From Bacteroidota bacterium (lineage in GTDB: Bacteria; Bacteroidota; Bacteroidia; NS11-12g; UBA955): a stretch of 64,000 nucleotides of DNA. Below the pieces are notes generated by a model. It did no database searches, was not told the DNA's origin, and worked only from the letters and a program-made list of their open reading frames with translations. The stretch spans positions 3,252 to 67,251 of the forward strand of contig JABMMZ010000065.1 in assembly GCA_013205405.1 (NCBI GenBank), given 5' to 3'. The position numbers and the translations under genes were made by a program. Shown here piece after piece: positions 1 to 64,000 of this stretch (position 1 is its first letter; the number at the start of each line of letters is the position of its first letter).

Positions 1-1153
1 ATGCAATATCAACTAACAACAACATGCGATTATGTTTTTTAGCAATCTGTTTTACTAATTCTGTTTTACCGGTCCCTGAAACGCCATAAAACAATATGGA
101 TAAGGCCTCTTTCATTTTATGTGACTTAAAATTTTCTGCCATTTTTTTGTATTTCTCAGGCGAAAGCATATCTATTATTTTAGTAATGTCTTTTTGCTGC
201 TTATCATTAAAGTATAAATTTTTAAATTCAATATCATCTGGTTTAATCAGCTGGCAAAACTTGTGCCTAATTTTTTTATCTTCAACTTTTACACAGTGCT
301 TCGTAAGCAAATCAAACATTTTATCACCAAAAGTCATGCTACTAAAATCAGCCAATTCCGGATTTACAAAACTGAGATAATTACAGGTAAACAAATCACA
401 TTGGTCATTTTTAATGCGTTGTTTGATATTGTAAACCAAATTATTTTCAAAACATAAGGTTTCACATATCAAATCCAAATCAAATTCTTCTCTATCAAAA
501 ACATATTCACTGCTTAACCAAAACAAAACTATTTTTTCTTCAGACAGAAAATTATTCGATTCTATTATATCTTTAAAAAAAGAATTTTCGTTAAAATCAA
601 TTAAATAGTTTTGGATGCCCTCATACATATCTTCAATAAATAAATCACATTCAACTAAATGTTTGATGTAATTTCTTAATTTGATTAAGCCATCGGTAAA
701 ATCTAAAGGCTTTTCATTTTCTAAACTAGTTTTATCGCAACACATTACTGCATTAATAATTTGTTGAGAAACAATGTATTCTGTAGTTTTAATCTTTTTC
801 ACCCGCTCGTAAGGAAAGGTTTTGTGAGATTGCTTAAGCCAGGTCCGTTTTACTAAATCGTTTATTTGATTATTTAAACTAATTATTTCTAAAGAAGAAA
901 ATCCTATTGATTTTAAAACTTTATGAATGTATCTAACCTCACCGATTAATTGATCGCAAATAATAACTGATAATAATACCCCGGTTTGGGGTTCAACATC
1001 AAAAAAATCACATACAATATTTAACTCGTTTTTATAAGTTTTTACTTTACTTACTTCATTAAATATGTTAACGTGATTACTATGCAGTGTTGTAATGCTT
1101 TGTAATAACATATTGTTTGTTAGAGAATGTTTTTTTAAATTTATTTCTTTCAT
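1..1153 (-). CDS. AAA+ ATPase, N-terminal ~384 codons only; the 3' part lies beyond the window start. It is not in the supplied ORF track because no stop codon is in the window.
   Basis: Hand translation of the minus strand from ATG 1153-1151 is open down to position 2: MKEINLKKHSLTNN...EALSILFYGVSGTGKTELVKQIAKKHNRMLLLVDIA. Walker A GVSGTGKT is encoded at 62-85. It has the same layout as CDS 6135-7760: a helical N-region of about 330 aa, then the P-loop. Confidence 0.8.
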   Translation of the reverse strand, partial: MKEINLKKHSLTNNMLLQSITTLHSNHVNIFNEVSKVKTYKNELNIVCDFFDVEPQTGVLLSVIICDQLIGEVRYIHKVLKSIGFSSLEIISLNNQINDLVKRTWLKQSHKTFPYERVKKIKTTEYIVSQQIINAVMCCDKTSLENEKPLDFTDGLIKLRNYIKHLVECDLFIEDMYEGIQNYLIDFNENSFFKDIIESNNFLSEEKIVLFWLSSEYVFDREEFDLDLICETLCFENNLVYNIKQRIKNDQCDLFTCNYLSFVNPELADFSSMTFGDKMFDLLTKHCVKVEDKKIRHKFCQLIKPDDIEFKNLYFNDKQQKDITKIIDMLSPEKYKKMAENFKSHKMKEALSILFYGVSGTGKTELVKQIAKKHNRMLLLVDIA

Positions 1154-1425
1154 CTTTTGTTTTTTTTAATTTTTAGGCAAAGGCATACACTTACCATTTA
1201 TAGGTTAATTTTTTTACATTTTTAGATTATATTATTGCTAGAGTTAAAGCAAATAATATTTTATAGATTAAAAATCAAATCCGAATTTAAAAATGAAACA
1301 AACAATTATATAAGAAGCTGTGAATGTTAAAATAAAAAAATAGTGTTTTTGAAAATTGTCAAATGATATTTGATCTTCGATCGTTTCGTAATAATCATCA
1401 AATATATCTTCCCTATCACTCAGTG

Positions 1426-1755
1426 TTACATATAAGGGGTCGTTAGGAAAATTTGGGTTACACCCTTAGTTCGAAATTCCGTCTGATATACTTCCTCCAT
1501 TGCCAAACAGTCATCCAATAAAATGTTTCTTTGCGATGAAGTAATAAAAAACTCGAATGCGAAAGGGAAAAACACCATAAATATTAATATTGAATGAGAT
1601 GAATACACTCCAAAAAATGCAAACAGAATAGTATTCAATATTAAAATAATTAAAGGTGAGCCGGGAGGAAATGGAATCCAGTCAAACAGATACCCCGTCT
1701 TCTTTTCTGAGTTTATTCGATTTAAATAATAAATTTGTGCTTCTTCGTTTTCCAT
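1426..1755 (-). CDS. small membrane protein (two predicted TM helices), function unknown
   Basis: 109-aa ORF with two hydrophobic stretches (PLIILILNTILFAFFGVY and ILIFMVFFPFAFEFFI). It lies 79 nt downstream of the DUF2779-type gene on the same strand. Confidence 0.5.
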   Translation of the reverse strand: MENEEAQIYYLNRINSEKKTGYLFDWIPFPPGSPLIILILNTILFAFFGVYSSHSILIFMVFFPFAFEFFITSSQRNILLDDCLAMEEVYQTEFRTKGVTQIFLTTPYM

Positions 1756-1834
1756 TTTACTAAAGTATATTCAGATTACAGGTATAAAAAATAAAACTGA
1801 AAAATAGTTTGTATCCAACTGTTAATCAATCTAT

Positions 1835-3346
1835 TTAAATTACGTTACAAAGTACTTTCCAAATTTCAACCATGGCTAAAGTATCCAATTTGCAATACGC
1901 TAATAAGTCATTTCTTGTTTTATTTACATCCCCTTTAAATGAGCCGTCAATCATACTCAGGTATGTTTTGTTGGCTAAATCGCCATTATTTATTTCCAAT
2001 GTTTTATAAGATAAATTCGGAACCAATGCAGGTAACACATCTTTAATTGAGGCACTTTTTCCCATTTGCGGAACATAATACCAAGCATTTTTAAAAACAT
2101 CTAATAAATCAACCATGCGATTATTGAGATCCAATAGAAACAATCGATCTTCAGGAAAATCTTCAGCCAATCGTTCGATAACCCCTTTTTCAAAACTTGC
2201 GTAATATGAAACAATACTTCCTGTTGTTCCAAAATCAAGTTTCATTTGATTGATCATAGCTTGGCGTGGATTTATAGCTTGTGGGTTTGTGAAATCTTCT
2301 GCTTGTGCTAAAAATTCTTTATGCTGTGGTTCTTCTGTTATATTTGAAACAATGTGCAAGGAATATTGAAATCCAACTTGCTCAAATGGAGACGTACGAT
2401 CTAAAACTGGAACAGTTGAATTTACCGTTTCAAAATCGAAAAAATACAATGGATAAACAGCAGTATTTAAAAACTGATGTATACGGGGACTATCAATATG
2501 GGTGGCTCCTGTTCGCTGCCCGTTTACTTGACAACTTTGGCGATGTGATAATTCAAAATCAACGGGAATATCGGCTAAATTAAAAATGCCATCGTTATAC
2601 AAAGTCCAAATTCTATCTCTCCCGTTTGATAAATTAAACACCTTATTATTATCCAATAAATTACCCCAGCAATGTGTTTTAAAATCACAAACAAATGGAT
2701 TATTACAATGCCTTCCAATGGCTTGAATTGGCTCTTCTCCTATTCTTATCATGGATTTAAGCTCTTCAATGTGTTGGATAACCCAAACTTGTTTTTGAAT
2801 AACTAATGCTGTAATATCTGTGAGAGTAAAAAAATCATTCAAATTAATGGCACCATTTTTTTCATACAATTTATTTATGTGCAACAACGAAAATCGTTTG
2901 GGAGCATGCCCAGCATTTGCCATCACCCAATATTGTAAGGCTGCATCTGTAATATAATAATCTTCAATTTTGCTGCTGCTTTTTACTTCTATGGCATGAA
3001 TATCCCCATTAGCATCATGCTGTAATATATCTAAAACGGATAATACTTCATCGTAATAAAATGCAGGTTCGTATAAGGTACAAGTCCTGTTTTGCATTTC
3101 AACAATCGTATTATCGATGGCATCAGCATAATCGTAATGCGTTTGACTTGTTAAATCCAAGCCATTAGGATAACGCTCCTGTGCCATTTTGCCTATCGCA
3201 TGGCCTTGATCAAAAATAGCTTGCTGACTGGAAGTGATGGCTGGTTTTAAATCTTTACGGTTCAGGTCTAAAAATAATTTTTTAGAACATTGCACACCCG
3301 ATACAAAGCGCGACTTAGATAATAGATGTGGATATTTTAATGGCAT
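1835..3346 (-). CDS. DUF2779-type dual nuclease: N-terminal Cas4/RecB-like PD-(D/E)XK domain plus C-terminal DnaQ-like 3'-5' exonuclease domain
   Basis: 503 aa. The N-half has D106 and E120-V-K122 (DIHAIEVKSSSK), plus Cys20 and C214-x5-C220-x5-C226, reminiscent of a Cas4/AddB Fe-S cluster. The C-half has FFDFET (D304, E306) and YCKLD near the C-terminus (DEDDy-like). The N-terminus MPLKYPHLLSKSRFVSGVQC matches my memory of DUF2779 proteins. Confidence 0.75.
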   Translation of the reverse strand: MPLKYPHLLSKSRFVSGVQCSKKLFLDLNRKDLKPAITSSQQAIFDQGHAIGKMAQERYPNGLDLTSQTHYDYADAIDNTIVEMQNRTCTLYEPAFYYDEVLSVLDILQHDANGDIHAIEVKSSSKIEDYYITDAALQYWVMANAGHAPKRFSLLHINKLYEKNGAINLNDFFTLTDITALVIQKQVWVIQHIEELKSMIRIGEEPIQAIGRHCNNPFVCDFKTHCWGNLLDNNKVFNLSNGRDRIWTLYNDGIFNLADIPVDFELSHRQSCQVNGQRTGATHIDSPRIHQFLNTAVYPLYFFDFETVNSTVPVLDRTSPFEQVGFQYSLHIVSNITEEPQHKEFLAQAEDFTNPQAINPRQAMINQMKLDFGTTGSIVSYYASFEKGVIERLAEDFPEDRLFLLDLNNRMVDLLDVFKNAWYYVPQMGKSASIKDVLPALVPNLSYKTLEINNGDLANKTYLSMIDGSFKGDVNKTRNDLLAYCKLDTLAMVEIWKVLCNVI

Positions 3347-3361
3347 AATTTATATTTTTTA

Positions 3362-3369
3362 CAAAGATA
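3362..3369 (-). promoter_or_regulatory. -7 promoter element (TAnnTTTG) for the DUF2779-type gene
   Basis: The minus strand reads TATCTTTG, 15 nt upstream of ATG 3346. Confidence 0.5.
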
Positions 3370-3372
3370 CGT

Positions 3373-3397
3373 TATAGGTATGCATTTTTATTGCAGA
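3373..3397 (-). promoter_or_regulatory. candidate operator (copy 2), upstream of the DUF2779-type nuclease gene
   Basis: The minus strand reads tctgcaataaaaatgcataCctata, identical to copy 1 at 24 of 25 positions, with a 19-nt exact core at 3379-3397. It lies 3 nt upstream of the -7 box at 3362-3369, the same spacing as copy 1. Confidence 0.6.
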
Positions 3398-3434
3398 GTT
3401 TAATTATAGAATAAATAAATTAAAATTTATTATA

Positions 3435-4580
3435 TTACTCATCAATTTCATTATTACTATCAATTAAATCTGAATTAATTTTGTTTATTTCCTCTTTTCT
3501 TAAATTGTCATTCTTAGAATTAAAAAAAGAATTATTCATATTAACTGACCCACCCTCAACCATAAATATGGGGCATTTCATATTCAATCCAATAGTATTC
3601 AATTTATTTATAGTATTATAAATATCAGTATTTGTACTATTAAATTTTTTTCTAGTATAAAGTTCATATATGAACTTAAACAGTGGCTTGTATTTTATAG
3701 TCCCACCACTTTTCGTTTCAGATACTTTAATCATTTCATTTTTAGCGCCAAAATTCAATACGACAATATTATTATTTTCTATTGGGGAAGTAAGTATTTC
3801 GTTTCTAAATTTTTTAGCATTTTCATCAACAGAATCATCAAAAATAAACTGTAATGAAGTATAAGTCGTGGCAACAAACCCATGTAGAAAGTTAATTGGT
3901 TTTTCTTTCGAATTATTGATATAGCGAGTAATTTCATTATACTTATTAATAAAATAATTACTCAAAAGATATGAAAAACCACCGGTAATATTTTGCCTTA
4001 CTTTAGTATCTTGAATAATTGGAAAAGGCAAAAAATCTATTAAAACAATACCTTTAGAGGCTAAAAATTCTAATTTTTGTTGTTTGGTAATACCCATAGG
4101 AAAAATAAGATTTCCACCTTTCCAATTAAAAGGGGCATTCAACCAAGGACTTTTTTTTGTTTGCTTCGGGTTATAAAAATATGATTTTTCATTATTTTTA
4201 GCATTTCCTTTCCAATAAGGGGGGGCTTCGCCTATTAGAATTTCAACATCTGAGATAATTCCTTCCTTTTTGACATTTTCTTTTGGGAAAAGTTTAAGAT
4301 AAAAATCTTTTGCTTCAATTATAATTGGGTTTTGATTTTTCGCAGAAACAATAACAAAGTTGTGTTGAATTCTCTTGTACATTCTTTCAACTCGATTTAC
4401 TCCTTTAAGAACATCAAGATAGTCAACAAAGTATACCCAATTTACTAAATATTCATCATATAATTCTTGAAAAAATTTACCATATACCCAGCCGTATTCC
4501 CAAGCTTTGTTATATAAATCTTCAAATTCTTTTTTAGAAAGTGGGTATAATTCTGCTTTTACTTCTGCTGCTTTTTTCAT
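3435..4580 (-). CDS. hypothetical protein, 381 aa; possible UDG-superfamily-like motif (weak)
   Basis: Long ORF. I prefer ATG 4580 (MKKAAEVKAELYP...) because it starts 1 nt after the stop of CDS 4582-4935, whereas the 4634 start would overlap that gene by 53 nt. No family recognised. The motif VEILIGEAPPYW (4218-4232) resembles the GEAPG-type motif 1 of family 4/5 uracil-DNA glycosylases. Confidence 0.6.
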   Translation of the reverse strand: MKKAAEVKAELYPLSKKEFEDLYNKAWEYGWVYGKFFQELYDEYLVNWVYFVDYLDVLKGVNRVERMYKRIQHNFVIVSAKNQNPIIIEAKDFYLKLFPKENVKKEGIISDVEILIGEAPPYWKGNAKNNEKSYFYNPKQTKKSPWLNAPFNWKGGNLIFPMGITKQQKLEFLASKGIVLIDFLPFPIIQDTKVRQNITGGFSYLLSNYFINKYNEITRYINNSKEKPINFLHGFVATTYTSLQFIFDDSVDENAKKFRNEILTSPIENNNIVVLNFGAKNEMIKVSETKSGGTIKYKPLFKFIYELYTRKKFNSTNTDIYNTINKLNTIGLNMKCPIFMVEGGSVNMNNSFFNSKNDNLRKEEINKINSDLIDSNNEIDE

Positions 4581-4581
4581 T

Positions 4582-4935
4582 TTATTTATTTTTAATAGTG
4601 ATTGAAATAGTATTATTTGTTTTATCCCATCCAATGCGAAGCTTTACGCTAGGGGTATTTAATTGGAGGTAATAGTTTTTACGCACATCCTTAATGGCTT
4701 GCTTGTATACTTCGTAGTTATTTTGTGTTGGTCTAAAATTCTGTTTAATTAATGCAATGCATTCGGTTATACTGAGTGCTTCATTTAATTTATAATGTTC
4801 AAAAAACGCTTTTTTAAAATTGATGGATCTAAATAAAACATAAATACCATTTTTATTTTTTTTGTGAACTAACAAATCACTTTTAAAAAAATTGATGTCC
4901 TTACCTCTTAACTCTTTTTCCATTTTATCTAACAT
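4582..4935 (-). CDS. hypothetical protein, 117 aa
   Basis: ORF packed tightly between the WYL gene (28-nt gap) and the 381-aa gene (1-nt gap). No family recognised. Confidence 0.55.
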   Translation of the reverse strand: MLDKMEKELRGKDINFFKSDLLVHKKNKNGIYVLFRSINFKKAFFEHYKLNEALSITECIALIKQNFRPTQNNYEVYKQAIKDVRKNYYLQLNTPSVKLRIGWDKTNNTISITIKNK

Positions 4936-4963
4936 TATATCCTATTTTAAAAAAAAGTTTCAC

Positions 4964-6040
4964 TTAATTTAAAACTTCATAAAATTCTCTAAATCGTCCT
5001 AATAAAAAAGCCAATTCAATGGATCGTTCGTTCGCCTTTTGCTCTTTGTTTAGTTTTTTCGATAATTTAATTTTTAGGCTCAGTACTAAAGAATTTTCTT
5101 TTAAATTTATTGATTTTTCTTGAATTTTCTGAGTAGGATGTAGGGGTAAACTTTTTACATAGGAAGCCGCCCAATCTCTAAATTTAATTTTCACCTCAGT
5201 TACGGTGTCTTCTTTAGAGTGGTTCCAAACACCAAGCACATTGTCAAAATGTGTTTTTAATTCAGTTTCTTTTTCTAACTTTTTATAATTAAACGTCACA
5301 CATTCCTCTTGCTCATCTAATAATTCATCAACACGCAAATTCCTAATTTGATCTATTCTAAAATTGATAATCGATTGATTATTACTATTTATAGCTGTTA
5401 AATAATAAATCCCATTATACAATCGTATTTGCATGGGCGCCACTTTTTGTTCTGAGGCCTTTTGTATGCTTGTATCTAATTTATTCACAGCGATGTAATG
5501 AAAATGGATGTATTGTCCCCGCTGAATATGCCCTAAAATTTTAATCGCTAATTTCACCACCTTATCTTCTTGCGCTAATTTTGGTTGCGAACTAATTACA
5601 ACAGAAGCACATTTGCTCTCTGTATTATCTAACTCAAATTGCACTACTAAACCTTCCATTATTTTTTTTACAGCTGGTAAGGATTCATATTGTTTTAAAA
5701 TTCCCATTAAAAATGGAACAGTTAATCGTTCATCTTCTTCTAAATCTCCAAAAACTGGCTGAGGACTATCGGCAGCATATTGATAAATTCCATAGCTATA
5801 TTCAATAGTAAAAACTTCCTTTTGTTTAGGGTCTATTTTATCAGATAGACTGTGAATAAAATTACCACTGCGTAAATCTTCTAGGGCATAATTAATCATT
5901 CTTTCTTTTATTGGATTGTAACCTGCTTCATCCAATTTGTCGTTAACAAAGTTTTTCATTTCTTCCAAACTTCCTCCGCCCTTTTTTAAAAATTGATCGA
6001 TAAAACGGATTCGTAATAATTTCTTTGAATTGTTATCCAT
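4964..6040 (-). CDS. WYL-domain transcriptional regulator (wHTH - WYL - WCX architecture, BrxR/CapW-like)
   Basis: 358 aa. N-terminal HTH-like segment: KKLLRIRFIDQFLKKGGGSLEEMKNF...INYALEDLRSG. WYL core at about aa 160-238: QYIHFHYIAV...VAPMQIRLYNGIYYLTAINSNNQSIINFRIDQIRNLRV. The C-terminal domain carries the PLHPTQK motif typical of WYL-protein C-terminal extensions. Confidence 0.75.
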   Translation of the reverse strand: MDNNSKKLLRIRFIDQFLKKGGGSLEEMKNFVNDKLDEAGYNPIKERMINYALEDLRSGNFIHSLSDKIDPKQKEVFTIEYSYGIYQYAADSPQPVFGDLEEDERLTVPFLMGILKQYESLPAVKKIMEGLVVQFELDNTESKCASVVISSQPKLAQEDKVVKLAIKILGHIQRGQYIHFHYIAVNKLDTSIQKASEQKVAPMQIRLYNGIYYLTAINSNNQSIINFRIDQIRNLRVDELLDEQEECVTFNYKKLEKETELKTHFDNVLGVWNHSKEDTVTEVKIKFRDWAASYVKSLPLHPTQKIQEKSINLKENSLVLSLKIKLSKKLNKEQKANERSIELAFLLGRFREFYEVLN

Positions 6041-6071
6041 ACTTTATTTATTCTTATAATTTTTTCAATTA

Positions 6072-6079
6072 CAAATGTA
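6072..6079 (-). promoter_or_regulatory. -7 promoter element (TAnnTTTG) for the WYL regulator operon
   Basis: The minus strand reads TACATTTG, 31 nt upstream of ATG 6040. Confidence 0.5.
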
Positions 6080-6088
6080 AACAATAAG

Positions 6089-6113
6089 TCTGCAATAAAA
6101 ATGCATAGCTATA
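6089..6113 (+). promoter_or_regulatory. candidate operator (copy 1), between the divergent WYL-regulator and AAA+ ATPase promoters
   Basis: tctgcaataaaaatgcataGctata. It contains two TGCA(A/T)(T/A) half-sites 11 bp apart. It lies 3 nt upstream of the ATPase -7-like box and 9 nt from the regulator -7 box on the other strand. Confidence 0.6.
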
Positions 6114-6116
6114 TTA

Positions 6117-6124
6117 TAATTTTA
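6117..6124 (+). promoter_or_regulatory. -7-like promoter element (7/8 match to TAnnTTTG) for the AAA+ ATPase gene
   Basis: TAATTTTA, 10 nt upstream of ATG 6135. Confidence 0.4.
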
Positions 6125-6134
6125 CAGAAAAAAT

Positions 6135-7760
6135 ATGAGAAATTGGTTTAAAGAATTATCAGTTGAAAAAACTGATCGAGTTGAAAAAAAAACAAACTGT
6201 CCAACATTAGAAAGCGAAGTATTTATAGAATTTGCAGCTTTTTTAGGCTTATCCGTTGAATTATCTTTTGTAATGTGTTGTTATTGCCATTTAAGTTCAA
6301 AACACAAAATTGTGAGTAGTTCAGAACTAATAAATTTGGCTAGCAAACAGCTTATATCAAAAGATGTAGAATTGGCCTATGAAGATTTATTATGTATGGG
6401 ATGGCTTATTAATAAATATGATAGAGGAAATAGTTTGGACGAACAAATTGTATTAAATAAAACCCTTGAGTTGGCCATTAAAAAATCAAATGCTGATTTA
6501 CTTCCGCGTTTGATTGAAAATTATAAATACAAAGGCCTGAAACAATTAATTATTAAGGCCTGTTTTTTAAGAACTAATGAAATAAGTAAACAAGAGTGGT
6601 TAGATTATACCACTAAAATCATGCTTAAACCAAGAACAACTTATCTAATCTATTTAAAATCTAAGCGATTATCCAAATTAGATAATGCGATGGTGCTTTT
6701 TGCAACATCCATATATATTCACGAAAGAATCAATAATTGTAGTTCCACCATACTAAGCACGTTTAGTGTTGATAGCATATCTCGTTTTAAACTGCATGCT
6801 GAATTGCAATCCAATCAACATAAAATTATTACCCAAAAATTATTTTTTAACGAAGAGCGGCAGTTTGGTGAAATAGCATTGTTGCCAACTAAAGAATGGT
6901 TAAAAGCAATTTTTCCAGAACTTAAAGTTGTTAATGCCATCGTTAATCACCCAGCTTTAACTCGAATCAATTATACATCAATTCATGAAAAACCATTATT
7001 ATTTAATTCGAATAAACTAAATGATATTTTATTGTTTGAAAAATTATTACAGCCAAAGCAATTTAAAAATTACCGTTTAAAGGCTTTAGAAATGAAAGAA
7101 ATGGGTGGCTTAACCTTTTTATTTTCTGGAGTGCCGGGAACTGGTAAAACTGAGCTTTGCAAACAGCTAGCGTTAAAAACGCATCGCGATGTACTTTTAT
7201 TTAATGTTTCTGAAACCAAAAATAAATTTTACGGTGAGACAGAAAAAAATGTTAAATCTATTTTTGATTATTATAGAACTCTAAGCCATGATCCTGATAA
7301 TTGTCCGATAATTGTATTTAACGAAGCGGATAGTCTTTTTTCTAAAAGAAGTGAAGGAGATAATTATAGTTCGCAAACAGAAAATACGATACAAACAATT
7401 TTATTAAATGAGCTAGAAAATTTTAATGGTATTTTAATTGCGACTACTAACCTACCCGATTCATTTGATGAAGCTTTTAAAAGGCGATTTCTATTTCAGT
7501 TCTCCTTTGATTTACCTGATTTAGAAACTCGAAAATTATTATTAACTACTTATTTTCCAGAAATACCATCTGAACAAAAATGTTTGCTTGCCGAAAAATA
7601 TATATTTTCTGCGGCTGAATTACAAAATTTTAGAAAGCATTTATTATTAAAAATTAGTTTGATTAACCCACAATGTAATACTGTTGTTGAATTTGAAACC
7701 TATTTTATGGGATTAACTAGTCCAAAAAGAAATGTAGTTAAGGGATTTAAAAACTATTAA
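6135..7760 (+). CDS. AAA+ ATPase (classical AAA clade) with a ~320-aa N-terminal domain of unknown function
   Basis: 541 aa. Walker A GVPGTGKT at 7128-7151. Walker B region IIVFNEAD at 7308-7328, with Asn396 (7320-7322) where the canonical Asp is expected. Sensor-1 ATTN, and Arg-finger region FKRRF. Confidence 0.85.
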   Translation: MRNWFKELSVEKTDRVEKKTNCPTLESEVFIEFAAFLGLSVELSFVMCCYCHLSSKHKIVSSSELINLASKQLISKDVELAYEDLLCMGWLINKYDRGNSLDEQIVLNKTLELAIKKSNADLLPRLIENYKYKGLKQLIIKACFLRTNEISKQEWLDYTTKIMLKPRTTYLIYLKSKRLSKLDNAMVLFATSIYIHERINNCSSTILSTFSVDSISRFKLHAELQSNQHKIITQKLFFNEERQFGEIALLPTKEWLKAIFPELKVVNAIVNHPALTRINYTSIHEKPLLFNSNKLNDILLFEKLLQPKQFKNYRLKALEMKEMGGLTFLFSGVPGTGKTELCKQLALKTHRDVLLFNVSETKNKFYGETEKNVKSIFDYYRTLSHDPDNCPIIVFNEADSLFSKRSEGDNYSSQTENTIQTILLNELENFNGILIATTNLPDSFDEAFKRRFLFQFSFDLPDLETRKLLLTTYFPEIPSEQKCLLAEKYIFSAAELQNFRKHLLLKISLINPQCNTVVEFETYFMGLTSPKRNVVKGFKNY

Positions 7761-7842
7761 ACCATTATCTAGTTATGATTTCAAAAACACAATCATAAAT
7801 GATTAAGTCCGATTTATAAATTGAAAAAAATAATTTAAGCAT

Positions 7843-8286
7843 ATGAAATTAATTAAAACAACTAATTATCCCTTACAGTGGGAAAATAGAATTGAAGAGT
7901 GGATGAATAAAAATGGCTTGTATCAATTGGGGAAATTAAACCAAAATGTAATGCATGATTTAAATTTATTTCTAAGTATTCTAAAATCTTACCCTGGCAT
8001 ATCTACAGAATTTCTTTATCAAATAAATGATTTTACTTATGGTATAAAAGTAAGTTGTAAAAACAAGAATATACCATTTATAGCTTACGTTCGTTATGTT
8101 GTAGATGCAGAAGGAGAATTAACATTTGAAATATTTTACACAAATTTTCCTGTTTGGAACAAGGAGAATTGCTCCATAGATTATCAGTATGAAACCATAA
8201 AGATTAGTGGTTCCGAAATAAACGATAGTCAATTCCTAGTTGAGCAAATCATGCAATTATATATTCTTTTTTCAGATTCAAATTAA
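7843..8286 (+). CDS. hypothetical protein, 147 aa
   Basis: ORF 82 nt downstream of the AAA+ ATPase on the same strand. No family recognised. Confidence 0.5.
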   Translation: MKLIKTTNYPLQWENRIEEWMNKNGLYQLGKLNQNVMHDLNLFLSILKSYPGISTEFLYQINDFTYGIKVSCKNKNIPFIAYVRYVVDAEGELTFEIFYTNFPVWNKENCSIDYQYETIKISGSEINDSQFLVEQIMQLYILFSDSN

Positions 8287-8611
8287 CTTAATCTGTTTCT
8301 CCAAAAAATTCCTCGAAGCAAGTAAATAAATTTTTATCGGTTATATGAATTAATTCATTTTATAATTGAAAATTGATATGCAAACTATTTTATTTATTGC
8401 ACCTAAAATCAATAGTATCCTATTTAAATTTATGACTTTCAAATTTAGATAATTCAACCATTATTTGGTAAAAAATAGGTGAATTATTAACGATTAAAAG
8501 ACTAATTATATTGTATTAATTTGCCATTCATAAATTGTACTTTAGTTAATTTTTTTAAGTGATATTTCCTTTTAAAGGGGACGTTTAGTTAATTTTTTAA
8601 AATAATTTCAC

Positions 8612-8619
8612 TATATTTG
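8612..8619 (+). promoter_or_regulatory. -7 promoter element (TAnnTTTG) for the OMP gene
   Basis: TATATTTG, 12 nt upstream of ATG 8632. Confidence 0.45.
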
Positions 8620-8631
8620 TATATATTAATT

Positions 8632-9357
8632 ATGAAAAAATATTTTACTATCATCATAGTTTTTGCCTTTATAAAAAGCATAAACGCTCAAAATGAAAAC
8701 TTATTTTCTAAAGCCCTTTCTATAAGCATAGGGGCAAGTAATCCGCAGGGTGATTTAAGCAAAACAAATATAAATGATAGTAGCTCGGGCTATGCCAAAA
8801 GAGGTGCTGCACTCGCCCTTAATTTTGAGTACAGTTTTCCAAAAGGAATAGGCTTTTATGCCCAATACCATACCACCACTATGGCTATAGACAATGCCAA
8901 ACTGGCTTCAGATGCAGAAACAGATTTAGGCTTTGGTTGGAAAAATTCTGAAATAAAAACAAGCGGTTATAAAATTAGTGCTCTTAATTTTGGTCTAATG
9001 TACACCATCAATAAAAACCATAAATTTCAAATAATACCACGTTTAGGCTTTAGCTTTAGCAATTGCACTAACAGAAAAATAGATGCCACTTTTAAAAATG
9101 GCGCATTTACTGCACGCTATAATTTTGAAGATGGTAAGGCAAGTGCTGTGAATATTAATTGGGGTTTTGATTTAAGTTACCGTGTATCTAAAAAAATAAT
9201 TATTCTAGCTAAGTTTGTAAACCAAGTACAAGTGCCACAATTTGATGTTAAAAGACAAGCCTATCTCAATGGCTTTTTAATAAAAGAAGAAAAGAAAAAA
9301 GAAACCGTAGGACAGCTATTTAGCGGATTTTTGTTTGGAATAAAATATAGGATTTGA
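8632..9357 (+). CDS. outer-membrane beta-barrel protein (porin-like), signal peptide
   Basis: ATG 8632 gives MKKYFTIIIVFAFIKSINAQ (signal peptide). The rest has an alternating aromatic/small-residue beta-strand pattern (YAQYHTTT, GFSFSN, WGFDLSYRV). The track start at 8617 is a TTG inside the -7 box. Confidence 0.6.
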   Translation: MKKYFTIIIVFAFIKSINAQNENLFSKALSISIGASNPQGDLSKTNINDSSSGYAKRGAALALNFEYSFPKGIGFYAQYHTTTMAIDNAKLASDAETDLGFGWKNSEIKTSGYKISALNFGLMYTINKNHKFQIIPRLGFSFSNCTNRKIDATFKNGAFTARYNFEDGKASAVNINWGFDLSYRVSKKIIILAKFVNQVQVPQFDVKRQAYLNGFLIKEEKKKETVGQLFSGFLFGIKYRI

Positions 9358-9369
9358 GACTAATAAATT

Positions 9370-9711
9370 ATGATTTGGAATTCGATTCGCAATGATATCT
9401 TTCTTGAAAAATCAAATCTATTTCTAAAATGGGGTATTTCTAATTTTGAATTATCTAAAACAGGCAATCCTATTATAGAAAAACAGGATGGGAGAGTAAA
9501 AATAATATGGAAGGATGAATCTCTACTTTCTGGAATTAAAGGCGATTGGTATGTTACTTTTTTGAAAATGACGAAATTAAACCGTTTAATTCAATTAATT
9601 TATATTACTCAGAAGACTTTATTTCTATTAATTTATTTTGAGACAATTAAAAACCATCTGATTAAGAATCTTGGATTCTCTGAAATACAACAAAATGCAA
9701 ATGGCAAATAA
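9370..9711 (+). CDS. hypothetical protein, 113 aa
   Basis: ORF only; no recognisable motifs. Confidence 0.35.
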   Translation: MIWNSIRNDIFLEKSNLFLKWGISNFELSKTGNPIIEKQDGRVKIIWKDESLLSGIKGDWYVTFLKMTKLNRLIQLIYITQKTLFLLIYFETIKNHLIKNLGFSEIQQNANGK

Positions 9712-9738
9712 ATAATGTAATATTACAATTATTTATCT

Positions 9739-9754
9739 GAAATGCATGCATTTC
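9739..9754. promoter_or_regulatory. perfect 16-bp palindrome in an intergenic region
   Basis: gaaatgcatgcatttc is self-complementary. A second perfect 12-bp palindrome, tgtaatattaca, lies at 9716-9727. Confidence 0.4.
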
Positions 9755-9945
9755 GTATCAGTTTTACGATTAAAAAATCGAGCAATAATTTTCAATTTTT
9801 AAAAAGAATTATAAATAAATACTTTTAAATACAACGCCTTACTTCTCCATATCCAAATACCAAAAAAACCTCGTCTTAAAAAAAATTTGGCTATTACGCT
9901 TAAAATTAAGTTATTTGCACCAACAATTTAAAATAAAAAAATAAC

Positions 9946-10182
9946 ATGTCAGAAGTAGCAGCAAAAGTAAAGTCAATTATTATTGACAAATTAGGAGTAG
10001 AAGAGAGTGAAGTAACTCCTGAGGCAAGCTTTACAAACGATTTAGGTGCCGATTCATTAGATACAGTTGAATTGATAATGGAATTCGAAAAAGAATTTAA
10101 CATTGCAATTCCTGATGAACAAGCCGAAAAAATTGGTACAGTAGGTGATGCAATCACTTACATCGAAAACAACACTAAGTAA
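9946..10182 (+). CDS. acpP: acyl carrier protein
   Basis: 78 aa with the canonical [12 protein letters not shown] phosphopantetheine-attachment motif. It lies immediately upstream of fabF. Confidence 0.97.
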
Positions 10183-10207
10183 TTTTTAATATCCTAAAGC
10201 TATTTAT

Positions 10208-11461
10208 ATGGAACTAAAACGTGTAGTAGTTACAGGATTGGGTGCACTTACCCCATTAGGCAATACAGTTCAAGAATTTTGGAATGGCTTGTCTAATGGC
10301 GTAAGTGGTGCTGGTATGATTACACAATTTGATACCACCAAGTTTAAAACTAAATTTGCTTGTGAGGTAAAAAATTTCAATCCCGAAGACTTTATGGACC
10401 GCAAAGAAGCCAGAAAAATGGACCGCTTTGCGCAATTTGCTTGTGTAACCACAGAGCAAGCCATTTCAGATTCAGGCTTAGATTTAGAAAATATTGACAA
10501 ATCAAGAGTAGGGGTAATTTGGGGCAGCGGTATTGGCGGATTAACATCTTTTTTTAATGAAAGTGCCGAATATGCCCGTGGTGATGGTACACCTCGTTTC
10601 TCACCTTTCTTTATTACCAAAATGATATCCGATATAGCCGGTGGTTTGGTAAGTATTAAATATGGTTTTGGTGGTCCCAATTATACCACTGTTTCCGCAT
10701 GTGCTAGTAGCAATAATGCAATTATAGATGCCTATGTTAATATTCAATTAGGCAAATGTAATATAGTAGTTACTGGTGGCTCTGAGGCTTGTGTAAACGA
10801 GCCTGCTATGGGTGGTTTTTGCAATATGAAAGCCCTTAGCGAACGCAACGATGATCCTCAAACAGCCTCTCGTCCTTTTGATAAAGACAGAGATGGTTTT
10901 GTACTTGGCGAAGGCTCTGCTGCGCTTGTATTAGAAGAATACGAACATGCAATAGCCCGTGGTGCCAAAATATATTGCGAATTAGTAGGTACAGGCATGA
11001 GTGCCGATGCCTACCACATGACAGCCCCTCATCCTGAAGGATTAGGCGTTATCAATGTACTTAATTGGGCTTTGCAAGATGCCAACCTTAAACCAACAGA
11101 TGTAGATTACATCAATGTACATGGCACAAGCACACCTTTGGGAGATGTAGCAGAATTAAAAGCTATTCAAGCAGTATTTGGAGAGCATGCATATAATTTA
11201 AATATTAGCTCTACAAAATCTATGACCGGCCATTTACTTGGTGGTGCTGGTGCTATTGAAGCTGTGGCTTCTATTATGGCCATGCAACATAATCTTGTTC
11301 CGCCTACTATTAATCATTTTACTAGTGACCCAGCAATAGACCCGAAATTAAATTTAACATTTAATACAGCACAACCAAAGCAAATCAATATAGCTATTAG
11401 CAATACTTTTGGTTTTGGTGGTCATAACGCTTCTGTTATTTTTAAACGCCACAGCGTGTAA
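10208..11461 (+). CDS. fabF: 3-oxoacyl-ACP synthase II (KAS II)
   Basis: 417 aa with active-site context TVSACASS, then HGTSTPLGD and GHLLGGAGA, and the C-terminal NTFGFGGHN. Confidence 0.95.
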   Translation: MELKRVVVTGLGALTPLGNTVQEFWNGLSNGVSGAGMITQFDTTKFKTKFACEVKNFNPEDFMDRKEARKMDRFAQFACVTTEQAISDSGLDLENIDKSRVGVIWGSGIGGLTSFFNESAEYARGDGTPRFSPFFITKMISDIAGGLVSIKYGFGGPNYTTVSACASSNNAIIDAYVNIQLGKCNIVVTGGSEACVNEPAMGGFCNMKALSERNDDPQTASRPFDKDRDGFVLGEGSAALVLEEYEHAIARGAKIYCELVGTGMSADAYHMTAPHPEGLGVINVLNWALQDANLKPTDVDYINVHGTSTPLGDVAELKAIQAVFGEHAYNLNISSTKSMTGHLLGGAGAIEAVASIMAMQHNLVPPTINHFTSDPAIDPKLNLTFNTAQPKQINIAISNTFGFGGHNASVIFKRHSV

Positions 11462-11480
11462 TTTTTTTAAATTATTACGC

Positions 11481-12227
11481 GTGCTAAGAGAATTTTTTCT
11501 TCTTAATTTTTCTAAAAATAAACTCCATTATCAAGTTTTTTATAATGTGCTAGGATTTTGTCCTGGCAAATTAAAACTATACCAAATAGCCCTTACCCAC
11601 CATTCTTACAAACACTTACAAAGAACCAAAGGTGCTGCAAAGTTAAATAATGAACGCTTAGAATATTTGGGAGATTCTGTATTTGGATTTATTGTTGCTG
11701 AAAAATTGTATAATTTATACCCTTATCAAGATGAAGGTTTTTTAACAGAAATGCGTTCAAAAATTGTGAACCGTCAAAGGCTTAATACAATTGGTAAAAA
11801 AATGGGTTTGCAAGTTTTACTTAAATACGATAAAAAACTAGAACGTGAAAGTCGTTTTATGGATACCATGACAGGGAATGCATTTGAAGCATTGATTGGC
11901 GCCATTTATATAGATAAAGGATTTAAATTTACTCGAAATTATATCTTAACTAAAATAATTGATAGTTATATTGACTTTAAAGTATTAATAGATGATGAAA
12001 TAAGCTATAAAGCACGTCTTACAAAATGGGCGCAAAGAGAACATAAAAAATTAGAGTTTATTGTTAAAAATATTGAGATACTAAATAAACACAAATTATA
12101 TGAAATAGCCGTGCTTATAGATGGAGAAGAGGTAATATTAAATAAAAATCACTCTAAAAAAAGTGCCGAAGAAATAGCTAGCGAAAAGTTATGCTTGGCT
12201 ATGAAAATTCCAGTGTTCAAAGTATAA
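11481..12227 (+). CDS. rnc: ribonuclease III
   Basis: RNase III signature NERLEYLGDSV, then GNAFEALIGAIYID, and a C-terminal dsRBD. The track start 11409 overlaps fabF by 53 nt. An in-frame GTG at 11481 is a more plausible start, but this is uncertain. Confidence 0.85.
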   Translation: MLREFFLLNFSKNKLHYQVFYNVLGFCPGKLKLYQIALTHHSYKHLQRTKGAAKLNNERLEYLGDSVFGFIVAEKLYNLYPYQDEGFLTEMRSKIVNRQRLNTIGKKMGLQVLLKYDKKLERESRFMDTMTGNAFEALIGAIYIDKGFKFTRNYILTKIIDSYIDFKVLIDDEISYKARLTKWAQREHKKLEFIVKNIEILNKHKLYEIAVLIDGEEVILNKNHSKKSAEEIASEKLCLAMKIPVFKV

Positions 12228-12255
12228 AAAATAGCACAATTTATTCTTTTTTGAT

Positions 12256-12263
12256 TAAATTTG
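12256..12263 (+). promoter_or_regulatory. -7 promoter element (TAnnTTTG) for the large T9SS cargo gene
   Basis: TAAATTTG, 8 nt upstream of ATG 12272. This supports the internal start. Confidence 0.4.
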
Positions 12264-12271
12264 CTATTCAA

Positions 12272-15200
12272 ATGAAAAAATATATTTTATTTCTCACCTT
12301 TATTTGTTTTTTTACCCATAAATTGTTTGCACAAACACCTGTTTACCAGGCAATTATGCAGGATTTTAATATTAATTTTTACACTGTTTGCGATTCTGCA
12401 GAAGCTTATTTTAAAAATAAAGACAAAGGAAAAGGTTCGGGTTATAAGCCTTTTTTAAGATGGAAATACGAAAATGAGTCTAAATATTTTCCTTCTGGAA
12501 ATAGAATTTTAGACCATTATTTACCCGCTAAAGAGTTTGATAGAATTAAAGAATCTGAGGTAATAAAAAAAGAAGAAATTGATAAAAATATAGAAATTGG
12601 GGTTAGTGAATTAAGTTTATTTCCTACGGGAACTGGTTGGCAAAGTTTAGGACCAGATTCTATCTCTAATATTACTATTCATTATGCCTCTGGCCTAGGC
12701 AGAGTGGAATATGTAGATATAAATAAAAATAACGCCCAACAAATTTATATTGGTTCGCGCAGTGGAGGATTATGGAGAACCAGCAATGGTAGCTCTACTT
12801 GGATACATCATACAGATTTTTTACCAGCCTCGGGGGTTAATGCCATAGCAGCATCTCCTAGTAATTTTGATTCGGTGCTTATAAATGTTAGAATAGCAGA
12901 AAATGGTACTTCATTTGGTATTTATCGCTCGGTAGATGGTGGTGTAAATTTTACAAAAACACCCTTTAATCCTACTAATTTAGGATTTGGAGGACTGGGT
13001 TCTAATTTTCAAATTAATATAATAAAATACCATCCTAAAATAAAAAATTTAGTTTTTGTAGGAACAGATAGAGGTATTTTTAAATCAACAGATAATCTTG
13101 TTACATGGACCCGTTTAAATACCTCTTGGAACGTTAGGGATATAGAGTTTCACCCAACTAAGGATAGTATTATTTATATTTACGAAAACTATTATTGGGG
13201 AACTAATAAAAACAATATTTTTAAATCTACTAATCTTGGTGTGAGTTATTCTGCATTGTCTGCTATTTCTGGCAATTCAGATGCTAGTATTAATATTTCT
13301 TTATCAGCAGTGTGTGCTAACTGTATTTTTTTAAGTTCTAATAATGGTATATGGAAATCTACAAATGGCGGCACTACTTTTACAACAACTGTTAGTCCGG
13401 CACCCACCGGTGTTAGCTTGTACTATGCAACCCCCAATGATAATGATACAAGTAAATATGTAAGTGGATATGTAGATTTATTTAGAAGTACCAATGGTGG
13501 TTCTTCATTTAATCAATGTACTTGGTGGTCGCTTGGAAGTGCGCAAAATGGCAATGGAAATTTTCAACAAAATTTTAAAAATAGCACCAACTATGTGCAC
13601 GCAGATTGCAATTATCTAACCTGTGTAAATGGCACCTATTATGGCTGTACTGATGGTTTTTTAGTAAAATCTACTGACAATGGTGTAACATGGAAAAAAC
13701 TGAGTACAAAGGTAGGTATCAGAGAAAATTACAATTTAGGTTTATCGCAAAGCAATCATTATAAAAGCATTAGTGGCTCGCAAGACAACGGCACCAGTAT
13801 TAAAATAGAAAATGGTTGGATAGAAGCCTACGGAGCTGATGGAATGGAGTGCTTAATACATCCATTAAATGAAAACTGGATGATAGGCAGCACACAATAT
13901 GGTGGCAGAATAAGAACTTTAGATAATGGCACTTCTATTAATGGTATAGCGCCTTCAGGCCAATCTGCTTGGTGGATAGCCCCTATGTTTTATGACCCCA
14001 ATAATCATATGACCATATATTCCATTGGAGTAAACGTACATAAAAGTACAAATTTTGGTACTACATGGCGAACACTTGGTGCACCTTCAAGTTTTAGTGG
14101 TAATCAAGCTAACTATGGCACTATTGCCGAAAATAATAGCAGTTTAATAGTACTTACCAATGGCGAAAAAATAGAATTATCTAAAGACTCAGGCAATACA
14201 TTTACAAGCATTAAAAATACTTTACCTAATCAATGGATTACGGATGTCATATTTGCACCCAAAAATGATTCTATTATCATTGTTACTTATGACGATTATC
14301 AAAATAATAGTCAGAAAGTATATATCTCTAAAAACTTAGGCAATACCTGGACCAATATTACTTATAATCTTGGCAATATGCCTATTCATAGCACAGTAAT
14401 TGACCATTCAGATTCAGCCAATATATATTTAGGTGCTGCTATTGGTATTTATAAAAAATCTATGATAGGTAAAACATGGAAATTATATAACAAAGATTTA
14501 CCTAATGTATCCATTAAAGAATTAGAAATAAACAATGGTTCAAATACCATAAAAGCTGCTACTTGGGGCAGAGGAATCTGGGAGTATGCATTGGTAGATA
14601 GAGAAAATTATCCATCAATAGTTAAAACAAATATTACCTCTGAAATAACTGCTAACTCACCTAAATCATCTGTAAAACAAACTGTAACCTCAAACATTGA
14701 GTCAAAAGATTCCTTAACAAGTGTTTTTGTAAAATGGAGTTACAACACCCCTAAATTTAATAATTATATTGCTATGAGTAAAACGAGTGGCATTACTTGG
14801 ACCTCAAAAAAGCCTTTGCCAGATAGCATAGCAGGAACAAAAATATTTTTTAAAGTATTTGCAGTAGGTAAAAATAAAGATACTTCTGAAACATATAAAT
14901 TCATGTACACACTTTATCCTTTTGAATATTGCGCAGCAAAAGGCGAGAAAGTAAATGGTAACTTATTTATCAATAGACTAAGAGTAGCCAATATTGATAA
15001 TAACAATACTGGAAATACCTTAGATACAACCTATGCCAATAAAAAAGTGATATTATATATTGATTCCACTTACACTATTACTGGGGATATAAATACTGGT
15101 TGGACAGAAAACGACTTTCATACTTGGATAGATTATAACAGAGATGCTAGCTTTTCGGTAACTGAAAAAGTGGCAGCAGATATAAACACAGGTTCATTAG

Positions 15201-16906
15201 GCACGGGCACTTTAAAAGTTCCTACCACTGCACTAGAAGGCAATACTTTAATGCGCGTAAGACTTGGCTATTGGGATAATACTTACAGCCCATGTGGCAC
15301 CACATTAGGCGAGGTAGAGAACTATCCAGTAGAAATTAGAAAAGTGCCATTATTAAGTTATAGTGGAGATACTGCTATATGCGAAAGCACTAAATCGATG
15401 GTAAAATATAACGGCACGTTGGTAGATTCTGTAAAATGGTCGCTAAGTAATGGTGTAAAGATTTTTTCTTACAAAGGCGATTCTTTTAGCACAGTTTCTT
15501 TACCTGCTGCTAAATATTCTATTACGGTAAGAGCTTATAAATATGGTATTCTATATACAAAACCTTATGCCAATGCTTTTAGAATAATTGCTAAACCTAC
15601 TGTTTCTGCAGGTGCAGATACTAGAATATGTATAAATAAAAGTGTTATATTAACAGGTATTAGCACCGATACGTTATCATGGAATTATGGCATTTCAAAT
15701 GGTATTTCTTTTAATCCAATCATTACAAAACTATATGTATTAACTGCCAAAAACGCCAGAAACTGCAAAAATACTGATACAGTAAAAGTAACTGTTGACT
15801 CATTGCCATATGTTAACGCAGGTATAAATCAAAGAATTTGCAAAGGAAATTCTGCCACTTTAAGTGGAAACGGAGCAGGAACATTAACTTGGAATAATAA
15901 TGTAATTAATGGTGCGACATTTACACCTTCCGTTTCAAATTCTTATGTGATAACTGCTACCAATACTTTAGGCTGCATAAAAACAGATACAACAATGATA
16001 AGTTTAGATACTTTACCTAAAGCTTTTGCGGGTATCAACCAAAGAAATTGTTTTAAAATTAAAGTTGTTTTAAATGGTTCTGGAGATGGTACTTACGCAT
16101 GGAATAATAATGTTATAAATGGTGTAGCATTTGCACCTAAAATAACACAATCATATATTTTAACAGTAACAAACCCCAATAATTGTATTGGTTTGGATAC
16201 TGTATTAATAACAGTTGACACCTTGCCTTTGGTAAATGCAGGAGTAGACAAAAATATATGTAATAAAGATTTTGTTACCTTGAATGGCAGAGGTGATGGG
16301 CAATTAACTTGGGATAATGGTATTCAAAACAATATTTCTTTTAAACCTAATAATTCAAGTTCTTATGTTTTAACATCTAAAAATGTTAACAATTGCTTGA
16401 AAAAAGATACTGCAAACATAACAGTCAATAAACCTGATACGGGTATTACTAAATTAAATAATACTACCTTACAAGCCAATGCCATATCTGCCCAATACCA
16501 ATGGATAAATTGTAATAACTTTCAAGTAATTCCAACGGCTACCAATAGAGAATATACGGCCACAGCTAATGGAAATTACGCAGTAGTAGTAACACAAAAT
16601 AATTGTACCGATACTTCTAAATGCATTAATTTATTACCATTAAGTGTTACACAAATTATTCAATCAGATATGTTAAAAATATATCCGAATCCTACAAATG
16701 GAATTATAACTGTAGAGTATAAAAGTAATAAATTATTTTCATACATATTAACCGACTTAAATGGAAAAATAGTATTAAAATCTTCTTCTAATATATTAAA
16801 CAGAGCGAATATTGTGCTTGATATTTTTGAAAGTGGCATTTATATTATTTCCATTAAAGACGCTGACAGATTGAGTAAAAATGTAATGATAAATTTAGTA
16901 AAATAA
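12272..16906 (+). CDS. very large T9SS-secreted protein: sortilin/BNR-like beta-propeller repeats, four tandem ~70-aa Cys-containing repeats, and a Por/T9SS C-terminal sorting domain
   Basis: ATG 12272 gives the signal peptide MKKYILFLTFICFFTHKLFAQ. Repeated S-x-D/N-x-G-x-T/S-W/F motifs are present (STNGGSSF, STDNGVTW, SKDSGNTF, SKNLGNTW). The C-terminus reads KIYPNPTNGIITVEY...GIYIISIKD. The track start 12191 overlaps rnc. Confidence 0.85.
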   Translation: MKKYILFLTFICFFTHKLFAQTPVYQAIMQDFNINFYTVCDSAEAYFKNKDKGKGSGYKPFLRWKYENESKYFPSGNRILDHYLPAKEFDRIKESEVIKKEEIDKNIEIGVSELSLFPTGTGWQSLGPDSISNITIHYASGLGRVEYVDINKNNAQQIYIGSRSGGLWRTSNGSSTWIHHTDFLPASGVNAIAASPSNFDSVLINVRIAENGTSFGIYRSVDGGVNFTKTPFNPTNLGFGGLGSNFQINIIKYHPKIKNLVFVGTDRGIFKSTDNLVTWTRLNTSWNVRDIEFHPTKDSIIYIYENYYWGTNKNNIFKSTNLGVSYSALSAISGNSDASINISLSAVCANCIFLSSNNGIWKSTNGGTTFTTTVSPAPTGVSLYYATPNDNDTSKYVSGYVDLFRSTNGGSSFNQCTWWSLGSAQNGNGNFQQNFKNSTNYVHADCNYLTCVNGTYYGCTDGFLVKSTDNGVTWKKLSTKVGIRENYNLGLSQSNHYKSISGSQDNGTSIKIENGWIEAYGADGMECLIHPLNENWMIGSTQYGGRIRTLDNGTSINGIAPSGQSAWWIAPMFYDPNNHMTIYSIGVNVHKSTNFGTTWRTLGAPSSFSGNQANYGTIAENNSSLIVLTNGEKIELSKDSGNTFTSIKNTLPNQWITDVIFAPKNDSIIIVTYDDYQNNSQKVYISKNLGNTWTNITYNLGNMPIHSTVIDHSDSANIYLGAAIGIYKKSMIGKTWKLYNKDLPNVSIKELEINNGSNTIKAATWGRGIWEYALVDRENYPSIVKTNITSEITANSPKSSVKQTVTSNIESKDSLTSVFVKWSYNTPKFNNYIAMSKTSGITWTSKKPLPDSIAGTKIFFKVFAVGKNKDTSETYKFMYTLYPFEYCAAKGEKVNGNLFINRLRVANIDNNNTGNTLDTTYANKKVILYIDSTYTITGDINTGWTENDFHTWIDYNRDASFSVTEKVAADINTGSLGTGTLKVPTTALEGNTLMRVRLGYWDNTYSPCGTTLGEVENYPVEIRKVPLLSYSGDTAICESTKSMVKYNGTLVDSVKWSLSNGVKIFSYKGDSFSTVSLPAAKYSITVRAYKYGILYTKPYANAFRIIAKPTVSAGADTRICINKSVILTGISTDTLSWNYGISNGISFNPIITKLYVLTAKNARNCKNTDTVKVTVDSLPYVNAGINQRICKGNSATLSGNGAGTLTWNNNVINGATFTPSVSNSYVITATNTLGCIKTDTTMISLDTLPKAFAGINQRNCFKIKVVLNGSGDGTYAWNNNVINGVAFAPKITQSYILTVTNPNNCIGLDTVLITVDTLPLVNAGVDKNICNKDFVTLNGRGDGQLTWDNGIQNNISFKPNNSSSYVLTSKNVNNCLKKDTANITVNKPDTGITKLNNTTLQANAISAQYQWINCNNFQVIPTATNREYTATANGNYAVVVTQNNCTDTSKCINLLPLSVTQIIQSDMLKIYPNPTNGIITVEYKSNKLFSYILTDLNGKIVLKSSSNILNRANIVLDIFESGIYIISIKDADRLSKNVMINLVK
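15596..16432 (+). repeat. four tandem, diverged ~210-nt (about 70-aa) intragenic repeats encoding Cys-containing beta-rich modules
   Basis: The protein-level period is visible four times: (A/V)NAG.(D/N)..IC......L.G.G.G...W(N/D)N....G..F.P.....Y.LT..N...C...DT..(I/V)TVD(S/T)LP. Confidence 0.7.
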
Positions 16907-16929
16907 TAGCTAAAAACTTAGGACAATAA

Positions 16930-16957
16930 AAATCCCTCAATCTAAATTGAGGGATTT
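16930..16957. terminator. bidirectional rho-independent terminator between convergent genes
   Basis: Perfect 12-bp stem aaatccctcaat (16930-16941) / attgagggattt (16946-16957) with loop ctaa. It is flanked by an A-run upstream and a T-run downstream. Confidence 0.85.
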
Positions 16958-16968
16958 TTTTAGAATAT

Positions 16969-19122
16969 TTATTTAAAGAATAATAAATCTCTGTACTTAG
17001 GAAGTTTCCAAGCATCATTATCTATTAGTTCTTCTAATTTATCTGCACTTTCGCGAATACTTTCAAAGTATGGTTTTACTTTATCGCAATAAGCCTTAGC
17101 ACGTTTATCAGCATGCGACAAGTTATTCGCTTTTCTGCGTTCTTCGGTCATTTTTGCATTGTTTTCCCAAATAGCATTCACATTTTCAGATATTTCTTTT
17201 GCTATTTCATTCAATGCTTTTGTGGTACTTTTAGCATGTCCAATTCTGGCTAAACCTTCAATAGAATCTATTAATTGTTTTTGATAATTTACAGCTGAAG
17301 GTATTACATAGTTTTTTACCAATTCGCCTAATATTCTGCCTTCTATTTGCACCTTTAATAAATAATTTTCAAATTTAATTTCAGTACGGGCTTCTAATTC
17401 TTTGGTTGTGAAAATACCATTATTAATAAATAAATCGTGTGTTTTTTTGGTATTATAAGCATCCAAAGCATAAGGCGTAGTTTTAATATTATTTAAACCA
17501 CGTTTAGCCGCTTCTTTTACCCACTCGTCACCATAACCATTGCCTTCAAAAATTATTTTTTTGCTGCTTTTGATATACCCTCTTAATATTTGCTCAATAG
17601 CCTCTGTTTTACTTATTTTTTTCTTCATTAAGGCATCCACTTCTTTTTTAAAGTTAGCTAATTGATTGGCCATAATAGTATTTAAAACAATAATGGCATT
17701 AGCACAATGATCGCTACTGCCTACGGCTCTAAATTCAAATTTATTACCTGTAAAAGCAAATGGTGAAGTGCGGTTTCTATCCGTATTATCTAATAATATT
17801 TCTGGAATACGGTAAACATTAATGGTTTTTTCGCTTACTCTACTTGGTTTTTTACTTACTTTATCTGCCTCAAATTGGTTTAAAACTTCTGATAAAGTAC
17901 TACCAATAAATACACTCATAATAGCTGGAGGTGCTTCGTTGGCTCCAAGACGATGGTCGTTTGCAGCAGTAGCAATACTTGCTCTTAATAAATCTGCGTT
18001 ATCATAAACAGCTTTAATGGTATTGATAAAGAATGTCAAAAATTGTAAATTATCTTGAGGACTTTGCCCAGGTGAAAATAAATTTACACCTGTATCGGTT
18101 ACAATACTCCAATTATTATGTTTGCCGCTTCCATTTACACCTTTAAAAGGTTTCTCGTGCCATATTACTTTTAAATTATGACGGTTAGCAACATTTTGCA
18201 TTACATCCATTAATAAAGAATTGTGATCAATAGCTACATCAGCTTCTTCAAACATAGGTGCACATTCAAACTGTCCAGGTGCTACTTCATTGTGACGGGT
18301 TTTCAAGGGAATTCCTAATTTTAAAGCTTCTTGCTCAAAATCGGTCATGTAATTATAAACTCTATCCGGAATACTACCAAAATAATGATCTTCTAGTTGC
18401 TGCCCTTTGGCTGGCATATTACCTACCAATGTTCTACCTGCAAATACTAAATCTGGTCTTTTATTATACAACTCAGCATCTACTAAAAAGTACTCCTGTT
18501 CAATACCCAAACTCACTTTTGCATTTTTTACTTTTGCATCAAATAATTGGCAAACTTCCGTAGTAGTTTTGGTTAAAAAATTAGTTGATTTTATTAAAGG
18601 AGCTTTATAATCTAATGCCTCGCCTGTGTAGGCTACAAATATGGTAGGAATACATAAGGTTTTACCACTTGCTTTTTCCATAATAAAAGCTGGAGAAGAA
18701 GGATCCCAAGCACTGTAACCACGTGCTTCGAATGTATTGCGGATACCACCATTTGGAAAACTAGAAGCATCTGGCTCTTGTTGTACTAAAGCTTTTCCGC
18801 TAAAAGATTCAACTCCGGTATCAATGCCAGTAGGGTCGAAAAAGGCATCATGCTTTTCGGCAGTAGCACCACGCAATGGTTGAAACCAATGGGTATAATG
18901 GGTAGCACCTTTGCTTATTGCCCAATTTTTCATGCCATCGGCTATTTGGTCGGCCATTTTTCTATCCATACTTTTGCCTGTATTGCGGGCTTCGTTTACC
19001 GCTTTTATAGCGTCTTTGCTAACATACTCGGCCATGGCTTGTGGTCCAAAAATGTTTTCTCCGAAGAATTCAGAAATTTGTTTCATTTTTTTTGGTTGAT
19101 TTGATATTTGACTTACTGACAT
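16969..19122 (-). CDS. glnN: glutamine synthetase, type III
   Basis: 717 aa, the length class of type III GS. It has the N-terminal SEFFGENIFG... region typical of Bacteroidota GSIII, and the GS catalytic-region motifs NGSGKHNNWS and EVAPGQFE. A -7 box at 19138-19145 supports the 19122 start. Confidence 0.9.
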   Translation of the reverse strand: MSVSQISNQPKKMKQISEFFGENIFGPQAMAEYVSKDAIKAVNEARNTGKSMDRKMADQIADGMKNWAISKGATHYTHWFQPLRGATAEKHDAFFDPTGIDTGVESFSGKALVQQEPDASSFPNGGIRNTFEARGYSAWDPSSPAFIMEKASGKTLCIPTIFVAYTGEALDYKAPLIKSTNFLTKTTTEVCQLFDAKVKNAKVSLGIEQEYFLVDAELYNKRPDLVFAGRTLVGNMPAKGQQLEDHYFGSIPDRVYNYMTDFEQEALKLGIPLKTRHNEVAPGQFECAPMFEEADVAIDHNSLLMDVMQNVANRHNLKVIWHEKPFKGVNGSGKHNNWSIVTDTGVNLFSPGQSPQDNLQFLTFFINTIKAVYDNADLLRASIATAANDHRLGANEAPPAIMSVFIGSTLSEVLNQFEADKVSKKPSRVSEKTINVYRIPEILLDNTDRNRTSPFAFTGNKFEFRAVGSSDHCANAIIVLNTIMANQLANFKKEVDALMKKKISKTEAIEQILRGYIKSSKKIIFEGNGYGDEWVKEAAKRGLNNIKTTPYALDAYNTKKTHDLFINNGIFTTKELEARTEIKFENYLLKVQIEGRILGELVKNYVIPSAVNYQKQLIDSIEGLARIGHAKSTTKALNEIAKEISENVNAIWENNAKMTEERRKANNLSHADKRAKAYCDKVKPYFESIRESADKLEELIDNDAWKLPKYRDLLFFK

Positions 19123-19137
19123 AATTTTTTAGTGCTG

Positions 19138-19145
19138 CAAAAATA
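19138..19145 (-). promoter_or_regulatory. Bacteroidota -7 promoter element (TAnnTTTG) for glnN
   Basis: The minus strand reads TATTTTTG, 15 nt upstream of ATG 19122. Confidence 0.5.
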
Positions 19146-19256
19146 TGTTACTTGAGAAAAATCCAAACGTTTAAAATATTAATTAACCTAAATTTAATAC
19201 AAAATATATCATATATAATGAAAAAATAGATAATAATCATCATATTTGTATCATAA

Positions 19257-20228
19257 TTGAAAAAAATTAGTGAATATAAAATATCTGAAAGTTACGCTAT
19301 TGTAAAAAATAGTGTAGAAAGCTACCGTAGTTTGGCAGAATTAAACGGTTTCTTAAAATCAAAATCTCTGGAAACCCTTGCTTCAGAATATACGAACGCT
19401 TATGCTTTAGAAATTAAGTATGCTCTAGAAATAGAAAATAATTGGATTTCGCCTTTGCGCTTATTTGAAACTTTAAGCCTCAATAAAAAATCAAATGATA
19501 GAAATTTACATATTTTAAAGCTGTGTTTAGAGCATTTCAGGCAATTTCCTTTGCTGAATTCTATTTCCTTACAACCTATATTATTAAATGAATTTGGTAA
19601 AAAGCTTAAACCACACGAGGAACTTACTATTTTAACTTTTAAAAAAGAATTTAATTTATATCTATCAGAAAACGATACGGAAGATGGACTTTTACAAGCC
19701 ATTTTACTATTTGGCTATGTGTTACATTTCAAACCTTTTCAAGTAGCCAATCAGTATTCGGCTATGTATGTTTTCTTATCTATTTTAAAAGAAAAAAAAA
19801 TACTCAATTTACCCATATTACCTTTAGTGCAATATATTAAGCAAGATTTTAAAACGGTAAATGATTTATTGTTTGATGCATTTGAGTATAAGAATACTCA
19901 ACCATGGGTTATTTTTATGCAAAATTTGATTTATACAACTAGCCAATTTAAACTGAATCAGCTATTACAAATAGAGAGTTTAAAAAAGGTAACTATTGAT
20001 CAACTTGCTAAATACCCTCATATTAATTTACCAGTTTCACCTTTAACATACATTTTGTTTTCGCATATTTATATCAAAGCAACTTACCTTATTGAAACCT
20101 TAAACTGCCATAGACAAACAGCTTACGCCTATCTAAATCATTTACAACAAATGGGCATTTTAATTGAAAAAAAAGTGGGAAGAGAAAAATTATATTTGCA
20201 TAAACGGTATATGGATTTGATTTTGTAA
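19257..20228 (+). CDS. Fic/DOC-family protein with a degenerate active-site motif and a C-terminal winged HTH
   Basis: 323 aa. At the Fic-motif position (HxFx[D/E]GNGRxxR) it reads HFKPFQVANQYSAM (19725-19766). The C-terminus ETLNCHRQTAYAYLNHLQQMGILIEKKVGREKLY is wHTH-like. The start is a TTG, and there is no in-frame ATG near the N-terminus. Confidence 0.6.
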   Translation: MKKISEYKISESYAIVKNSVESYRSLAELNGFLKSKSLETLASEYTNAYALEIKYALEIENNWISPLRLFETLSLNKKSNDRNLHILKLCLEHFRQFPLLNSISLQPILLNEFGKKLKPHEELTILTFKKEFNLYLSENDTEDGLLQAILLFGYVLHFKPFQVANQYSAMYVFLSILKEKKILNLPILPLVQYIKQDFKTVNDLLFDAFEYKNTQPWVIFMQNLIYTTSQFKLNQLLQIESLKKVTIDQLAKYPHINLPVSPLTYILFSHIYIKATYLIETLNCHRQTAYAYLNHLQQMGILIEKKVGREKLYLHKRYMDLIL

Positions 20229-20287
20229 AATAAAGGTATACCAATTATATTCGTGGTATGATTATAAAATATATATATTCCTAAATA

Positions 20288-21077
20288 ATGAAACTTTACC
20301 ATATTGTTTCATTAATTATAATCCTTAGCTATACTTGCAGTAGTGAAAGTAAATTCATCTATCAAAATGAAACAAAAGAACTCAGTGTTTCAAATGTAGA
20401 AATTCCTTATGATATCACAATTAAAACAATCAATATATTGTTAGCCTTATGCGACAATAAATGCCAAGGCATAGTACCTGTGCCAGCAGGAATATGCAAT
20501 GGACAGCACTGTGACAGTAGTTTATATTGGGGTTATGGTATGATATTCGTTCTTATTTCAAAAAAAGTAAAGAATGGAAATTGGTAAAAACCATTGCCAT
20601 AGATTCTATAAAAATGGAGCGTGTGGTTTTTAAACATGTTTCTAAAAATTATTATTTAATTGCTGATGCTTACAATGGTAAATATATAAAAACTTGTACT
20701 CAAGATTTTTTGAAAAGTTGTGCTGGTAGTTTAAAGGATACTATTCAAATAAATAATAAAGTTTTAGGTATTAATGGAAATACTGAATTATTGAGTTATA
20801 TTGGCCATGATGGTTTAATGGATTTTGAATTGAATGATACCTTTGTCAATACAGATGGTAAAAAAAGAGATTGTATTATTTTGCCTGTATTAGCAAAAGC
20901 TATTTTGCTCCTTATTTAATTCCTACTAAAGCCAACCCTTTCGTGTGGACCACAGGATTAATGTACCCCGAGGTCTACACCTTGCACGATGCCATAACGG
21001 GTTTTATAAATAATGAAAATGTAGAAATGATTAGAACACGCGCTGCAATGGCTTATTCAAAATACCATCCTTCTTGA
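20288..21077 (+). pseudogene. conserved-hypothetical lipoprotein gene broken by two apparent 1-nt deletions
   Basis: Three ORFs in successive frames (20288-20587, 20527-20919, 20871-21077) read through as one coherent protein. LYWGYG continues in the next frame as IRSYFKKSKEWKLVKT, and KKRDCII continues as ACISKSYFAPYLIPTKANPFVWTTGLM. The second shift lies at a T4 run (20877-20880). Confidence 0.6.
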
Positions 21078-21124
21078 AGCGCTGCCTGCGCTAAAAGGCT
21101 TTTGATAACTGGATTTTAGTTAAA

Positions 21125-21346
21125 CTATTTTATTTCTTCAAAATCTACATATTCGCCCTCATCATTTTTTTCTTTTTGAGAGGATGCTTTTTGCGAATTC
21201 TGACTGGTATTTTGTTGATTAACTTTTTGATTTAAATCGTTCATTTGCTCACTAAAACCTTTTTGCACTTTTTTAACAGCAAAAAACATTCTGAGAAATT
21301 GCCAGATTAAATATACAATAAAAATATTGAAAAGAATTTTACCCAT
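21125..21346 (-). CDS. small membrane protein (DUF4834-like)
   Basis: 73 aa with an N-terminal TM helix, a low-complexity Q/S-rich linker, and an acidic C-terminus EGEYVDFEEIK that I recall as typical of DUF4834. Confidence 0.5.
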   Translation of the reverse strand: MGKILFNIFIVYLIWQFLRMFFAVKKVQKGFSEQMNDLNQKVNQQNTSQNSQKASSQKEKNDEGEYVDFEEIK

Positions 21347-21379
21347 TATAATAGTTTACAAAACTAAATACTATTTCAC

Positions 21380-22369
21380 TTACACCAAATTATTTTCGAC
21401 TAAATATTCAGCAATCTGTATGGCATTGGTAGCTGCCCCTTTGCGCAAATTATCTGCTACTATCCAACAATTAAGGGTATTTACCTGTGTTTCATCTCGT
21501 CTTATTCTACCTACAAATACGGCATCTTTATTATGAGCATTTAATGGCATTGGATAAATTAAATTTTTAAGGTCATCTTGCAAAATAATACCATCCGAGT
21601 TGGCTAATAAAGTTTTTACTTCCTCAATATCAAAATCATTTTCAAACTCAATATTTAAACTTTCACTATGACCACCCATTACTGGCACACGCACAGCAGT
21701 AGCAGTAAGTTGTATCGAATTATCCCCCATTATTTTTTTAGTTTCATTTACCATTTTCATTTCTTCTTTGGTATATCCATTGTCCATAAATACATCAATA
21801 TGCGGCAGTAAATTCATATCAATAGTATAGGGATAAGCTTTTTCTCCTTCAATATTGGCGCGTTCATTCATCATTTGATCAACCGCTTTTTTACCTGTAC
21901 CAGTAACACTTTGATAAGTACTAACTACAATACGTTTAATTTTATATTTTGAATGCAACGGTTTTAAAACTACAACCATTTGAATGGTGCTGCAATTAGG
22001 GTTTGCGATAATCTTATCTTTTTTGGTTAATACATTTGCATTTACCTCGGGTACTATTAATTTTTTGTTGTCATCCATACGCCAAGCAGATGAATTATCT
22101 ATTACGGTGGTGCCTAATTCGGCAAACTTGGGCGCCCACTCTAAACTTGTATTGCCACCTGCAGAAAATAAGGCAATATCTGGTTTTAAATTAATAGCCT
22201 CTTGCATACCAATGACTTTATAAGTATTATTTTTAAAATAAATACTTTGTCCAATAGATTTTTCGGATGCTACTGGCAACAATTCAGTAACTGGAAAATT
22301 TCTTTCCTCTAAAATTTCTAACATTTTGGTACCTACTAAGCCAGTAGCACCTACCACAGCTATTCTCAT
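21380..22369 (-). CDS. asd: aspartate-semialdehyde dehydrogenase
   Basis: 329 aa with the N-terminal Rossmann motif VGATGLVG, the active-site Cys context IIANPNCSTIQMV, and the C-terminal ADNLRKGAA. Confidence 0.93.
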   Translation of the reverse strand: MRIAVVGATGLVGTKMLEILEERNFPVTELLPVASEKSIGQSIYFKNNTYKVIGMQEAINLKPDIALFSAGGNTSLEWAPKFAELGTTVIDNSSAWRMDDNKKLIVPEVNANVLTKKDKIIANPNCSTIQMVVVLKPLHSKYKIKRIVVSTYQSVTGTGKKAVDQMMNERANIEGEKAYPYTIDMNLLPHIDVFMDNGYTKEEMKMVNETKKIMGDNSIQLTATAVRVPVMGGHSESLNIEFENDFDIEEVKTLLANSDGIILQDDLKNLIYPMPLNAHNKDAVFVGRIRRDETQVNTLNCWIVADNLRKGAATNAIQIAEYLVENNLV

Positions 22370-22500
22370 GTTACAAAAGTAATTATTTTATTTAGGTTAT
22401 GATATAAAAAAATTAACCTTTACATCTACTAAATACTACAACTTGAGAAGTAAATAGTATAATAAAAACAAATATTTGTTTGATAAACTAACTAAAAGTA

Positions 22501-22508
22501 TAAATTTG
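22501..22508 (+). promoter_or_regulatory. -7 promoter element (TAnnTTTG) for gdh
   Basis: TAAATTTG, 33 nt upstream of ATG 22542. Confidence 0.45.
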
Positions 22509-22541
22509 TGACCTTTATTTAATCAAAAATATATTCATAAA

Positions 22542-23804
22542 ATGAGTAATGAAACTATCCACAGCAATTTGAATCCATTGGATTCGATGATGAAGCGCTT
22601 TGATGAAGCCGCTAAAATTATAGGTTTAGATGAATCGGCCTACAATACTTTAAAATACCCAATGCGCATAGTTACAGTGCATTTGCCAGTGATAATGGAC
22701 AATGGCAAAGTGCAAGTTTTTGAAGGTCATAGAGTTCAACATAGCACTACTTTAGGACCGAGCAAAGGCGGTATACGTTACAGCATGGATGTTAATTTAG
22801 ATGAGGTAAAAGCCTTAGCTGCTTGGATGACATGGAAAACAGCTGTAGTAGGTATTCCTTATGGTGGCGCTAAAGGTGGAATTACTTGCGACCCTAAAAA
22901 TATGAGTAAGGGAGAATTAGAAAGATTAACACGTGCCTATGCCGCTTCTATGAGTGATGTATTTGGCCCAGATAAAGATATTCCTGCTCCTGATATGAAT
23001 ACTGGCCAACAAGAAATGGCTTGGATAGTAGATGAATATTCAAAAATTAAAGGTCAATACACACCTGCTGTTATTACAGGCAAACCTATTTCTATGGGTG
23101 GTTCACTTGGAAGAGTAGAAGCAACTGGAAGAGGTGTTATGGTGTGTACGCGTTCTGCTATGGCTAAAATGGGATTAAAACCAGAAGAATGCACCTGTGT
23201 AGTTCAAGGTTTTGGTAATGTAGGTTCTATTTCTGCTAAATTGATAGAAATGTTAGGTGTAAAAATAATAGGTATTAGCGATGTTACTGGTGGATATTAC
23301 AATTCTGAAGGTATAAGTGTTGAAGAAGCCATGGCGTTCACTAAAGCGAATGGGAATTTAGGTGGTTACAATGGTGGTAAAAAAATAAGCAATTCAGAAC
23401 TACTAGAAAGCGAGTGTACTATATTAGTTCCTGCTGCTATGGAAGATCAAATAACAGCTGATAATGCAAGTAATATTAAAGCCAAATTGATAGTAGAAGG
23501 TGCTAACGGACCAACAAGTGCTAATGCTGATAAAATATTAAATGACAAAGGTATCATTATAGTACCTGACATTTTAGCCAATGCCGGTGGTGTTACTGTA
23601 TCCTATTTTGAATGGGTGCAAAACAGAATGGGTTATTTTTGGACAGAAGAACGTGTAAACAGAAGAGCAGATAGAGTTATGAAAAGTGCCTTTGATAATG
23701 TTTTTGAAACCGGAAAATCTCATAAAGTAAGTTTAAGAACAGCAGCTTATATAGTAGCCATAGAAAAAGTAGCCACAACTCAAAAATTCAGAGGAGTATT
23801 TTAG
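22542..23804 (+). CDS. gdh: Glu/Leu/Phe/Val dehydrogenase family; glutamate dehydrogenase
   Basis: 420 aa with GPSKGGIRY, PYGGAKGG (catalytic Lys region) and the dinucleotide fold GFGNVG. Confidence 0.9.
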   Translation: MSNETIHSNLNPLDSMMKRFDEAAKIIGLDESAYNTLKYPMRIVTVHLPVIMDNGKVQVFEGHRVQHSTTLGPSKGGIRYSMDVNLDEVKALAAWMTWKTAVVGIPYGGAKGGITCDPKNMSKGELERLTRAYAASMSDVFGPDKDIPAPDMNTGQQEMAWIVDEYSKIKGQYTPAVITGKPISMGGSLGRVEATGRGVMVCTRSAMAKMGLKPEECTCVVQGFGNVGSISAKLIEMLGVKIIGISDVTGGYYNSEGISVEEAMAFTKANGNLGGYNGGKKISNSELLESECTILVPAAMEDQITADNASNIKAKLIVEGANGPTSANADKILNDKGIIIVPDILANAGGVTVSYFEWVQNRMGYFWTEERVNRRADRVMKSAFDNVFETGKSHKVSLRTAAYIVAIEKVATTQKFRGVF

Positions 23805-24461
23805 ATGTTAATGCATAGAGAAGGTTATAAAATAATAATAGTTACGTTGCTAATTTTAGCTGGGTTAAATATTGCTGTGATGTCATTTTTAGGAGACATT
23901 CATATTGTATCACGCATTGTATTGGCTATTTCATTGGTATTTTTTATTTTGATTCTTCAATTTTTTAGAAATCCAGCAAGAAACACCATTTTAAATGAAA
24001 ACCATGTAATAGCGCCCGCTGATGGCACTGTTGTAGTAATAGAAGAGGTAGAAGAACCTGAATATTTTAAGGATAAACGCAAACAAGTTAGTATTTTTAT
24101 GAGTCCAATAAATGTGCATGTTAACCGAAATCCTATTTCAGGAACAGTTAAATATGCCAAATACCATCCTGGTAAGTATTTAGTAGCTTGGCATCCAAAA
24201 AGCAGTACTGAAAATGAAAGAACTACTGTTGTAATTGCCAATAGCAGAGCAGAAGTATTGTTCAGACAAATAGCTGGTGCCCTTGCAAAACGTATAGTTT
24301 ACTATGTAAAAGAAGGCGATCAAGTACAACAAGGTGGCGAAATGGGCTTTATAAAATTTGGTAGCCGTATAGATTTATATTTACCATTAACAGCAACCAT
24401 TCATGTTACTTTACAACAAAAAGCCAAAGGGGGCGAAACCGTAGTTGCTACTTTGGCTTGA
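23805..24461 (+). CDS. psd: phosphatidylserine decarboxylase (short form)
   Basis: 218 aa with N-terminal TM segments and the self-cleavage-type motif FIKFGSRIDLYLP. The start codon directly abuts the gdh stop codon. Confidence 0.85.
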   Translation: MLMHREGYKIIIVTLLILAGLNIAVMSFLGDIHIVSRIVLAISLVFFILILQFFRNPARNTILNENHVIAPADGTVVVIEEVEEPEYFKDKRKQVSIFMSPINVHVNRNPISGTVKYAKYHPGKYLVAWHPKSSTENERTTVVIANSRAEVLFRQIAGALAKRIVYYVKEGDQVQQGGEMGFIKFGSRIDLYLPLTATIHVTLQQKAKGGETVVATLA

Positions 24462-24479
24462 TAATTGAAATAAAAATAA

Positions 24480-24487
24480 TATATTTG
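24480..24487 (+). promoter_or_regulatory. -7 promoter element (TAnnTTTG)
   Basis: TATATTTG, 28 nt upstream of ATG 24516. Confidence 0.45.
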
Positions 24488-24515
24488 AAGTAATCAAATT
24501 AAACCAAATAATAAT

Positions 24516-24773
24516 ATGAAAAAAATAATTTTATCAATTTGCTTATTCGTAGCTATAGCGACTGTAAGTAATGCTCAAACACCACCTAAAAAAGGAAAAA
24601 AACCAACACCAGCTGTACAGCAAGCACATCCTGAGAATGCAGCAACAACTACTGCACCTGCAACTACTGCGCCTGCTTCTACTGCGCCTGCAACTACTGA
24701 AACTAAACCTGCTACAGAAGCACCTGCTTGCTGCAAAAAGAAAGCAGCTACTTGTTGCAAGAAAAAAGTATAG
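24516..24773 (+). CDS. small secreted low-complexity protein with a TTAPA repeat and a C-terminal CCKKK-x4-CCKKK tail
   Basis: 85 aa with signal peptide MKKIILSICLFVAIATVSNAQ, an Ala/Thr/Pro repeat, and the tail ACCKKKAATCCKKKV. It has its own -7 box and terminator. Confidence 0.6.
   Translation: MKKIILSICLFVAIATVSNAQTPPKKGKKPTPAVQQAHPENAATTTAPATTAPASTAPATTETKPATEAPACCKKKAATCCKKKV
24648..24692 (+). repeat. three tandem 15-nt repeats (actactgcRcctgcW) encoding T-T/S-A-P-A
   Basis: The units at 24648-24662, 24663-24677 and 24678-24692 differ at 1-3 positions. A fourth partial unit follows. Confidence 0.8.
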
Positions 24774-24801
24774 TTTATTAACTTACAACATTTTAATAAT
24801 T

Positions 24802-24827
24802 AAAAGCCCTAATAATTTAGGGCTTTT
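24802..24827 (+). terminator. rho-independent terminator
   Basis: 11-bp stem aaaagccctaa (24802-24812) / ttagggctttt (24817-24827) with loop taat, followed by a T-rich tract. Confidence 0.8.
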
Positions 24828-24866
24828 TTATTTTTTCATTATTTTTGCGCCCTAAATTATTATTTT

Positions 24867-27035
24867 TTGAAACATTTATTCCTTTTATTCTTTTTACTCA
24901 TATTTATCCCTGTTTTTTCGCAAATTGGTTATAAAATACAGGCTAATTTAGTAGCTAAAAATAATATACAAATAGATGGGTTAATAAGTGAATTGTCATG
25001 GAAAAATGCCGACAGCATTCATCAATTTTGGCAAAACTTTCCCTACGATACATCAATAGCAGAAACTAAAACCACAGTTAAGGTTTTAACAGATGATAAG
25101 TTTTTATATATTGCTGCTAATTGCTACGATGGCCTAAAAGGTAATTATATAGTTACCTCCTTAAAAAGAGATTTCTCTTATCCTAAAAGCGATGCCTTTT
25201 CTGTTCATATAGATCCATTTAACGACAATGCCAATGGCTTTGCATTTACTGTTAGTCCATTTGGTGTGCAACGAGAAGGACTGATACAAAATGGCGGCAA
25301 CCAAGGCGTAACTACCGACTGGGATAATAAATGGCTTACAGAAACAAAATTGCATTCATGGGGCTATACTGTTGAAATGGCTATTCCGTTTAAAAGTTTG
25401 CGGTACAACAATGGCGATAGTATTTGGCATATTAATTTTTCGAGAAACGATTTAAAACGAAACGAAAACAGTACATGGAAACCTGTGCCTCGAAATATGA
25501 ATATTGCAAGTTTGGTAAATACTGGTATTTTAAAATGGCAGACGCCTCCTCCTAAACAAGGTTTTAATGCCGCCATCATACCTTATATAATTGCCTCTAT
25601 TAATCAACCCAATAGTCAGAAAGATGAATTTTCACAAAAATACAATGCTGGTTTAGACGCTAAAATAGTGCTCACACCATCTCTTAATTTAGATATTACT
25701 ACAAATCCAGATTTTGCTCAGGTAGAGGTTGATAGACAAGTGATAAATTTAACACGCTTTAGCATTTTTTTTCCTGAAAGACGCAATTTTTTTATTGAAA
25801 ATTCGGATTTATTTGCTTCATTTGGATTTAGACAAATTCGCCCTTTTTTTAGCCGACAAATAGGGCTTAAAAAGGGGATTAATATTCCAATTTATTATGG
25901 CGTTCGACTAAGCGGAAAATTTGATGCCAACTGGCGAATAGGTGCTATGAATATTCAAACCAACGATTCAAATAATTATAGTGTAGCAGCCTTTCAGCGG
26001 AAAATATTCAGCAGTAGTAATATTGCAGGTATATTAGTAAACAAAGTACAACTATTTAATCCTGAAAAATTTAACCGTGTAGCAGGTTTAGATTATAATT
26101 TACAAAGTAAAAATGGTAAATGGTTAGGTAAAGCTTTTTGGCACCAATCCTTTAGTGAAGTAAAAAATAACAACTCTTTTGCCAATGCCACCTGGTTATA
26201 CTTTACAGATAAAACCATGTATTTTATGTGGAACCACGAATATGTAGATAAAACTTTTAATGCTACTACTGGCTTTGTACCCCGTACGTCTTACTATGAT
26301 ATGAAAACGGGCAAAACCTTAATGCTCTCTTATTTTAGAATTGAGCCTGAAGCTGGTTATAAATTTTTTCCAAAATCAAAACTTATTAATAATATAAACC
26401 CTGAAGTTTATAGTGATATTTATAAAAATTCAGATTGGAGTAAGAACGATATTTTAGTAACACCTTCGGTAGCAATTAATTTTCAAAATAGTGCCATTGC
26501 TTCTGTTTTATATAATATTCATCAAACTAATTTATTGTTCGATACTGATGTATTAGGCAATGGTAAAGATACTTTTTACAAAGGAATTTATAATTATAGA
26601 TATTTTTCAGCTTTTTTTCAATCAAACAAACGCAAGTTATTTTCTTACTATTTAAATTCTACTATTGGTGAATTTTACAATGGCAAAAGACAAAATTTTA
26701 AAGCTGATTTAAGTTATAGAATTCAACCTTATTTTATATTTGGACTGAGTAGTTCTTTAGATTTAATTCAAATAAATTATGCCACTAAAAAATTAGATAG
26801 AAGCTTGATTTTAATAGCCCCATCAGTTGAAATTTCCTTTACTAAAAAACTATTTTTTACCACCTTTGCTCAATACAATTCGCAATTAGATAATATTAAT
26901 ATCAATACACGGTTACAATACCGTTTTAAACCAATGAGTGATTTCTATCTAGTTTACAGCGATAATTATTTTACTACTTGGAAAGCCAAGAATAGAGGAA
27001 TTACTTTAAAATTGGTGTATTGGTTGAATACTTAA
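24867..27035 (+). CDS. outer-membrane-associated protein with an N-terminal CBM9-like domain (DUF5916-like family)
   Basis: 722 aa with signal peptide [19 protein letters not shown]. The segment [23 protein letters not shown] is typical of the family as I recall it. The C-terminal two-thirds are beta-rich with aromatic residues. The start is a TTG. Confidence 0.5.
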
Positions 27036-30000
27036 ACTACAACATTCACAATTCTACCTTTTACTACTATTATCTTTTTAGGGGCTTTGCCTTCTAAGTA
27101 TTTTTGAGTTTGCTCGTTTGCAATTACTTCATTTTCAATCTCTTTTAGATCTTTATCTAAAGCAAAATTGAGATTGAATTTTACCTTGCCATTAAATGAA
27201 ATAGGGTAATTAAATTCATTTTCTATTAAATATTCAGCATTAAATAATGGCCATTCGGCTTTTTCTATACTTTGTTGGTTACCACATAATTTATAAAGTT
27301 CTTCAGTAATATGCGGTGCATAAGGCGATAATAAAATAATAAATTTTTCTAAAATGGCCAATTTATTACACTTTAAATCTTGCAACTCGTTTACACATAC
27401 CATAAAGGCACTAACAGAGGTATTAAAGCTAAAATTTTCTATGTCTTCTGTAGCTTTTTTGATAGTTTTGTGTAAAATTTTAAGTTCAGCTTTTGTAGGT
27501 TCCTCTTGACTAATTGCAAAATCTTCGTTGGCATTATTGTGAAATAAACGCCAAGTTTTTTTCAAAAAGCGGTGAACGCCTTCAATGCCCTGTGTACTCC
27601 ATGGTTTGGCATCTTGCAATGGCCCTAAAAACATCTCATATAAACGCAAAGTATCTGCACCATATTGAATACAAATATCATCGGGGTTTACTACGTTATG
27701 CCAACGTTTGGACATTTTGCCTACTTCATTTCCACACAATAATTTGCCATCTTCTAGCTCAAATTCTGCATTTTGAAATTCAGAAGGACGCCATTTTTTT
27801 AAGCCTTCGATATTTACTACATTATTTGAAACTAAATTAATATCTATATGTATTGGAGTAGTTTGATAATTATCTTTTAACCCAAACGAAATAAATTTAT
27901 TTTCCTCATTTACTCTATATATGAGCATTGACATACCTTGTATCATTCCTTGATTTACCAATTTCTTAAATGGTTCTTCAAAAGGAACAATGCCTATATC
28001 TTTTAAAAATTTACACCAAAAACGGCTATACAATAAATGCCCTACTGCATGTTCGCTACCGCCAATGTATAAATCTACATTTTGCCAATAATTAATCGCA
28101 TTTTTATTAGCCAATGCTTCCGTATTATTAGCATCCATATACCTTAAATAATACCATGATGATCCTGCCCATCCTGGCATAGTAGTGTTTTCTAGAGGAT
28201 TGCCTTTGTATTGCCAATTATCTGCTCGTGCCAATGGTGGTTCGCCTGTTTCGGTAGGTAAATATTTATCTACTTTTGGCAATATTAGAGGCAAATCACT
28301 TTCATCCATTGTTTTGGGTATGCCATTATCATAATAAACTGGAATAGGCTCTCCCCAGTATCTTTGGCGCCCAAATACAGCATCTCGCAATCTAAAATTA
28401 ATTTTACCCTTACCTAATTGTTTTTCTTCTATAGTTTGTATGGCTTTCTTAATAGCATCTTTTACGTCTAAGTCATTCAAAAAATCAGAATTTATCATTT
28501 TACCAATTTTTAGATCATAGGAGGCCCCTCCAAAATCCTCCCCAATAAGGAGGACTTCCTTTTCTGGTAAAACTACTTCTTTAATAGGCAAATTAAAATG
28601 TTTTGCAAAAGCATAATCTCTGCTATCATGCGCTGGAACGGCCATTACAGCGCCTGTGCCATAGCCTGCTAGTACATAATCGCCTATCCAAATAGGTATT
28701 TGTTTACCAGTAAAAGGATGCTTAGCATAAGTTCCAGAAAATACGCCTGTAATATTTTTAACATCAGCTTGTCTTTCTCTTTCACTGCGTTTTTTGGTGG
28801 TATTTATATACTCTAATACTGGTTCTAAATAATCTTTATGCGTAATTTGTAATACCAATTCATTTTCTGGCGCTAATGTTAAATATGAAACACCAAAAAT
28901 AGTATCTGGACGAGTAGTAAAAACTTCAATAAAAAAAGAATTTTCAATTGGGTTATCGATATTATTTTCTAAAGTATATATTTCCTTTGCCTCATCCTCC
29001 TTATTATCGGAGCGGGCTTTTATCCCCTTTTCCGCAGTAGAATTGCAACTCGGTTTGTAGTATTTTATAAAATCTTTTATTTTGTTTAAAACACTTTCAA
29101 CATTATTTGTGATTTCATCATTTGTGAATCTTAATATCTTAAATCCTAGTTCATTTAATATTAATGTTCTATTCTCATCTGAGATAATATTATCAGGTAA
29201 ACTATGAATTAATCCATCTATTTCTAATATTAAAGAATATTCGAACGATACAAAATCAACAATAAATTTATTGATAATATATTGCTTTCTGAATTTTATG
29301 TTTTCAAATTGTCTATCCCTTAAAATTTTCCATAAAATGTCTTCTTCCTTAGTAGGATTTTCTTTTTGGGTTTTGGCTAATTTTATAAGTTTGTGGTAAG
29401 TATCTTTGTCTGCTGCTTCAAACGACACACTGCTATTTTTTGCTTTGGAAGGTGCTTTAACTATTTCCCCACTATTGTTGATAGGTATTTGAGTTAAAAC
29501 ATTTGAATCCACCTCAAACTTTATAGAACATCCTTCGCTTTTCCCTATCCAATTGCGTTGGGCTTCCTTAATACTATCTGTCCAATCTAGGGTTTCTAAA
29601 TCATTTAATAGTCTATCGGCATAAGCTGAAATTCTTAAACTCCATTGACTCATCAATTTTCTTTCTACAGGATAACCGCCTCTTTCGCTTACGCCTTCTT
29701 TTATTTCATCATTGGCTAATACAGAACCCAGAGCAGGACACCAATTCACCATTATTTCGCTTAAGAAGGCCAATCTAAAATTGAGCAATTCACCCGTCTT
29801 TTGTTTTTCTGTAAATTTTCTCCATTCAAGCTTAGTAAAATTTATTTTGTCAGATTGGTAACCATTCTTTTCAAATATTTTAATTAAAGATGAAATATCT
29901 TCTGCTTTATTGGTTTTTGGATTATACCAACTATTAAATAATTGAATAAAAATCCATTGTGTCCACTTGTAATAATCAGGGTTTGAAGTTCTAATTTCTT

Positions 30001-30367
30001 TATCCCAATCAAAAGAAAATCCTATTCTATCTAATTGTTTGCGGTAACGTATTATATTCTCATGTGTAGTAATAGCAGGATGTTGTCCTGTTTGAATAGC
30101 ATATTGCTCGGCAGGTAATCCAAAGGCATCATATCCCATGGGGTGCAGCACATTAAATCCTTTGTGGCGTTTAAAGCGAGACACAATATCGCTAGCAATA
30201 TAGCCAAGTGGATGGCCAACGTGTAAGCCTGCACCACTAGGATAAGGAAACATATCTAATACATAGTACTTGGGTTTATCCGAAATATTTTCTGCTTTGA
30301 ATGTTTTATTTTCTGCCCAGTATTTCTGCCAGTTTTCTTCTATTGAATTAAAATGATAAGATGCCAT
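27032..30367 (-). CDS. leuS: leucine--tRNA ligase carrying an in-frame insertion of ~190 aa that contains a DUF559 (Vsr-like endonuclease) domain
   Basis: 1111 aa with HIGH-type motif [11 protein letters not shown], the CP1 entry TTRPDTIFG, and KMSKS as GKMSKRW. Residues about 287-477 (nt 28937-29509) interrupt the short linker between [15 protein letters not shown] and [12 protein letters not shown]. Confidence 0.93.
29063..29395 (-). other. DUF559 / very-short-patch-repair-endonuclease-like domain embedded in leuS
   Basis: The sequence [99 protein letters not shown] matches the DUF559 pattern (NPT..E..LW..LR......F.RQ.....Y.vDF......l.iElDG..H.......D..R...L...G..vlRF.N.ev). Confidence 0.8.
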
Positions 30368-30380
30368 AATTTACAAAGTG

Positions 30381-30388
30381 CAAAAATA
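30381..30388 (-). promoter_or_regulatory. -7 promoter element (TAnnTTTG) for leuS
   Basis: The minus strand reads TATTTTTG, 13 nt upstream of ATG 30367. Confidence 0.45.
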
Positions 30389-30469
30389 ACAGAAATAAAC
30401 AGATGGGGACAATTACAATTAAAGAAATTATACAAATTAAATAATGTAATGTAAATTGCGCCTTATATT

Positions 30470-31348
30470 TTGGATACAAACAAAACTTATAAAAAACGTA
30501 CTTCATTTTGGCCTACTATTATTAGTATGTCGCTTGTATTGTTCATTATTGGGCTTATAGGGCTTATTAGTATTCATACCAAACAGTTACTATCGCATTA
30601 TAGAAATAATTTTGAAGTTTATGTATATTTTACTTTAGAAACAACTGCAGAGCAAGCGAAAGCAAGCGAAGTGGAAATAAAAAAATTGACTTTTGTTAAT
30701 AGTTCCACATTTTTAGACAAGGAAATAGTCGCACGTAAGGAAATTCAATCTACTGGCAACGACTTTATAAAAACTTTAGGATATAATCCATTTCCTCATA
30801 GTTTAGAAGTACACATTAATGCAGAAATGGTAGATGCTCAAACAATGACTAATGTAGAAAAAGCATTAAGAAAAATAGCCAATGTAGATGATGTAAAATA
30901 TGCAAAGAATGAATTTGGAAAAGATTTATTGACTCAGATAAATACTAACTTTAAAACTGTAGAGTTGGTATTATTAGCCATTGCCGTAATATTGCTATTA
31001 ATTGCAATTGCTTTAATTAATAGCACTGTTAGACTTAATATGTTTGCCCGAAGATTTATAATCAAAAGTATGCAGTATGTAGGCGCTTCCGATTGGTTTA
31101 TTATTAAGCCATTTATTGGCATGTATTTAACCTATGCAATAGTCTCTTCGCTTATTGCTATTGGCCTGTTAGGCAGCATTGTTTACTTATTCGAAAAACA
31201 AATGAATGAGAGTAATTGGCAATTATTTTTACCTCAATATGGATTACTAGCAGGATTTTTACTACTTTTGGCAATTGTAATTGTACTTGCAAGTGTATTT
31301 TTCTCAACAAGACGTTACTTAAAATTAAAAATAGACCAATTATATTAA
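30470..31348 (+). CDS. ftsX: cell-division ABC-transporter permease FtsX
   Basis: 292 aa with one N-terminal TM, a periplasmic domain, then three C-terminal TM helices. Its size and topology are typical of FtsX. The start is a TTG. Confidence 0.75.
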   Translation: MDTNKTYKKRTSFWPTIISMSLVLFIIGLIGLISIHTKQLLSHYRNNFEVYVYFTLETTAEQAKASEVEIKKLTFVNSSTFLDKEIVARKEIQSTGNDFIKTLGYNPFPHSLEVHINAEMVDAQTMTNVEKALRKIANVDDVKYAKNEFGKDLLTQINTNFKTVELVLLAIAVILLLIAIALINSTVRLNMFARRFIIKSMQYVGASDWFIIKPFIGMYLTYAIVSSLIAIGLLGSIVYLFEKQMNESNWQLFLPQYGLLAGFLLLLAIVIVLASVFFSTRRYLKLKIDQLY

Positions 31349-31357
31349 TTAAAAATA

Positions 31358-31639
31358 ATGGCAACAGCAACTAAAAAACAACCAATTAAAGGTAAAACTC
31401 AACCTAAAACTGAGAACAAATTCTTTGTATTTAAAAAACAAAACTACATTTTATTAATAGCCAGTGTAGCAGTTATCATTATTGGATTTATAGTAATGGG
31501 CAGTGGCGAAGGTCAACCTTTTGATGCACCTATAAAAATAACAGTAGCGCCAATTATAGTAATGATAGGCTTTATATTGGGTGCTGTTTCAATATTGTAC
31601 ACGCCTAAGCAAGCAGAAAGCAATAACAATCCTGAGTAA
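31358..31639 (+). CDS. small membrane protein (DUF3098-like)
   Basis: 93 aa with a basic N-terminus and two TM helices. It lies directly after ftsX, the usual Bacteroidota neighbourhood for DUF3098 as I recall. Confidence 0.5.
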   Translation: MATATKKQPIKGKTQPKTENKFFVFKKQNYILLIASVAVIIIGFIVMGSGEGQPFDAPIKITVAPIIVMIGFILGAVSILYTPKQAESNNNPE

Positions 31640-31654
31640 TTTTATATTTCAGGT

Positions 31655-32422
31655 GTGAATATTATTTATTCTATTTTAATAGGTATTATAGAGGGCTTAA
31701 CAGAATTTTTACCTGTTTCTTCTACTGGTCATATGATATTAACCGAGTGGTTATTAAAACTCAATACTTCCGAATTTCTTAAATTATTTACAGTTGCTAT
31801 TCAATTAGGAGCCATATTAGCCGTAGTAGTATTGTATTGGAAACGCTTTTTTAAATCTATTGATTTTTACCTTAAATTGTTAGTTGCTTTTATACCATCG
31901 GCCGTTATTGGTTTTTTATTTAATGATACCATTGATGCGCTTTTAGAAAGTCCGCTTACGGTAGCTATAGCATTGGTTTTAGGAGGTATTGTATTATTGT
32001 TTACAGATAAATGGTTTGAAAAAAATAGTGAAGTAGAGCAAGAGGTATCCTACTTACAAGCATTAAAAATAGGGGCGTTTCAAATAATGGCTTTGGTACC
32101 AGGTGTGTCTAGAAGCGGTGCTACTATTTTTGGTGGGTTGCAGCAGACCTTATCGCGCAAGCAAGCAGCAGAGTTTTCATTCTTTTTAGCGGTGCCTACC
32201 ATGTTGGCTGCTACAGGTTATAAGTTGTTAAAATATATAAAAGCCAATGGTATAAATGAAGAAGAAATAAAGCATTTGGCCATTGGCAATTTGGTTGCTT
32301 TTATAGTTGCTGTTATTGCCATTAAAGCCTTTATTGGTTTATTAAATAAATATGGATTTAGGCCTTTTGGCTATTACAGAATAATAGTTGGATTAGCTAT
32401 AATCGGGTTTTTATTATTTTGA
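31655..32422 (+). CDS. uppP: undecaprenyl-diphosphate phosphatase (BacA/UppP)
   Basis: 255 aa, polytopic, with motifs [11 protein letters not shown] and [10 protein letters not shown]. The start is a GTG. Confidence 0.9.
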
Positions 32423-32437
32423 CTTTATTATTCATTC

Positions 32438-33952
32438 TTAACTATTCCCTCCTTCTGCGCGCATTTGCGGAAAGAATAATACTTCTTGAATACTGGCTTG
32501 GTTGGTCATTAACATGGTAAGTCTATCTATACCAACGCCTAAACCGGCCGTAGGTGGCATACCGTATTCTAAAGCACGCAAGAAATCTTCATCTAAAGGC
32601 ATTGCCTCATCATCGCCTTTGCCTGCCAAGCGCAATTGGTCTTCAAAACGTTCACGTTGGTCAATAGGATCGTTTAATTCGGTATAGGCATTGGCTATTT
32701 CTTTGCCATTTACAAATAATTCAAAACGCTCTACTAAGCCCTCTGTAGTTCTATGCTTTTTGGTTAAAGGACTCATCTCTATAGGATAATCAGTAATAAA
32801 AGTAGGTTGTATGCAATGTTTTTCGCATTTGGCACCAAATATTTCGTCTACCAATTTGCCTTTCCCCATGCTGGCTTCTGTATGAATACCAAGGGTACGG
32901 CAAGTCTCTCGCAATTGCTCTTCATTCATAGCAGAAATATCTACACTTGTATGTTCCATAATGGCTTCAAACATTGTTAAACGTTTGTAAGGGCGAGCAA
33001 AACTAATGGTATTTTCGCCTACTACTAATTCGGTAGTTCCGTTTACATCTTTGGCTACATTTTCTATCATTATTTCGGTGTAGTCCATCATCCAGTTGTA
33101 ATCTTTATAAGCTACATAAATTTCTAAACCAGTAAATTCTGGATTATGTGTTCTATCTATTCCCTCGTTTCTAAAATTTTTAGCAAACTCAAATACGCCA
33201 TCAAAACCACCAACTATCAGGCGTTTTAAATACAATTCGTTGGCTATTCTTAAATACAAATCCATATCCAAGGCATTATGATGTGTAGTAAAAGGTCGTG
33301 CTGCGGCACCGCCATGAATGGCTTGTAAAATAGGGGTTTCTACTTCGTAATAACCATCATTAATAAAGGTATTTCTTAAGGATTGTAACACTTTGCTACG
33401 CTTAATAAATGTTTCTTTTACTTGCGGATTTACAACCAAATCTACATATCGCATGCGGTAACGCAACTCAGGGTCGGTAAAGGCATCATATATTACGCCA
33501 TCTTTTTCTTTAGGCAAAGGCAATGGATTTAAAGTTTTAGCCAATACTTTTAAAGAAGTAACATGTATAGAAATTTCGCCTGTTTGTGTTAAAAATACAT
33601 AACCCGTTATACCTATAAAATCACCAATATCTAACAATTTTTTAAATACATCATTATAAAGTGTTTTATCTTCGGTAGGGCATAGTTCGTCACGGTTTAA
33701 ATACAATTGTATTTTACCCGTACTATCTTGCAGCGTAGCAAAACTAGCCTTTCCCATCACTCTAAAAGTCATAATTCGGCCAGCAATACTAATATTTTGA
33801 TAGACTTCCTTATTGTTTTCAAAATTTTGCTTTATATCGGCAGAGTTGCCAGTTACTTCAAATAATTCTGGTGGATAAGGATTTATGCCTAAAGCTCTTA
33901 ACTGATCTAGTTTTTGTCTCCGTTGTATTTGTAATTCGTTTAATTCTGACAT
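32438..33952 (-). CDS. lysS: lysine--tRNA ligase (class II)
   Basis: 504 aa with an N-terminal OB-fold anticodon-binding region and class II motifs FRNEGID, ELNDP and GLGVGIDRL. Confidence 0.95.
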   Translation of the reverse strand: MSELNELQIQRRQKLDQLRALGINPYPPELFEVTGNSADIKQNFENNKEVYQNISIAGRIMTFRVMGKASFATLQDSTGKIQLYLNRDELCPTEDKTLYNDVFKKLLDIGDFIGITGYVFLTQTGEISIHVTSLKVLAKTLNPLPLPKEKDGVIYDAFTDPELRYRMRYVDLVVNPQVKETFIKRSKVLQSLRNTFINDGYYEVETPILQAIHGGAAARPFTTHHNALDMDLYLRIANELYLKRLIVGGFDGVFEFAKNFRNEGIDRTHNPEFTGLEIYVAYKDYNWMMDYTEIMIENVAKDVNGTTELVVGENTISFARPYKRLTMFEAIMEHTSVDISAMNEEQLRETCRTLGIHTEASMGKGKLVDEIFGAKCEKHCIQPTFITDYPIEMSPLTKKHRTTEGLVERFELFVNGKEIANAYTELNDPIDQRERFEDQLRLAGKGDDEAMPLDEDFLRALEYGMPPTAGLGVGIDRLTMLMTNQASIQEVLFFPQMRAEGGNS

Positions 33953-33970
33953 TTATTAAAAATAAGATTG

Positions 33971-33978
33971 CAAAAATA
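33971..33978 (-). promoter_or_regulatory. -7 promoter element (TAnnTTTG) for lysS
   Basis: The minus strand reads TATTTTTG, 18 nt upstream of ATG 33952. Confidence 0.45.
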
Positions 33979-34033
33979 GGACTAAATATTAATAAATTTT
34001 TACCTCTTTAGGCAACAAAAATCAATAAATATG

Positions 34034-34041
34034 TATCTTTG
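34034..34041 (+). promoter_or_regulatory. -7 promoter element (TAnnTTTG)
   Basis: TATCTTTG, 12 nt upstream of ATG 34054. Confidence 0.45.
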
Positions 34042-34053
34042 TTATAATAATAA

Positions 34054-37000
34054 ATGAATCAACGTATTAATAGTGTAACTTTAAATATAAAGTATTGTAT
34101 TGCGCATGCTATTATTTTAATATGCTTATTATTTACTGCTCATACCTCAGTATCTCAAAATTTATTAACTGAAAACAGAGGTCAACTGCCCTCTATTGTT
34201 AAGTATCATAAAACATTAAGCAATGGTTTTTTATATTACAAAGCCAAGGGTTTTACAACATTATTACGCAATAATAACCAATATGATAGCCTTTGGGAAC
34301 ATTTTCATTTCAATAAAAAATTGAAAAAAGAATTTAAAGTAAATTTTCACCGTTTCGATGTCAATTTTGAAAATGCCAACATGGCCGATATTGAAAACAA
34401 ATATCCTAATGTCACAAATTATAATTTTTTTATTGGAAAAGAGGCTAAAAATTGGGCTACCAATGTAAAAACTTACCATGAAATAATTTACCATAATATT
34501 TATTCAAATATAAACTTACAAGTTCAAAATTATGGCAAGGATGTAAAGCATAATTATGTTTTAAAACCCCAAGCAGCAGCCGAGCAAATTATATTAAGAT
34601 ACAGTTTTACAAATAAAATAGAGCTATTAAATAATCAATTAATTATTAGAACAAGCGTAGGTAAAGTAGTAGAACAAAAACCAATTACTTTTCAAATTAT
34701 CAATGGAGATTCTGTTTTTATAGATTGTAAATACATTTTAAAAAAGGATAAAGAGGATTACCTGGTATCTTTCAAACTGAGTACTTACAATAAAAATTAT
34801 GATTTAGTAATAGATCCTATTCTTGTATTTTCAACTTACAGTGGCAGTGCAGGCGATAATTTTGGATTTACAGCTACGCACGATAGTAGAGCAAACTTAT
34901 ACTCTGCCGGAATAGTAGATGGCGCACAAGGCATATTTCCTGTTACGGCAGGCGCCTTTCAAATGGTATATGGCGGCAGTTCTTCTGCAGGCAGAGCGCC
35001 TGCTAATTTAAAGTGTGATATTGGTATTAATAAATACGATAGTGCCGGAACCAGACTTTTGTACAGCACTTATTTAGGAGGCAATGACGATGAATATCCG
35101 CATAGCCTAGTAGTAGATAATAGCGATAATTTACTGGTAATGGGAACTACGTACAGTCGCAATTTTCCTTTAGATTCTTTTGGATACGATACCAGTTTTA
35201 ATGGCAATACCGATATTTTTATTGTGAAATTAAGTAGATTGGGAGATAAACTTTTAGCGGGAACATTTATTGGTGGCAATGATTTTGATGGTTTAAATAC
35301 CAGAAGCTTGCGCTATAATTATGCCGATGATTTTAGAGGTGATATTGTAGTAGATTCTGCAGATAATATATATGTTGCTAGCACAACTTATAGCAATAAT
35401 TTTCCTCAAAAAAAGGCCTTTCAAGCTTTCAAAGGCTCCACACAAGAAGGTTGTATTTTTAGTTTTGAAAAAACATTAAAAACTCTGCGTTTTAGTAGTT
35501 TTGCAGGCGGAAATGATGATGATGCTTGTTATTCTGTAAGACTATTTGATAGTTTTGTATATGTAGGTGGAGGCACAGCAAGTAGTTTTATGAATTTTAA
35601 TTTAAATGGCGCTAAAAATACTTATGGTGGCAAGCGAGATGGGTTTATTATTAAACTGAAAAATACAGGAGAATTTAGAAATAGTTCATACTTTGGAACC
35701 AACGAGTACGACCAAGTCCATTTTTTAGATATAGATGAGAATGGTCAGGTATATGCTGCCGGACAAACGGAAGGATTGGTAACCCGCACACCTGGCACTT
35801 ATGGCACAGATAATACAAGTCAATTTATTATTAGAATGTCGCCTAACTTAGCCAATGTAAACCTAAGTACCACTTTTGGCAATAGGTTAAATAATCCTGA
35901 AATTTCTCCTTCCGCATTTTTAGTAGATAAGTGCGAAAATATATATTTTTCAGGATGGGGAAGTCCTATTACTGACGGTACTTTACATAGATTAACTACC
36001 GATAAATTACCTGTTACAAGTGGTGCAATTCAAAGTATTACGGATAAAAGCGATTTCTACCTATTGGTGTTAAATAAAAATGCTAAAAGCCTATTATATG
36101 CTACCTATTTTGGCGGTAATAAAACAGAAGACCATGTAGATGGTGGTACCAGTAGGTTTGATAAAAAAGGAGTAGTATACCAAGCAGTATGTGCCAGTTG
36201 CCCCGATGGTGGAGGTAATCAAGATTTTCCGACAACAACGGGCGCGCCTTTTACCTCCAATCCTAGTCCAAGGTGCAGTAATGCTTCTTTTAAAATAGAT
36301 TTTCAGATTACCTTTCTAGTAGATGCTAAATTTATAGCTAATCCTGTAAAAGGCTGTGGACCCTTAAAGGTAACCTTTACAAATCAAAGTAAAAAAGCGA
36401 GGCAACAAGAGTGGGACTTTGGTGATGGCAGCCCTAAAGATACTGCTAGAAATCCGGTGCATACCTTTACCAAAAAAGGAAAATATATGGTTAAACTTAA
36501 AAGTATTGATAGTTTTAGCTGTAATATTTCTGAAAACGATAGTTTGGAAATAGAAGTTTTAGAAAGCCCAATTGCCGATTTTCAATATGAAGGTGATGTG
36601 TGTAATAGCAAAGTAAAATTTACTAACCAGTCATCCAATTATAAAAATCCTGAGTGGAATTTTGGTGACAGTGGAAATGCCATTACTAAAGAAGAAAATC
36701 CAACTCATTTGTATCAAAAAGATGGACGTTTTACGGTTCTATTAAAAGTAGAGCATCCTACAAGTGGTTGTATAGATACCCAAACTGCTGTAATTCAAAT
36801 ATTTAGCGATCCAAGTAAAAGTTTAAAAATACCCAATGTATTTACACCTAATGCTGATAATTTAAATGATTGCTACACTATAGACGGTGTTGACTTAGCT
36901 TGCGATAATGTAAAATGCTGGATTTATGACAGATGGGGCATTTTAGTATTTGAGGGCAAGCTACTTGAAAAATGTTGGAACGGACGATTGCAAAATTCTG

Positions 37001-37116
37001 GCCCATTAATGCCCGATGGAGTTTATTATTACCTTATGACTATAGAAAGAAAAAATACAAAGGAAGGCAATAAAATAATTAAAGTTAATGGCGTTATTCA
37101 TTTATTAAAAGGGTAA
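34054..37116 (+). CDS. large secreted protein: beta-propeller (SBBP-like) repeats, two PKD domains, and a gliding-motility-associated (T9SS type B) C-terminal domain
   Basis: 1020 aa. PKD signatures: GCGPLKVTFTNQS...WDFGDGS and KVKFTNQS...WNFGDSG. The C-terminus reads IPNVFTPNADNLNDCYTIDG...GVYYYLM. Confidence 0.8.
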   Translation: MNQRINSVTLNIKYCIAHAIILICLLFTAHTSVSQNLLTENRGQLPSIVKYHKTLSNGFLYYKAKGFTTLLRNNNQYDSLWEHFHFNKKLKKEFKVNFHRFDVNFENANMADIENKYPNVTNYNFFIGKEAKNWATNVKTYHEIIYHNIYSNINLQVQNYGKDVKHNYVLKPQAAAEQIILRYSFTNKIELLNNQLIIRTSVGKVVEQKPITFQIINGDSVFIDCKYILKKDKEDYLVSFKLSTYNKNYDLVIDPILVFSTYSGSAGDNFGFTATHDSRANLYSAGIVDGAQGIFPVTAGAFQMVYGGSSSAGRAPANLKCDIGINKYDSAGTRLLYSTYLGGNDDEYPHSLVVDNSDNLLVMGTTYSRNFPLDSFGYDTSFNGNTDIFIVKLSRLGDKLLAGTFIGGNDFDGLNTRSLRYNYADDFRGDIVVDSADNIYVASTTYSNNFPQKKAFQAFKGSTQEGCIFSFEKTLKTLRFSSFAGGNDDDACYSVRLFDSFVYVGGGTASSFMNFNLNGAKNTYGGKRDGFIIKLKNTGEFRNSSYFGTNEYDQVHFLDIDENGQVYAAGQTEGLVTRTPGTYGTDNTSQFIIRMSPNLANVNLSTTFGNRLNNPEISPSAFLVDKCENIYFSGWGSPITDGTLHRLTTDKLPVTSGAIQSITDKSDFYLLVLNKNAKSLLYATYFGGNKTEDHVDGGTSRFDKKGVVYQAVCASCPDGGGNQDFPTTTGAPFTSNPSPRCSNASFKIDFQITFLVDAKFIANPVKGCGPLKVTFTNQSKKARQQEWDFGDGSPKDTARNPVHTFTKKGKYMVKLKSIDSFSCNISENDSLEIEVLESPIADFQYEGDVCNSKVKFTNQSSNYKNPEWNFGDSGNAITKEENPTHLYQKDGRFTVLLKVEHPTSGCIDTQTAVIQIFSDPSKSLKIPNVFTPNADNLNDCYTIDGVDLACDNVKCWIYDRWGILVFEGKLLEKCWNGRLQNSGPLMPDGVYYYLMTIERKNTKEGNKIIKVNGVIHLLKG

Positions 37117-37118
37117 TA

Positions 37119-38864
37119 TTATCCCTTTCTTTCACCTATTTGCTGACGCCACATAGCATAATACAGTCCTTTTTCTAGTAATAATTCCTCGTGTTTGCCA
37201 TGTTCTATAATTTTCCCATGCTCAAGTATAAATATTTTATCAGCATGCATAATAGTGCTTAATCTATGAGCTATGATTATAGTTATGGTGCTATGATTGG
37301 TGTTAAGATTTTTTATGGTAGAGGTAATTTCTTCTTCTGTAATACTGTCTAGTGAACTTGTAGCTTCATCAAACACCAATAAACTTGGATTGCGCAATAA
37401 AGCCCTGGCAATAGATAAACGTTGTTTTTCGCCTCCACTCACTTTTACACCGCCCTCGCCTATCATTGTATCAATGCCATTATCGGCTCGAGCCAATAAT
37501 TTTTGGCAACTCGCTTTTTCTAATACATCTCTTATTTGTTCGTCTGTAGCATGAGGATTTACAAATAGTAAATTTTCTTTGATAGTACCCGAAAACAACT
37601 GTGTATCTTGGGTTACAAAGCCTATTTTTTCTCTCAATTCATTTAAGTCTATCGCTTTACCATCTATTCCATCGTATAAGAGTTTGCCTTCCATAGGCTG
37701 GTATAATCCTACTAAAAGTTTTACCAAAGTGGTTTTACCTGAGCCACTAGGACCCACAAAGGCAATGGTTTCGCCTTTATTTACTTTGAAATTAATGTTT
37801 TCTAATGCAGTCGTTTTTGCACTTTGGTGTTTAAAAGACACATTTTGAAATTCAAAATTATCTAGTTTATCTAAAACACTCGGCATGGTTGGTTTAAACT
37901 CTATGGGTGTTTCAATTAAATTTTTAAAGTTTTCTAAACTTACTTCAGCCTCACGGTGAATAAGAATAATATTACCCAACTCTTGCAAAGGATTGAATAA
38001 AAAGAAGGAATAAAATAGAAAAGTGAAATATTTTCCTGGTGTTAAATTGCCTTGAAAAATAAGATACAATAATAAAAATACCATAATACTTCTTACAAAT
38101 TGAACAGTAGTACCTTGCAGAAAACTTAAACTGCGAATATACTTTACCTTTTTTAATTCTAAACCTAAGATTTTAAAAGTTGTATTGTTTAATCTATTAA
38201 TTTCTTGATTAGCCAAACCCAAACTTTTTACCAATTCTATATTTCTTAAACTCTCTGTAGTACTGCCTGCCAATGCTGTTGTTTCAACTACAATTTTCTT
38301 CTGCATTACTTTTATTTTCCTACTTAAAACAGAACTAATAAAACCAATAAAAATAATGGCAATAATATAAATAATAGTAACTTTCCAACTCACATTCAAG
38401 GAGTAAATCATTACAAAAACAATACCTACAATTGAGGTAAACAATATCCCAATAAATGATGTAATGAGTTTTTCAGAATCTGTTCTTACTTTTTGTAAAA
38501 TAGAAAGGGTTTCACCGCTTCTTTGATCTTCAAAAGTTTGATAAGGGAGTTCTAAAGAATGTTTCAACCCATCAGCAAATACTTGCGCTCCTAACCTTTG
38601 TACAATAACACTGGTATAATAATCTTGAAAGTTTTTAGCAATACGCGAAACCATAGAAACGCCTACAGAACAAGCTATCCAAAACATCGCCAATTGCAAA
38701 AATCTATCTTTGGTTAAAGTTTTAATTGGTATAATTACTTCGTCTACCACATGGCCAGTAACCCAGGGGTCTAATAAGGAAAAACATTGATTGATAGTAG
38801 CCAATAAAAGCGCTACAAATACTGTTTTTTTTTGTTTTTTTAAATATTGAAATAAAATTTTCAT
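37119..38864 (-). CDS. ABC transporter, fused permease/ATP-binding protein (MsbA/exporter type)
   Basis: Six TM helices followed by an NBD with Walker A GPSGSGKTT, signature VSGGEKQR and Walker B LLVFDEATS. ATG 38864 (MKILFQYL) is preferred over the TTG at 38879. Confidence 0.9.
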   Translation of the reverse strand: MKILFQYLKKQKKTVFVALLLATINQCFSLLDPWVTGHVVDEVIIPIKTLTKDRFLQLAMFWIACSVGVSMVSRIAKNFQDYYTSVIVQRLGAQVFADGLKHSLELPYQTFEDQRSGETLSILQKVRTDSEKLITSFIGILFTSIVGIVFVMIYSLNVSWKVTIIYIIAIIFIGFISSVLSRKIKVMQKKIVVETTALAGSTTESLRNIELVKSLGLANQEINRLNNTTFKILGLELKKVKYIRSLSFLQGTTVQFVRSIMVFLLLYLIFQGNLTPGKYFTFLFYSFFLFNPLQELGNIILIHREAEVSLENFKNLIETPIEFKPTMPSVLDKLDNFEFQNVSFKHQSAKTTALENINFKVNKGETIAFVGPSGSGKTTLVKLLVGLYQPMEGKLLYDGIDGKAIDLNELREKIGFVTQDTQLFSGTIKENLLFVNPHATDEQIRDVLEKASCQKLLARADNGIDTMIGEGGVKVSGGEKQRLSIARALLRNPSLLVFDEATSSLDSITEEEITSTIKNLNTNHSTITIIIAHRLSTIMHADKIFILEHGKIIEHGKHEELLLEKGLYYAMWRQQIGERKG

Positions 38865-39062
38865 GAAATACGGGTGCAAAGGTATCTTTTATTTTTAGAG
38901 ATATAATAATAGTTATTTGCTATTGGGTAAATGTTATTGGTTATTAAGGATTATGTTTTTGTTATTGGTTACTAAGTTATTTCGGACACTGAGCTTGTTG
39001 AAGTTTATTAGTAATTGGGTTATACAGAAAAAAATGTATTTTTGATGTAGGATTTACTAAAA

Positions 39063-39440
39063 TTGAAGCGAAAATTATTTATTTTATATTTATTGTTATT
39101 TTGTTTTGCAACTTGTAAGAAGAATCCTTATCCATTCCTTACTTTAGGCATAGATTTACAATCAGGATTTAATCATGATAAAGTTCAAGTATTTATTGAC
39201 AATAATTTAATAACTGATAATACTTTCACGACTATGGCTATTTTAGACGTTTGAAAAAATGGTCAATTTAAAACAGAAAAAATATATGGAACTTATACTT
39301 TAAAAGTAATAATAAATTAGAAAATTTTAAAAACGGAAGCCGTTACTTTAAATAAAAATAAGTACTTAGGTATTAGGTTTGATAAAACCAATAATCAAGT
39401 GCTTTTTAATATTTCTGAAACACCGTTTTTATATAAATAA
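39063..39440 (+). pseudogene. small lipoprotein gene interrupted by two in-frame stop codons
   Basis: The start MKRKLFILYLLLFCFATCKK contains a lipobox. The frame continues coherently through TGA (39252-39254) and TAG (39318-39320) to TAA (39438-39440): ...ILDV*KNGQFKTEKIYGTYTLKVIIN*KILKTEAVTLNKNKYLGIRFDKTNNQVLFNISETPFLYK*. Confidence 0.55.
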
Positions 39441-39478
39441 GAAATTATTGAATTAAAATGGGGTAATAATTAATATAC

Positions 39479-41980
39479 TTAAAGTTCAATCGTTTTTAAA
39501 TATTTCACATATTCTAACACACATTTAATATCCGAATAGCTAATATCCTCTGGCATTTCTGCTTTAATAGCAGTTAATGATGCAACAGGTTTGTTTGTTA
39601 TAAATGCTTGTACCTTGTCTATTTTCTCTTGTGCTACAAGTTTGTTTATTTCTATTTCTCCTGTGCCTATATAATGCACCAAATGACCTTCTATTGTAAA
39701 TGGGCTAAAACCTCTTTCTTTGGCTATTTCTTCTATGCTTTTACCTTGCTTAAATAAATCAAAACTGACACTCTTAGTATCTGCTTTTGCTGGTTTTGCC
39801 ATCATAGGCATCTCTTCTTGTGTATTGACATACTTTATCTTATCAATTTTATTATCAATACAAAAGGTTTTTACCATTTCTAAAATATCTTTTCCAAACT
39901 GTGTAATTTTCTTTTTTCCTAAGCCTTTTATTTTTGCTAACTCTGCTGTATTAATAGGTAATTTACTTACTATTTCTAAAAAGGTATTTTGTGGCATTAC
40001 CAAATATTCTGCTTGGCCTTGCTCATCGGCTAACTTGGTGCGCCAATGTTTTATGGCAATATATAAATCTGTGTTGGGTGTTCCTTTGGGCACAAAAATA
40101 TTGGCTCTTTTTGTTTGCAACAATGCCGTAAAATCTATATCTGCATTGGCTTTTATTTGTATATATTTATTTACATTAAAACCATTCATGGCTAGTACCA
40201 AGCATTTGTGTTTTACAAAGGCTGCTTTTTCTAATTCTAAAATAGCATCTTTTATAGTAATACGCACACCCTTGTTATCCGATTCGTATTGCAATGCCTT
40301 AATTTTGAGTAATAAAATATCAAATTTTTCTTTGAAATAAGTGCTCGCTTTTATAATACGCTCCTTCAAAGGTTCATTGTTTTCTACAATAGCATTTTGT
40401 GTTAGCAATTCATTAATTTGACTATTAAATTTTTGTGCAACAGTCAATATTTCTAATTCTAATATTTCTAATATTTTAATTAAATCTTCTGCATTATTTG
40501 GCACTAATAAAAAAGCATTTTGCTCTACCATTTTGGTGCAATGTTTGGCTTCTTTATTAATATCTATAAAGTTGAATAGCTCCTTTACCAAGATTTGCTG
40601 AAAGGCCGATTTAGATTCATTCAAAAAGGTTTCATCTGGCAAATTTCTTTCTATTTCTTGCGTGTATTTGGCTACTACTACATCAGTTTTAATACTAGCT
40701 TGAGGAATAGGCGAGCGCAATACAATACCTTCAAAGGTTTTGCATCTACTAAGCGCTACATATACTTGGCCATGCGCAAAGGCTGAACCAGCATCTATAA
40801 TCACTTTTTCAAATGTTAAACCTTGGCTTTTATGTATAGTAATAGCCCAAGCCAATTTAAGCGGGTATTGTTTAAACGAACCTATAATTTCTTCATTAAT
40901 CTCTTTGGTATCTGTGTTTAAGGCATACTTTATATTTTGCCATTCCTCTCTACCTACTGCTATTGTATTGCTATCATTTTCGCATTTTACATAAATTACC
41001 CCATCTTCTATTTTGGTAATTTTACCTATTTTTCCATTGAAATAATTCTTATCTTTACTACTATCATTTTTCACAAACATTACTTGCGCATTTACCTTTA
41101 GTTCCAAATTTTCATCTGTAGGATACGCATAACTTGGAAAATCTTTAGCTATGTCTGCTTTATAAAAATAGGAATTACCTGCTAATTCTGTCAGTTTCTT
41201 TTGATTTATTTGTTGCGAAGTGGCATTATGACTGGTAAGGGTAATATAGCCTTCGTCATCTGAAGGTTTAAAGTTTGGAATATACCTTTCATTCAGCTCT
41301 TTTAATGTATTATAATCCATATTATTATCGCGAACACTGTTTAGCATTTGAATAAAATAAGCATCACTTTGGCGGTAAATATGTTTCAACTCAATACATA
41401 CCGGAAATGTATCTTGCAAGGCTCTGCTGCTAAAAAAATAGCCTGTGTCATAATATTGTTTTAATATTTGCCATTCATCATCTTTTATAACAGGCGATAA
41501 TTGATGAAGATCGCCAATCATTAAAAGTTGTACTCCACCAAAAGGCAAATGATGGTTTTTAAACTTACGTAATACCTCATCTATACCATCTAGCATATCT
41601 GCACGCACCATACTTATTTCGTCTATTACAAGTAAATCTAAACTTTGAATAAGGTTTATTTTTTCTCTGTTAAATTTTTTAACAAGGCCTTTTTCTGATG
41701 GGGTATAATTACCTGATTGGCGCAATAAATATTCAGGTACTTGGGGACCAAATGACAATTGAAAAAATGAATGAATAGTAACCCCACCGGCATTAATAGC
41801 AGCCACACCAGTAGGCGCTACAATGGCCATACGCTTGGGTGATGTTTTTTTAAGATAATGTAAAAAAGTAGTTTTGCCGGTACCTGCCTTCCCTGTTAAA
41901 AAAATATTTTTATTGGTAAATTGAACAAAATCTGACGCTAATTTAAGTTGTGGATTGGTATCAAAAGAGGAGGCTATCAT
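39479..41980 (-). CDS. PIF1/RecD-family SF1 helicase with a C-terminal HRDC domain and HTH domain
   Basis: 833 aa with Walker A GKAGTGKTT, Walker B LLVIDEISMV, the late helicase motifs ITIHKSQGLTF and YVALSRC, an HRDC-like segment (IKHWRTKLADEQG...IKGLGKKKI), and a terminal HTH (SIEEIAKERGFSPFTIEGHL). Confidence 0.85.
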   Translation of the reverse strand: MIASSFDTNPQLKLASDFVQFTNKNIFLTGKAGTGKTTFLHYLKKTSPKRMAIVAPTGVAAINAGGVTIHSFFQLSFGPQVPEYLLRQSGNYTPSEKGLVKKFNREKINLIQSLDLLVIDEISMVRADMLDGIDEVLRKFKNHHLPFGGVQLLMIGDLHQLSPVIKDDEWQILKQYYDTGYFFSSRALQDTFPVCIELKHIYRQSDAYFIQMLNSVRDNNMDYNTLKELNERYIPNFKPSDDEGYITLTSHNATSQQINQKKLTELAGNSYFYKADIAKDFPSYAYPTDENLELKVNAQVMFVKNDSSKDKNYFNGKIGKITKIEDGVIYVKCENDSNTIAVGREEWQNIKYALNTDTKEINEEIIGSFKQYPLKLAWAITIHKSQGLTFEKVIIDAGSAFAHGQVYVALSRCKTFEGIVLRSPIPQASIKTDVVVAKYTQEIERNLPDETFLNESKSAFQQILVKELFNFIDINKEAKHCTKMVEQNAFLLVPNNAEDLIKILEILELEILTVAQKFNSQINELLTQNAIVENNEPLKERIIKASTYFKEKFDILLLKIKALQYESDNKGVRITIKDAILELEKAAFVKHKCLVLAMNGFNVNKYIQIKANADIDFTALLQTKRANIFVPKGTPNTDLYIAIKHWRTKLADEQGQAEYLVMPQNTFLEIVSKLPINTAELAKIKGLGKKKITQFGKDILEMVKTFCIDNKIDKIKYVNTQEEMPMMAKPAKADTKSVSFDLFKQGKSIEEIAKERGFSPFTIEGHLVHYIGTGEIEINKLVAQEKIDKVQAFITNKPVASLTAIKAEMPEDISYSDIKCVLEYVKYLKTIEL

Positions 41981-42002
41981 TAAAACAATTTTTTATGCTT
42001 CA

Positions 42003-42010
42003 CAAAAGTA
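42003..42010 (-). promoter_or_regulatory. -7 promoter element (TAnnTTTG) for the helicase gene
   Basis: The minus strand reads TACTTTTG, 22 nt upstream of ATG 41980. Confidence 0.4.
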
Positions 42011-42043
42011 CAATATTATTTCACTTGCCTGCAAAGAAATTAA

Positions 42044-43819
42044 TTAATCCCAATTTCCAGAATACTCACAAGGATTATCTATTCTTATAATCAATAACGC
42101 ATCTATAGGCTGCATTTTTTGTTTATCCTTATTCCATATAAATATTTTGGCAGTATGGTGCTTTTCTATTTTTTCAGATTTAATAATATCTTTAAGCTTG
42201 GCTGATAATATACTATTAGGCTTTAAAGGTATAGAACGCCAATCTATTCTTTCATTTTTATCATATAGTTCCATTACCAATTCGGCATTATTTATTGTAG
42301 AATCTAACTGTGGTATTAGTTCTAAGAACATATTTTTAGTTATGCCTTCTTCTAATAAATTAAAACTAAAAGACCGGCTCCACTCCTCATTTTTAGTAAA
42401 AGTAAATTGAAAATTATTCACTCTTTTATACAGTGGCGAATTATTTGCTTCATTTTTTAGTGCATAAAAAGTATATGAAAAATTAAAATCCTTGGCATAC
42501 AAATATGGAAATTGTTCGCCTACTTGGTGCATTTTTTCTGGCGGTAATTCATTGCAAATAATAGTATTGTAATGGCTTGTGTTAAAATGTCTACTTGTAT
42601 CTGTAAATATTACTTTTAATGGATTTGAAGATTTTAAATTATAAAAATTAAAGTAATTAGAATTGCCTTGCCAAAGTATTAAAATACTGTCATTCGGATT
42701 GTTTTTTAAGTATATATTAGATTGATTGATAAAGGCTTTAATTGGTGAAAAATACCGTTGTTTATAGAAATGCTTAGATAAAATTAAAGTGCCAATAGAA
42801 ATAAGCAACACAATAGAAATAAGGACTACTTTGGTGCTATTTTTTGAAAAAATATTTATTGAATTTCCCATTAAAATAAGAAGAAAAGGGGTAGAAAAAT
42901 ACAAGGCCGAAGCTTGTAAAACGGGTGCATTACAAACAGAGTATATCCATAAAATTAGAAAAGGCATTAGCCATAATAGTATCAAAAAAGAATACATCTT
43001 ACTATACTTTTTATATTGAGACAATGCGAGTATTAACAATACTACCGCTACTATTAAAAACACCACAGAAGAATTAAATAAATTTAAATAAAAACTACTA
43101 ATAAAATTTAATTCTGGCTTACCTAACCAACCCAAACCGCCCATACTCAATTGAAAAAACGTAATGCCTAAGTGCGGTAAAAAAAATATGATGCTCAAAC
43201 AAAAGCTCCCAATAAAATATTTAACATTGATATTTTTATAAAACATTAGAAAGACACCAAACCATAACATTATGCTTTGTAAAAAACTAAAATAATGGGT
43301 ATAATAACTCAACGTGGAAAATAAGATGATTAATAGATAAAGGAAGGTCCATTTTTTTGTGTTTAAAACTTTTAGAATAAAGAAAAACAACCCTAAATTG
43401 AGGAATAAACCTATGCTGTATGGTCTTATATAGGCTTGTTGGGTTAAAAAATATTCTAAGCCAATAAATAAACAAGAAGCTAATATTGCAGCCTCCATTT
43501 TGAATAAAATTTTAGTACTTTTATAAAGAAAAATAGTACTACCTATGCCCGCTAAAACAAAAACCAATTTCAATACCCACTCACTGTATCCAAAGCTTTT
43601 TATTAACCCCCACAAAAGGACTTGAATACCTGCAGGATGCCCATCTGGCTTAACGCCTAGTTGTATTAAATCATTAAATTTTAAAAATCTACATCGGTTT
43701 ATAGCACTTAACTCATCATGACTAAAAGGGATTTCTAAATAGCGGTAAAAAAGTAACGCACTATGACATACAATTAATGCAAAAAGAATCCAATTGTCTT
43801 TATTCGTTTTTGTCATCAT
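42044..43819 (-). CDS. polytopic membrane protein, GT-C/ArnT-like glycosyltransferase (family 39-like)
   Basis: 591 aa with about 10 TM helices in the N-terminal two-thirds, an acidic motif in the first loop (SHDELSA), and a soluble C-terminal domain. It overlaps the upstream gene by 17-20 nt. Confidence 0.45.
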   Translation of the reverse strand: MMTKTNKDNWILFALIVCHSALLFYRYLEIPFSHDELSAINRCRFLKFNDLIQLGVKPDGHPAGIQVLLWGLIKSFGYSEWVLKLVFVLAGIGSTIFLYKSTKILFKMEAAILASCLFIGLEYFLTQQAYIRPYSIGLFLNLGLFFFILKVLNTKKWTFLYLLIILFSTLSYYTHYFSFLQSIMLWFGVFLMFYKNINVKYFIGSFCLSIIFFLPHLGITFFQLSMGGLGWLGKPELNFISSFYLNLFNSSVVFLIVAVVLLILALSQYKKYSKMYSFLILLWLMPFLILWIYSVCNAPVLQASALYFSTPFLLILMGNSINIFSKNSTKVVLISIVLLISIGTLILSKHFYKQRYFSPIKAFINQSNIYLKNNPNDSILILWQGNSNYFNFYNLKSSNPLKVIFTDTSRHFNTSHYNTIICNELPPEKMHQVGEQFPYLYAKDFNFSYTFYALKNEANNSPLYKRVNNFQFTFTKNEEWSRSFSFNLLEEGITKNMFLELIPQLDSTINNAELVMELYDKNERIDWRSIPLKPNSILSAKLKDIIKSEKIEKHHTAKIFIWNKDKQKMQPIDALLIIRIDNPCEYSGNWD

Positions 43820-44474
43820 GGCATTCCATTGCTAATAAAAACCCTTCTGAAAAAGTAATATTTACAAAATCACTTTCTAATATTTTATTACTACTGCTGG
43901 TAGCATATGGAAATTCTAAAGTTTGATTATTTAGATTCCAAACTAAGTTAGTTGTTGTAATATTTTTAACTGTGTTAAGCGGCATAAGCGATAAATTATC
44001 ACCCTTGTTAAAGTGTTTTTTAAATCCACTTTGTATAGGATAAATACGCGAGTAATTATCGCACATTACTATCTTTATTTGCTGCCAATACCTAGCCATT
44101 ATAGCAATATTATTGAGGTAGTGGTCGCTTCTTTTACCTGTTGCCCATAGAATATTTACAGCTTCGTATTTTTTTTCTATCAAAAATTCAATCGCTTTTT
44201 CTAAATCGGTTTTATCTTGATAAGGTGTATGTTTAATTTCTGTTTTTGGGGGTACTTTTTGTGATAATTCCTCTATTGTGCAATTATCAAAATCGCCTAA
44301 TAAAACATCAAAATGAATACCCAAAGATAATACAGTATCTAAAGCCCCATCTAAAACAATAATATAAGGACTCCATTCTAACAGTTCGCCAATTAATTTA
44401 TTGGAGCAAACCTCTCCATTCGCAATAATTAATGCAGGTTCTTGACCCTCTTTTACAATATGATGCGAAGACAT
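43800..44474 (-). CDS. thiamine diphosphokinase
   Basis: 224 aa with the TPK motifs LLGDFDN, QDKTDLEKAI and GKRSDHYLNNI. Confidence 0.8.
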   Translation of the reverse strand: MSSHHIVKEGQEPALIIANGEVCSNKLIGELLEWSPYIIVLDGALDTVLSLGIHFDVLLGDFDNCTIEELSQKVPPKTEIKHTPYQDKTDLEKAIEFLIEKKYEAVNILWATGKRSDHYLNNIAIMARYWQQIKIVMCDNYSRIYPIQSGFKKHFNKGDNLSLMPLNTVKNITTTNLVWNLNNQTLEFPYATSSSNKILESDFVNITFSEGFLLAMECHDDKNE

Positions 44475-44489
44475 TTTAAAATGGCTTGG

Positions 44490-46925
44490 TTAGTTCACTT
44501 TTATAAATAACTGATGCCCTTTTTTATCTCCATATTGATATGAAATAAAATATTTACCATTATTTAAAGCTTCAGTATTTAGTATTGTTTTATTACTTTC
44601 TAATTTACCCTTCATTACTTCTTTTCCATTGATATCAAAAATAGTATAAGTGCCATTAGTAAATGTTTCATTGATATGAATTTTTAAAATATCGACACAA
44701 GGCGTTGGAAAAATTTTAGCTAATTGATTATCTACTTTATTAAAATTGATGCTTGTAGAGTTATTATTTACAACCCCTTTAAATACACCTCTTCCATGTG
44801 TAAAAAAGTAAATATCTTTATTATTAGGATGAATTTTTATACTACTAACTACAGTGCTTGGCACTCTTGTGTCTTTTATCCAAGTGGTGCCACTATCTTC
44901 GGTTACATAAAGACCATAATCTGTTCCCGCAAAAATAGTTTTGTAAGGATTCATAGGATCGCATTCTACCCAATTTACAGGTAAGCCTTTTGGTAAATTA
45001 CCACTCATATTTTTAAAAACTGGAGTTGTACTCAAAGCATTTTCTACTCTATATACTCTTCCCGAATCTGAAATATTATTTAAGGCAAGGTATAATTTAT
45101 TTCTTGTACCTGGAATTATTTTAATACAAGAAATGAATGACGTTCTGATTATATTTGGCATGTAAGTATTCAATTCAAATTTTTTGGGTACGACATTACT
45201 TATTGAATCTATTCCAACTAAACTTCTTTGACCCCCAACAAAAACTGCCGGATTATTACTGAGTGATGAAGCACTTGAAAAATATCTACTTCCTGATACG
45301 GTAGAGGTATGAAGTGTTCCAAAATTTAGACCCCCATTATTACTAAAATATATATTTTTATTCGCTGGGTAAGTTATTATATCTCCATTAAAAGCATTAA
45401 CATCATAAGGGTGAATGAACCACTTAGAATCTGAAGTACTTGGCAAATTATTAGCCATATTCACACTAGGATTATCTGAGCGATACAAAGCACCATTTTG
45501 AGTGGCATAATATTTTAAATTCTCGAGGTCAGCATGGTAAAATGCATAAGCACCATCTCCTCCATATATTTTAATAAAATCTGCTCCTGAGCTCAAATTT
45601 TCATTGGTACCATTATCTTGAGTTCCACCCATTATAAGACCTGAGTGGGGAGAAACTGCTCCTGCATAAAACTGTGTAATATTTAAGCCATTATTTAAAG
45701 ATATATAATTATTAAAGTCATTCCAACTATAGGTACAAATACCACCATCATTGCCATTTAAAATTTTATTATTAGATAAATTGATAGCCACATGATGGTC
45801 AGCGTGCATTTGATCAGCTTTTTTCCAAGTTTGAGCACCATCGGTAGAATATCCACAATTAACAGAACCTATAAAAATGCCATTGCTATCATTATCATTA
45901 ACAGCCATAGTTAAACAATACCAAGTAAATCCAAAATTAATAGTTCCATTTGGATTGCCAGTAACTTTAAAAGTTTTACCACCATCACTGCTTTTATAGA
46001 AATTACTCATTACACCTAAATAGCCGTTATCAGGACCAGAAATAGCCGCATAAACTACATTCGGATATTTTTTACAAAATGCAATTTCTCCTCTTGCTGT
46101 ACTAGAAGCTGAAATACTAGAAATATTAGTAAAAGTACCTAAATCGCCATTATCTGATGCCCAAACACCACCTCCTTTTATAGTAAAAATTACTTTACCA
46201 TTCGGGAGTATTTCAAAGTCGTTAATTTCGCTTCCTGAGCTATATATTTGGGTAAAACTTACACCACTGTTAGTGCTTTTAAATAGTCCTTTTGAATCTG
46301 TAGAAACATATAATACGTTAGTATCTTTAGGTGAACATTTGACAGCCCAATTGCTGTTAAAATTAGAATTGCTTGTACTTGGTAATTGATTAAATGTATT
46401 ACCACCATCTATACTTTTAAAAATGCCTGCTCCACCTAAATCAGCACTATTTCCAGAGCCTTCGCCTGTGCAATAGTATATAATATTGGGTAAAAAAGGG
46501 TTTTGGGTAATCCCAGTTACACTTGGCGTAAGTTGCTGATCGTTCAAAGCAGCCCAACTGCCGCCATTATTATTAGAAATAAAAATTCCTCCTGATACGC
46601 CTCCACAGATTAATCTGTTTGGATTGGCAATATCACAAATTACGCCTCTTGTTCTTCCACCAATATTATTAGGTCCAATTTCTGAAATAGAAACCAAGGC
46701 ATTTGAATTGCTTCTTTTAGCAGAATTATTAAGCCATGAAGCTAAATTTATTGCAGGTAGAATATTAGTACCATTGGTTTTCATGTACAACCATTGTTCA
46801 TAATAGCCTGGCTCTTTTTCGATTTCAACATTGGTCTTTTCTTCAATTTTAGTCGTAAATCCATTACAACCAATCAAAACTAGGGTGGATAAAACAAAAC
46901 ATAAACGGTAAATTTGTGTTAACAT
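44490..46925 (-). CDS. T9SS-secreted lipoprotein with sortilin/BNR-like beta-propeller repeats
   Basis: ATG 46925 gives MLTQIYRLCFVLSTLVLIGCNG (lipobox). Repeats SNNNGGSW, SIDGGNTF, STNSGVSF, SSDGGKTF, STDGAQTW and TEDSGTTW are present. The Por C-terminal domain reads IFPTPCVDILKI...GKYFISYQ. Confidence 0.8.
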   Translation of the reverse strand: MLTQIYRLCFVLSTLVLIGCNGFTTKIEEKTNVEIEKEPGYYEQWLYMKTNGTNILPAINLASWLNNSAKRSNSNALVSISEIGPNNIGGRTRGVICDIANPNRLICGGVSGGIFISNNNGGSWAALNDQQLTPSVTGITQNPFLPNIIYYCTGEGSGNSADLGGAGIFKSIDGGNTFNQLPSTSNSNFNSNWAVKCSPKDTNVLYVSTDSKGLFKSTNSGVSFTQIYSSGSEINDFEILPNGKVIFTIKGGGVWASDNGDLGTFTNISSISASSTARGEIAFCKKYPNVVYAAISGPDNGYLGVMSNFYKSSDGGKTFKVTGNPNGTINFGFTWYCLTMAVNDNDSNGIFIGSVNCGYSTDGAQTWKKADQMHADHHVAINLSNNKILNGNDGGICTYSWNDFNNYISLNNGLNITQFYAGAVSPHSGLIMGGTQDNGTNENLSSGADFIKIYGGDGAYAFYHADLENLKYYATQNGALYRSDNPSVNMANNLPSTSDSKWFIHPYDVNAFNGDIITYPANKNIYFSNNGGLNFGTLHTSTVSGSRYFSSASSLSNNPAVFVGGQRSLVGIDSISNVVPKKFELNTYMPNIIRTSFISCIKIIPGTRNKLYLALNNISDSGRVYRVENALSTTPVFKNMSGNLPKGLPVNWVECDPMNPYKTIFAGTDYGLYVTEDSGTTWIKDTRVPSTVVSSIKIHPNNKDIYFFTHGRGVFKGVVNNNSTSINFNKVDNQLAKIFPTPCVDILKIHINETFTNGTYTIFDINGKEVMKGKLESNKTILNTEALNNGKYFISYQYGDKKGHQLFIKVN

Positions 46926-46953
46926 ATTTTGCAAATATAATAAATATTAAATT

Positions 46954-47634
46954 ATGATAATTTTAAGTTTAAAAAGTATAACAAAAAGTATGGGAACAAT
47001 GTTTTCTTTAATATATTTGTTTTCCTGCAACGCATCCAATATCGGAACAAACAACATACAACATACTAATCAAACCAATATGAATGATACAAATTTGAAC
47101 AGAGATACTGCCACTTTTGCGGGTGGTTGCTTTTGGTGCATAGAAACTACAATGGCCAGATTGAAAGGTGTAGATACTGTAATAAGTGGATATACGGGTG
47201 GTAAAATAAAAAATCCTACATACAAAGAAATTTGTTCGGGATTAACAGGCCATGCCGAAGCTGTGCAGATAATTTATAACCCAGAGATTATAGATTACAA
47301 CACTTTAATGTCTGTTTTTTTTTCTATGCATAATCCTACTACGCTGAATAGACAAGGTGGAGACGTAGGCACACAATACCGTTCTTCCATTTTTTACGAT
47401 AACGATGCACAAAAGGACAGTGCTTTAGCTTTTATAAAAAAACTAACAGATGAGCAGGTTTTTAACGACCCAATTGTAACAGAGGTTGTACCCTTAACTG
47501 TATATTATAATGCAGAAGATTATCATCAAAACTATTATAACTTAAACAGAGAAAGTAATGGATATTGCACAGCTGTTATTGACCCAAAGGTTATAAAACT
47601 GAGAAAATCTTTCAGCCATTTATTAAAAGATTAA
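46954..47634 (+). CDS. msrA: peptide-methionine (S)-S-oxide reductase, exported or lipoprotein form
   Basis: Active-site motif FAGGCFWC plus GHAEAV and DYHQNY. The N-terminal extension carries a lipobox-like LFSC. The start may instead be the internal ATG 46990. Confidence 0.9.
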   Translation: MIILSLKSITKSMGTMFSLIYLFSCNASNIGTNNIQHTNQTNMNDTNLNRDTATFAGGCFWCIETTMARLKGVDTVISGYTGGKIKNPTYKEICSGLTGHAEAVQIIYNPEIIDYNTLMSVFFSMHNPTTLNRQGGDVGTQYRSSIFYDNDAQKDSALAFIKKLTDEQVFNDPIVTEVVPLTVYYNAEDYHQNYYNLNRESNGYCTAVIDPKVIKLRKSFSHLLKD

Positions 47635-48860
47635 TTGCCAAACAGTTTTCCTGTCCAATTTACCCAAACCTCATGTCTATTGGCTAATTCTACTTGAATA
47701 AGCGTATAATTATTGGGCAACACTTTATACCCTAAAATAGTACGGTATTTGGGTTGTAAAATATTGGCTTTTTGATGATTTATTATTTGAACAAAACCAT
47801 AGTTTTCATTAAATTTAATAGTATAAAAAGGGCATTCAAACTCAAGAATATCCTCATAAATATTCAATAAAATATATTTGGATGCTTGTTTGGAATTTAT
47901 CATTCCCCATTTGTTATCTTCTTTTACAAAAAAATCTATACCATCTTTTGCATCATCGCTTTGGCAAGTTCTAAAACAAGAAATAGAATCGTATTTAAAA
48001 GGCACTATTATTTTATTGTTATTGTCTATTGCGCCCCATTTGCCTTTTTGCTTTGCTAATAATATTTCAGAATGATTCAGTCTTACGCTTTTTAAATTTT
48101 GATAAACGGGTGCAAATGAATCACGCTTCAATTTATTATTAATTTGATAAGTAATAAAGCCTTTCATTTTATTTTTAGTATATACAAAATGCTCTTTTGT
48201 AGGCATGTTTTCGGCAATAATTTTGGTTTTTTCTTTGGCAGAAGCTTTTATTTTTTCTAAATTGGCAATTACATTGCCTAGTGTATCATAATATACCTTT
48301 ACATCCTTATTATTGATAACAGAAAAGTGGGTAATACAGTTATTATTGTCCTTATGGAGGTATATATTTTCCGTTGTTTCTTTATAAAGTTTTTCCCCTT
48401 GTTTAGTTTGCGTATTATAGCGGTAAAGGGCTTTTATTCGCCCATTATAGGCTGTTATAAAATTTTGAGTGATCGAGATTCCAGAATACTTCATTTGCAA
48501 TATTTCATTACCCAAATTATTATACAAACCTTTGGTTGTATTTTCTTGATTTATAGTTTCGGCTGTTATTAAGTTACCATTAAAAGTAATAGCAGAAAAT
48601 TTAATAGGTAATACCAATTTAAACTCAGCATTTATAACCCCAAATAGTTCTTGGTTATTAGTGGTATTGCCAACAATAGCTGAGCCATTAGCTTCAAAAA
48701 AAGTAACACTTTTGTATTGCGGTGTAAGCAGTACTTTGCCCAAAGTATCGGCATAGCCATACTGCCCTTTTTCAGCATAAGGAATATGATACAAATAGGA
48801 TTGCGAAAAAGCAAAGTGAGCAATAAAAACAACAAGTATAGAAAGACTAAATTTTTTCAA
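47631..48860 (-). CDS. WG-repeat (KWG) protein, secreted
   Basis: 409 aa with a signal peptide and repeated G(K/Q)(W/Y)G...(I/V)(I/L)P..Y units (KGQYGYADTLGKVLLTPQY, KGKWGAIDNNNKIIVPFKY, NKWGMIN). Confidence 0.7.
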   Translation of the reverse strand: MKKFSLSILVVFIAHFAFSQSYLYHIPYAEKGQYGYADTLGKVLLTPQYKSVTFFEANGSAIVGNTTNNQELFGVINAEFKLVLPIKFSAITFNGNLITAETINQENTTKGLYNNLGNEILQMKYSGISITQNFITAYNGRIKALYRYNTQTKQGEKLYKETTENIYLHKDNNNCITHFSVINNKDVKVYYDTLGNVIANLEKIKASAKEKTKIIAENMPTKEHFVYTKNKMKGFITYQINNKLKRDSFAPVYQNLKSVRLNHSEILLAKQKGKWGAIDNNNKIIVPFKYDSISCFRTCQSDDAKDGIDFFVKEDNKWGMINSKQASKYILLNIYEDILEFECPFYTIKFNENYGFVQIINHQKANILQPKYRTILGYKVLPNNYTLIQVELANRHEVWVNWTGKLFGN

Positions 48861-49260
48861 AATAAAAAAGCAAAATAAAGATAAATCAAAAGGTATGCCT
48901 AATTATTTTTCTAACACTTGCATAAAAAAACGGAAACCAAGATTAGCATTGCTAGCGGTATAATTTTCTTTGGCTTCTATTTGAATATATTGTTGTGAGT
49001 AGGTCCAAGGTATTGTAAAAATGATTACTGGTTTAAAAAAACGATGTAAATAAGCTATCTTTTATATAACCTAACTACTTGTCAGCTTCGCAAATTATTA
49101 ATAACAATTTTTTATAGCGAAGTGGAATAATCTCAAATATACAGAGATTCTAAACTTTTCTCATTTAGCAAAGCAAAATAATCTTTTTTCAGAGCAAAAA
49201 AGTTCAGAATGACGCTTAGCTTAGAACTTTTAACTTAACCCGAACTCAAACTAATAACAC

Positions 49261-49875
49261 TCATCCAATAATCTCTACCTTACTTATACCACTTATTCTG
49301 TATTCCTTATTACTTGGTTGCTCAAAACACTGGTACCAACTTCTTAGTTTAGCCCCTTTTTTAAATATTCTACCTGTGTCTAATTTAAAAATGCTTCCTA
49401 TTGGAATTTGTTCTAACAAGGGTTTTTGGTCCTTATCATATTTGGCCAATACTTTCATTAAACCTTTGTCACTGCAACTGCTTGCGGCTGGGTCGTGCAT
49501 ATACTGTTTTAAAGCATGTTGAATATCGTTAGGTAATTGATGGTGATTAACAATAGGTGCTAATATTTCTTTAAATTCCTGTTTCCATTCTTTGCCATGT
49601 GGATCAATTCTATTTTTAAATTTTTCGAATGCTGTTAAATGGGCTATTTCATGCAAAAAGGTAGTAAGAAATGAATAAGGATTTAAATCTCTGTTGACTG
49701 AAATTCTATGAGAATTATCATGCCTGTGAGGCGCTCTATAATCGCCAAATTTACTAGTTCGTGGTTTGCTTAAGCGTAATTGCACTTTATGTTTTACAAT
49801 CAATTCTACCACATAAGTTGCAGTACCGTCTGGCAAATATTTTTGCATTATATCTGCTAATTCTACTTTGGTCAA
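49261..49875 (-). CDS. SprT-like zinc metalloprotease-domain protein
   Basis: 204 aa with the HExxH motif in FLHEIAHL, in an SprT-like context. Confidence 0.65.
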   Translation of the reverse strand: MTKVELADIMQKYLPDGTATYVVELIVKHKVQLRLSKPRTSKFGDYRAPHRHDNSHRISVNRDLNPYSFLTTFLHEIAHLTAFEKFKNRIDPHGKEWKQEFKEILAPIVNHHQLPNDIQHALKQYMHDPAASSCSDKGLMKVLAKYDKDQKPLLEQIPIGSIFKLDTGRIFKKGAKLRSWYQCFEQPSNKEYRISGISKVEIIG

Positions 49876-50447
49876 TTGGATTTAGAAAATTCAGAGTAAA
49901 TTGTTTCTACTTCATTATACCATGTTTCTCCATACTTGCGTATGAGTGGTTCTTTTAAAAAACTAAACACTGATACATTTAATACATTGCCATAGCTACA
50001 AGCGGCTTTACAAATATCCCATTCATGGTAGTTGACGCTATCATAGGAGCCAATTTTACCTAATCTAATAGGATATAGATGACAACTGATAGGTTTATAA
50101 AAATCTGTAACTCCTGCTTTGTTTGCTTTTTCCATAGCACAGCCTAAAATACCATTTTCTTTGAACACAAATACGCATTCACCTGTTGGCAAACAAGTGG
50201 TAGCATAATCATTTATTTCTTCGCCTTCATGGAAGCCTTCTTGTTCTAATAAGGCCAAGCCATCTGCACTCATAAAAGGTTTAATAGCTTCTAAATTTTT
50301 GTCTATAAAAGCTATTTCTTCTTTATCTAACGGTGCGCCTCTATCGCCTTCAATACAGCATGCACCCTTACATTTATCTAGGTGGCAGACAAAGTTTGTA
50401 GAAAAAATTTCGGTTGAAATTAATGTATTATCAACTTCTAAAATCAT
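49872..50447 (-). CDS. DUF3109-family Cys-rich protein
   Basis: 191 aa. The N-terminal pattern [22 protein letters not shown] matches my memory of DUF3109. It has 4-nt overlaps with both neighbouring genes. Confidence 0.6.
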
Positions 50448-50956
50448 TTACCAGATAAGTAGGCTTTAAAGCCAATGTCTTCTAAAGATTCAGCTTTATC
50501 CAATACTTTTTTTTCAAGATTGGTCATATAATTTGTAATTGTTGGCCAAAGTTCTGGTTTGGCATTGGCTATAATTTTTGCAGCAAATAATCCTGCATTT
50601 TTAGCGCCATTAATAGCCATTGTAGCTACTGGAATACCTGGAGGCATTTGTACTATACTATACAATGAATCTAAACCCGAAAGATTAGAAGATTTAATTG
50701 GAACACCTATTACGGGAAGTGGTGTAATACTTGCAAACATACCTGGTAAATGCGCTGCTCCGCCTGCACCTGCTATTACACATTTATAGCCATTGGCTTG
50801 GGCTGATTTGGCCTCATCAAACATTCTTTGTACTGTGCGATGAGCGCTTACAATTGTTAAATGGTAAGTAATGCCCATTTCATCCAGCAATTCAGCAGCT
50901 TCTTTCATTACTGGCAAGTCGCTATCAGAACCCATAATAATTAATACATCTTTCAT
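50444..50956 (-). CDS. purE: 5-(carboxyamino)imidazole ribonucleotide mutase
   Basis: 170 aa with [17 protein letters not shown] and [11 protein letters not shown]. Confidence 0.95.
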
Positions 50957-51032
50957 AATGAATTTATTGATTGCAAAAGTAATTCATTATTTGCATAATC
51001 CTTACACTGCAAATAAGTGCTTACTTTTTACT

Positions 51033-51944
51033 TTAAAAATTTTCTCCCCAATTTTTTAGTTCTTCTTCACTCCACAAATCGGGAAAGAAAATTCTGCGTT
51101 GGTATTTGGGGTGCATGTATTTTCGCCAATCGCTGCCACCGGTGGCCTCTCCTCCACCTATGTATTTAGCTGCGGCATTATAATGTGCCATTACCCAACT
51201 CACATTTACAGTATAATCATAGTGTCGCATGGCTTTTATTAATTCAGCATCTTGCTTTACCTTTTCAGGCAATTGTTTAAACTTAACCCATAAATTGGTT
51301 GTATTATAAATATCCATTTTTAACAAAAAATCAGCTTTGTATTTATTTTCAAAGTTAGTTAATAATGCATTTTTTTTACCAGTAGCATGATCTTTTCCTG
51401 CGGCTTGCCAATAAAGATGTTCGAAAGCGTGTTCTATTGGGGTATTTCTATCTATTGTAGCTCTATATCGATTATCAATTAAATTGATAATTTCTGTAGA
51501 CGCAAACTCAATCAAGCGATATTGGGCACTTTGAAAACCACTGGCTGGTGTAAGTGTGTTTCTAAATTGCATGTATTGTTCTATTTCCATACCATCACCC
51601 ATAATATCAAATGATGTAGATAGCATATCAAAATAGCGGCTAACACGTCTTAGTTTTTCGGTAAAAAATGCAGCCTCTAATTTTTCTGAATTGCTTACTT
51701 GGTCTATTTCCCAAAGTATCATTTTAAATAACAATTCATTTATTTGATGATACATAATAAATACCATTTCATCGGGCAATGTAGTACGCTGAATTTGTAA
51801 GCCCAATAGTGCTTCTGGTAAAATATAATCCCAGTAAGTAATTGGCTTAGCATGCACCAAGCCTTCTAAATGTACATCTGGATTTTGCCCAATTGCCAGA
51901 TATTTTTCTTGTATTCTTTTTATTATTTCTTCTTGTTGATTCAT
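51033..51944 (-). CDS. kynA: tryptophan 2,3-dioxygenase
   Basis: 303 aa. The motif DEMVFIMYHQINELLFKMILWEI matches the conserved TDO helix containing the distal His. Confidence 0.75.
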   Translation of the reverse strand: MNQQEEIIKRIQEKYLAIGQNPDVHLEGLVHAKPITYWDYILPEALLGLQIQRTTLPDEMVFIMYHQINELLFKMILWEIDQVSNSEKLEAAFFTEKLRRVSRYFDMLSTSFDIMGDGMEIEQYMQFRNTLTPASGFQSAQYRLIEFASTEIINLIDNRYRATIDRNTPIEHAFEHLYWQAAGKDHATGKKNALLTNFENKYKADFLLKMDIYNTTNLWVKFKQLPEKVKQDAELIKAMRHYDYTVNVSWVMAHYNAAAKYIGGGEATGGSDWRKYMHPKYQRRIFFPDLWSEEELKNWGENF

Positions 51945-51959
51945 TAGTATTATGATTTT

Positions 51960-53114
51960 TTAAACTGCTTTCATACTGATGGTATTTTTTACCATTAATA
52001 CTTTTTCTTTTACTTCTTCTAAAGTAGTTCCTAATATCGTAATATGGCCCATTTTACGTTTCGGTTTTGTTTCTGCTTTGTTATAAAGATGAATAAAAAC
52101 GCCTTCTGTGGCTAGTATTTTTTCTAATCCTGTTATTTTATAGGCTCCTGATACATCAGTCGCGCCTAATAAATTTATCATAGCTGCTGGTTTTATTAAA
52201 CTAGTATTGCCTAACGGCATTCCCAATAATATGCGGTTTAATTGTTCATACTGACTGGTATAGCAAGCTTCAATGGTATGATGACCACTATTATGCGGAC
52301 GGGGCGCAATTTCATTTACCCATAAATTATTTTCCTTATCTAAGAACATTTCTACTGCAAAAATTCCAACGCCTTGCAATTTAATAATAGCATCCATGGC
52401 TATTCGTTTAGCCTTTTCTTCTATTTCAGCTGAAATATTGGCAGGAGAATATAAAAATTCTACTAGATTGGCTTGAGGATCAAATTCCATTTCTGCAATA
52501 GGAAAAGTATTGATTTCTCCACTTTCATTGCGCGAAACAATAACTGCTAATTCAATAGCACCTTCTACAAATTCTTCGAGTACTGAAGGTTCTGTAAATG
52601 GAATACTTCTAATATGTGCCAACATTTCCTTTTTATTTACAAGAGCTACTCCTTTACCATCGTATCCACCTTTGCGTAATTTAGCTACTACTGTTTCACC
52701 CTTTACTTTCAGTAATTTTTCTGACCACTCTTCCTCATTTTCTAACAATTCAAAATCGGTAGTAGGAATATGATGATGCTGAAAAAATAATTTTTGAAGG
52801 CCTTTATCTTGAATAATTTCTAATACCTTTGGGGAAGGTACAATGCGTTTTCCTTGCGCTTCTAAAGTGTGAAGAGCGTCAATATTTACATGTTCAATTT
52901 CGTATGTTATAACATCACTATCTGCAGCTAATTCCATTATCTTTTCATAGTCCATCAAACTACCAACTATATGCTTATTAGCTATGCTAGAAGCAGGAGC
53001 ATTGGCTTCTTCTAAAATTGTATAGTGAATATTCCATGGTTTACCGGCTTCAATCAGCATTTTTCCTAATTGTCCGCCACCGATTATGCCTATTTTTATA
53101 TTTGAGGGTAACAT
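51960..53114 (-). CDS. purK: N5-carboxyaminoimidazole ribonucleotide synthase (ATP-grasp)
   Basis: 384 aa with N-terminal IGIIGGGQLGKM, an ATP-grasp core, RPHNSGH, and the C-terminal KPKRKMGHITI. Confidence 0.92.
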   Translation of the reverse strand: MLPSNIKIGIIGGGQLGKMLIEAGKPWNIHYTILEEANAPASSIANKHIVGSLMDYEKIMELAADSDVITYEIEHVNIDALHTLEAQGKRIVPSPKVLEIIQDKGLQKLFFQHHHIPTTDFELLENEEEWSEKLLKVKGETVVAKLRKGGYDGKGVALVNKKEMLAHIRSIPFTEPSVLEEFVEGAIELAVIVSRNESGEINTFPIAEMEFDPQANLVEFLYSPANISAEIEEKAKRIAMDAIIKLQGVGIFAVEMFLDKENNLWVNEIAPRPHNSGHHTIEACYTSQYEQLNRILLGMPLGNTSLIKPAAMINLLGATDVSGAYKITGLEKILATEGVFIHLYNKAETKPKRKMGHITILGTTLEEVKEKVLMVKNTISMKAV

Positions 53115-53125
53115 ATTATTAGGTG

Positions 53126-53133
53126 CAAAAATA
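53126..53133 (-). promoter_or_regulatory. -7 promoter element (TAnnTTTG) for purK
   Basis: The minus strand reads TATTTTTG, 11 nt upstream of ATG 53114. Confidence 0.4.
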
Positions 53134-53134
53134 G

Positions 53135-54598
53135 CTACTTAAAGTCATGTTTTTTAGTAATTAGAAATATTTCATTTTCACCATAAAAACTTTTATAACT
53201 TGCAAAAACTTTTAGCTCATAATTTCTTAAATTGAGTTCATTTTGCTTTGAGTAGAAATCATTTCTACTAATTGAGGATTTAGATACTTTATCTATAAAA
53301 ATAATGTGATTATTACTTAGTAAGGAATCTACTTGAAGATAAAATTTTTCATTTCTTGAATCAATATAATGATGGTGAATATTGAATCCCTTTTGGTAGG
53401 TAATTATATTTTCTACTAATGATTTATTCTGCCATAGAAAATAAGACTTAGGATTCTTTACAGCAATGTCAACTTGTGTATTCACTTTATTCAAACTTAA
53501 AAAGTATTGCGGTAAAATGCCAAAGCACATATTCCAAATAAATATTACAAGTACCAAAGTTTTTAAAAATCTTAAGTCTATAAATTGAATACTACAACCT
53601 AAATATAAAACCAATAGAAATGGCAACATGACCATAAACTCAGCATTAGCAGAACTTAAAAAAGCAAAAATAAGGTGAAGTACAAAAGCTAAAACAAATA
53701 ACAATTTATAGTGATTATTTTCAATTTTACGAACTGTTTGCCAGGGCTTTAATTTAAATATTAGATAATACAATACCAACATCAATAATAATAAAAATAG
53801 AGCTAACACACTATCTGATGGTATAAAATCGAAAATATTACCATGAATTTGAATAAATGAACGCATAAAATTAATGGCAGTAAATAATAAATTTTTAAGA
53901 TTAAATTCTAAACTCGCATTGCCTTTGCTGTATTCGCCTGTTACAAATTGAATGAATGTAGTATGCGTATTAGCATATTTAAAAACAATGAAATAAACCA
54001 CAGGAACAAGTAAAAGGAATGATACAAACAATAAAATATTTTTGATACTAAATGGCTTTTGTATTAAAAGAAAAACTACAAAAACCAAGCCCCACCAAAT
54101 ATGAACTTGATGAAACAATATGGCTAAACAACTGCAAAATGCAGATAGAATAAGCTGTTTCCAACTTTTAAAATGAACAAAAAAATATGACGTTATTAAA
54201 GAAAATAAGAGTGGCAAAATATAAGTTTCTGCATCGGTAGCAAAACGCATAAACCCAAATGATACACCGCATAGTAGAGTCAACCAAAAGGCTGTTTGTT
54301 TTTCTGTATTCAGTTTTATTAAACATGCTTTTAGAACAAATAAACATGCTAGAGCTGCTATACTATTCATGATGTTTAAAGTAGCAATGGCCTCAATATT
54401 TGGATAAAAAAATTGAAGCGTTAAGTACCAAAGTCTTCCAAAACCATTGTAAAGCAAATGATGGCTATTCCATAATTCTGCGTTATGCTTTACACATGCC
54501 GCATAATACCAAGAATCTATATTGGCGTTTTGGGAAGGCAAAAATAAATATACTAAACTTAAGCATAAAAATGTAATATGATGATTTTTTAATCGCAA
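53135..54598 (-). CDS. polytopic integral membrane protein (possibly a GT-C-type glycosyltransferase)
   Basis: 487 aa with more than 10 hydrophobic helices and a soluble C-terminal region of about 110 aa. The start is a TTG. No specific family recognised. Confidence 0.4.
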   Translation of the reverse strand: MRLKNHHITFLCLSLVYLFLPSQNANIDSWYYAACVKHNAELWNSHHLLYNGFGRLWYLTLQFFYPNIEAIATLNIMNSIAALACLFVLKACLIKLNTEKQTAFWLTLLCGVSFGFMRFATDAETYILPLLFSLITSYFFVHFKSWKQLILSAFCSCLAILFHQVHIWWGLVFVVFLLIQKPFSIKNILLFVSFLLLVPVVYFIVFKYANTHTTFIQFVTGEYSKGNASLEFNLKNLLFTAINFMRSFIQIHGNIFDFIPSDSVLALFLLLLMLVLYYLIFKLKPWQTVRKIENNHYKLLFVLAFVLHLIFAFLSSANAEFMVMLPFLLVLYLGCSIQFIDLRFLKTLVLVIFIWNMCFGILPQYFLSLNKVNTQVDIAVKNPKSYFLWQNKSLVENIITYQKGFNIHHHYIDSRNEKFYLQVDSLLSNNHIIFIDKVSKSSISRNDFYSKQNELNLRNYELKVFASYKSFYGENEIFLITKKHDFK

Positions 54599-54609
54599 TA
54601 GTCAACAAA

Positions 54610-54647
54610 AATAAGGGTATATTGGTTTTAACCAATATACCCTTATT
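54610..54647 (-). terminator. strong hairpin terminator downstream of dusB (38-nt perfect palindrome)
   Basis: aataagggtatattggtt (54610-54627) / aaccaatatacccttatt (54630-54647) gives 16-18 bp of perfect pairing. T-runs follow on both strands. Confidence 0.75.
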
Positions 54648-54784
54648 AAATTTTTAAAATAAAATGGCTAAATTAGAATTGTTCTACCATTTAAAATCCA
54701 CTAATATAAATCCCAAAGGCCAATAAATGCTGAGCTTTACTTATAGTAAAAACAATAAATACGACAATTGTTAAATATTTTTTT

Positions 54785-55786
54785 TTACCATACTGAGATT
54801 AATTTTTGTTGAAAATCTTCTTGTTTTAACATTTCAAATATACTGTAAATTTCGCTTTTTGAATTGCTTGTCACCAAGGCTACTCTATGTTCTTTAAAGT
54901 GGGGTACATTCTTAAAATAATTACTATAATGGCGTTTCATTTCGTTAATGGCTATTTTTTCACCTTTCCATTCTACACTTTTTTCAAAATGAGTAAGGCA
55001 AGCATCTATTCTTTCTTGAAAAGTTGGAGGAGCTAAATGTTCCTCAGCATTTAAGTAATGTTTTATTTCTCTAAAAATCCAAGGATGACCAATGCTGGCT
55101 CGGCCTATCATAATGCCATCCACACCATATCTATTTTTATATTCTAAGGCTTTTTCTGGTGTATCAATGTCCCCATTTCCAAATATAGGAATGTGTATGC
55201 GTGGATTATTTTTAACTTTAGCAATTAGGCTCCAATCAGCACTGCCTTTATACAATTGAGTGCGTGTGCGTCCATGAATGGATAAGGCTTTTACTCCAAT
55301 ATCTTGCATGCGTTCTGCTACTTCTTCAATATTTTTAGTATTTTCATCCCACCCTAAACGGGTTTTAACTGTTACAGGTAAATTGGTAGATTTTACCACT
55401 GCTTCCGTTAATCTTACCATCAGGGGAACGTCTTTTAAAACAGCGGCACCTGCACCTTTACAAACTACCTTTTTTACAGGGCATCCAAAATTAATATCGA
55501 CAATATCAGGTTGTGTGGCATCTACTATCTTAGTAGCCATTGCCATTGCTTCCTCATCGCCCCCAAATATTTGTATGCCAATTGGTCGTTCATAATCGAA
55601 AATATCTAACTTTTGTCTACTTTTTACAGCATCTCTTATTAAACCTTCGCTACTTATAAATTCAGTAAACATAAGGTCGGCCCCTTGCTGCTTGCATAAA
55701 AATCGGAATGGTGGATCGCTTACGTCTTCCATTGGAGCAAGCAGTATTGGAAATTCTCCTAATGATATGTCAGCTATTTTTACCAC
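54785..55786 (-). CDS. dusB: tRNA-dihydrouridine synthase
   Basis: 333 aa with LAPMEDVSDPPFR, DINFGCP (catalytic Cys) and the FMN-binding TIM-barrel pattern GNGDI...GIMIGR. Confidence 0.9.
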   Translation of the reverse strand: MVKIADISLGEFPILLAPMEDVSDPPFRFLCKQQGADLMFTEFISSEGLIRDAVKSRQKLDIFDYERPIGIQIFGGDEEAMAMATKIVDATQPDIVDINFGCPVKKVVCKGAGAAVLKDVPLMVRLTEAVVKSTNLPVTVKTRLGWDENTKNIEEVAERMQDIGVKALSIHGRTRTQLYKGSADWSLIAKVKNNPRIHIPIFGNGDIDTPEKALEYKNRYGVDGIMIGRASIGHPWIFREIKHYLNAEEHLAPPTFQERIDACLTHFEKSVEWKGEKIAINEMKRHYSNYFKNVPHFKEHRVALVTSNSKSEIYSIFEMLKQEDFQQKLISVW

Positions 55787-55819
55787 CTTTGCATTTTAAA
55801 AATTAATCTACAAAAATAC

Positions 55820-56728
55820 GTGTACCAAAATAGAATACAATACTTTGCTGATATTTTAATTCTTTTAGGATTAATTGTTATCTGTGCTTCAGTAATGACA
55901 GGAATTGGCATATTGGTTTCAGCAGGTACTTTTCACCTTGGCATAATGGAAACTTTAAGCAGAATGCAAGATACCTCAAACTCTGAAAATATAGGTATAT
56001 TAAAAATGATTAATGTATTCTCTACATTTGGCGCATGGCTGCTTTCAGCTTATATTCTTATTTTAATTAGAGGTAAAAAAGTGTTTCAATATTGGCAGCT
56101 AAATTCATCTAATTGTTCAAAAATTTGGGTTTATATGCCCCTCATTTTTATAAGTGTTATCATACTTTCTGCTTTTTTCTTAAATCTAAACCATGCCATT
56201 CATTTTCCTGATTTTTTAAAATCATGGATAGAAAACACCAAAAAAACAGAAAGTTTAATGGGTCATTTTTTAGCAATGCATACTACAAAAGATTTAATAC
56301 TTAATTTATTAATTGTAGCGGTTGCTCCTGCAGTATTCGAGGAGATATTTTTTAGAGGAACTTTGCAAAAATTAATAATTGGCTTTACAGGCAATATGCA
56401 CTTGGGTGTTGTTATTACTAGCTTTATTTTTGCTGCTATTCACATGAATGCTATTCAAATAATTCCTATGTTTTTTATAGCTCTTGTTTTGGGTTACTTA
56501 TATCAATTTACACAAAGTATTTGGCCAAATATTTTGCTGCATTTTTTAAATAATGCCATGGCAGTTATAGGGCTTTATTATCAAAACAAACATCCTATTG
56601 CTAAACAAATAACAGACGATAGTATGCAAATGCCTTATTATGTTACCATTTTTGCTTTTGCAACTTTGGCATTTATATTTTTTCAAGTGTACAATAATTA
56701 CAAAAAAAAGATTTTAATAAATGAATAA
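55820..56728 (+). CDS. CPBP-family intramembrane glutamic endopeptidase (CAAX protease-like)
   Basis: 302 aa, polytopic, with motifs EEIFFRG, FAAIH and HFLNN. The start is a GTG. Confidence 0.8.
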   Translation: MYQNRIQYFADILILLGLIVICASVMTGIGILVSAGTFHLGIMETLSRMQDTSNSENIGILKMINVFSTFGAWLLSAYILILIRGKKVFQYWQLNSSNCSKIWVYMPLIFISVIILSAFFLNLNHAIHFPDFLKSWIENTKKTESLMGHFLAMHTTKDLILNLLIVAVAPAVFEEIFFRGTLQKLIIGFTGNMHLGVVITSFIFAAIHMNAIQIIPMFFIALVLGYLYQFTQSIWPNILLHFLNNAMAVIGLYYQNKHPIAKQITDDSMQMPYYVTIFAFATLAFIFFQVYNNYKKKILINE

Positions 56729-57545
56729 TTTTGGGCAAAGAGCCTTAACGGGTGCTGTTTTTGTAGGTGTAATTGTTACACTTACCTTAATCAATCAATT
56801 AACATTTTTAGGCCTAATACTACTCATAGGGGCAGGCTGTTTATATGAGTTTTATAAAATTACAAATGAAAAATCATTAACGCTTGTGCATTATTTGGGC
56901 ATTATAACTGGTTTATGCATTATAGCTGGAAAGTATTGGTTTAAAAACATTGAAATGTTAATTTTTTCGTCTGTATTATTCTCCCTTTTGGCTATTATTA
57001 TATTATTTTCTAAAGATAAAAATTGGAAGACCTTGGCCTATACTTTTGCAGGTATTTTTTATATTGCAGTGCCACTACTTGTTTTTTATATCAGCTGTTT
57101 TCATAGAATTGGTAGTGGTTTTATGGTCATTACCCAAAAAATATACAATCCATTATTAGCCCTTAATTTATTTATTTTAATATGGTGCAGCGATACTTTT
57201 GCTTACTTGTGTGGTAGGGCTTTCGGAAAGCATCCTTTGTTCCCAGCTATTTCTCCAAAAAAAACATGGGAAGGTTTTTTTGGTGGATTACTATTAACCA
57301 TTGCAGCCTCTTATATTTTAGCCCTTTGGTTTGGTTTAAATCCAATATACAATTTAATTGTAGGTTTTATAACTGTTATATTTGGAAGTGTAGGCGATTT
57401 AATAGAAAGTATGCTAAAACGCCAATACAATGTGAAAGATTCTGGCACAATGCTGCCAGGCCATGGTGGTTTTTTAGATAGATTTGATGCACTTTTAATT
57501 GCTTTGCCTTTTAATTGCGTAGTATATTATTATCTATATTTTTAA
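56721..57545 (+). CDS. cdsA: phosphatidate cytidylyltransferase
   Basis: 274 aa with SDTFAYLCGRAFGKH, SPKKTWEG and the C-terminal signature GHGGFLDRFD. Confidence 0.92.
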   Translation: MNNFGQRALTGAVFVGVIVTLTLINQLTFLGLILLIGAGCLYEFYKITNEKSLTLVHYLGIITGLCIIAGKYWFKNIEMLIFSSVLFSLLAIIILFSKDKNWKTLAYTFAGIFYIAVPLLVFYISCFHRIGSGFMVITQKIYNPLLALNLFILIWCSDTFAYLCGRAFGKHPLFPAISPKKTWEGFFGGLLLTIAASYILALWFGLNPIYNLIVGFITVIFGSVGDLIESMLKRQYNVKDSGTMLPGHGGFLDRFDALLIALPFNCVVYYYLYF

Positions 57546-57597
57546 TTCGTAAGCTTAATTAAATACTTACATATTTTTTTAGCGCCAAAAAAATATG

Positions 57598-57605
57598 TAA
57601 TTTTG
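57598..57605 (+). promoter_or_regulatory. -7 promoter element (TAnnTTTG)
   Basis: TAATTTTG, 17 nt upstream of ATG 57623. Confidence 0.45.
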
Positions 57606-57622
57606 TGTTTTAAAATTTTAAA

Positions 57623-59779
57623 ATGAAATTATTTAAAACATTTATTCTATTTACGTTTTGTATTTTAACAACTGCCACTCTAGCGCAACCACAAGGACCG
57701 CCTCCGCCCAAATTTAAAATTACATTTAGCAATAATAACCCTCAAACAGGGGATATTATAGAAGTAATTTTTAAAGCAGATATACCTGCTGGCATACACA
57801 TGTATAGCACATACAATAAGTGTGATGTTGGGCCTTTGAAATTTGAAGTTAAATTTAAACAAAATGATGGTTTTTGCACACAGGGTGCTCCTTTTAGCTT
57901 GGGCGATAAACATATAATAGATGATATTTTTAATTGCGAAGTAGGTGAGTTTTTTAACAAAGCAGAAATACATCAAAAAATAAAAATACTGGGCAATGAG
58001 CTAAAAATAGAAGCCAATATTGAAGGACAATGGTGCAGCGAAACTGCGTGTTTTAATTTTGGAGGAAATATAACGCCTTTAAAAGTAAGCGCATTACTTA
58101 AAGCCTTTGGAACACCAACACTTTGCGATGATAAAAGTATTAAACCTATTGAAACATTTGTAGTAGATACTGTGCCAAAAGAAATTATTGTAATAGACAC
58201 CACTCAAACAGATACTGATAAAAATTGCACCAATTGCAGTTATAAAGTTACAGATGCTAGTGATAATGCCAAATGCCAAGTAAAAACCTTTAATGGACAA
58301 AGTTCTGAAACAGAAAAAGAAAGTTATTGGGGTTTGTTCATCATTGCTTTTCTATCTGGTCTGGCAGGCTTACTTACTCCATGCGTTTTCCCTATGATTC
58401 CTATGACAATTTCGTTTTTTATGAAAGATGAAAAAAGCAGAAGACGCTCCATCATCAATGGATTATTTTTTGGTTTATCCATAGTGCTTATTTATGTAAT
58501 ATTAGGTGTTATTGTTTCAGCAATTTTTGGAGAAAAAGCTGGTAATTTTTTGGCCACACATTGGTTACCTAATATTTTATTTTTTATTGTATTTTTAGTG
58601 TTTGCTTTTTCGTTTTTTGGCGCTTTTGAAATCATGTTGCCTAGTTGGTTGGTGAACAAAGTAGATAGACAAGCTGATAAAGGCGGCTATTATGGTATTT
58701 TCTTTATGGCATTGACATTGGCAATTGTTTCTTTTTCATGCACCGGTCCTATAGTGAGTTCAGTATTGGTGGGCAGCGCTAATGGACAATTTGAGCGCCC
58801 CATTTTGGCCATGCTTGGCTTTGGGCTAGCATTTGCTTTGCCTTTTAGCCTCTTCGCTATTTTTCCAAGTATGTTGAACCGTTTGCCAAAAAGTGGTGGA
58901 TGGCTCAATTCTGTAAAAGTTGTTTTTGGTTTTTTAGAATTAGCTTTAGCATTCAAATTTTTAAGTATTGTAGATTTAACCAGACACTGGCATATATTAG
59001 ATAGAGAAATATATTTAAGCCTTTGGATAGTTATATTTGGCTTAATGGGTGTTTACCTATTAGGAAAAATAAAATTTTCGCACGATAGTGATTTAAAATT
59101 CTTAAAAGTACCACGTTTGTTATTTGCAGTAGCTACTTTAAGTTTTGTAATGTATTTAATTCCTGGTTTGTGGGGAGCACCATTAAAAGGTTTAGCAGGC
59201 TATTTGCCGCCAATGAGTAGCCAAGATTTTGATATCAACCGAAGTATTAGAGAAGCCAATGGATTGGTTGGCAATATATGCAAAAAACCAAGTTATAGCG
59301 AAAGCCTGCATGTACCATTGGGCTTGAATGGATATTTTGATTATGATGAAGCGATAGCATGTGGTAAAGAACTAAAAAAACCTGTCTTTTTAGATTTTAC
59401 CGGGCACGGCTGCGTAAACTGTAGAAAAATGGAAGAAAAAGTGTGGAGCGACCCAAAGGTATACAAAATACTTTCTGAAGAATATGTAATAGCCTCTTTG
59501 TACGTTGATGACCATGATGTAAAATTAAAAGAAGGAGAGCAATTTACTGGCAGATATAGTGGCGCTAATGTTACAATGTTGGGAGATAAAAATTCTGAGA
59601 TTCAATTATGTTATTTCAAAGGTCTTTCACAGCCATTGTATTGTTTGCTTGATGGCAATGAGAATTTACTACATTTACCTGTTGATACTAAAGTTTATAA
59701 AAATTATTTTGATAAAGAGGAATTTTATAAATTTTTAGAAGCTGGCTTAGCAGAATTTAAAAAACGCAATAAAAAATAA
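57623..59779 (+). CDS. DsbD-family thiol:disulfide interchange protein (N-terminal periplasmic domain, DsbD/CcdA TM core, C-terminal thioredoxin fold)
   Basis: 718 aa with a TM core carrying LLTPCVFPMIP and SFSCTGPIV (the paired membrane Cys), and a C-terminal thioredoxin-like FTGHGCVNCRKME. Confidence 0.85.
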   Translation: MKLFKTFILFTFCILTTATLAQPQGPPPPKFKITFSNNNPQTGDIIEVIFKADIPAGIHMYSTYNKCDVGPLKFEVKFKQNDGFCTQGAPFSLGDKHIIDDIFNCEVGEFFNKAEIHQKIKILGNELKIEANIEGQWCSETACFNFGGNITPLKVSALLKAFGTPTLCDDKSIKPIETFVVDTVPKEIIVIDTTQTDTDKNCTNCSYKVTDASDNAKCQVKTFNGQSSETEKESYWGLFIIAFLSGLAGLLTPCVFPMIPMTISFFMKDEKSRRRSIINGLFFGLSIVLIYVILGVIVSAIFGEKAGNFLATHWLPNILFFIVFLVFAFSFFGAFEIMLPSWLVNKVDRQADKGGYYGIFFMALTLAIVSFSCTGPIVSSVLVGSANGQFERPILAMLGFGLAFALPFSLFAIFPSMLNRLPKSGGWLNSVKVVFGFLELALAFKFLSIVDLTRHWHILDREIYLSLWIVIFGLMGVYLLGKIKFSHDSDLKFLKVPRLLFAVATLSFVMYLIPGLWGAPLKGLAGYLPPMSSQDFDINRSIREANGLVGNICKKPSYSESLHVPLGLNGYFDYDEAIACGKELKKPVFLDFTGHGCVNCRKMEEKVWSDPKVYKILSEEYVIASLYVDDHDVKLKEGEQFTGRYSGANVTMLGDKNSEIQLCYFKGLSQPLYCLLDGNENLLHLPVDTKVYKNYFDKEEFYKFLEAGLAEFKKRNKK

Positions 59780-59902
59780 TAAATATTTAACACCAAGAAG
59801 CGTATTTATTTATACACTTGTAATCAAATTTAAAAAAATAATATACCAGAAAAAAATTAAATTATTATTTGTATCTTTATATTATAGAAAGGAACATAAA
59901 CC

Positions 59903-60496
59903 ATGAAAAACATACTCATAATCTTCGGTCTTTTAGTTAACAGTGTCTACGGTCAAATAAGTTGGAAAAATGCTGATTCAATTATGTTAAAATTTTATCC
60001 TGAGTTGAATAAATTACAACCTTTTAACCAAGATTCTGTTAGAATTTATTTCACTAAAATGCTTAATGGGTACAGATTGTCTAATGGCCTAAATTCACTT
60101 AAAATTGATAGTCTCCTAAAACCTGTGGCCGATGACCAATTAAACTATGTCGCCAAACTTGGTGAAGTAACTCATGAACAACCAACTAAAGGTAAAAAAT
60201 CATCAAGTGACAGGTTTAAATTTTATGGACTCAATTCTGTATCAACCGGTGAAAATTTGATTAAGAATACTTTTTATAAAAACTATCGTCACTTTGAAAT
60301 GATTTCTCAATTCAAATCAAACAGTATTAGTTACATGTACGCTAAGACTTTATTTGAAGGTTGGAAAACCAGCGTAGGTCATAATAAACTAATGTTGACA
60401 GAAAATTATAATAAGTTTTATTTTGATATCAAAATAGTTGAAATTGAAGGTCAAACATTTTTATACGGTATCACTTTGTTTGAGGAAACAGAATAA
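59903..60496 (+). CDS. secreted CAP/SCP (PR-1-like) domain protein
   Basis: 197 aa with a signal peptide. The pattern is YR...GL..L..D..L...A..Q..Y......THEQ, then GENL, then W..S.GH...M. Confidence 0.5.
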   Translation: MKNILIIFGLLVNSVYGQISWKNADSIMLKFYPELNKLQPFNQDSVRIYFTKMLNGYRLSNGLNSLKIDSLLKPVADDQLNYVAKLGEVTHEQPTKGKKSSSDRFKFYGLNSVSTGENLIKNTFYKNYRHFEMISQFKSNSISYMYAKTLFEGWKTSVGHNKLMLTENYNKFYFDIKIVEIEGQTFLYGITLFEETE

Positions 60497-60567
60497 TAAA
60501 AAATCTTTAGGTATTATATATTTTATTAAAATTCTTCCATCATATCAGAAGAGTTTTTTTATTTCCT

Positions 60568-60575
60568 TAACTTTG
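60568..60575 (+). promoter_or_regulatory. -7 promoter element (TAnnTTTG)
   Basis: TAACTTTG, 8 nt upstream of ATG 60584. Confidence 0.4.
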
Positions 60576-60583
60576 CCCTTAGT

Positions 60584-61150
60584 ATGAATGAAATTAAAAA
60601 TCATTTTTTAGAAGCACAACAAGTGCTCGCTAATTTTATTGATAACTCAGAAAATTTTACAGCTATTGAAAAAGCAGGAACTGCAATGGTTAATAGCATC
60701 AAACAAGGTGGAAAAATACTGAGTTGTGGCAATGGTGGCAGTTTGTGCGATGCCATGCACTTTGCCGAGGAGTTAACTGGGCGATACAGAGATAACAGAG
60801 CAGCTTTACCTGCTATAGCCATAAGCGATATAAGCCATATGGCATGTGTAGGCAATGATTACGGATATGAATTCGTATTTTCTAGATACCTAGAAGCTTT
60901 AGGAAATAAAGGAGATGTATTATTAGCCATTAGTACCAGTGGTAATTCAAAAAACATTTTAAGAGCCATAGAAACCGCAAAAAACAAAGGCATGATAGTG
61001 GTAGGATTAACGGGAAAAGATGGTGGTGATATGGCACAACTATGTGATATAGAAATACGCGCTCCTTTTGCCAATTATGCCGATAGAGCGCAAGAAATTC
61101 ATATCAAAGTAATTCATAGCTTAATAGATTTTATTGAGCGGAATGTATAA
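60584..61150 (+). CDS. gmhA: D-sedoheptulose-7-phosphate isomerase (SIS domain)
   Basis: 188 aa with [17 protein letters not shown] and ISTSGNS. Confidence 0.85.
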
Positions 61151-61158
61151 TATATAAA

Positions 61159-62388
61159 TTACCCTACCAACAACTTCTCCGTATGATTTTGCCCAAACCA
61201 ATAGGGCATTTCATTGATGTCTTCAAAAGCTCTAGTAATTTGTAAACAAGCTTTTTTACCATTTGTAATACTTCCGTGTGTATCAGAAATATCAAGCGCT
61301 GTAGCGGCATTAATTGTAGCTGCATTAAATGCTTCTTTAGGTAACATTTTATTATACAAGCAGGCTAAGCTCATGGTAAACCATAAATTATAATGCGGGC
61401 TGCTCCCAGGGTTAAAATCACTGGCAATTGCTACTGGTAAACCTGCATCTATCATTTGTCTAGCAGGGCTATAGGGTATTTTTAAAAAGAAAGAACTGCC
61501 AGGTAAAATAACGGGCATGGTATTACTTTTTAATAAACAATCTATTTCTACTTCGCTGATATGTTCCAAATGGTCTACAGACAAAGCATTATGAGCTACC
61601 GCCACTTGCACTCCACCTGTTAAACCTAACTCATTGCCATGAATTTTAGGTCTTAAACCAACTTTTAATCCAGCATCTAAAATGCAATTGGTTTCATCTA
61701 CAGTGTAAAAACCAGAATCGCAGAAAACATCTATAAAATCAGCTAAATTTTCCTTTGCTATAATTGGTAACATCTCGTTTATAATGAGGTCTATATATCC
61801 TTGTCTGTTTTGTTTGTATTCTGCTGGTATGGCATGGGCACCTAAAAAAGTAGCCTTAACGGTAATGGGTAAATTTTCTTTTAAACGCTTAATAACCCTT
61901 AGCATTTTTATTTCTGCATCTGTGCTCAAGCCATAGCCACTTTTTATTTCAAAAGCCGAGGTACCACAAGCCATAGCATTATGGGCATAAGCATAAGCCA
62001 TGCTATACAAATTGTCTTCACTGGTATTTTGTAAACTTTTAGCGGAATTTAAAATACCACCGCCTTCGGCAGCTATATCTTCGTATGTTTTACCTTGCAA
62101 GCGCATCACATATTCATTATGTCTGGGTGCTGCAAATACCATGTGGGTATGCGAATCTACAAAACCAGGCATTACCCATTTATTGGTTCCATCTATTATT
62201 TCACCTGAGTAAATTGGGCAATTTTGCATTTCACCAAATGCTTTGATAAGGCCATTCTCTACCTCTAAATAAGCATTTTCTATGGATTCAATATGATTCA
62301 TTTCTGCGCCTTTTAGGCAAGAAATTTGGGCAGGCAAAATGCCAATTAATTTGGTTATGTTTGTAATTAAGTAATTTTTTTTTAGCAT
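61159..62388 (-). CDS. hutI: imidazolonepropionase
   Basis: 409 aa amidohydrolase fold with PGFVDSHTHMVF, VDHLEH and ASDFNPGSS. Confidence 0.85.
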   Translation of the reverse strand: MLKKNYLITNITKLIGILPAQISCLKGAEMNHIESIENAYLEVENGLIKAFGEMQNCPIYSGEIIDGTNKWVMPGFVDSHTHMVFAAPRHNEYVMRLQGKTYEDIAAEGGGILNSAKSLQNTSEDNLYSMAYAYAHNAMACGTSAFEIKSGYGLSTDAEIKMLRVIKRLKENLPITVKATFLGAHAIPAEYKQNRQGYIDLIINEMLPIIAKENLADFIDVFCDSGFYTVDETNCILDAGLKVGLRPKIHGNELGLTGGVQVAVAHNALSVDHLEHISEVEIDCLLKSNTMPVILPGSSFFLKIPYSPARQMIDAGLPVAIASDFNPGSSPHYNLWFTMSLACLYNKMLPKEAFNAATINAATALDISDTHGSITNGKKACLQITRAFEDINEMPYWFGQNHTEKLLVG

Positions 62389-62899
62389 GATTCAAGCAGC
62401 AGATTTACAAAAAATATTAAGCAAAGGTAAAGAAGTTTTTATTGCCGATACTGCACGCGTTTTTGGAAACGTAATTTTAGGCAATGAAGTAAGCATTTGG
62501 TATGGTGCTGTGGCGCGTGGTGATTCTGATTTAATAACTATTGGCAATGGGAGTAATGTGCAGGACACTGCGGTAATACATGTGGATCCAGGTTTTCCAA
62601 CCACCATTGGCGAAAATTGTATTATAGGCCATGGTGCTATTGTGCATGGCGCAACCCTGGCTAATAATGTATTGGTTGGTATGCGCGCCACTATTTTAAA
62701 TGGTGCTCATATTGGTGAGTTCTCTATTATTGGCGCTGGAGCTGTGGTGCCAGAAGGTATGCAAATTCCGCCATATAGCTTAGTTTTAGGTATTCCCGCT
62801 AAAGTTATAAAAACCATTAGTGAAGAACAGAAAGAAAAAATTATAAAAAATGCGGAAAGCTATGTTAAGCTGAGTAAAATTTACTTAGAAAATCAATAA
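62387..62899 (+). CDS. gamma-class carbonic anhydrase family / hexapeptide-repeat protein (YrdA/PaaY-like)
   Basis: 170 aa with left-handed beta-helix hexapeptide repeats (IWYGAVARGD, IGNGSNVQD, IGHGAIVHG). Confidence 0.85.
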   Translation: MIQAADLQKILSKGKEVFIADTARVFGNVILGNEVSIWYGAVARGDSDLITIGNGSNVQDTAVIHVDPGFPTTIGENCIIGHGAIVHGATLANNVLVGMRATILNGAHIGEFSIIGAGAVVPEGMQIPPYSLVLGIPAKVIKTISEEQKEKIIKNAESYVKLSKIYLENQ

Positions 62900-63556
62900 T
62901 TATAATTTCTCAATAGCCATAATACCATCTCGAATAGGTAATAAAATATTTTTTACTCGCTTATCATTTTGAACCATGTTGTTAAATTGATGAATTGCCT
63001 TGGTCTCATCATCTTCAATTTGGGCTTTAGTGTCAACCACTTTGCCACTCCATAATACATTATCGGCCAATATAATACCACCTTTTCTTACTTTTTCAAT
63101 ACATGATTCGTAGTAGGCTGCATATTCCATTTTTTCGGCATCTATCCATACTATATCCCAATGAGGTACCATTTTATTTGCATCATTTATTGACATTAAA
63201 GCATCGCCTATCATTACTTTTATTTTTTGGTTATAAGGGCTTTTTTCAATAAATTGTTGTGCAATTAGTGCTACTTCATGATTTACTTCCAAACTAATCA
63301 CTTTTGAGTTGTCATTTACTAATCCTTCAGCTAAACATAAAGCAGAATAACCAGTATAAGTACCAATATCTAATATATATTGTGGTTTGATTAAGCAGCT
63401 TAAAAAAGCTAAAAATCGGCCTTGTAAATGCCCACTTAGCATGCGTGGAAGCATCACATTTGTATGCGTATATCTATTTAAATTATATAAATGCTCAGGC
63501 TCTTTGCTTGTATGCGATTCTGCATATTGTTGAATATTTTTATCAATAAAATCCAT
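62900..63556 (-). CDS. class I SAM-dependent O-methyltransferase (caffeoyl-CoA OMT-like)
   Basis: 218 aa with SAM motif I ILDIGTYTGYSAL and the metal-binding-type DAEK / ADNVLW motifs of the family. Confidence 0.8.
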   Translation of the reverse strand: MDFIDKNIQQYAESHTSKEPEHLYNLNRYTHTNVMLPRMLSGHLQGRFLAFLSCLIKPQYILDIGTYTGYSALCLAEGLVNDNSKVISLEVNHEVALIAQQFIEKSPYNQKIKVMIGDALMSINDANKMVPHWDIVWIDAEKMEYAAYYESCIEKVRKGGIILADNVLWSGKVVDTKAQIEDDETKAIHQFNNMVQNDKRVKNILLPIRDGIMAIEKL

Positions 63557-63720
63557 CCCAACAAAATTAGTCTAATTATTATTTTAATAATAAAAATTTT
63601 ATGTACGTTTGAATTTTAAAATTATGAATTCATTTTTTAAGTGCTATTCGCCATTTTTTTTCGCCAACTTCATTTTTAGCAAAACATAAATTGCTTTACT
63701 ATTATATATTTCCATTACTA

Positions 63721-64000
63721 ATGAGTATCTTACTTCAAGTTGGCTTATTGGCGAGTATTTTTATATTTTCAAGGTATTTGGCAACAGGTATTTTAGGAAC
63801 TTATATGCCTCATACAATTACCGAATTTAAAGGATTTTGGAGCTTTTTAAATATTTTTAGTGGTTTTTCAATAGCTAAATTACTCTCATTCTTAATCGGA
63901 ATTGGGGTGTTTTTAGTAGGTACTAAGTTGTCTAAATATATTGTTTTAATTGTGCTTTCACCTGTATTTGCCTTATTAAGCGAAAAAGTAGAAGAAATAG
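63721..64000 (+). CDS. EI24/CysZ-like membrane protein, 5' part; runs off the window end and has an ambiguous start
   Basis: The open frame reads MSILLQVGLLASIFIFSRYL...LSPVFALLSEKVEEI. The frame is open from 63628 but has no upstream ATG. A 21-codon ORF in another frame (63624-63689) encodes what looks like the missing N-terminus (see findings). Confidence 0.6.
   Translation, partial: MSILLQVGLLASIFIFSRYLATGILGTYMPHTITEFKGFWSFLNIFSGFSIAKLLSFLIGIGVFLVGTKLSKYIVLIVLSPVFALLSEKVEEI

Follow-up and report, generated by a model that had tools for sequence, protein, structure and literature searches.

A mobile, WYL-linked nine-gene cassette of freshwater Bacteroidota as a candidate nucleic-acid-targeting conflict system

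Genes and proteins of the cassette

The left end of the window, that is, the whole 64-kb stretch of DNA that we analysed, holds a self-contained nine-gene cassette of about 9.5 kb. The gene order is unk147 and AAA541, then, divergently, WYL, unk113, unk381, DUF2779, TM, AAA571, and unk206. The features inside the window are the following:

1..1153, minus strand: the 5' 384 codons of AAA571; the full ATPase has 571 aa and joins a long N-terminal domain to a classic-clade AAA module
1225..1245, minus strand: degenerate operator-like sequence AACTCTAGCAATAATATAATC upstream of AAA571, a weak candidate
1268..1755, minus strand: disrupted membrane-protein gene (TM) with a 1-nt deletion near 1459
1835..3346, minus strand: DUF2779 protein, 503 aa; a Cas4/RecB-like PD-(D/E)XK nuclease with four Cys forms the N-terminal part, and a DEDDy 3'-5' exonuclease-like domain the C-terminal part
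3379-3396, minus strand: predicted operator copy 1, CTGCAATAAAAATGCATA, ending 32 nt before the DUF2779 start
3435..4580, minus strand: 381-aa protein (unk381) of an undescribed superfamily, about 59 constant N-terminal residues followed by a hypervariable alpha/beta body
4582..4935, minus strand: 113/117-aa protein (unk113) of no family, 113 aa long when read from the start at 4923
4964..6040, minus strand: WYL-domain regulator, 358 aa, first gene of the WYL-113-381 unit and divergent to AAA541
6090-6107, plus strand: predicted operator copy 2, the identical 18-mer CTGCAATAAAAATGCATA, within the 94 bp that separate the divergent WYL and AAA541 genes
6135..7760, plus strand: AAA541, with a C-terminal classic-clade AAA module that is Cdc48/AFG2/VAT-like
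7843..8286, plus strand: 147-aa protein (unk147) of no family, whose stop codon is the right end of the conserved cassette

All eight open reading frames of the preliminary description are present, with the coordinates and strands given there. It had also placed the left boundary outside the window and allowed for a larger system. Reading the source contig leftward, we find that the cassette indeed extends about 1.2 kb beyond the window edge, where the rest of the 571-aa ATPase is followed by a 206-aa gene (unk206) and then by rmuC. In this genome, rmuC starts 2 nt past unk206, and ssb lies 2 kb further on. The right end is exactly at window position 8286. Conservation stops there, so the OMP-like and 113-aa genes at 8617-9711 fall outside the cassette. 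The block had appeared more AT-rich than its surroundings by eye. This difference is marginal (GC 0.275-0.31 versus 0.30-0.36 elsewhere), and GC drops just as low at 19-21, 38-40, and 53-55 kb.

Performing domain searches, we found PF11074 in the DUF2779 protein (E 1.7e-35; 122.5 bits versus a cutoff of 23.3). Residues D106, E120, K122, C20/C214/C220/C226, D304, E306, D413, Y484, and D488 are invariant in 10 homologues, with the motif spacing D106/E120-x-K122 and D304-x-E306 ... Y484-x3-D488. The gene had been read as a Cas4-like plus DnaQ-like dual nuclease, and the catalytic residues of both halves bear this out. Judged from these residues, both active sites look intact and the enzyme looks active. 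The Cas4-like plus DEDDy exonuclease architecture is the published prediction for the family (PMC13621843, PMC3985635). The cassette protein resembles the DUF2779/TM0106-type Cas4-DnaQ fusions and solo-Cas4 in its two-domain architecture, its catalytic residues, and its PF11074 membership. The function of the DUF2779/TM0106-type family is not known, and the cassette member differs by its link to the WYL gene, the 381-aa family, and the winged-helix AAA+ gene, a link that we did not find in the literature searched. DUF2779 is quasi-essential in the minimal mycoplasma JCVI-syn3.0 (PMC13621843), and its role is therefore not inherently one of defence.

The two AAA+ ATPases are paralogous, as had been proposed: PF00004 is found in both (E 7e-24 and 3.7e-24), and they share 38% identity over the AAA half. 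The top PDB relatives of the AAA541 module, which has Walker A, Walker B, sensor 1, and arginine fingers, are Cdc48/AFG2/VAT (1e-24). In the AAA541 family, GxPGTGKT, TTN, and RR are conserved, while Walker B is N-E rather than D-E family-wide. The N-terminal region of about 320 aa folds into two winged-helix units in the modelled structure. Both cassette ATPases are remodellers of proteins, of the classic clade and with winged-helix N-domains, rather than DNA motors.

The membrane gene had been described as encoding a two-TM protein at 1426-1755. This 109-aa open reading frame turned out to be the N-terminal, frameshifted remnant of a protein with three TM segments, which is intact (162-168 aa) in two sister cassettes (L005 and L007). 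The system may be decaying in the window copy, or the TM gene may be dispensable. The proposed defence vocabulary of nuclease, NTPase, and small membrane protein needs refining: the membrane gene is broken here, and the ATPases remodel proteins.

The 381-, 117-, and 147-aa proteins had been left unassigned, and we likewise found no family for them in Pfam, NCBIfam, PHROGs, or PADLOC. The 113/117-aa protein is conserved only within the close cassette lineage; the 147-aa family recurs beside the AAA+/WYL pair in distant loci. The 381-aa superfamily is rare, with 164 clusters among 1.84 billion representatives and no Pfam domain. Its invariant motifs are IGEAPP, YxYxP, and D-x2-PFPIxQ-x4-R, and in the C-terminal part only P337 and N354 are conserved.

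We compared the 381-aa protein with uracil-DNA glycosylases (UDGs), a superfamily that includes the defence glycosylase Brig1. The order of its secondary-structure elements fits the UDG superfamily, and the GE-A-P-P loop after strand 1 resembles the GE(A/G)PG of family 4. Strand 2 ends in an acidic residue, at the position of the Asn in UDGs. Foldseek placed UDG and DUF1643 among the top matches (MtUng, E 2-3; DUF1643/UDG, E 3). By hhalign, the probability was 1% against the family-4 UDG alignment and 5% against E. coli Ung, the aligned segments being motif A and strand 2. Unlike UDGs, the protein has an additional N-terminal helical domain, which is conserved, and a C-terminal domain that varies. 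The motif B of UDGs (HPSPLS/HPS-type loop) is absent from the invariant columns, and none of 96 family members gave a Pfam UDG match. With Foldseek E values of at least 2 and hhalign probabilities of 1-5%, the resemblance is suggestive, not significant.

The WYL regulator and its predicted operator

The call of a WYL regulator is upheld by PF13280, which scores 30.0 bits versus a cutoff of 21.8 over residues 172-237; the PADLOC WYL model matches residues 158-326 (E 5.8e-14). Residues 8-60 show an HTH_11-type pattern by eye, and no HTH family was matched in Pfam or NCBIfam. Sequence searches gave no PDB relative, and only in the WYL region does the sequence resemble known WYL proteins.

A cis-element common to at least three transcription units had been claimed. 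Two exact 18-mers and a palindrome kept far beyond the lineage support this claim; the third copy is degenerate. Operator copy 1 ends 9 nt before a TATCTTTG box, which fits the Bacteroidota -7 consensus TAnnTTTG. Around copy 2, each strand has a -7-like box: TACATTTG faces WYL, and TAATTTTA faces AAA541. The third, AACTCTAGCAATAATATAATC, is conserved across three sister cassettes but fails the consensus. The exact 18-mer CTGCAATAAAAATGCATA occurs in the 64-kb window only at the two cassette sites. The palindrome ACTnnGCAW-N5-WTGCnnAGT has 5 sites in 456 kb of related loci compared to none in 919 kb of control loci. In three distant loci (L010, L023, and L108), this 23-bp palindrome lies upstream of DUF2779, unk381, and WYL/AAA units and adjoins the WYL genes; L107 has core-palindrome sites.

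From these sequences, we predict that the WYL protein has a dedicated palindromic operator, placed over the -33 region of the DUF2779 promoter and of the divergent WYL/AAA541 promoters. Its absence from the controls and its restriction to the cassette in the window point to a local rather than a global regulon. WYL activators of damage responses, PafBC among them, bind around -35, where this operator also lies at -33, so the regulator may either repress or activate.

The arrangement recalls BrxR/CapW of BREX and CBASS, where a WYL gene likewise heads, and is divergent to, the operons that it apparently controls, with a palindromic operator in its own promoter region and a local, not global, regulon. 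The cassette differs from BREX and CBASS in that two to three of its internal promoters carry the operator and in that the controlled genes share nothing with theirs. The likeness to PafBC/DriD lies in the WYL domain, the operator at -33/-35, and controlled genes that process DNA. PafBC and DriD have genome-wide regulons of core repair genes, whereas the cassette WYL gene sits in a mobile cassette with cassette-specific sites. WYL regulators have been tied to genotoxic stress (PMC10693628).

Mobility and distribution of the cassette

The block had been called accessory, and comparison with other genomes agrees: the same cassette, about 95% identical in nucleotide sequence, occurs in three unrelated genomic contexts (the window copy L001, L005, and L007), which indicates that it is mobile. 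This identity spans window positions 8286-4404 and 3400-1 and continues to L001 position 14042, and the flanks are unrelated in all three copies. The nine genes are retained together and in the same order in 3/3 contexts, and rmuC does not adjoin the L005 copy. The cassette is rare and sporadic (11 loci found among 185,579 species genomes, each in a freshwater Bacteroidota MAG). By fabF, the nearest relative available is only 84% identical.

Between copies, seven genes are 88-98% identical, as opposed to 53-76% for unk381 and 40-65% for unk206. These two genes are thus hypervariable within otherwise near-identical DNA, and their alleles are mosaic. Such a pattern is typical of specificity or arms-race modules.

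Homologues of the cassette genes had been expected to co-localise with WYL genes elsewhere, and in distant genomes they do. At 25-45% protein identity, the WYL-like, 381-aa, 147-aa, winged-helix AAA+ (wH-AAA), and DUF2779 families recur together. WYL-like, 381-like, unk147-like, and wH-AAA genes are found in L003/L013, L016, and L020, and DUF2779 joins in L010, L014, and L020. All five families are together again in L020 at 25-35% identity. L108 has DUF2779, WYL, and wH-AAA, while 381-like and unk147-like genes are not detectable there. L104/L105 combine WYL, 381-like, and DUF2779 genes despite a different ATPase type. Subsets also occur: 381 and DUF2779 are both missing from L021 and L023, which carry WYL and AAA; in L009, the 10 kb upstream of 381 and DUF2779 contain no WYL; L003 is without DUF2779; and an AAA571-type gene is the sole visible ATPase of L010.

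Possible function and competing explanations

No named system fits the cassette; the preliminary description had likewise been unable to match the gene combination to one. PADLOC returned only generic IetA, TRIP13, Cas4, and WYL model matches, and no complete named defence system of PADLOC-DB v2 was found. IetA/IteA is the best PADLOC/NCBIfam match of both ATPases, and both have classic-clade AAA modules. Unlike IetA, they have an unrelated N-terminal tandem winged-helix region and an N-E Walker B. We rejected IetAS, as NCBIfam IteA scored 57 and 25 bits versus an equivalog cutoff of 510 and PADLOC matches IetA over the AAA core alone. No cassette gene has a protease domain, so IetS is missing as well. 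No reverse transcriptase accompanies RmuC, which matches the RTasRmuC model. A CRISPR-Cas adaptation module was also rejected, with no Cas1/Cas2 match and no repeat array in 21.5 kb.

No cassette component is a validated defence protein, and we infer a defence function from context; the genes beside related loci include those for McrBC, T5orf172, Fic, cpYpsA, a PDDEXK protein, and AAA_14/DUF4143. We give about an even chance that the cassette is an undescribed, horizontally mobile, WYL-controlled conflict system that targets nucleic acids (anti-phage or anti-plasmid). By analogy with BrxR, CapW, PafBC, and DriD, the regulator would keep the genes silent, or poised, and release them when the WYL domain binds a cue that infection or DNA damage generates from nucleic acids. 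The expressed hypervariable 381-aa protein, with its alpha/beta core and UDG-like motif layout, may then recognise a foreign target, possibly a modified or unusual base. DUF2779 would degrade exposed DNA ends of both polarities by its Cas4-like and DEDDy domains. Least certain is the part of the two winged-helix AAA+ remodellers; each coupled to a small protein (unk147, unk206), they might assemble, activate, or recycle the nucleoprotein complex or, alternatively, strip the regulator off its operator. Only tentatively do we go further and suggest a new multi-gene immune system, in which a hypervariable glycosylase-like protein would be the exchangeable sensor of foreign (modified) DNA and the Cas4-DnaQ protein the executioner, licensed or reset by winged-helix AAA+ unfoldases with hypervariable partners under the conserved WYL regulator-operator pair. 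If true, the cassette would be the type example, and the regulator-operator pair would be conserved across a family of related Bacteroidota systems.

A similar picture would arise if the cassette were two or three independent modules that travel jointly, by chance, in a defence island: A (WYL, wH-AAA541, unk147, and unk381), B (DUF2779 and TM), and C (AAA571, unk206, and possibly RmuC). The subsets in L021, L023, L009, and L003, the degenerate site upstream of AAA571, and the lone AAA571-type ATPase of L010 speak for it. We consider it unlikely, since the DUF2779 and WYL/AAA units share one operator not only in the window but also, independently, in L108 and L010, the nine genes keep their order in three contexts, and the five families meet again in L020. 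Slightly less probable is a DNA-damage-inducible repair or recombination cassette. Here a PafBC/DriD-like WYL protein would sense single-stranded DNA and activate a local DNA-processing set. The set would comprise the 381-aa protein as a glycosylase-like enzyme, a nuclease of the Cas4/DnaQ type that processes ends, both AAA+ remodellers, and RmuC, which would be co-transcribed in this genome. All recognisable cassette enzymes act on DNA, the operator sits where damage-response WYL activators bind, and DUF2779 is quasi-essential in JCVI-syn3.0 (PMC13621843). The rmuC gene directly after the cassette and ssb nearby fit DNA repair as well as defence. Against repair stand the rare, sporadic occurrence at different loci with 95% identity, two hypervariable genes unlike housekeeping repair genes, the L005 copy without rmuC beside it, and the local operator.

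We regard it as very improbable that the cassette is cargo or a maintenance module of a mobile element not recognised as such (for instance, a phage satellite or an integrative element), serving that element's replication or DNA processing instead of host defence. It does relocate as a block with sharp boundaries, and L104/L105 have transposase fragments nearby and a DnaB_C-like ATPase within the module. But no integrase, transposase, relaxase, replication initiator, or capsid gene lies in or adjoins the cassette in L001, L005, and L007, its junctions have no terminal repeats or tRNA genes, and 50,697 phage and 72,556 plasmid records gave no homologue.

Gene content of the cassette

Performing ORF listing and translation, we recovered all the genes of the preliminary description at identical coordinates.

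Cassette genes in the window ("no family" refers to Pfam, NCBIfam, PHROGs and PADLOC)
1-1153, minus strand: AAA571, an ATPase truncated by the window; P-loop/AAA start, full gene PF00004 (E 3.7e-24)
1426-1755, minus strand: small membrane protein ORF (TM); no family
1835-3346, minus strand: DUF2779 protein, 503 aa; PF11074 (E 1.7e-35)
3435-4580, minus strand: unk381, 381 aa; no family
4582-4935, minus strand: unk113, 117 aa (113 aa from the second ATG); no family
4964-6040, minus strand: WYL protein, 358 aa; PF13280 (30 bits against a cutoff of 21.8)
6135-7760, plus strand: AAA541, 541 aa; PF00004 (E 7e-24)
7843-8286, plus strand: unk147, 147 aa; no family

The presumed two-TM protein is present as an ORF but belongs to a frameshifted gene (1268-1755, minus strand), in which a 1-nt deletion near 1459 breaks the reading frame; an independent Logan assembly carries the same frameshift. 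The gene is intact in the sister cassettes L005 and L007 (162-168 aa), where it adds a third TM segment at the C-terminus. The block had also been called AT-rich. Its GC content (0.275-0.31) is weakly below that elsewhere (0.30-0.36), but the window has several further stretches that are just as AT-rich.

The source contig (L001, the 108-kb JGI contig Ga0335109_1603227; window coordinate = 13347 minus L001 coordinate) extends the unit leftward beyond the window, as had been suspected. The truncated ATPase is completed to 571 aa and followed by a 206-aa gene without a known family (unk206). Two nt past unk206 begins rmuC (L001 14535-15809), beyond which lie an SRPBCC-like gene, ssb and a gene for a large T9SS-secreted protein. 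rmuC also adjoins the cassette in L007 (about 94% nt identity to L001, with ATA as the L007 start codon), not in L005. It matches the PADLOC RTasRmuC model (E 4e-128), with no reverse transcriptase alongside.

The N-terminal part of the DUF2779 protein retains the invariant D106, E120-x-K122, Q138 and four cysteines of a Cas4/RecB-type nuclease, and its C-terminal part the D304-x-E306, D413 and Y484-x3-D488 of a DEDDy exonuclease. Published predictions for the family agree with this Cas4-like plus exonuclease assignment (PMC13621843, PMC3985635). The C-terminal halves of both ATPases are classic-clade AAA modules, nearest to AFG2, VAT and Cdc48. Their Walker B motif is N-E (F-N-E-A-D), not D-E, throughout the winged-helix AAA+ family including both cassette paralogues, which may make ATP hydrolysis slow or regulated. 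In the AlphaFold model (pLDDT 86), the N-terminal 320 residues of AAA541 form two helix-helix-helix-hairpin units. Foldseek matched these to MarR-type and MukE/F-type winged helices (E 0.1-0.5; probability up to 0.99, partial alignments), and the model modestly suggests winged-helix units. Full-length relatives of about 540 aa form more than 100 clusters in metagenomes.

The predicted structure of unk381 is confident (pLDDT 81.5, pTM 0.86). No significant neighbour was found for it in PDB and BFVD by Foldseek, nor in PDB by sequence search with two profiles. An exhaustive HMMER search among 1.84 billion representatives placed 164 clusters in its superfamily, and none of 96 distant members carried a Pfam domain. 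Its likeness to the UDG fold lies in strand 1 followed by IGEAPP, a helix, strand 2 ending in D-x2-PFP, and the order of these elements. The top Foldseek matches, all non-significant, include MtUng, a viral UDG and DUF1643, and hhalign paired the two motifs with family-4 and family-1 UDGs, E. coli Ung included, at a probability of 1-5%. A uracil-DNA-glycosylase-like unk381 is a lead without a significant match, to which we give about one chance in three. The fetched loci contained no UDG genes. Comparing unk147, unk206, unk113 and unk381 by hhalign revealed no relationship, and PDB searches gave no usable match for unk206 or the WYL protein.

We searched all window proteins and many neighbours against PADLOC, NCBIfam, Pfam and PHROGs; the matches were generic only, and no named defence system emerged. 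IetS, Cas1/2, PglX, CD-NTase and other system-defining proteins were not found in the cassette. Its regulator resembles BrxR/CapW by sequence context, while its ATPases share only the generic AAA core with IetA and miss the equivalog cutoff. In the literature searched on DUF2779 and on WYL alongside Cas4 and DnaQ, no account of the gene combination was found.

Cassette copies in unrelated surroundings

Homologues of unk381 pointed to two further long contigs, L005 (ENA, 211 kb) and L007/L012 (MAG GCA_945861665), both of which keep nine genes in order: unk147 and AAA541, then WYL, unk113, unk381, DUF2779, TM, AAA571 and unk206. In L005 and L007, nt identity of about 95% to the window runs from the exact unk147 stop codon (8286) to 4404 and resumes at 3400, continuing through the left window edge into unk206. 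The flanks of the three copies are mutually unrelated. The window copy is flanked by an OMP-like gene, then acpP-fabF-rnc; the L005 copy lies between dbpA and cyanophycin synthetase at one end and an AAA_14/DUF4143 gene and metG at the other; the neighbours in L007 are a Fic gene, another 381-family paralogue and methyltransferase fragments. These alignments delimit a discrete cassette that is mobile. Its proposed accessory status held as far as it is testable here, the same cassette lying amid unrelated flanks. A FabF metagenome scan for empty sites yielded 80 loci. The closest, 88% identical (on a contig of 2 kb) and 84% identical, are too remote to settle the question, although the latter carries acpP-fabF-rnc and lacks the cassette.

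Between the cassette and acpP (8617-9711, plus strand), the window encodes two proteins outside the conserved block: one of 246 aa that resembles an OMP beta-barrel, and an unknown of 113 aa. A metagenome scan found no relatives of the OMP-like protein.

Pairwise protein identity among the three cassette copies (window/L001, L005, L007)
AAA541, AAA571: 97-98%
unk147: 95-97%
WYL: 91-92%
DUF2779: 89-94%
unk113: 88-94%
TM: 85-91%
unk381: 53-76%
unk206: 40-65%

In unk381, roughly the first 59 codons keep to the 95% identity and the sequence beyond them is diverged; unk206 behaves likewise after about 44 codons. The unk381 family alignment shows mosaic alleles, which combine in various ways an optional insertion with one of three or more types of C-terminus. 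A constant N-terminus with a fast-evolving body would be expected of an exchangeable module, for specificity or for an arms race, that docks on conserved partners. Two hypervariable genes amid otherwise near-identical DNA amount to a natural experiment pointing to candidate specificity determinants. L007 also carries a second, divergent 381-family member (5142-6104, minus strand; 320 aa) adjoining unk147, possibly a donor for allele exchange.

The putative operator and linkage in distant loci

CTGCAATAAAAATGCATA occurs twice in the window in identical form, once 32 nt upstream of the DUF2779 start and once within the 94-bp WYL-AAA541 intergenic region. Bacteroidota promoters have a -7 consensus of TAnnTTTG, and each copy lies 7-10 nt upstream of a matching box. 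A cis-element shared by at least three transcription units had been proposed; two copies are exact, but the third, before AAA571, is degenerate. A sigma-70 promoter scan (52 sites against 60 expected) was uninformative, as expected in Bacteroidota.

In L010, a diverged cassette of about 72% nt identity, a clean palindrome stands upstream of unk381, upstream of DUF2779 and between the WYL and AAA genes. The distant loci L023 and L108, whose WYL-like proteins are much more divergent, share this design in perfect palindromes of 25 bp beside the WYL gene (ACTACGCAA-ATTAA-TTGCGTAGT and ACTCCGCAA-ATATA-TTGCGGAGT), and L108 has an additional core site immediately upstream of DUF2779. The pattern ACTnnGCAW-N5-WTGCnnAGT occurred at 5 sites in 456 kb of cassette-type loci; the control Bacteroidota loci, 919 kb in total, had none. 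The sequence evidence argues strongly for a conserved regulator-operator pair governing the units that encode the nuclease and the ATPases. Its position over the -33 region would suit repression of the BrxR/CapW kind; PafBC-type activators bind there too, and the regulator may act in either direction.

Across 185,579 species genomes, scanning by pattern plus tblastn detected no more than 11 loci, every one of them in a freshwater Bacteroidota MAG. Iterating family HMMs across all fetched loci, we found WYL-like, 381-like, unk147-like and roughly 540-aa AAA+ genes together in L003/L013, L016 and L020, and DUF2779 joins the set in L010, L014 and L020. Some distant loci have partial sets: DUF2779, WYL and AAA+ with no detectable 381-like or unk147-like gene in L108, and WYL and AAA+ only in L021 and L023 (L021 also unk147). 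P0245, a very distant 381-family member (profile E 5e-19), is divergent to a WYL gene, with DUF2779 four genes off and a DnaB_C-like ATPase replacing the AAA+. Homologues do co-localise next to WYL genes elsewhere, which the preliminary description had set as a check. In L106, 381-like and unk147-like genes lie beside cpYpsA and a PDDEXK protein. The neighbours of related loci include restriction-type genes, McrBC and T5orf172 among them, and other conflict-associated ones.

Readings of the cassette and companion genes

After the co-localisation and accessory-status results, the earlier reading of an undescribed defence-type system is plausible. We give about an even chance to an undescribed, WYL-controlled, nucleic-acid-targeting defence cassette. 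A conflict system fits better than housekeeping because of the dedicated local regulator, the block relocation, the rarity, the hypervariable modules, the intact DNA-processing active sites and the conflict-associated neighbours of related loci. Reasoning stepwise from family knowledge, we propose that the WYL regulator would sense a nucleic-acid cue, the variable glycosylase-like unk381 would mark a target and the DUF2779 enzyme would degrade it; the AAA+ remodellers and small partners would assemble or reset the complex, the ATPase role being the weakest link in this chain.

That the block is a damage-inducible repair cassette seems unlikely. If it were a damage-response module, it would show how Bacteroidota, many of which are not known to have a classical LexA system, wire local DNA-damage responses through WYL proteins. 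Several independent modules travelling together are a somewhat improbable explanation, partly compatible with a defence cassette. The block moves as a unit, and it could be cargo of an unrecognised mobile element, which we consider very unlikely; its junctions showed no recombinase, tRNA, Rfam element, tandem or repeat array or terminal repeat, and tblastn for a phage or plasmid origin with unk381 and the AAA N-domain gave zero matches.

Catalogues of defence systems rest mainly on Proteobacteria and Firmicutes, and abundant freshwater Bacteroidota are barely covered. The cassette is a compact, testable candidate with a regulator-operator pair defined by sequence. It contains at least three unannotated protein families, one being a rare superfamily that has no Pfam entry and, by sequence search, no match in PDB. 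It would also place DUF2779 and a widespread family of winged-helix AAA+ ATPases in a biological context for the first time.

AAA_14/DUF4143 ATPase genes adjoin two unrelated versions of the system, L005 and L020, and a gene with a NADase_transloc domain lies near the L020 version; the genes concerned are at L020 12339-12941 and 13486-14829 and at L005 15853-17013, all on the minus strand. The WYL-like, AAA+ and unk147-like genes of L003 and L021 are accompanied by a gene for a 172-aa protein (L003 13815-14333, L021 4587-5105). Its weak matches to sigma-70 regions 2 and 4 hint at a second regulatory layer in the L003/L021 branch.

Follow-up and report, generated by a model that had tools for sequence, protein, structure and literature searches.

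Two genes of one island, encoding an AAA+ ATPase and a nuclease of the DUF2779 family, are preceded by the same short element, which raises the question of what this element is, which protein binds it, and whether it would switch the island on or off. The duplication had been noticed in a first-pass annotation of the window (the whole 64-kb stretch of DNA that was analysed), and it was re-checked. The 25-nt element, tctgcaataaaaatgcataGctata, is located at positions 6089–6113 of the plus strand and recurs at positions 3373–3397 of the minus strand, with agreement at 24 of 25 bases. The plus-strand stretch reads tctgcaataaaaatgcatagctata, and when up to three mismatches were allowed, its sole other match in the window was the minus-strand copy with its one mismatch; 100 dinucleotide shuffles yielded 0 matches at the same threshold. 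The two copies have a 19-nt exact core in common (TCTGCAATAAAAATGCATA; 6089–6107 on the plus strand, 3379–3397 on the minus strand). The annotated coordinates, the 24/25 match and the core were thus all reproduced exactly. The observation that no further copy is present also held: a third copy was not found in the 64 kb with up to three mismatches to the 25-mer or to an 18-nt core, nor in the source contig (L174), about 4.7 kb past the left edge of the window. The degenerate pattern TGCAWWN5TGCAWW, which had been proposed for searches, was run over the window and was not significant when taken alone (2 occurrences observed, 1.06 expected). As judged from sequence comparison, the significance of the duplication lies in the long exact match and in its conservation, and not in the degenerate pattern.

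The annotation had also claimed that the flanking sequences diverge outside the element, and this was found to be correct for one side. Upstream of the two copies the sequences are unrelated, whereas in the outward direction a weak similarity exists, and a gapless extension from the element to the start codons covers 50 nt at 78%. This extension consists mainly of a common promoter box and of A-runs or an A-rich leader. The features of the island are compiled in Table 1, together with the operators of distant relatives that are treated below.

Table 1. Predicted features of the island, with positions in the window, and related operators in distant loci
Feature	Position or locus	Strand	Remarks
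Second AAA+ gene, 5′ part (571 aa in the source contig; AAA571)	2..1153	-	Runs off the window
Frameshifted homolog of the 162-aa gene	1271..1755	-	tblastn, two frames; intact gene follows DUF2779 in relatives
Cas4-like PD-(D/E)XK + DUF2779 (RNase H-like exonuclease), 503 aa	1835..3346	-	PF11074 E = 1.7e-35; PADLOC Cas4 7e-5
Predicted -7 box TATCTTTG, DUF2779 operon promoter	3362..3369	-	9 nt from core copy 2; consensus match
Operator core copy 2, identical to copy 1	3379..3397	-	Upstream of the DUF2779 operon
381-aa ORF (p381), no family match	3435..4580	-	Hypervariable slot, end of the WYL operon
117-aa ORF (p117), WYL operon, no family match	4582..4935	-	Kept in close relatives only
wHTH-WYL-WCX regulator, 358 aa, presumed operator binder	4964..6040	-	Pfam, PADLOC, AF2, Foldseek
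Predicted -7 box TACATTTG, WYL operon promoter	6072..6079	-	9 nt from the other edge of core copy 1; invariant among relatives
Operator core copy 1, TCTGCAA-taaaa-ATGCATA, 19 bp, 5/7 palindromic	6089..6107	+	Midway between two divergent -7 boxes
3′ six bases of the 25-mer, GCTATA, part of the 9-nt gap	6108..6113	+	Not conserved in relatives
Predicted -7 box TAATTTTA, AAA+ (AAA541) promoter	6117..6124	+	9 nt from core; consensus match; TAATTTTG in L001
AAA+ ATPase, 541 aa (AAA541), first gene under copy 1	6135..7760	+	PF00004 E = 7e-24; PADLOC IetA-like 1.5e-19
147-aa ORF (p147), predicted to be co-transcribed with the AAA+ gene	7843..8286	+	Beside AAA541 in L001, L068, L123, L124
Distant operator TTTGCAA-N5-TTGCATA	L005		
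Distant operator TACGCAA-N5-TTGCGTA	L007, L011, L132, L134, L142, L145		
Distant operator TGCGCAA-N5-TTGCGCA	L136, L149		
Distant operator TGTGCAA-N5-TTGCACA	L151		
Distant operator ACTGCGA-N5-TCGCAGT	L013		
Distant operator ACTTCGA-N5-TCGAAGT	L127		

A search of the protein collection with the WYL protein encoded next to copy 1 gave 90 homologs, most of which come from freshwater metagenomes or from genomes resembling those of Flavobacterium. The loci with WYL proteins of 84–94% identity (L001–L004, L068, L120–L124, L126, L128, and L157) were treated as close relatives. In these loci p147 and AAA541 lie on one strand, and the WYL gene, p117, a variable slot and the DUF2779 gene lie on the other strand. 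The 19-nt core is kept at both sites in 15 relatives with diverging flanks, and variants occur in L004 and L122. The core of copy 1 is invariant in L068, L001–L003, and L121–L124, and again the flanks diverge. The six bases that complete the 25-mer read GCTATA in the window, GCGATA in L068, and CCAACG in L001, L123 and L124. At the DUF2779 copy (alignment A3) hardly any base changes between the core and the ATG, while the sequence upstream of the core is unrelated among the relatives. The functional unit is thus not the 25-nt element that had been proposed, because only the 19-bp core is kept in the relatives and the last six nucleotides are not.

The internal structure of the core also turned out to be different from the first description, in which two direct TGCAWW half-sites had been proposed. 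It is instead an imperfect inverted repeat, TCTGCAA-N5-aTGCAtA, the arms of which co-vary in the family, and such an imperfect palindrome suits the dimeric regulator that had been suggested. The cores that vary among the close relatives keep the arms and gain palindromy (TCTGCAA-caatt-TTGCATA in L004, CATGCAA-taatt-TTGCATA in L122). In the window, the asymmetry of the site, with five of seven palindromic positions, is the same in both copies, and both copies face the AAA+ gene and the DUF2779 gene alike, as had been annotated for the two downstream genes.

The palindrome is not confined to the close relatives. About 19 operator variants of the form xxxGCAA-N5-TTGCxxx (7-N5-7) were found beside WYL homologs of 37–94% identity, and also the distant homologs (37–48% identity), which are located in other gene neighbourhoods, have a 7-N5-7 palindrome just upstream of their own gene. 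The sequence of the spacer is free, and its length is constant. The co-variation of the arms was analysed with 29 distinct operators. In this test, in which the site regex fixed the inner four arm positions, G-T was scored as a pair and the loci were related to one another, five of the seven arm positions change on both sides with complementarity kept, the arms are complementary in 94% of the cells, 0 of 500 shuffles reached the observed values, and the values collapsed when the registers were slid by 1–3 columns.

Across the lineages, the WYL gene is the sole gene that always adjoins the palindrome. The genes for p117, p381, DUF2779 and AAA541 are each missing from some of the operator-bearing lineages, and genes similar to AAA541 are found with the WYL gene also in many distant lineages. 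Furthermore, a residue of the predicted recognition helix tracks arm base 3. In six lineages CGCAA arms are paired with the sequence RTLQ, L145 (RTLV) being the one exception, R or N at this position occurs with TGCAA arms, and in the closely related L149 and L151 the residue and the arm base switch together. This pairing is suggestive of a specificity link between the helix and the operator, and it is phylogenetically confounded. Several lineages have additional operators: secondary ones precede other operons, as copy 2 does in the window, in L145 (at 9138) and in L149 (at 8434, adjoining a DUF2779 gene), tandem operators about 97 nt apart are present in L144–L149 and in L151/L153, and in several cases (L145, L149) a second operator lies inside the WYL 5′UTR. 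Taken together, the palindrome beside WYL homologs across lineages corroborated the earlier proposal of a cis-regulatory site that is tied to the WYL regulator.

The sequence TCTGCAAYAAWWWTGCATA was scanned in one genome per species (GTDB), and 104 stretches from unrelated phyla were retrieved, which by a rough estimate is about the number expected by chance. Two copies were found only in L068, a MAG with 93–96% DNA identity to the window and the same layout, and this assembly contributed no other stretch. None of the other 103 stretches encoded a homolog of any island protein. Because 103 of the 104 stretches come without island proteins, an occurrence at many unrelated promoters, which would have marked the element as a generic feature, was not seen in the window, the source contig or the one-genome-per-species scan, so far as this is testable, and the element is specific for the island.

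The presumed binder was characterized by domain searches and by structure prediction. The WYL domain was detected with Pfam (PF13280, E = 5.2e-7, 30 bits compared to a cut-off of 21.8) and with PADLOC (WYL, 5.8e-14). When the WYL protein was compared with the PDB by sequence and by profile, nothing was retrieved, and only a structure-based search gave matches. For this search an AlphaFold (AF2) model was used, which had been built from 34 homologs and had a pLDDT of 88. With Foldseek, all 30 matches with E < 1e-3 were wHTH-WYL-WCX regulators (DriD, PafBC, BrxR and CapW chains), aligned over about 335–390 columns, and the E values were 5.6e-12 for DriD, 3e-10 for PafBC, 5e-7 for BrxR and 2e-6 for CapW. 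According to the model, the protein is composed of an N-terminal wHTH, a central WYL domain and a C-terminal WCX, which is a full-length architecture like that of the solved members.

The other proteins of the island were searched as well; the G+C content of the DNA is about 31%. NCBIfam contained no model for the WYL protein, p117, p381 or p147. The structure model of p381 is confident, and it is without structural neighbours in the PDB (Foldseek). A GEAPP motif in p381 presumably resembles that of a UDG-like glycosylase; this assignment was not supported, as the Foldseek matches to TDG/UDG had E values of only about 3–5 and a profile search gave nothing. The DUF2779 gene is the first gene under core copy 2. 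Its family has been described as a Cas4-like nuclease fused to an RNase H-like 3′-5′ exonuclease (PMC3985635, PMC13621843), and on the basis of this published fusion the label “dual nuclease” of the first-pass annotation is fair. Past the second AAA+ gene, the source contig contains a 206-aa gene and then RmuC. PADLOC revealed partial IetA-like (AAA+) and weak Cas4 matches in the island and also a match to RmuC, which may be a flanking host gene, and did not find a complete known defence system. The island of L001 contains an integrase.

The position of the core relative to the predicted promoters was analysed next to its sequence. The annotation had stated that each 25-nt copy ends 3 nt before a -7 box, and the coordinates of both boxes agree with this. 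It missed a perfect box on the minus strand, TACATTTG (6079 to 6072), before the WYL gene. From the core centre at 6098, each of the two divergent boxes (AAA+ and WYL) begins 19 nt away, counted to its first base. As the core is 9 nt from both of them, one site would serve a back-to-back divergent promoter pair, and all three predicted promoters in the window have a 9-nt gap between core and box.

The distance between the 19-bp core and boxes of the form TAnnTTT[GA] was surveyed in 58 non-identical operator contexts, which contained 78 boxes; boxes of this form occur upstream of ORFs with a background density of 0.0044 per position. A gap of 9 nt was seen 52 times and one of 8 nt 9 times (together 61/78), and the other 17 boxes were spread over nine further offsets. 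As a rule, the core thus ends 8–9 nt upstream of the -7 box, and in the contexts surveyed it never overlaps with the box. Predicted boxes on both sides of the operator are frequent (9/9 or 8/9), as in the window. Exceptions are L005 with a gap of 3 nt and L151/L153 with a gap of 19 nt. In a sub-clade with the unrelated palindrome ACCACAT-N4-ATGTGGT (L150, L152) 9-nt gaps were found on both sides, too. The gap sequences are not conserved, and therefore the constraint falls on the length of the gap. With the first T of the box placed near -12, the core would extend from about -40 to -22 and occupy the place of a -33 element, as had been annotated.

A -33 TTG is present at none of the operator promoters. 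Such a TTG accompanies just 4 of 20 ordinary promoter-like boxes of the window, so that its absence is not diagnostic, and the missing -33 element was dropped as a proof for an activator. The scans for sigma-70 promoters (49 found, 53 expected) and for terminators (4 found, 3.5 expected) were at chance level and thus uninformative for this organism. An RNA element was also considered and rejected: an Rfam scan of the 64 kb retrieved no family, and transcription from the three predicted boxes would probably not include the core, which precedes each of them.

Taken together, conservation, arm co-variation, the exclusive association with WYL genes and the protein fold identify the 19-bp core with high probability as the operator of the adjacent WYL regulator, whichever the sign of the regulation. 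A dimer of the regulator would bind to the imperfect palindrome TCTGCAA-N5-ATGCATA. Copy 1 would lie between the back-to-back promoters of the AAA+/p147 operon and of the regulator's own WYL-p117-p381 operon, and copy 2 would precede an operon comprising the genes for the DUF2779 nuclease, the 162-aa protein, AAA571 and the 206-aa protein. As core copies are present at all three predicted promoters, the whole island would answer to one signal that is sensed by the WYL domain. By analogy to DriD, PafBC and CapW, the signal is probably ssDNA that arises from DNA damage or phage attack, and ssDNA would be the ligand.

With regard to the sign of the regulation, the favoured reading is that the operator mediates a ligand-dependent activation of the island in a DriD/PafBC-like manner, and a probability of roughly 0.5 is assigned to it. 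The bound dimer would take the place of the -33 element, with a constant distance to the -7 box, and it would co-bind with RNA polymerase and stimulate it when the ligand is present. The rigid upstream spacing and the closer structural match to DriD and PafBC favour such a stereospecific, polymerase-contacting mode. Several points weaken it: the 7-N5-7 design of the operator differs from the 7-N7-7 design of DriD, the site is nearer to the core promoter than in the 2022 estimate for didA, the spacing has the exceptions mentioned above, the related loci are not independent, and the regex for the sites fixed the inner four arm positions.

The most serious competitor shares the operator and the WYL binder and differs in the sign. 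A CapW/BrxR-type repressor dimer would block the -33 region of the three promoters, and ssDNA would de-repress them, including the promoter of the regulator's own operon. This is distinctly possible, though short of an even chance. With its nucleases, AAA+ ATPases and hypervariable gene, and with the integrase in L001, the context resembles a defence island, and the characterised WYL regulators in such a context, BrxR and CapW, repress. BrxR has two R-BOXes with 5-bp spacers in its island (PMC9122601), and CapW uses a bidirectional promoter (PMC11662680). The near-perfect TAnnTTTG boxes might make the promoters strong on their own, and a protein near -31 could occlude the polymerase. The extra operators in the WYL 5′UTR (L145, L149) would serve equally well as roadblocks, and with a -33 element being rare at ordinary promoters, the occupancy of this place is not obviously a substitute for it. 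However, occlusion does not need single-base precision, and the gap of 9 (or 8) nt recurs across lineages that have completely different operator and gap sequences. In addition, the site does not overlap the -7 box, unlike the CapW sites on -10, and the Foldseek values are nearer to DriD/PafBC (1e-10 to 1e-12) than to BrxR/CapW (around 1e-6). Repression by occlusion, which the annotation had proposed, is therefore not established: overlap of the site with the -7 box was never seen, and the 9-nt distance stays constant even between distant lineages.

It is improbable that another factor, e.g., p117 or a regulator of the host, binds the palindrome and that the association with WYL is indirect. 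For p117 and several neighbours no function is assigned, which leaves room for such a factor, but the WYL gene is the only constant neighbour, and the operator class correlates with the WYL recognition helix. Still less probable is a plain duplicated promoter without a dedicated regulator, i.e., a remnant of a 50-nt duplication or a generic promoter or UP-type feature. The weak similarity over 50 nt includes the box, and the DUF2779 copy is oriented like the promoter on the AAA+ side, as would be expected for it; against this, the core is palindromic with arms that co-vary across the approximately 19 variants, it was not found at other promoters in the 64 kb, and it is kept far better than its flanks and found only beside WYL genes. 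The idea that the two copies delimit a mobile or invertible cassette of 2.7 kb (3373–6113) as its terminal inverted repeats was rejected as highly improbable, despite the inverted orientation of the copies, the three genes bracketed by them and the variable p381 slot inside. Neither a transposase nor a recombinase is encoded between the copies, and a target-site duplication is missing (outer edges ACGT and TTAT). Block order and orientation are identical in 14 of 14 close relatives in which two or more island genes are visible, with none inverted, and L120 lacks p381 and still has the operator directly before DUF2779. Furthermore, single motif copies in other lineages are always in promoter geometry, and the WYL family was not found in IMG/VR viral contigs.

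Going one step further than ligand-dependent activation in the window, a Bacteroidota-specific clade of DriD-like WYL activators can be envisaged, the site of which substitutes for the -33 element at a rigid distance of 9 bp, so that one dimer drives both divergent promoters. This extension is put forward tentatively, as it falls only a little short of an even chance. If true, a class-II-like activation architecture would thereby be described for the first time at the unusual sigma-A promoters of Bacteroidota, and the activators would control an uncharacterised island that encodes, besides an AAA+ ATPase and a Cas4/DUF2779 double nuclease, a hypervariable protein with a fold unmatched in the PDB. 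WYL regulators are a widespread switch for defence and DNA-damage genes, and promoter recognition in Bacteroidota differs from the E. coli model. The locus is compact and amenable to testing, with a divergent promoter of 94 bp, one 19-bp site therein and the second copy 2.7 kb away. The approximately 19 natural operator variants, each paired with its regulator, represent a specificity code that can be tested. With its rigid 9-nt spacing, the locus also provides a concrete prediction by which activation and occlusion can be distinguished. No function is assigned to the putative regulon, which comprises two AAA+ ATPases, the Cas4/DUF2779 nuclease and the hypervariable protein, and its switch would offer a practical route to the inducer.

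A literature search did not retrieve a characterised WYL regulator in Bacteroidota. The best structural match to the regulator of the window is DriD of Caulobacter crescentus, a wHTH-WYL-WCX activator (PMC9186387, PMC10853764, PMC13004042). DriD sites lie at the -35 position, at an identical distance from -10 in all targets, and one of them is in a bidirectional promoter common to driD itself (PMC13004042). The window system is similar in having a pseudo-palindrome, which in the case of DriD is bound by a homodimer, in the -35/-33 place of the site and its fixed distance to the -10/-7 box, with the boxes of the window being predicted, in a site in the bidirectional promoter with the regulator gene, and in a nuclease target, which is bapE for DriD. 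In contrast, the DriD site is ATACGAC-N7-GTCGTAT (7-N7-7) and that of the window is 7-N5-7 with a GCAA/TTGC core, the sequence identity is only 12–13%, the host has Bacteroidota-type -33/-7 promoters, the divergent pair of the window has a box at the same distance both ways, and activation is a proposal here.

PafBC, the second-best structural match, mediates sigma adaptation in mycobacteria. Its element is located at about -26, just upstream of -10, and replaces the -35 element (PMC13004042); in the window, counting the first T of the box as -12 would similarly put the centre of the proximal half-site close to -25. Unlike the proposed dimer of the window, PafBC is described as a heterodimer with a non-palindromic motif that does not bind DNA without RNA polymerase (PMC13004042).

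BrxR (E. fergusonii pEFER, Acinetobacter BREX; PMC9122601, PMC9122589) is likewise a WYL regulator in a defence-type island, it has inverted repeats with a 5-bp spacer, and R-BOX1 and R-BOX2 are located before two transcription units of the island. BrxR is autoregulated, and the regulator's own operon in the window is proposed to be under the operator as well. Differences are the longer arms of BrxR (10–11 bp), the location of R-BOX1 just downstream of -10 (PMC9122601), where it exerts a steric block, and the spacing, a fixed value of which is not reported for BrxR; in addition, the structural match is weaker, and the window system is not BREX. The putative regulon has only weak IetA-like and Cas4-like matches to known defence systems.

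CapW of CBASS (PMC9122588, PMC11662680) has the same wHTH-WYL-WCX architecture, in its case as a homodimer, an imperfect palindrome (19–24 bp for CapW) and a bidirectional promoter, and its ligand is ssDNA (PMC11662680). Unlike the window site, which lies 8–9 nt upstream of the -7 box, CapW sites overlap -10 (PMC9122588), CapW is a demonstrated repressor, and its structural match to the regulator of the window is also weaker. By analogy, the arrangement in the window would work like known WYL switches: similar to CapW and DriD, the regulator gene shares a bidirectional promoter that contains a palindrome, and similar to R-BOX2 of BrxR, a second box precedes another operon of the island. New features are the Bacteroidota family, the 7-N5-7 design, the very rigid 9-nt spacing to the -7 box, and the uncharacterised regulon.

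The islands of the window and its close relatives were 84-98% identical, except for a hypervariable gene slot between p117, the 117-aa ORF, and the operator of the DUF2779 nuclease operon. p381, the 381-aa protein encoded in the slot of the window, had counterparts of 43-55% identity in six relatives (L004, L068, L121, L122, L128 and L157), the slot of L001 contained an unrelated 346-aa protein in its place, and in L120 the slot was absent. The p381 family is large (104 matches), and no Pfam model was found to cover it. The AF2 model of p381 was confident (pLDDT 84, pTM 0.87), and its comparison with the PDB revealed no significant neighbor (best E = 0.49). One of the beta-strands is followed by a GEAPP motif, which is invariant and is reminiscent of motif A of UDG; the assignment of p381 as UDG-like on the basis of this likeness was dropped, as nothing was found in its support.

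Several distant lineages were found to have two or three operators about 97 nt apart, which are located in the intergenic region between the WYL gene and the divergent gene. Judged from the layout of the predicted -7 boxes, the divergent transcripts of these lineages would cross, and each would run through the operator of the other.

Two further repeats were detected in the window. Codons 8-14 of the AAA541 ORF contain a perfect 7-N5-7 palindrome (ATCAGTT-gaaaa-AACTGAT), which shares its geometry, though not its sequence, with the operator; in L121 the palindrome reached 6/7. Since chance alone would give about four perfect palindromes of this type in a 64-kb stretch, this one is probably fortuitous. 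The second is a 23-nt inverted repeat with 96% complementary arms, which are both intra-coding, one in a 109-aa ORF and the other in the AAA541 ORF. This 109-aa ORF is all that remains of a 162-aa gene, which is next after DUF2779 in the relatives and is broken across two reading frames in the window; the cause is a frameshift or else an error in the sequencing.

Coordinates of the features in the window and in related loci
Feature	Locus	Positions	Strand
Variable slot	window	3435-4580	-
Variable slot	L001	5826-6866	
Variable slot	L120	1537-1707 (slot absent)	
Variable slot	L068	1085-2026	
Tandem operators	L144	1681/1778	
Tandem operators	L145	4864/4960	
Tandem operators	L149	4840/4937	
Tandem operators	L151	1187/1284/1382	
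Palindrome	window	6158-6176	+
23-nt inverted repeat	window	1710-1732, 6996-7018	
162-aa gene	window	1271-1755	-
Tyrosine integrase	L001	628-1884	
RNase_H_2-helicase/reverse transcriptase neighborhoods	L007	5992-9345	
RNase_H_2-helicase/reverse transcriptase neighborhoods	L005	627-1742	
RNase_H_2-helicase/reverse transcriptase neighborhoods	L007	9350-10372	

The closest relative in the genome collection, L068 (CAMAVS010000006.1), is a MAG labeled 'Chitinophaga pinensis isolate ME-08apr19-307', a label that looks doubtful because the G+C content of the window is about 31%.

In L001 a tyrosine integrase gene (Arm-DNA-bind_5, Phage_int_SAM_5, Phage_integrase) adjoins the p147 end of the island, suggesting that in some hosts the island is, or formerly was, carried by an integrative element; in contrast, no such integrase was present at this end in the window. 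Other members of this WYL family adjoin a 1117-aa fusion of RNase_H_2 (PF13482) and a helicase, with reverse transcriptase genes nearby, and thus the family is linked to several different modules containing a nuclease or a helicase.

Follow-up and report, generated by a model that had tools for sequence, protein, structure and literature searches.

REP/REPIN repeats and their RAYT genes form systems in which an enzyme gene lies between inverted structured repeats, with a box beside the hairpin. A second class of structured repeats, the intrastrand triplex motif (TM/TMECO) repeats, is dispersed, multi-copy and present in many phyla (Holder et al. 2015, NAR; PMC4666352). Hundreds of genomes carry these TMs in abundance, and triplex formation has been demonstrated by CD and NMR, for TMECO only; their describers found no mobility function (PMC4666352). 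Some selfish DNA lives inside genes. For example, Rickettsia palindromic elements (RPEs) are palindromic, translated in frame and fold-compatible, and they occupy unrelated housekeeping genes (PMC10969869); inteins, group I introns and fractured genes are known to carry Vsr-like homing endonucleases (PMC2677866); and ShiLan (Arsenault et al. 2025) is a homing-like insert that is neither intein nor intron and contains no stops in the host frame (PMC11855218). DUF559, in turn, is a very large protein family without known function, E. coli YcjD included.

Here we describe an in-frame insert in a leucyl-tRNA synthetase (LeuRS) gene that we read, with somewhat better than even confidence, as an old and probably immobilised copy of a mobile TM–DUF559–TM cassette whose nuclease would act on the TM ends. 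Like REP–RAYT, the cassette sets an enzyme gene between inverted repeats, and solo or doublet copies of the repeat far outnumber enzyme-bearing copies; unlike REP–RAYT, in which the enzyme is an HUH/Y1 (TnpA_REP) transposase, the cassette enzyme is a PD-(D/E)XK nuclease (DUF559), the repeats are of the triplex type, the cassettes lie in frame within genes and the action of the enzyme on the repeats is putative. The cassette ends share the anatomy of TMs and are nearly the same in sequence as published TMECO motifs; whereas TMs were described as always intergenic in E. coli (PMC4666352), the TMs described here bracket a nuclease ORF or stand alone inside coding sequence. The likeness to RPEs is one of functional analogy, i.e. 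in-frame, translated insertion in housekeeping genes, but RPEs are ∼150 bp long and encode no enzyme, whereas the cassette carries a nuclease under selection, has other ends and is found in Bacteroidota and Ignavibacteriota. With the EDxHD endonucleases (I-Bth0305I; Dassa et al. 2009, Taylor et al. 2011), the cassette enzyme shares a fold superfamily and the selfish invasion of conserved genes; those enzymes, however, are free-standing ORFs in group I introns or between split-intein halves, with the host restored by splicing, whereas the cassette involves no intron or intein and its nuclease belongs to the host polypeptide itself. ShiLan, from actinobacteriophage methylases, is likewise non-spliced, leaves the host frame open and has been predicted to protrude from its host protein as a loop, but it encodes its HNH nuclease out of frame, is described chiefly from a single phage methylase gene, along with a survey of some comparable cases, and has no structured repeats at its ends in that description (PMC11855218); the cassette has its nuclease in frame, TM ends and many cellular enzyme hosts. 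Finally, YcjD of E. coli and the Neisseria protein 3HRL share the DUF559 domain, but each is a free-standing gene that has its own start and stop codons. No description of DUF559 in frame in LeuRS, or as a nested domain, was found in the literature searched, and the cassette is apparently an undescribed kind of mobile DNA.

The leuS gene and its nuclease insert

The window, i.e. the whole 64-kb stretch of DNA that was analysed, contains a leuS gene (Table 1) whose product matches TIGR00396 (leuS_bact) at 914 bits, with the match broken in two by the insert; the Pfam tRNA-synt_1, editing and anticodon domains are all found. An in-frame extra segment of LeuRS had been proposed in the first-pass annotation, and the 1111-aa ORF indeed has 193 aa beyond insert-free relatives, in which just 4–10 residues separate ...KFxx from IEVFTTRPD. 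The proposed end at 29509 stands; the start moves from 28937 to 28931, and the segment covers aa 287–479 instead of about 287–477. Its point of entry, site A, is the first β-hairpin of the CP1 editing domain. An assembly artefact was considered and ruled out, as the identical 1111-aa protein recurs in several independent NCBI, JGI and ENA assemblies. The insert is made up of a relic TM–DUF559–TM cassette plus filler, and a six-frame HMM search of the window found no second DUF559 copy beyond leuS. A comparison of GC and codon usage, suggested at first pass, gave a lower GC content in the insert than in the remainder of leuS (27.6% vs 33.4%) and nearly equal GC3 (22.8% vs 23.5%); the closeness in GC3 indicates that the insert is compositionally ameliorated and that its acquisition was therefore not recent.

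Table 1. Positions in the window of leuS, its insert and the parts of the insert, with the basis of each assignment
Feature	Residues	Coordinates	Strand	Basis
leuS, leucyl-tRNA synthetase, host gene	1–1111	27032..30367	minus	ORF, TIGR00396, Pfam domains
In-frame insert, 193 aa, site A	287–479	28931..29509	minus	Alignment with insert-free LeuRS
Decayed left end unit (TM, box and hairpin), encodes 14 residues		29465..29506	minus	Codon-level comparison
N-linker, predicted disordered, pLDDT <50	290–321	29405..29500		AF2 model
Predicted folded α/β nuclease domain, pLDDT 65–88	322–438	29054..29404		AF2 model
DUF559 (Vsr-like PD-(D/E)XK) core	328–434	29066..29386	minus	Pfam PF04480
C-linker, predicted disordered, pLDDT <50	439–476	28940..29053		AF2 model
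Decayed right end unit (hairpin and GGGGATGAGG box), encodes 21 residues		28988..29050	minus	Alignment with SPSPLEKGLGDEA-type right ends
Stretch additional to insert-free LeuRS, site B	603–618	28514..28561		Comparison with insert-free LeuRS
Solo TM by sequence, in frame at LeuRS site B		28526..28554	minus	Relaxed TM scan

What does the insert encode? The DUF559 domain recognized at first pass is confirmed by a near full-length PF04480 match at E = 1e-29 (1.3e-29 for the insert alone and 3.6e-28 for the whole LeuRS; 98–103 bits against a gathering score of 20.6 bits; profile positions 4–108 of 109), and Pfam finds nothing else in the insert apart from a weak MTES_1575 match. The domain also matches NF007294 (E = 1e-17), and the core matches two PDB entries, 3HRL (E = 1e-30) and 3R3P (I-Bth0305I; E ∼ 2e-5). 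Homology to a solved member, the motif and the α/β domain of the AF2 model together place it among the Vsr-like PD-(D/E)XK enzymes. The nine motif residues (R360, Q362, D371, E382, D384, H388, D397, R400 and T401) are present in the window copy and invariant across 21 LeuRS inserts, and the catalytic motif residues of the window copy (D371, E382, D384 and H388) are intact. In the 3R3P alignment, EVNG..YW of I-Bth0305I stands opposite E-x-D-G..H of the insert, with the equivalents of D384 and H388 missing from I-Bth0305I. The nuclease core is subject to purifying selection: dN/dS is 0.06–0.16 for the core, and 0.155 between the window copy and that of another LeuRS, P0002, compared to 0.10 for the host parts of the same pair. 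In viral contigs, 22 distant relatives were seen, at 25–45% identity, and a search of PHROGs gave weak matches only.

The AF2 model places host strands E276–286 and E479–484 on either side of the insert, and the flanks of the DUF559 core within the insert (41 and 45 aa) are predicted to be disordered; in other words, the nuclease domain is predicted to hang by two disordered tethers off a LeuRS β-hairpin. The first-pass view that the insert is not an intein holds: no Hint or intein Pfam match appears at E ≤ 0.1, and the junctions V286/D287 and F479/I480 are unsuited, lacking splice-junction residues. A group I or group II intron was likewise rejected, with no Rfam match at E ≤ 1 in 26500–31000 and the frame open in all copies.

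Triplex-motif ends of the cassette

Seen across its copies, the cassette consists of a ∼110-aa DUF559 ORF, its sole ORF, open end to end and lying between two inverted TMs. The unit terminates in CCTCAYCCCC inverted repeats that each combine a G/C hairpin with a mirror-repeat box, and the anatomy is that of a TM: a hairpin whose pyrimidine and purine arms are joined by a 3-nt loop, followed after a short gap by a G-rich box in mirror arrangement to the purine arm, as in CCCTCTCCC-TGT-GGGAGAGGG-CCG-GGGTGAGGG. The outer box mirrors its adjacent arm at 0.81 (control, 0.39; P = 2e-8), and box and arm change together from one subfamily to the next; the flanks contain 63 hairpins where 2.1 are expected, an enrichment of about 30-fold; and one end motif is read in different frames across copies. 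By sequence, the cassette ends in relatives and a unit at LeuRS site B of the window (below) are both TMs. Taken together, the frame-independent motif, the hairpin enrichment, the mirroring of arm by box and the TM match indicate that the ends are conserved as DNA. Only 43 of 80 cassettes have a perfect hairpin (≥7 bp) at either end or both, a point against the model proposed below. The geometry is constant across TM subfamilies and phyla, with the boxes facing outward and the right hairpin in one phase relative to the ORF, which argues for an ORF that co-evolves with its ends. Compared with a transposon bounded by terminal inverted repeats, the cassette has the inverted-repeat termini and the abrupt boundaries (at sites A and B) but lacks the duplication and the cognate transposase: no conserved transposase and no other conserved gene travelling with the cassette were found in cassette neighbourhoods, no target-site duplication was consistent at four junction pairs and no insertion-site consensus was found.

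In the window copy, A/T drift appears to have destroyed both of these ends. The left end unit was compared codon by codon with the intact left ends of three other LeuRS copies (P0007, P0015 and P0002), which read GCC TCA CCC CTA ACC CCT CTC CAA GGG AGA GGG GAA, and the right end unit holds a 6-codon insertion; the two units lie inside the disordered N-linker and C-linker, respectively (pLDDT <50 for both), the site-A ends are no longer able to pair and a scan of the window found no perfect G/C hairpins. Because its TM ends are destroyed, the window copy is most likely stuck, and the insert is probably an old, immobilised copy whose open frame would be enforced by the essential host gene. At site B, by comparison, the window holds its only TM-like unit in a relaxed scan (0 in 20 shuffles), TCCTCCT-TATTG-GGGAGGA-TTT-TGGAGGG, with one stem mismatch and one box mismatch. 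This unit encodes part of a 16-residue stretch in which AF2 confidence is low at aa 606–612, and a codon view places an intact solo TM at the same point in P0002. The window solo is of the type 'VLPxGEDLGGASY'; site-B cassettes elsewhere end in 'SPSPLEKGLGDE'.

Spread within LeuRS and among other hosts

The alignment of LeuRS across Bacteroidota proposed in the first-pass annotation, with examples that come nearly all from MAGs, revealed no uniform lineage-wide domain. Instead, the module is patchy and sits at three different loops, at times with two loops occupied together; close relatives lack it, including P0003, which is 83% identical in the shared part. Two hosts that are 97.4% identical, P0007 (site A) and P0008 (site B), differ in insert site. 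The inserts P0008_B and P0015_A share 86% protein identity and 92.9% DNA identity over 506 bp with abrupt boundaries, and the flanks of these two LeuRS sites show no evident similarity. These identities point to recent movement. The unit is discrete, ∼474–506 bp, and the minimal 474 bp spans CCTCACCCC-TAA-hairpin to hairpin-CTG-GGGGATGAGG. Element divergence is decoupled from host-gene divergence: for P0007/P0015, dS is 1.0 in the element vs 0.21 in the host; host parts 95–100% identical at the nucleotide level accompany element interiors at 70–90%; and in several pairs with the insert at the same site the element dS lies below that of the host (0.17/0.75 for L063/L075, 0.24/0.52 for L022/L037 and 0.35/0.89 for L074/L084). 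Empty sites and footprints are observed and, therefore, precise deletions do occur; it is plausible that an element lodged in an essential gene is difficult to lose.

LeuRS is one host among many. Of the top 150 representative proteins, 42 have the module embedded, as do 74 of 80 genome loci, and over 20 enzymes unrelated to one another contain it in frame. MetH accounts for 46 loci with at least three positions; further hosts are MetRS, an IleRS-like protein, MCM-MeaB, CinA, ACS, RecJ, chorismate synthase, adenine deaminase, trehalase, SpoIIE phosphatases and RM methylases. The frame is open through the whole cassette at all 74 embedded genome loci and in all LeuRS copies, and cultured carriers include Winogradskyella, Marivirga and Pedobacter isolates, with the insert in MetH (L015) in the case of Winogradskyella sediminis DSM 28134. 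A selfish nuclease lodged in frame in a surface loop, one of two readings offered at first pass, is thus supported by patchiness, by the three loops, by the inverted repeats and by the breadth of hosts. TMs also occur without the nuclease, as solos and as nuclease-free doublets, and a stand-alone cassette occurs as well; metagenome TM hits were nearly all complete on sequence inspection, and the sole Rfam match at solo TM loci was an unrelated SAM riboswitch.

Proposed mechanism and competing explanations

How might such a cassette live and move? We propose that translation would run straight through it, the nuclease being made as part of LeuRS (as the open frame and the constraint suggest) and borrowing the host promoter and ribosome-binding site; splicing would be unneeded because the TM ends would encode flexible Pro/Ser...Gly linkers. 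Insertion would be weakly site-specific, and insertions would survive only where they keep the frame and fall in a permissive surface loop of a gene that the cell needs, a limit on survival that would explain the repeated hits on three LeuRS loops by different TM subfamilies. The TM ends, structured as hairpin, cruciform or triplex, would be the substrate of the nuclease: a break or nick introduced there would lead to copying or movement of the cassette, and the nuclease might mobilise solo and doublet TMs in trans as well. Such action would parallel, by analogy, that of RAYT transposases with REP/REPIN repeats. One observation does not follow from this scheme: the window copy has a constrained nuclease despite its decayed ends, which would not be expected of an element that is purely selfish and acts in cis.

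That persistence of purifying selection where the ends have decayed would be expected if the nuclease were a passive passenger, i.e. if TMs were instability hot spots, or were moved by an unlinked enzyme, and DUF559 were cargo with a role in repair, restriction-like defence or action against mobile elements. Its place in LeuRS would then be a side effect of rearrangements mediated by TMs. In the motif scan, TMs outnumber nuclease copies by 133 to 9: since 133 of the 142 hits are solo TMs without a nearby nuclease, TMs could be hot spots that capture genes. TMs are tied to local genomic instability, with no mobility genes found near them (PMC4666352), and the cassette enzyme resembles type II and methyl-directed restriction enzymes weakly. 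We nonetheless consider a passenger unlikely, as two inverted TMs keep their fixed geometry around the nuclease across subfamilies and phyla, no other conserved gene accompanies the cassette and PADLOC returned no defence family beyond those weak restriction-enzyme-like matches.

Could the nuclease instead be a site-specific homing endonuclease of the classical kind, lying in frame with no intein around it, that recognises and cuts the empty LeuRS site and is then copied in by repair, with the hairpins being incidental linkers or regulatory RNA structures? As in a homing gene, presence/absence polymorphism is seen at identical positions in close relatives, and the element's history is decoupled from that of the host, with element dS below host dS at the same site in the pairs listed above. 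Additionally, the profile match to I-Bth0305I falls in a fold for which homing endonucleases are known (PMC2677866), and ShiLan is a precedent for a non-spliced homing insert that keeps the host frame open (PMC11855218). We judge homing of this kind improbable all the same. Cassettes that are 93% identical in nucleotides reside at two unrelated LeuRS sites, dozens of genes with no relation to each other carry the module, at many different positions, and one LeuRS loop has been hit by different TM subfamilies; the inverted-repeat ends with their mirror covariation, and the solo and doublet copies, are not expected from linkers or from homing; and, though this does not decide the matter, no clear co-conversion tract extends past the element, sliding profiles giving identity only mildly higher inside it.

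The second reading offered at first pass, a domesticated module that serves LeuRS, for example in tRNA or nucleic-acid binding or in the regulation of editing at the entry to CP1, is not supported, and we regard it as very improbable. The intact domain and active-site motif, the constraint that outlasts the dead ends and a retention long enough for compositional amelioration would all suit such a role, but a relative as close as P0003 does without the module, other LeuRS carry it in two other loops, its linkers of 30–38 residues are predicted to be disordered and it is equally found in MetH, CinA, trehalase and chorismate synthase, which are hosts without a nucleic-acid substrate. Removal of the insert before the mature enzyme forms, whether by an unrecognised intron, end-paired RNA processing, translational bypassing or protein splicing, is scarcely credible: inverted ends could pair in the mRNA of relatives in which they are intact, and cases of bypassing and of non-canonical inserts are known from phages, but there would be no need to keep the frame open at every embedded locus if the insert were taken out of the RNA, the core is under selection at the amino-acid level, the window ends cannot pair and neither a Hint domain, splice-junction residues nor an Rfam intron match is present.

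Among these explanations, a mobile cassette whose nuclease acts on its TM ends is the one we prefer, and a nuclease between two inverted TMs offers a testable hypothesis that joins two orphans, DUF559 and the TM repeats. If it is true, a third route for selfish DNA within genes would stand beside introns and inteins, in which the DNA is translated as a tethered domain, and the many hosts (aaRSs, MetH and RecJ among them) would represent natural domain-insertion experiments that mark permissive loops for protein engineers. There is also a consequence for annotation, as a mobile nuclease goes unflagged in hundreds of over-long entries named 'leucine--tRNA ligase' or 'methionine synthase'. A broader proposal, which we put forward tentatively as a possibility, is that DUF559 supplies the mobilising enzymes so far missing for TM repeats, in a REP/RAYT-like system based on a PD-(D/E)XK nuclease that would recognise hairpin or triplex DNA and in which autonomous copies, made for read-through, are tethered in essential proteins with no need of splicing. 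The DUF559 profile is matched by 44,432 representative clusters at E ≤ 1e-3, and the literature searched yielded no biochemical activity for any DUF559 protein. In E. coli, the DUF559 gene ycjD lies ∼170 bp from TMECO #9, and the end of the gene falls within a degenerate hairpin.

The insert in the LeuRS of the window

The leuS gene of the window encodes a bacterial LeuRS of 1111 aa whose match to TIGR00396 (914 bits) is interrupted by an insertion. The first-pass annotation had described an in-frame insertion of ~190 residues that carries an intact DUF559 domain (Pfam PF04480) and is not an intein, and this description holds: the spacing from the ...KFEV strand to the IEVFTTRPD strand is 193 residues, compared with 4–10 residues in insert-free relatives; the Pfam profile is matched over nearly its full length; and Pfam detects no intein domain in the protein, whose insert junctions fall between V and D and between F and I. 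The composition check proposed in that annotation gives a GC content of 27.6% for the insert and 33.4% for the rest of leuS, with GC3 of 22.8% and 23.5%, respectively. Since its GC3 matches the rest of the gene despite the lower GC, the insert is a long-standing resident of leuS. Several assemblies made independently contain the identical protein, under the label leucine--tRNA ligase of an uncultured Bacteroidota bacterium, and Rfam has no family matches in or around the window leuS.

In an AlphaFold2 model of the full window LeuRS (mean pLDDT 77), the insert emerges between strands 276–286 and 479–484 of a single beta-hairpin; residues 322–438 form a confident alpha/beta domain, and pLDDT is below 50 for residues 290–321 and 439–476. 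The model agrees with a nuclease that folds independently and hangs on two flexible tethers, so that the synthetase would keep its fold. Strong constraint acts on the host part, i.e. LeuRS without the insert (dN/dS 0.10).

Coordinates of features in the window and of nuclease-free inverted pairs of triplex motifs (TMs) at other loci
Feature	Location	Strand	Remarks
leuS ORF	window 27032–30367	minus	encodes the 1111-aa LeuRS
Extra insert in LeuRS	window 28931–29509; aa 287–479	minus	193 residues; alignment with insert-free relatives
DUF559 domain (PF04480)	aa 328–434	minus	E=1e-29, nearly full profile; gathering score 20.6 bits
Decayed left TM end, site A	window 29465–29506		drift toward A/T; codon-by-codon comparison with relatives
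Decayed right TM end, site A	window 28988–29050		drift toward A/T plus a 6-codon insertion
Lone TM-like unit, site B of leuS	window 28526–28554		in frame; encodes part of a 16-residue stretch; 0 in 20 shuffles
Inverted TM pair	L108 2580–2712		60–200 bp apart, nuclease-free
Inverted TM pair	L132 3191–3347		60–200 bp apart, nuclease-free
Inverted TM pair	L142 856–1098		60–200 bp apart, nuclease-free
Inverted TM pair	L149 108–264		60–200 bp apart, nuclease-free
Inverted TM pair	L203 2466–2560		60–200 bp apart, nuclease-free

A discrete cassette in different positions and many genes

The patchiness that had been suggested for mapping is evident: PF04480 is present in about half of the 120 best LeuRS relatives, a 938-aa relative with 83% identity across the shared part is without it, and placing all large LeuRS insertions on an insert-free reference reveals three separate sites. 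Site A, the window's own, lies in the first beta-hairpin of CP1, the editing domain; site B is near the end of that domain; and site C lies ~100 residues beyond site B, immediately ahead of an 11-residue motif. In two proteins (P0094 and P0108), sites A and C each contain a DUF559 domain. Given this patchy distribution over three sites, we reject the idea that the insert is unique to the window or a fixed LeuRS domain.

The inserted unit is a discrete cassette, bounded by inverted repeats and coding for the nuclease, and it occurs at different positions in near-identical genes. For example, the LeuRS proteins P0007 and P0008 have the insert at sites A and B, respectively, in host parts that share 97.4% identity and at loci that are syntenic; in protein sequence, the site-B insert in P0008 has 86% identity to the site-A insert of a third LeuRS, P0015. 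At the DNA level, P0008 and P0015 share 92.9% identity over 506 bp with an abrupt drop at both ends, and the minimal unit common to site-A and site-B copies is 474 bp. Its boundaries, 5'-CCTCACCCC-TAA-CCCCTCTCC-AAG-GGAGAGGGG and CCCCTTCTCC-YTG-GGAGAAGGGG-CTG-GGGGATGAGG-3', show that the unit ends in inverted repeats (CCTCAYCCCC), each with a G/C hairpin in subterminal position; no consistent target-site duplication was found at the site-A and site-B copies compared. The 'empty' site A of P0008 is the exact product expected from deletion between the two GGNGATGAGG repeats of a P0015-type allele.

The cassette also lies, always in frame, in many unrelated genes. A profile built from 21 LeuRS inserts matched 44,432 of 1.84 billion representative proteins at E<=1e-3, and 42 of the best 150 have at least 80 host residues on each side of the nuclease; the Pfam domains that it splits are those of methionine synthase (two regions), adenine deaminase, chorismate synthase, UDP-GlcNAc 2-epimerase, RecJ, CinA, trehalase, SpoIID, SpoIIE-type phosphatases, an Eco57I-type methylase and another class I aaRS. 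Among the 80 best loci in species-representative genomes, the nuclease is embedded in a long ORF at 74, the hosts being MetH (46 loci, at least three positions), MetRS (9 loci, several positions), MeaB-fused methylmalonyl-CoA mutase (7), CinA (5), acetyl-CoA synthetase (3), LeuRS (2), adenine deaminase (2) and, as single cases, an IleRS-like protein, GH2, a CoA transferase, an M23 peptidase and HsdM. Pro/Ser...Gly linkers stand beside the nuclease in these other hosts too. The organisms are Bacteroidota, Ignavibacteriota and one Leptospirales MAG; as cultured strains of Winogradskyella, Marivirga and Pedobacter are among them, a MAG artefact is excluded. Additionally, 22 IMG/VR viral contigs (L209–L230) hold distant DUF559 relatives with 25–45% identity to the insert.

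Cassette ends, solo units and doublets

The linker peptides 'SPLTPLQGRGE' and 'SPSPLEKGLGDEA' are translated cassette ends, and identical left-end DNA is read in different frames in different copies: among the best 80 genome loci (L009–L088), the left hairpins are spread over the three phases (8, 21 and 2), and the right-end hairpin keeps one codon phase throughout (21/21). Stem sequences vary by subfamily with pairing preserved, and within 150 nt of the nuclease core at the 80 loci there are 63 hairpins against 2.1 expected (~30-fold enrichment), or 55 against 0.8 for pyrimidine-arm hairpins. In other words, varying frames, paired but divergent stems and hairpin enrichment place the conservation in DNA rather than in peptide. 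The box GGGGTGAGG has TGA in one frame, and in-frame cassettes have GGGGATGAGG or a stop-avoiding frame.

These ends follow the design of the G/C-rich TM repeats of Holder et al. 2015, e.g. CCCTCTCCC-TGT-GGGAGAGGG-CCG-GGGTGAGGG, in which a pyrimidine/purine hairpin is followed by a G-rich box mirroring the purine arm, so that the strand can fold into a triplex; TMs of E. coli were always intergenic and mobility functions were never found near them (PMC4666352). In the cassettes, the outer box is on average an 81% match to its neighbouring arm read in mirror image, with 33 of 45 ends at 85% or more, compared with 39% and 0/45 for the inner-side control (P=2e-8), and the box covaries with the arm across subfamilies. 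Judged by this sequence match, the cassette ends are the known intrastrand triplex motif. The 1214-aa Eco57I-type RM methylase P0122 has two DUF559 copies and tandem peptide repeats, e.g. LPSPHEGVGEGSGVRAE, that resemble TM arrays in translation.

In metagenomes, scanning for the terminal motif found at least 120 loci. Of the 142 motif matches listed among them, 133 have no DUF559 within 700 nt; nearly all have a complete hairpin, they are mostly intergenic in DNA of 31–72% GC, and they belong to no Rfam family. Some loci hold two inverted units 60–200 bp apart around an A/T-rich spacer and no nuclease, which look like MITE- or REPIN-like non-autonomous derivatives, and one holds a stand-alone TM-DUF559-TM cassette of 471 bp. 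The family thus has three tiers: solo TMs, nuclease-free doublets and TM-DUF559-TM cassettes.

In the E. coli K-12 region examined (L231, NC_000913.3 1349000–1353500), ycjD is the only annotated DUF559 gene. Its product ends in '...SPSP' with the stop codon within the loop of a degenerate hairpin, and 3' of it (L231 2200–2800) come a partial second copy of the ycjD 3' end (GGAGACGGTGCTGGAGAATATTC...) and, ~170 bp downstream, TMECO #9, one of just 23 TMs in 4.6 Mb of E. coli. The start codon of ycjD is overlapped by a perfect inverted repeat of 16 bp (CACCTCATTCTGACAA...TTGTCAGAATGAGGTG), and the whole arrangement suggests a cassette that is older and has been rearranged.

Selection, history and possible mobility

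The nuclease is under purifying selection. R360, Q362, D371, E382, D384, H388, D397, R400 and T401 are kept in 21/21 aligned LeuRS inserts, the window's included, and in 12 pairs with unsaturated dS, dN/dS is 0.06–0.16 for the nuclease core versus 0.04–0.27 for host parts (0.155 for the core of the window copy against P0002, its nearest intact-ended relative). By sequence, the closest solved structures are 3HRL, a stand-alone Neisseria DUF559 protein (E=1e-30), and 3R3P, the catalytic domain of the homing endonuclease I-Bth0305I (E=2e-5).

The history of the nuclease is uncoupled from that of its host gene. P0007 and P0015 are 95–100% identical in the host gene and 70–90% in the element interior (dS 0.21 versus 1.0), so copies at one site have been replaced or converted; sliding identity profiles revealed no clear co-conversion tract. 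The reverse holds for L063/L075 (element dS 0.17, host 0.75), and the nuclease-core dS is about half the host's or less in this and the other same-site pairs, L022/L037, L074/L084 and L077/L081, which could mean that the element has recently spread horizontally to one and the same site, or that it is constrained at the nucleotide level.

Solo TMs of various subfamilies occupy sites A, B and C in many nuclease-free LeuRS, and the lone site-B unit of the window belongs to the 'VLPxGEDLGGASY' subfamily, known from the right end of site-C cassettes and different from that of site-B cassettes in other lineages. The same few loops have therefore been struck repeatedly by different elements, as expected if target specificity is weak and only copies in permissive loops survive; this pattern does not fit three separate homing specificities.

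REP/REPIN repeats and their RAYT transposases have a similar architecture, in which the gene for an enzyme is flanked by inverted structured repeats that also occur in many solo and doublet copies; in the DUF559 cassettes, however, the enzyme is a PD-(D/E)XK nuclease. In the reading that we propose, the cassette would be translated straight through with the host gene, the nuclease would act on the TM ends and mobilise the cassette and perhaps also TMs in trans, and insertion would be filtered by selection rather than targeted. There is a substantial, though less than even, chance that this is a new REP/RAYT-like system built on such a nuclease. Points against this reading, or open in it, are that no target-site duplication was found, that perfect hairpins are missing from many cassettes, that TMs vastly outnumber nucleases, and that the window nuclease is still constrained although its ends are dead. 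With both site-A ends decayed, the window copy is probably immobile, and no perfect G/C hairpin occurs in the 64 kb window, whose only TM-like unit is the in-frame one at site B of leuS.

In the literature searched, we found no description of TMs combined with an in-frame DUF559 cassette. The separate pieces are known, i.e. in-frame palindromic elements (PMC10969869), Vsr-like homing endonucleases in introns and inteins (PMC2677866), a non-spliced ShiLan insert with an out-of-frame HNH (PMC11855218) and TM repeats (PMC4666352), and we rate the cassette as a novel variation on known selfish in-frame elements.

Some minor observations concern the surroundings. Reference positions ~619–645 and ~684 of the LeuRS alignment are hypervariable in Bacteroidota, with lineage-specific 10–37-aa insertions that are not TM-like in look. 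A Y1_Tnp (IS200/IS605-type) transposase ORF at a contig end (L007 13217–13533), ~10 kb from the P0002 leuS, is probably unrelated to the cassette. On one Bacteroidota contig, aldehyde-dehydrogenase ORFs of 489 aa and 292 aa flank a 132-aa PDDEXK_3 ORF (L006 7877–8275), and OEP and ACR_tran genes flank a 23S_rRNA_IVP/bAvd ORF (L006 16190–16555); both are further small, possibly selfish genes that have lodged within or between housekeeping genes.
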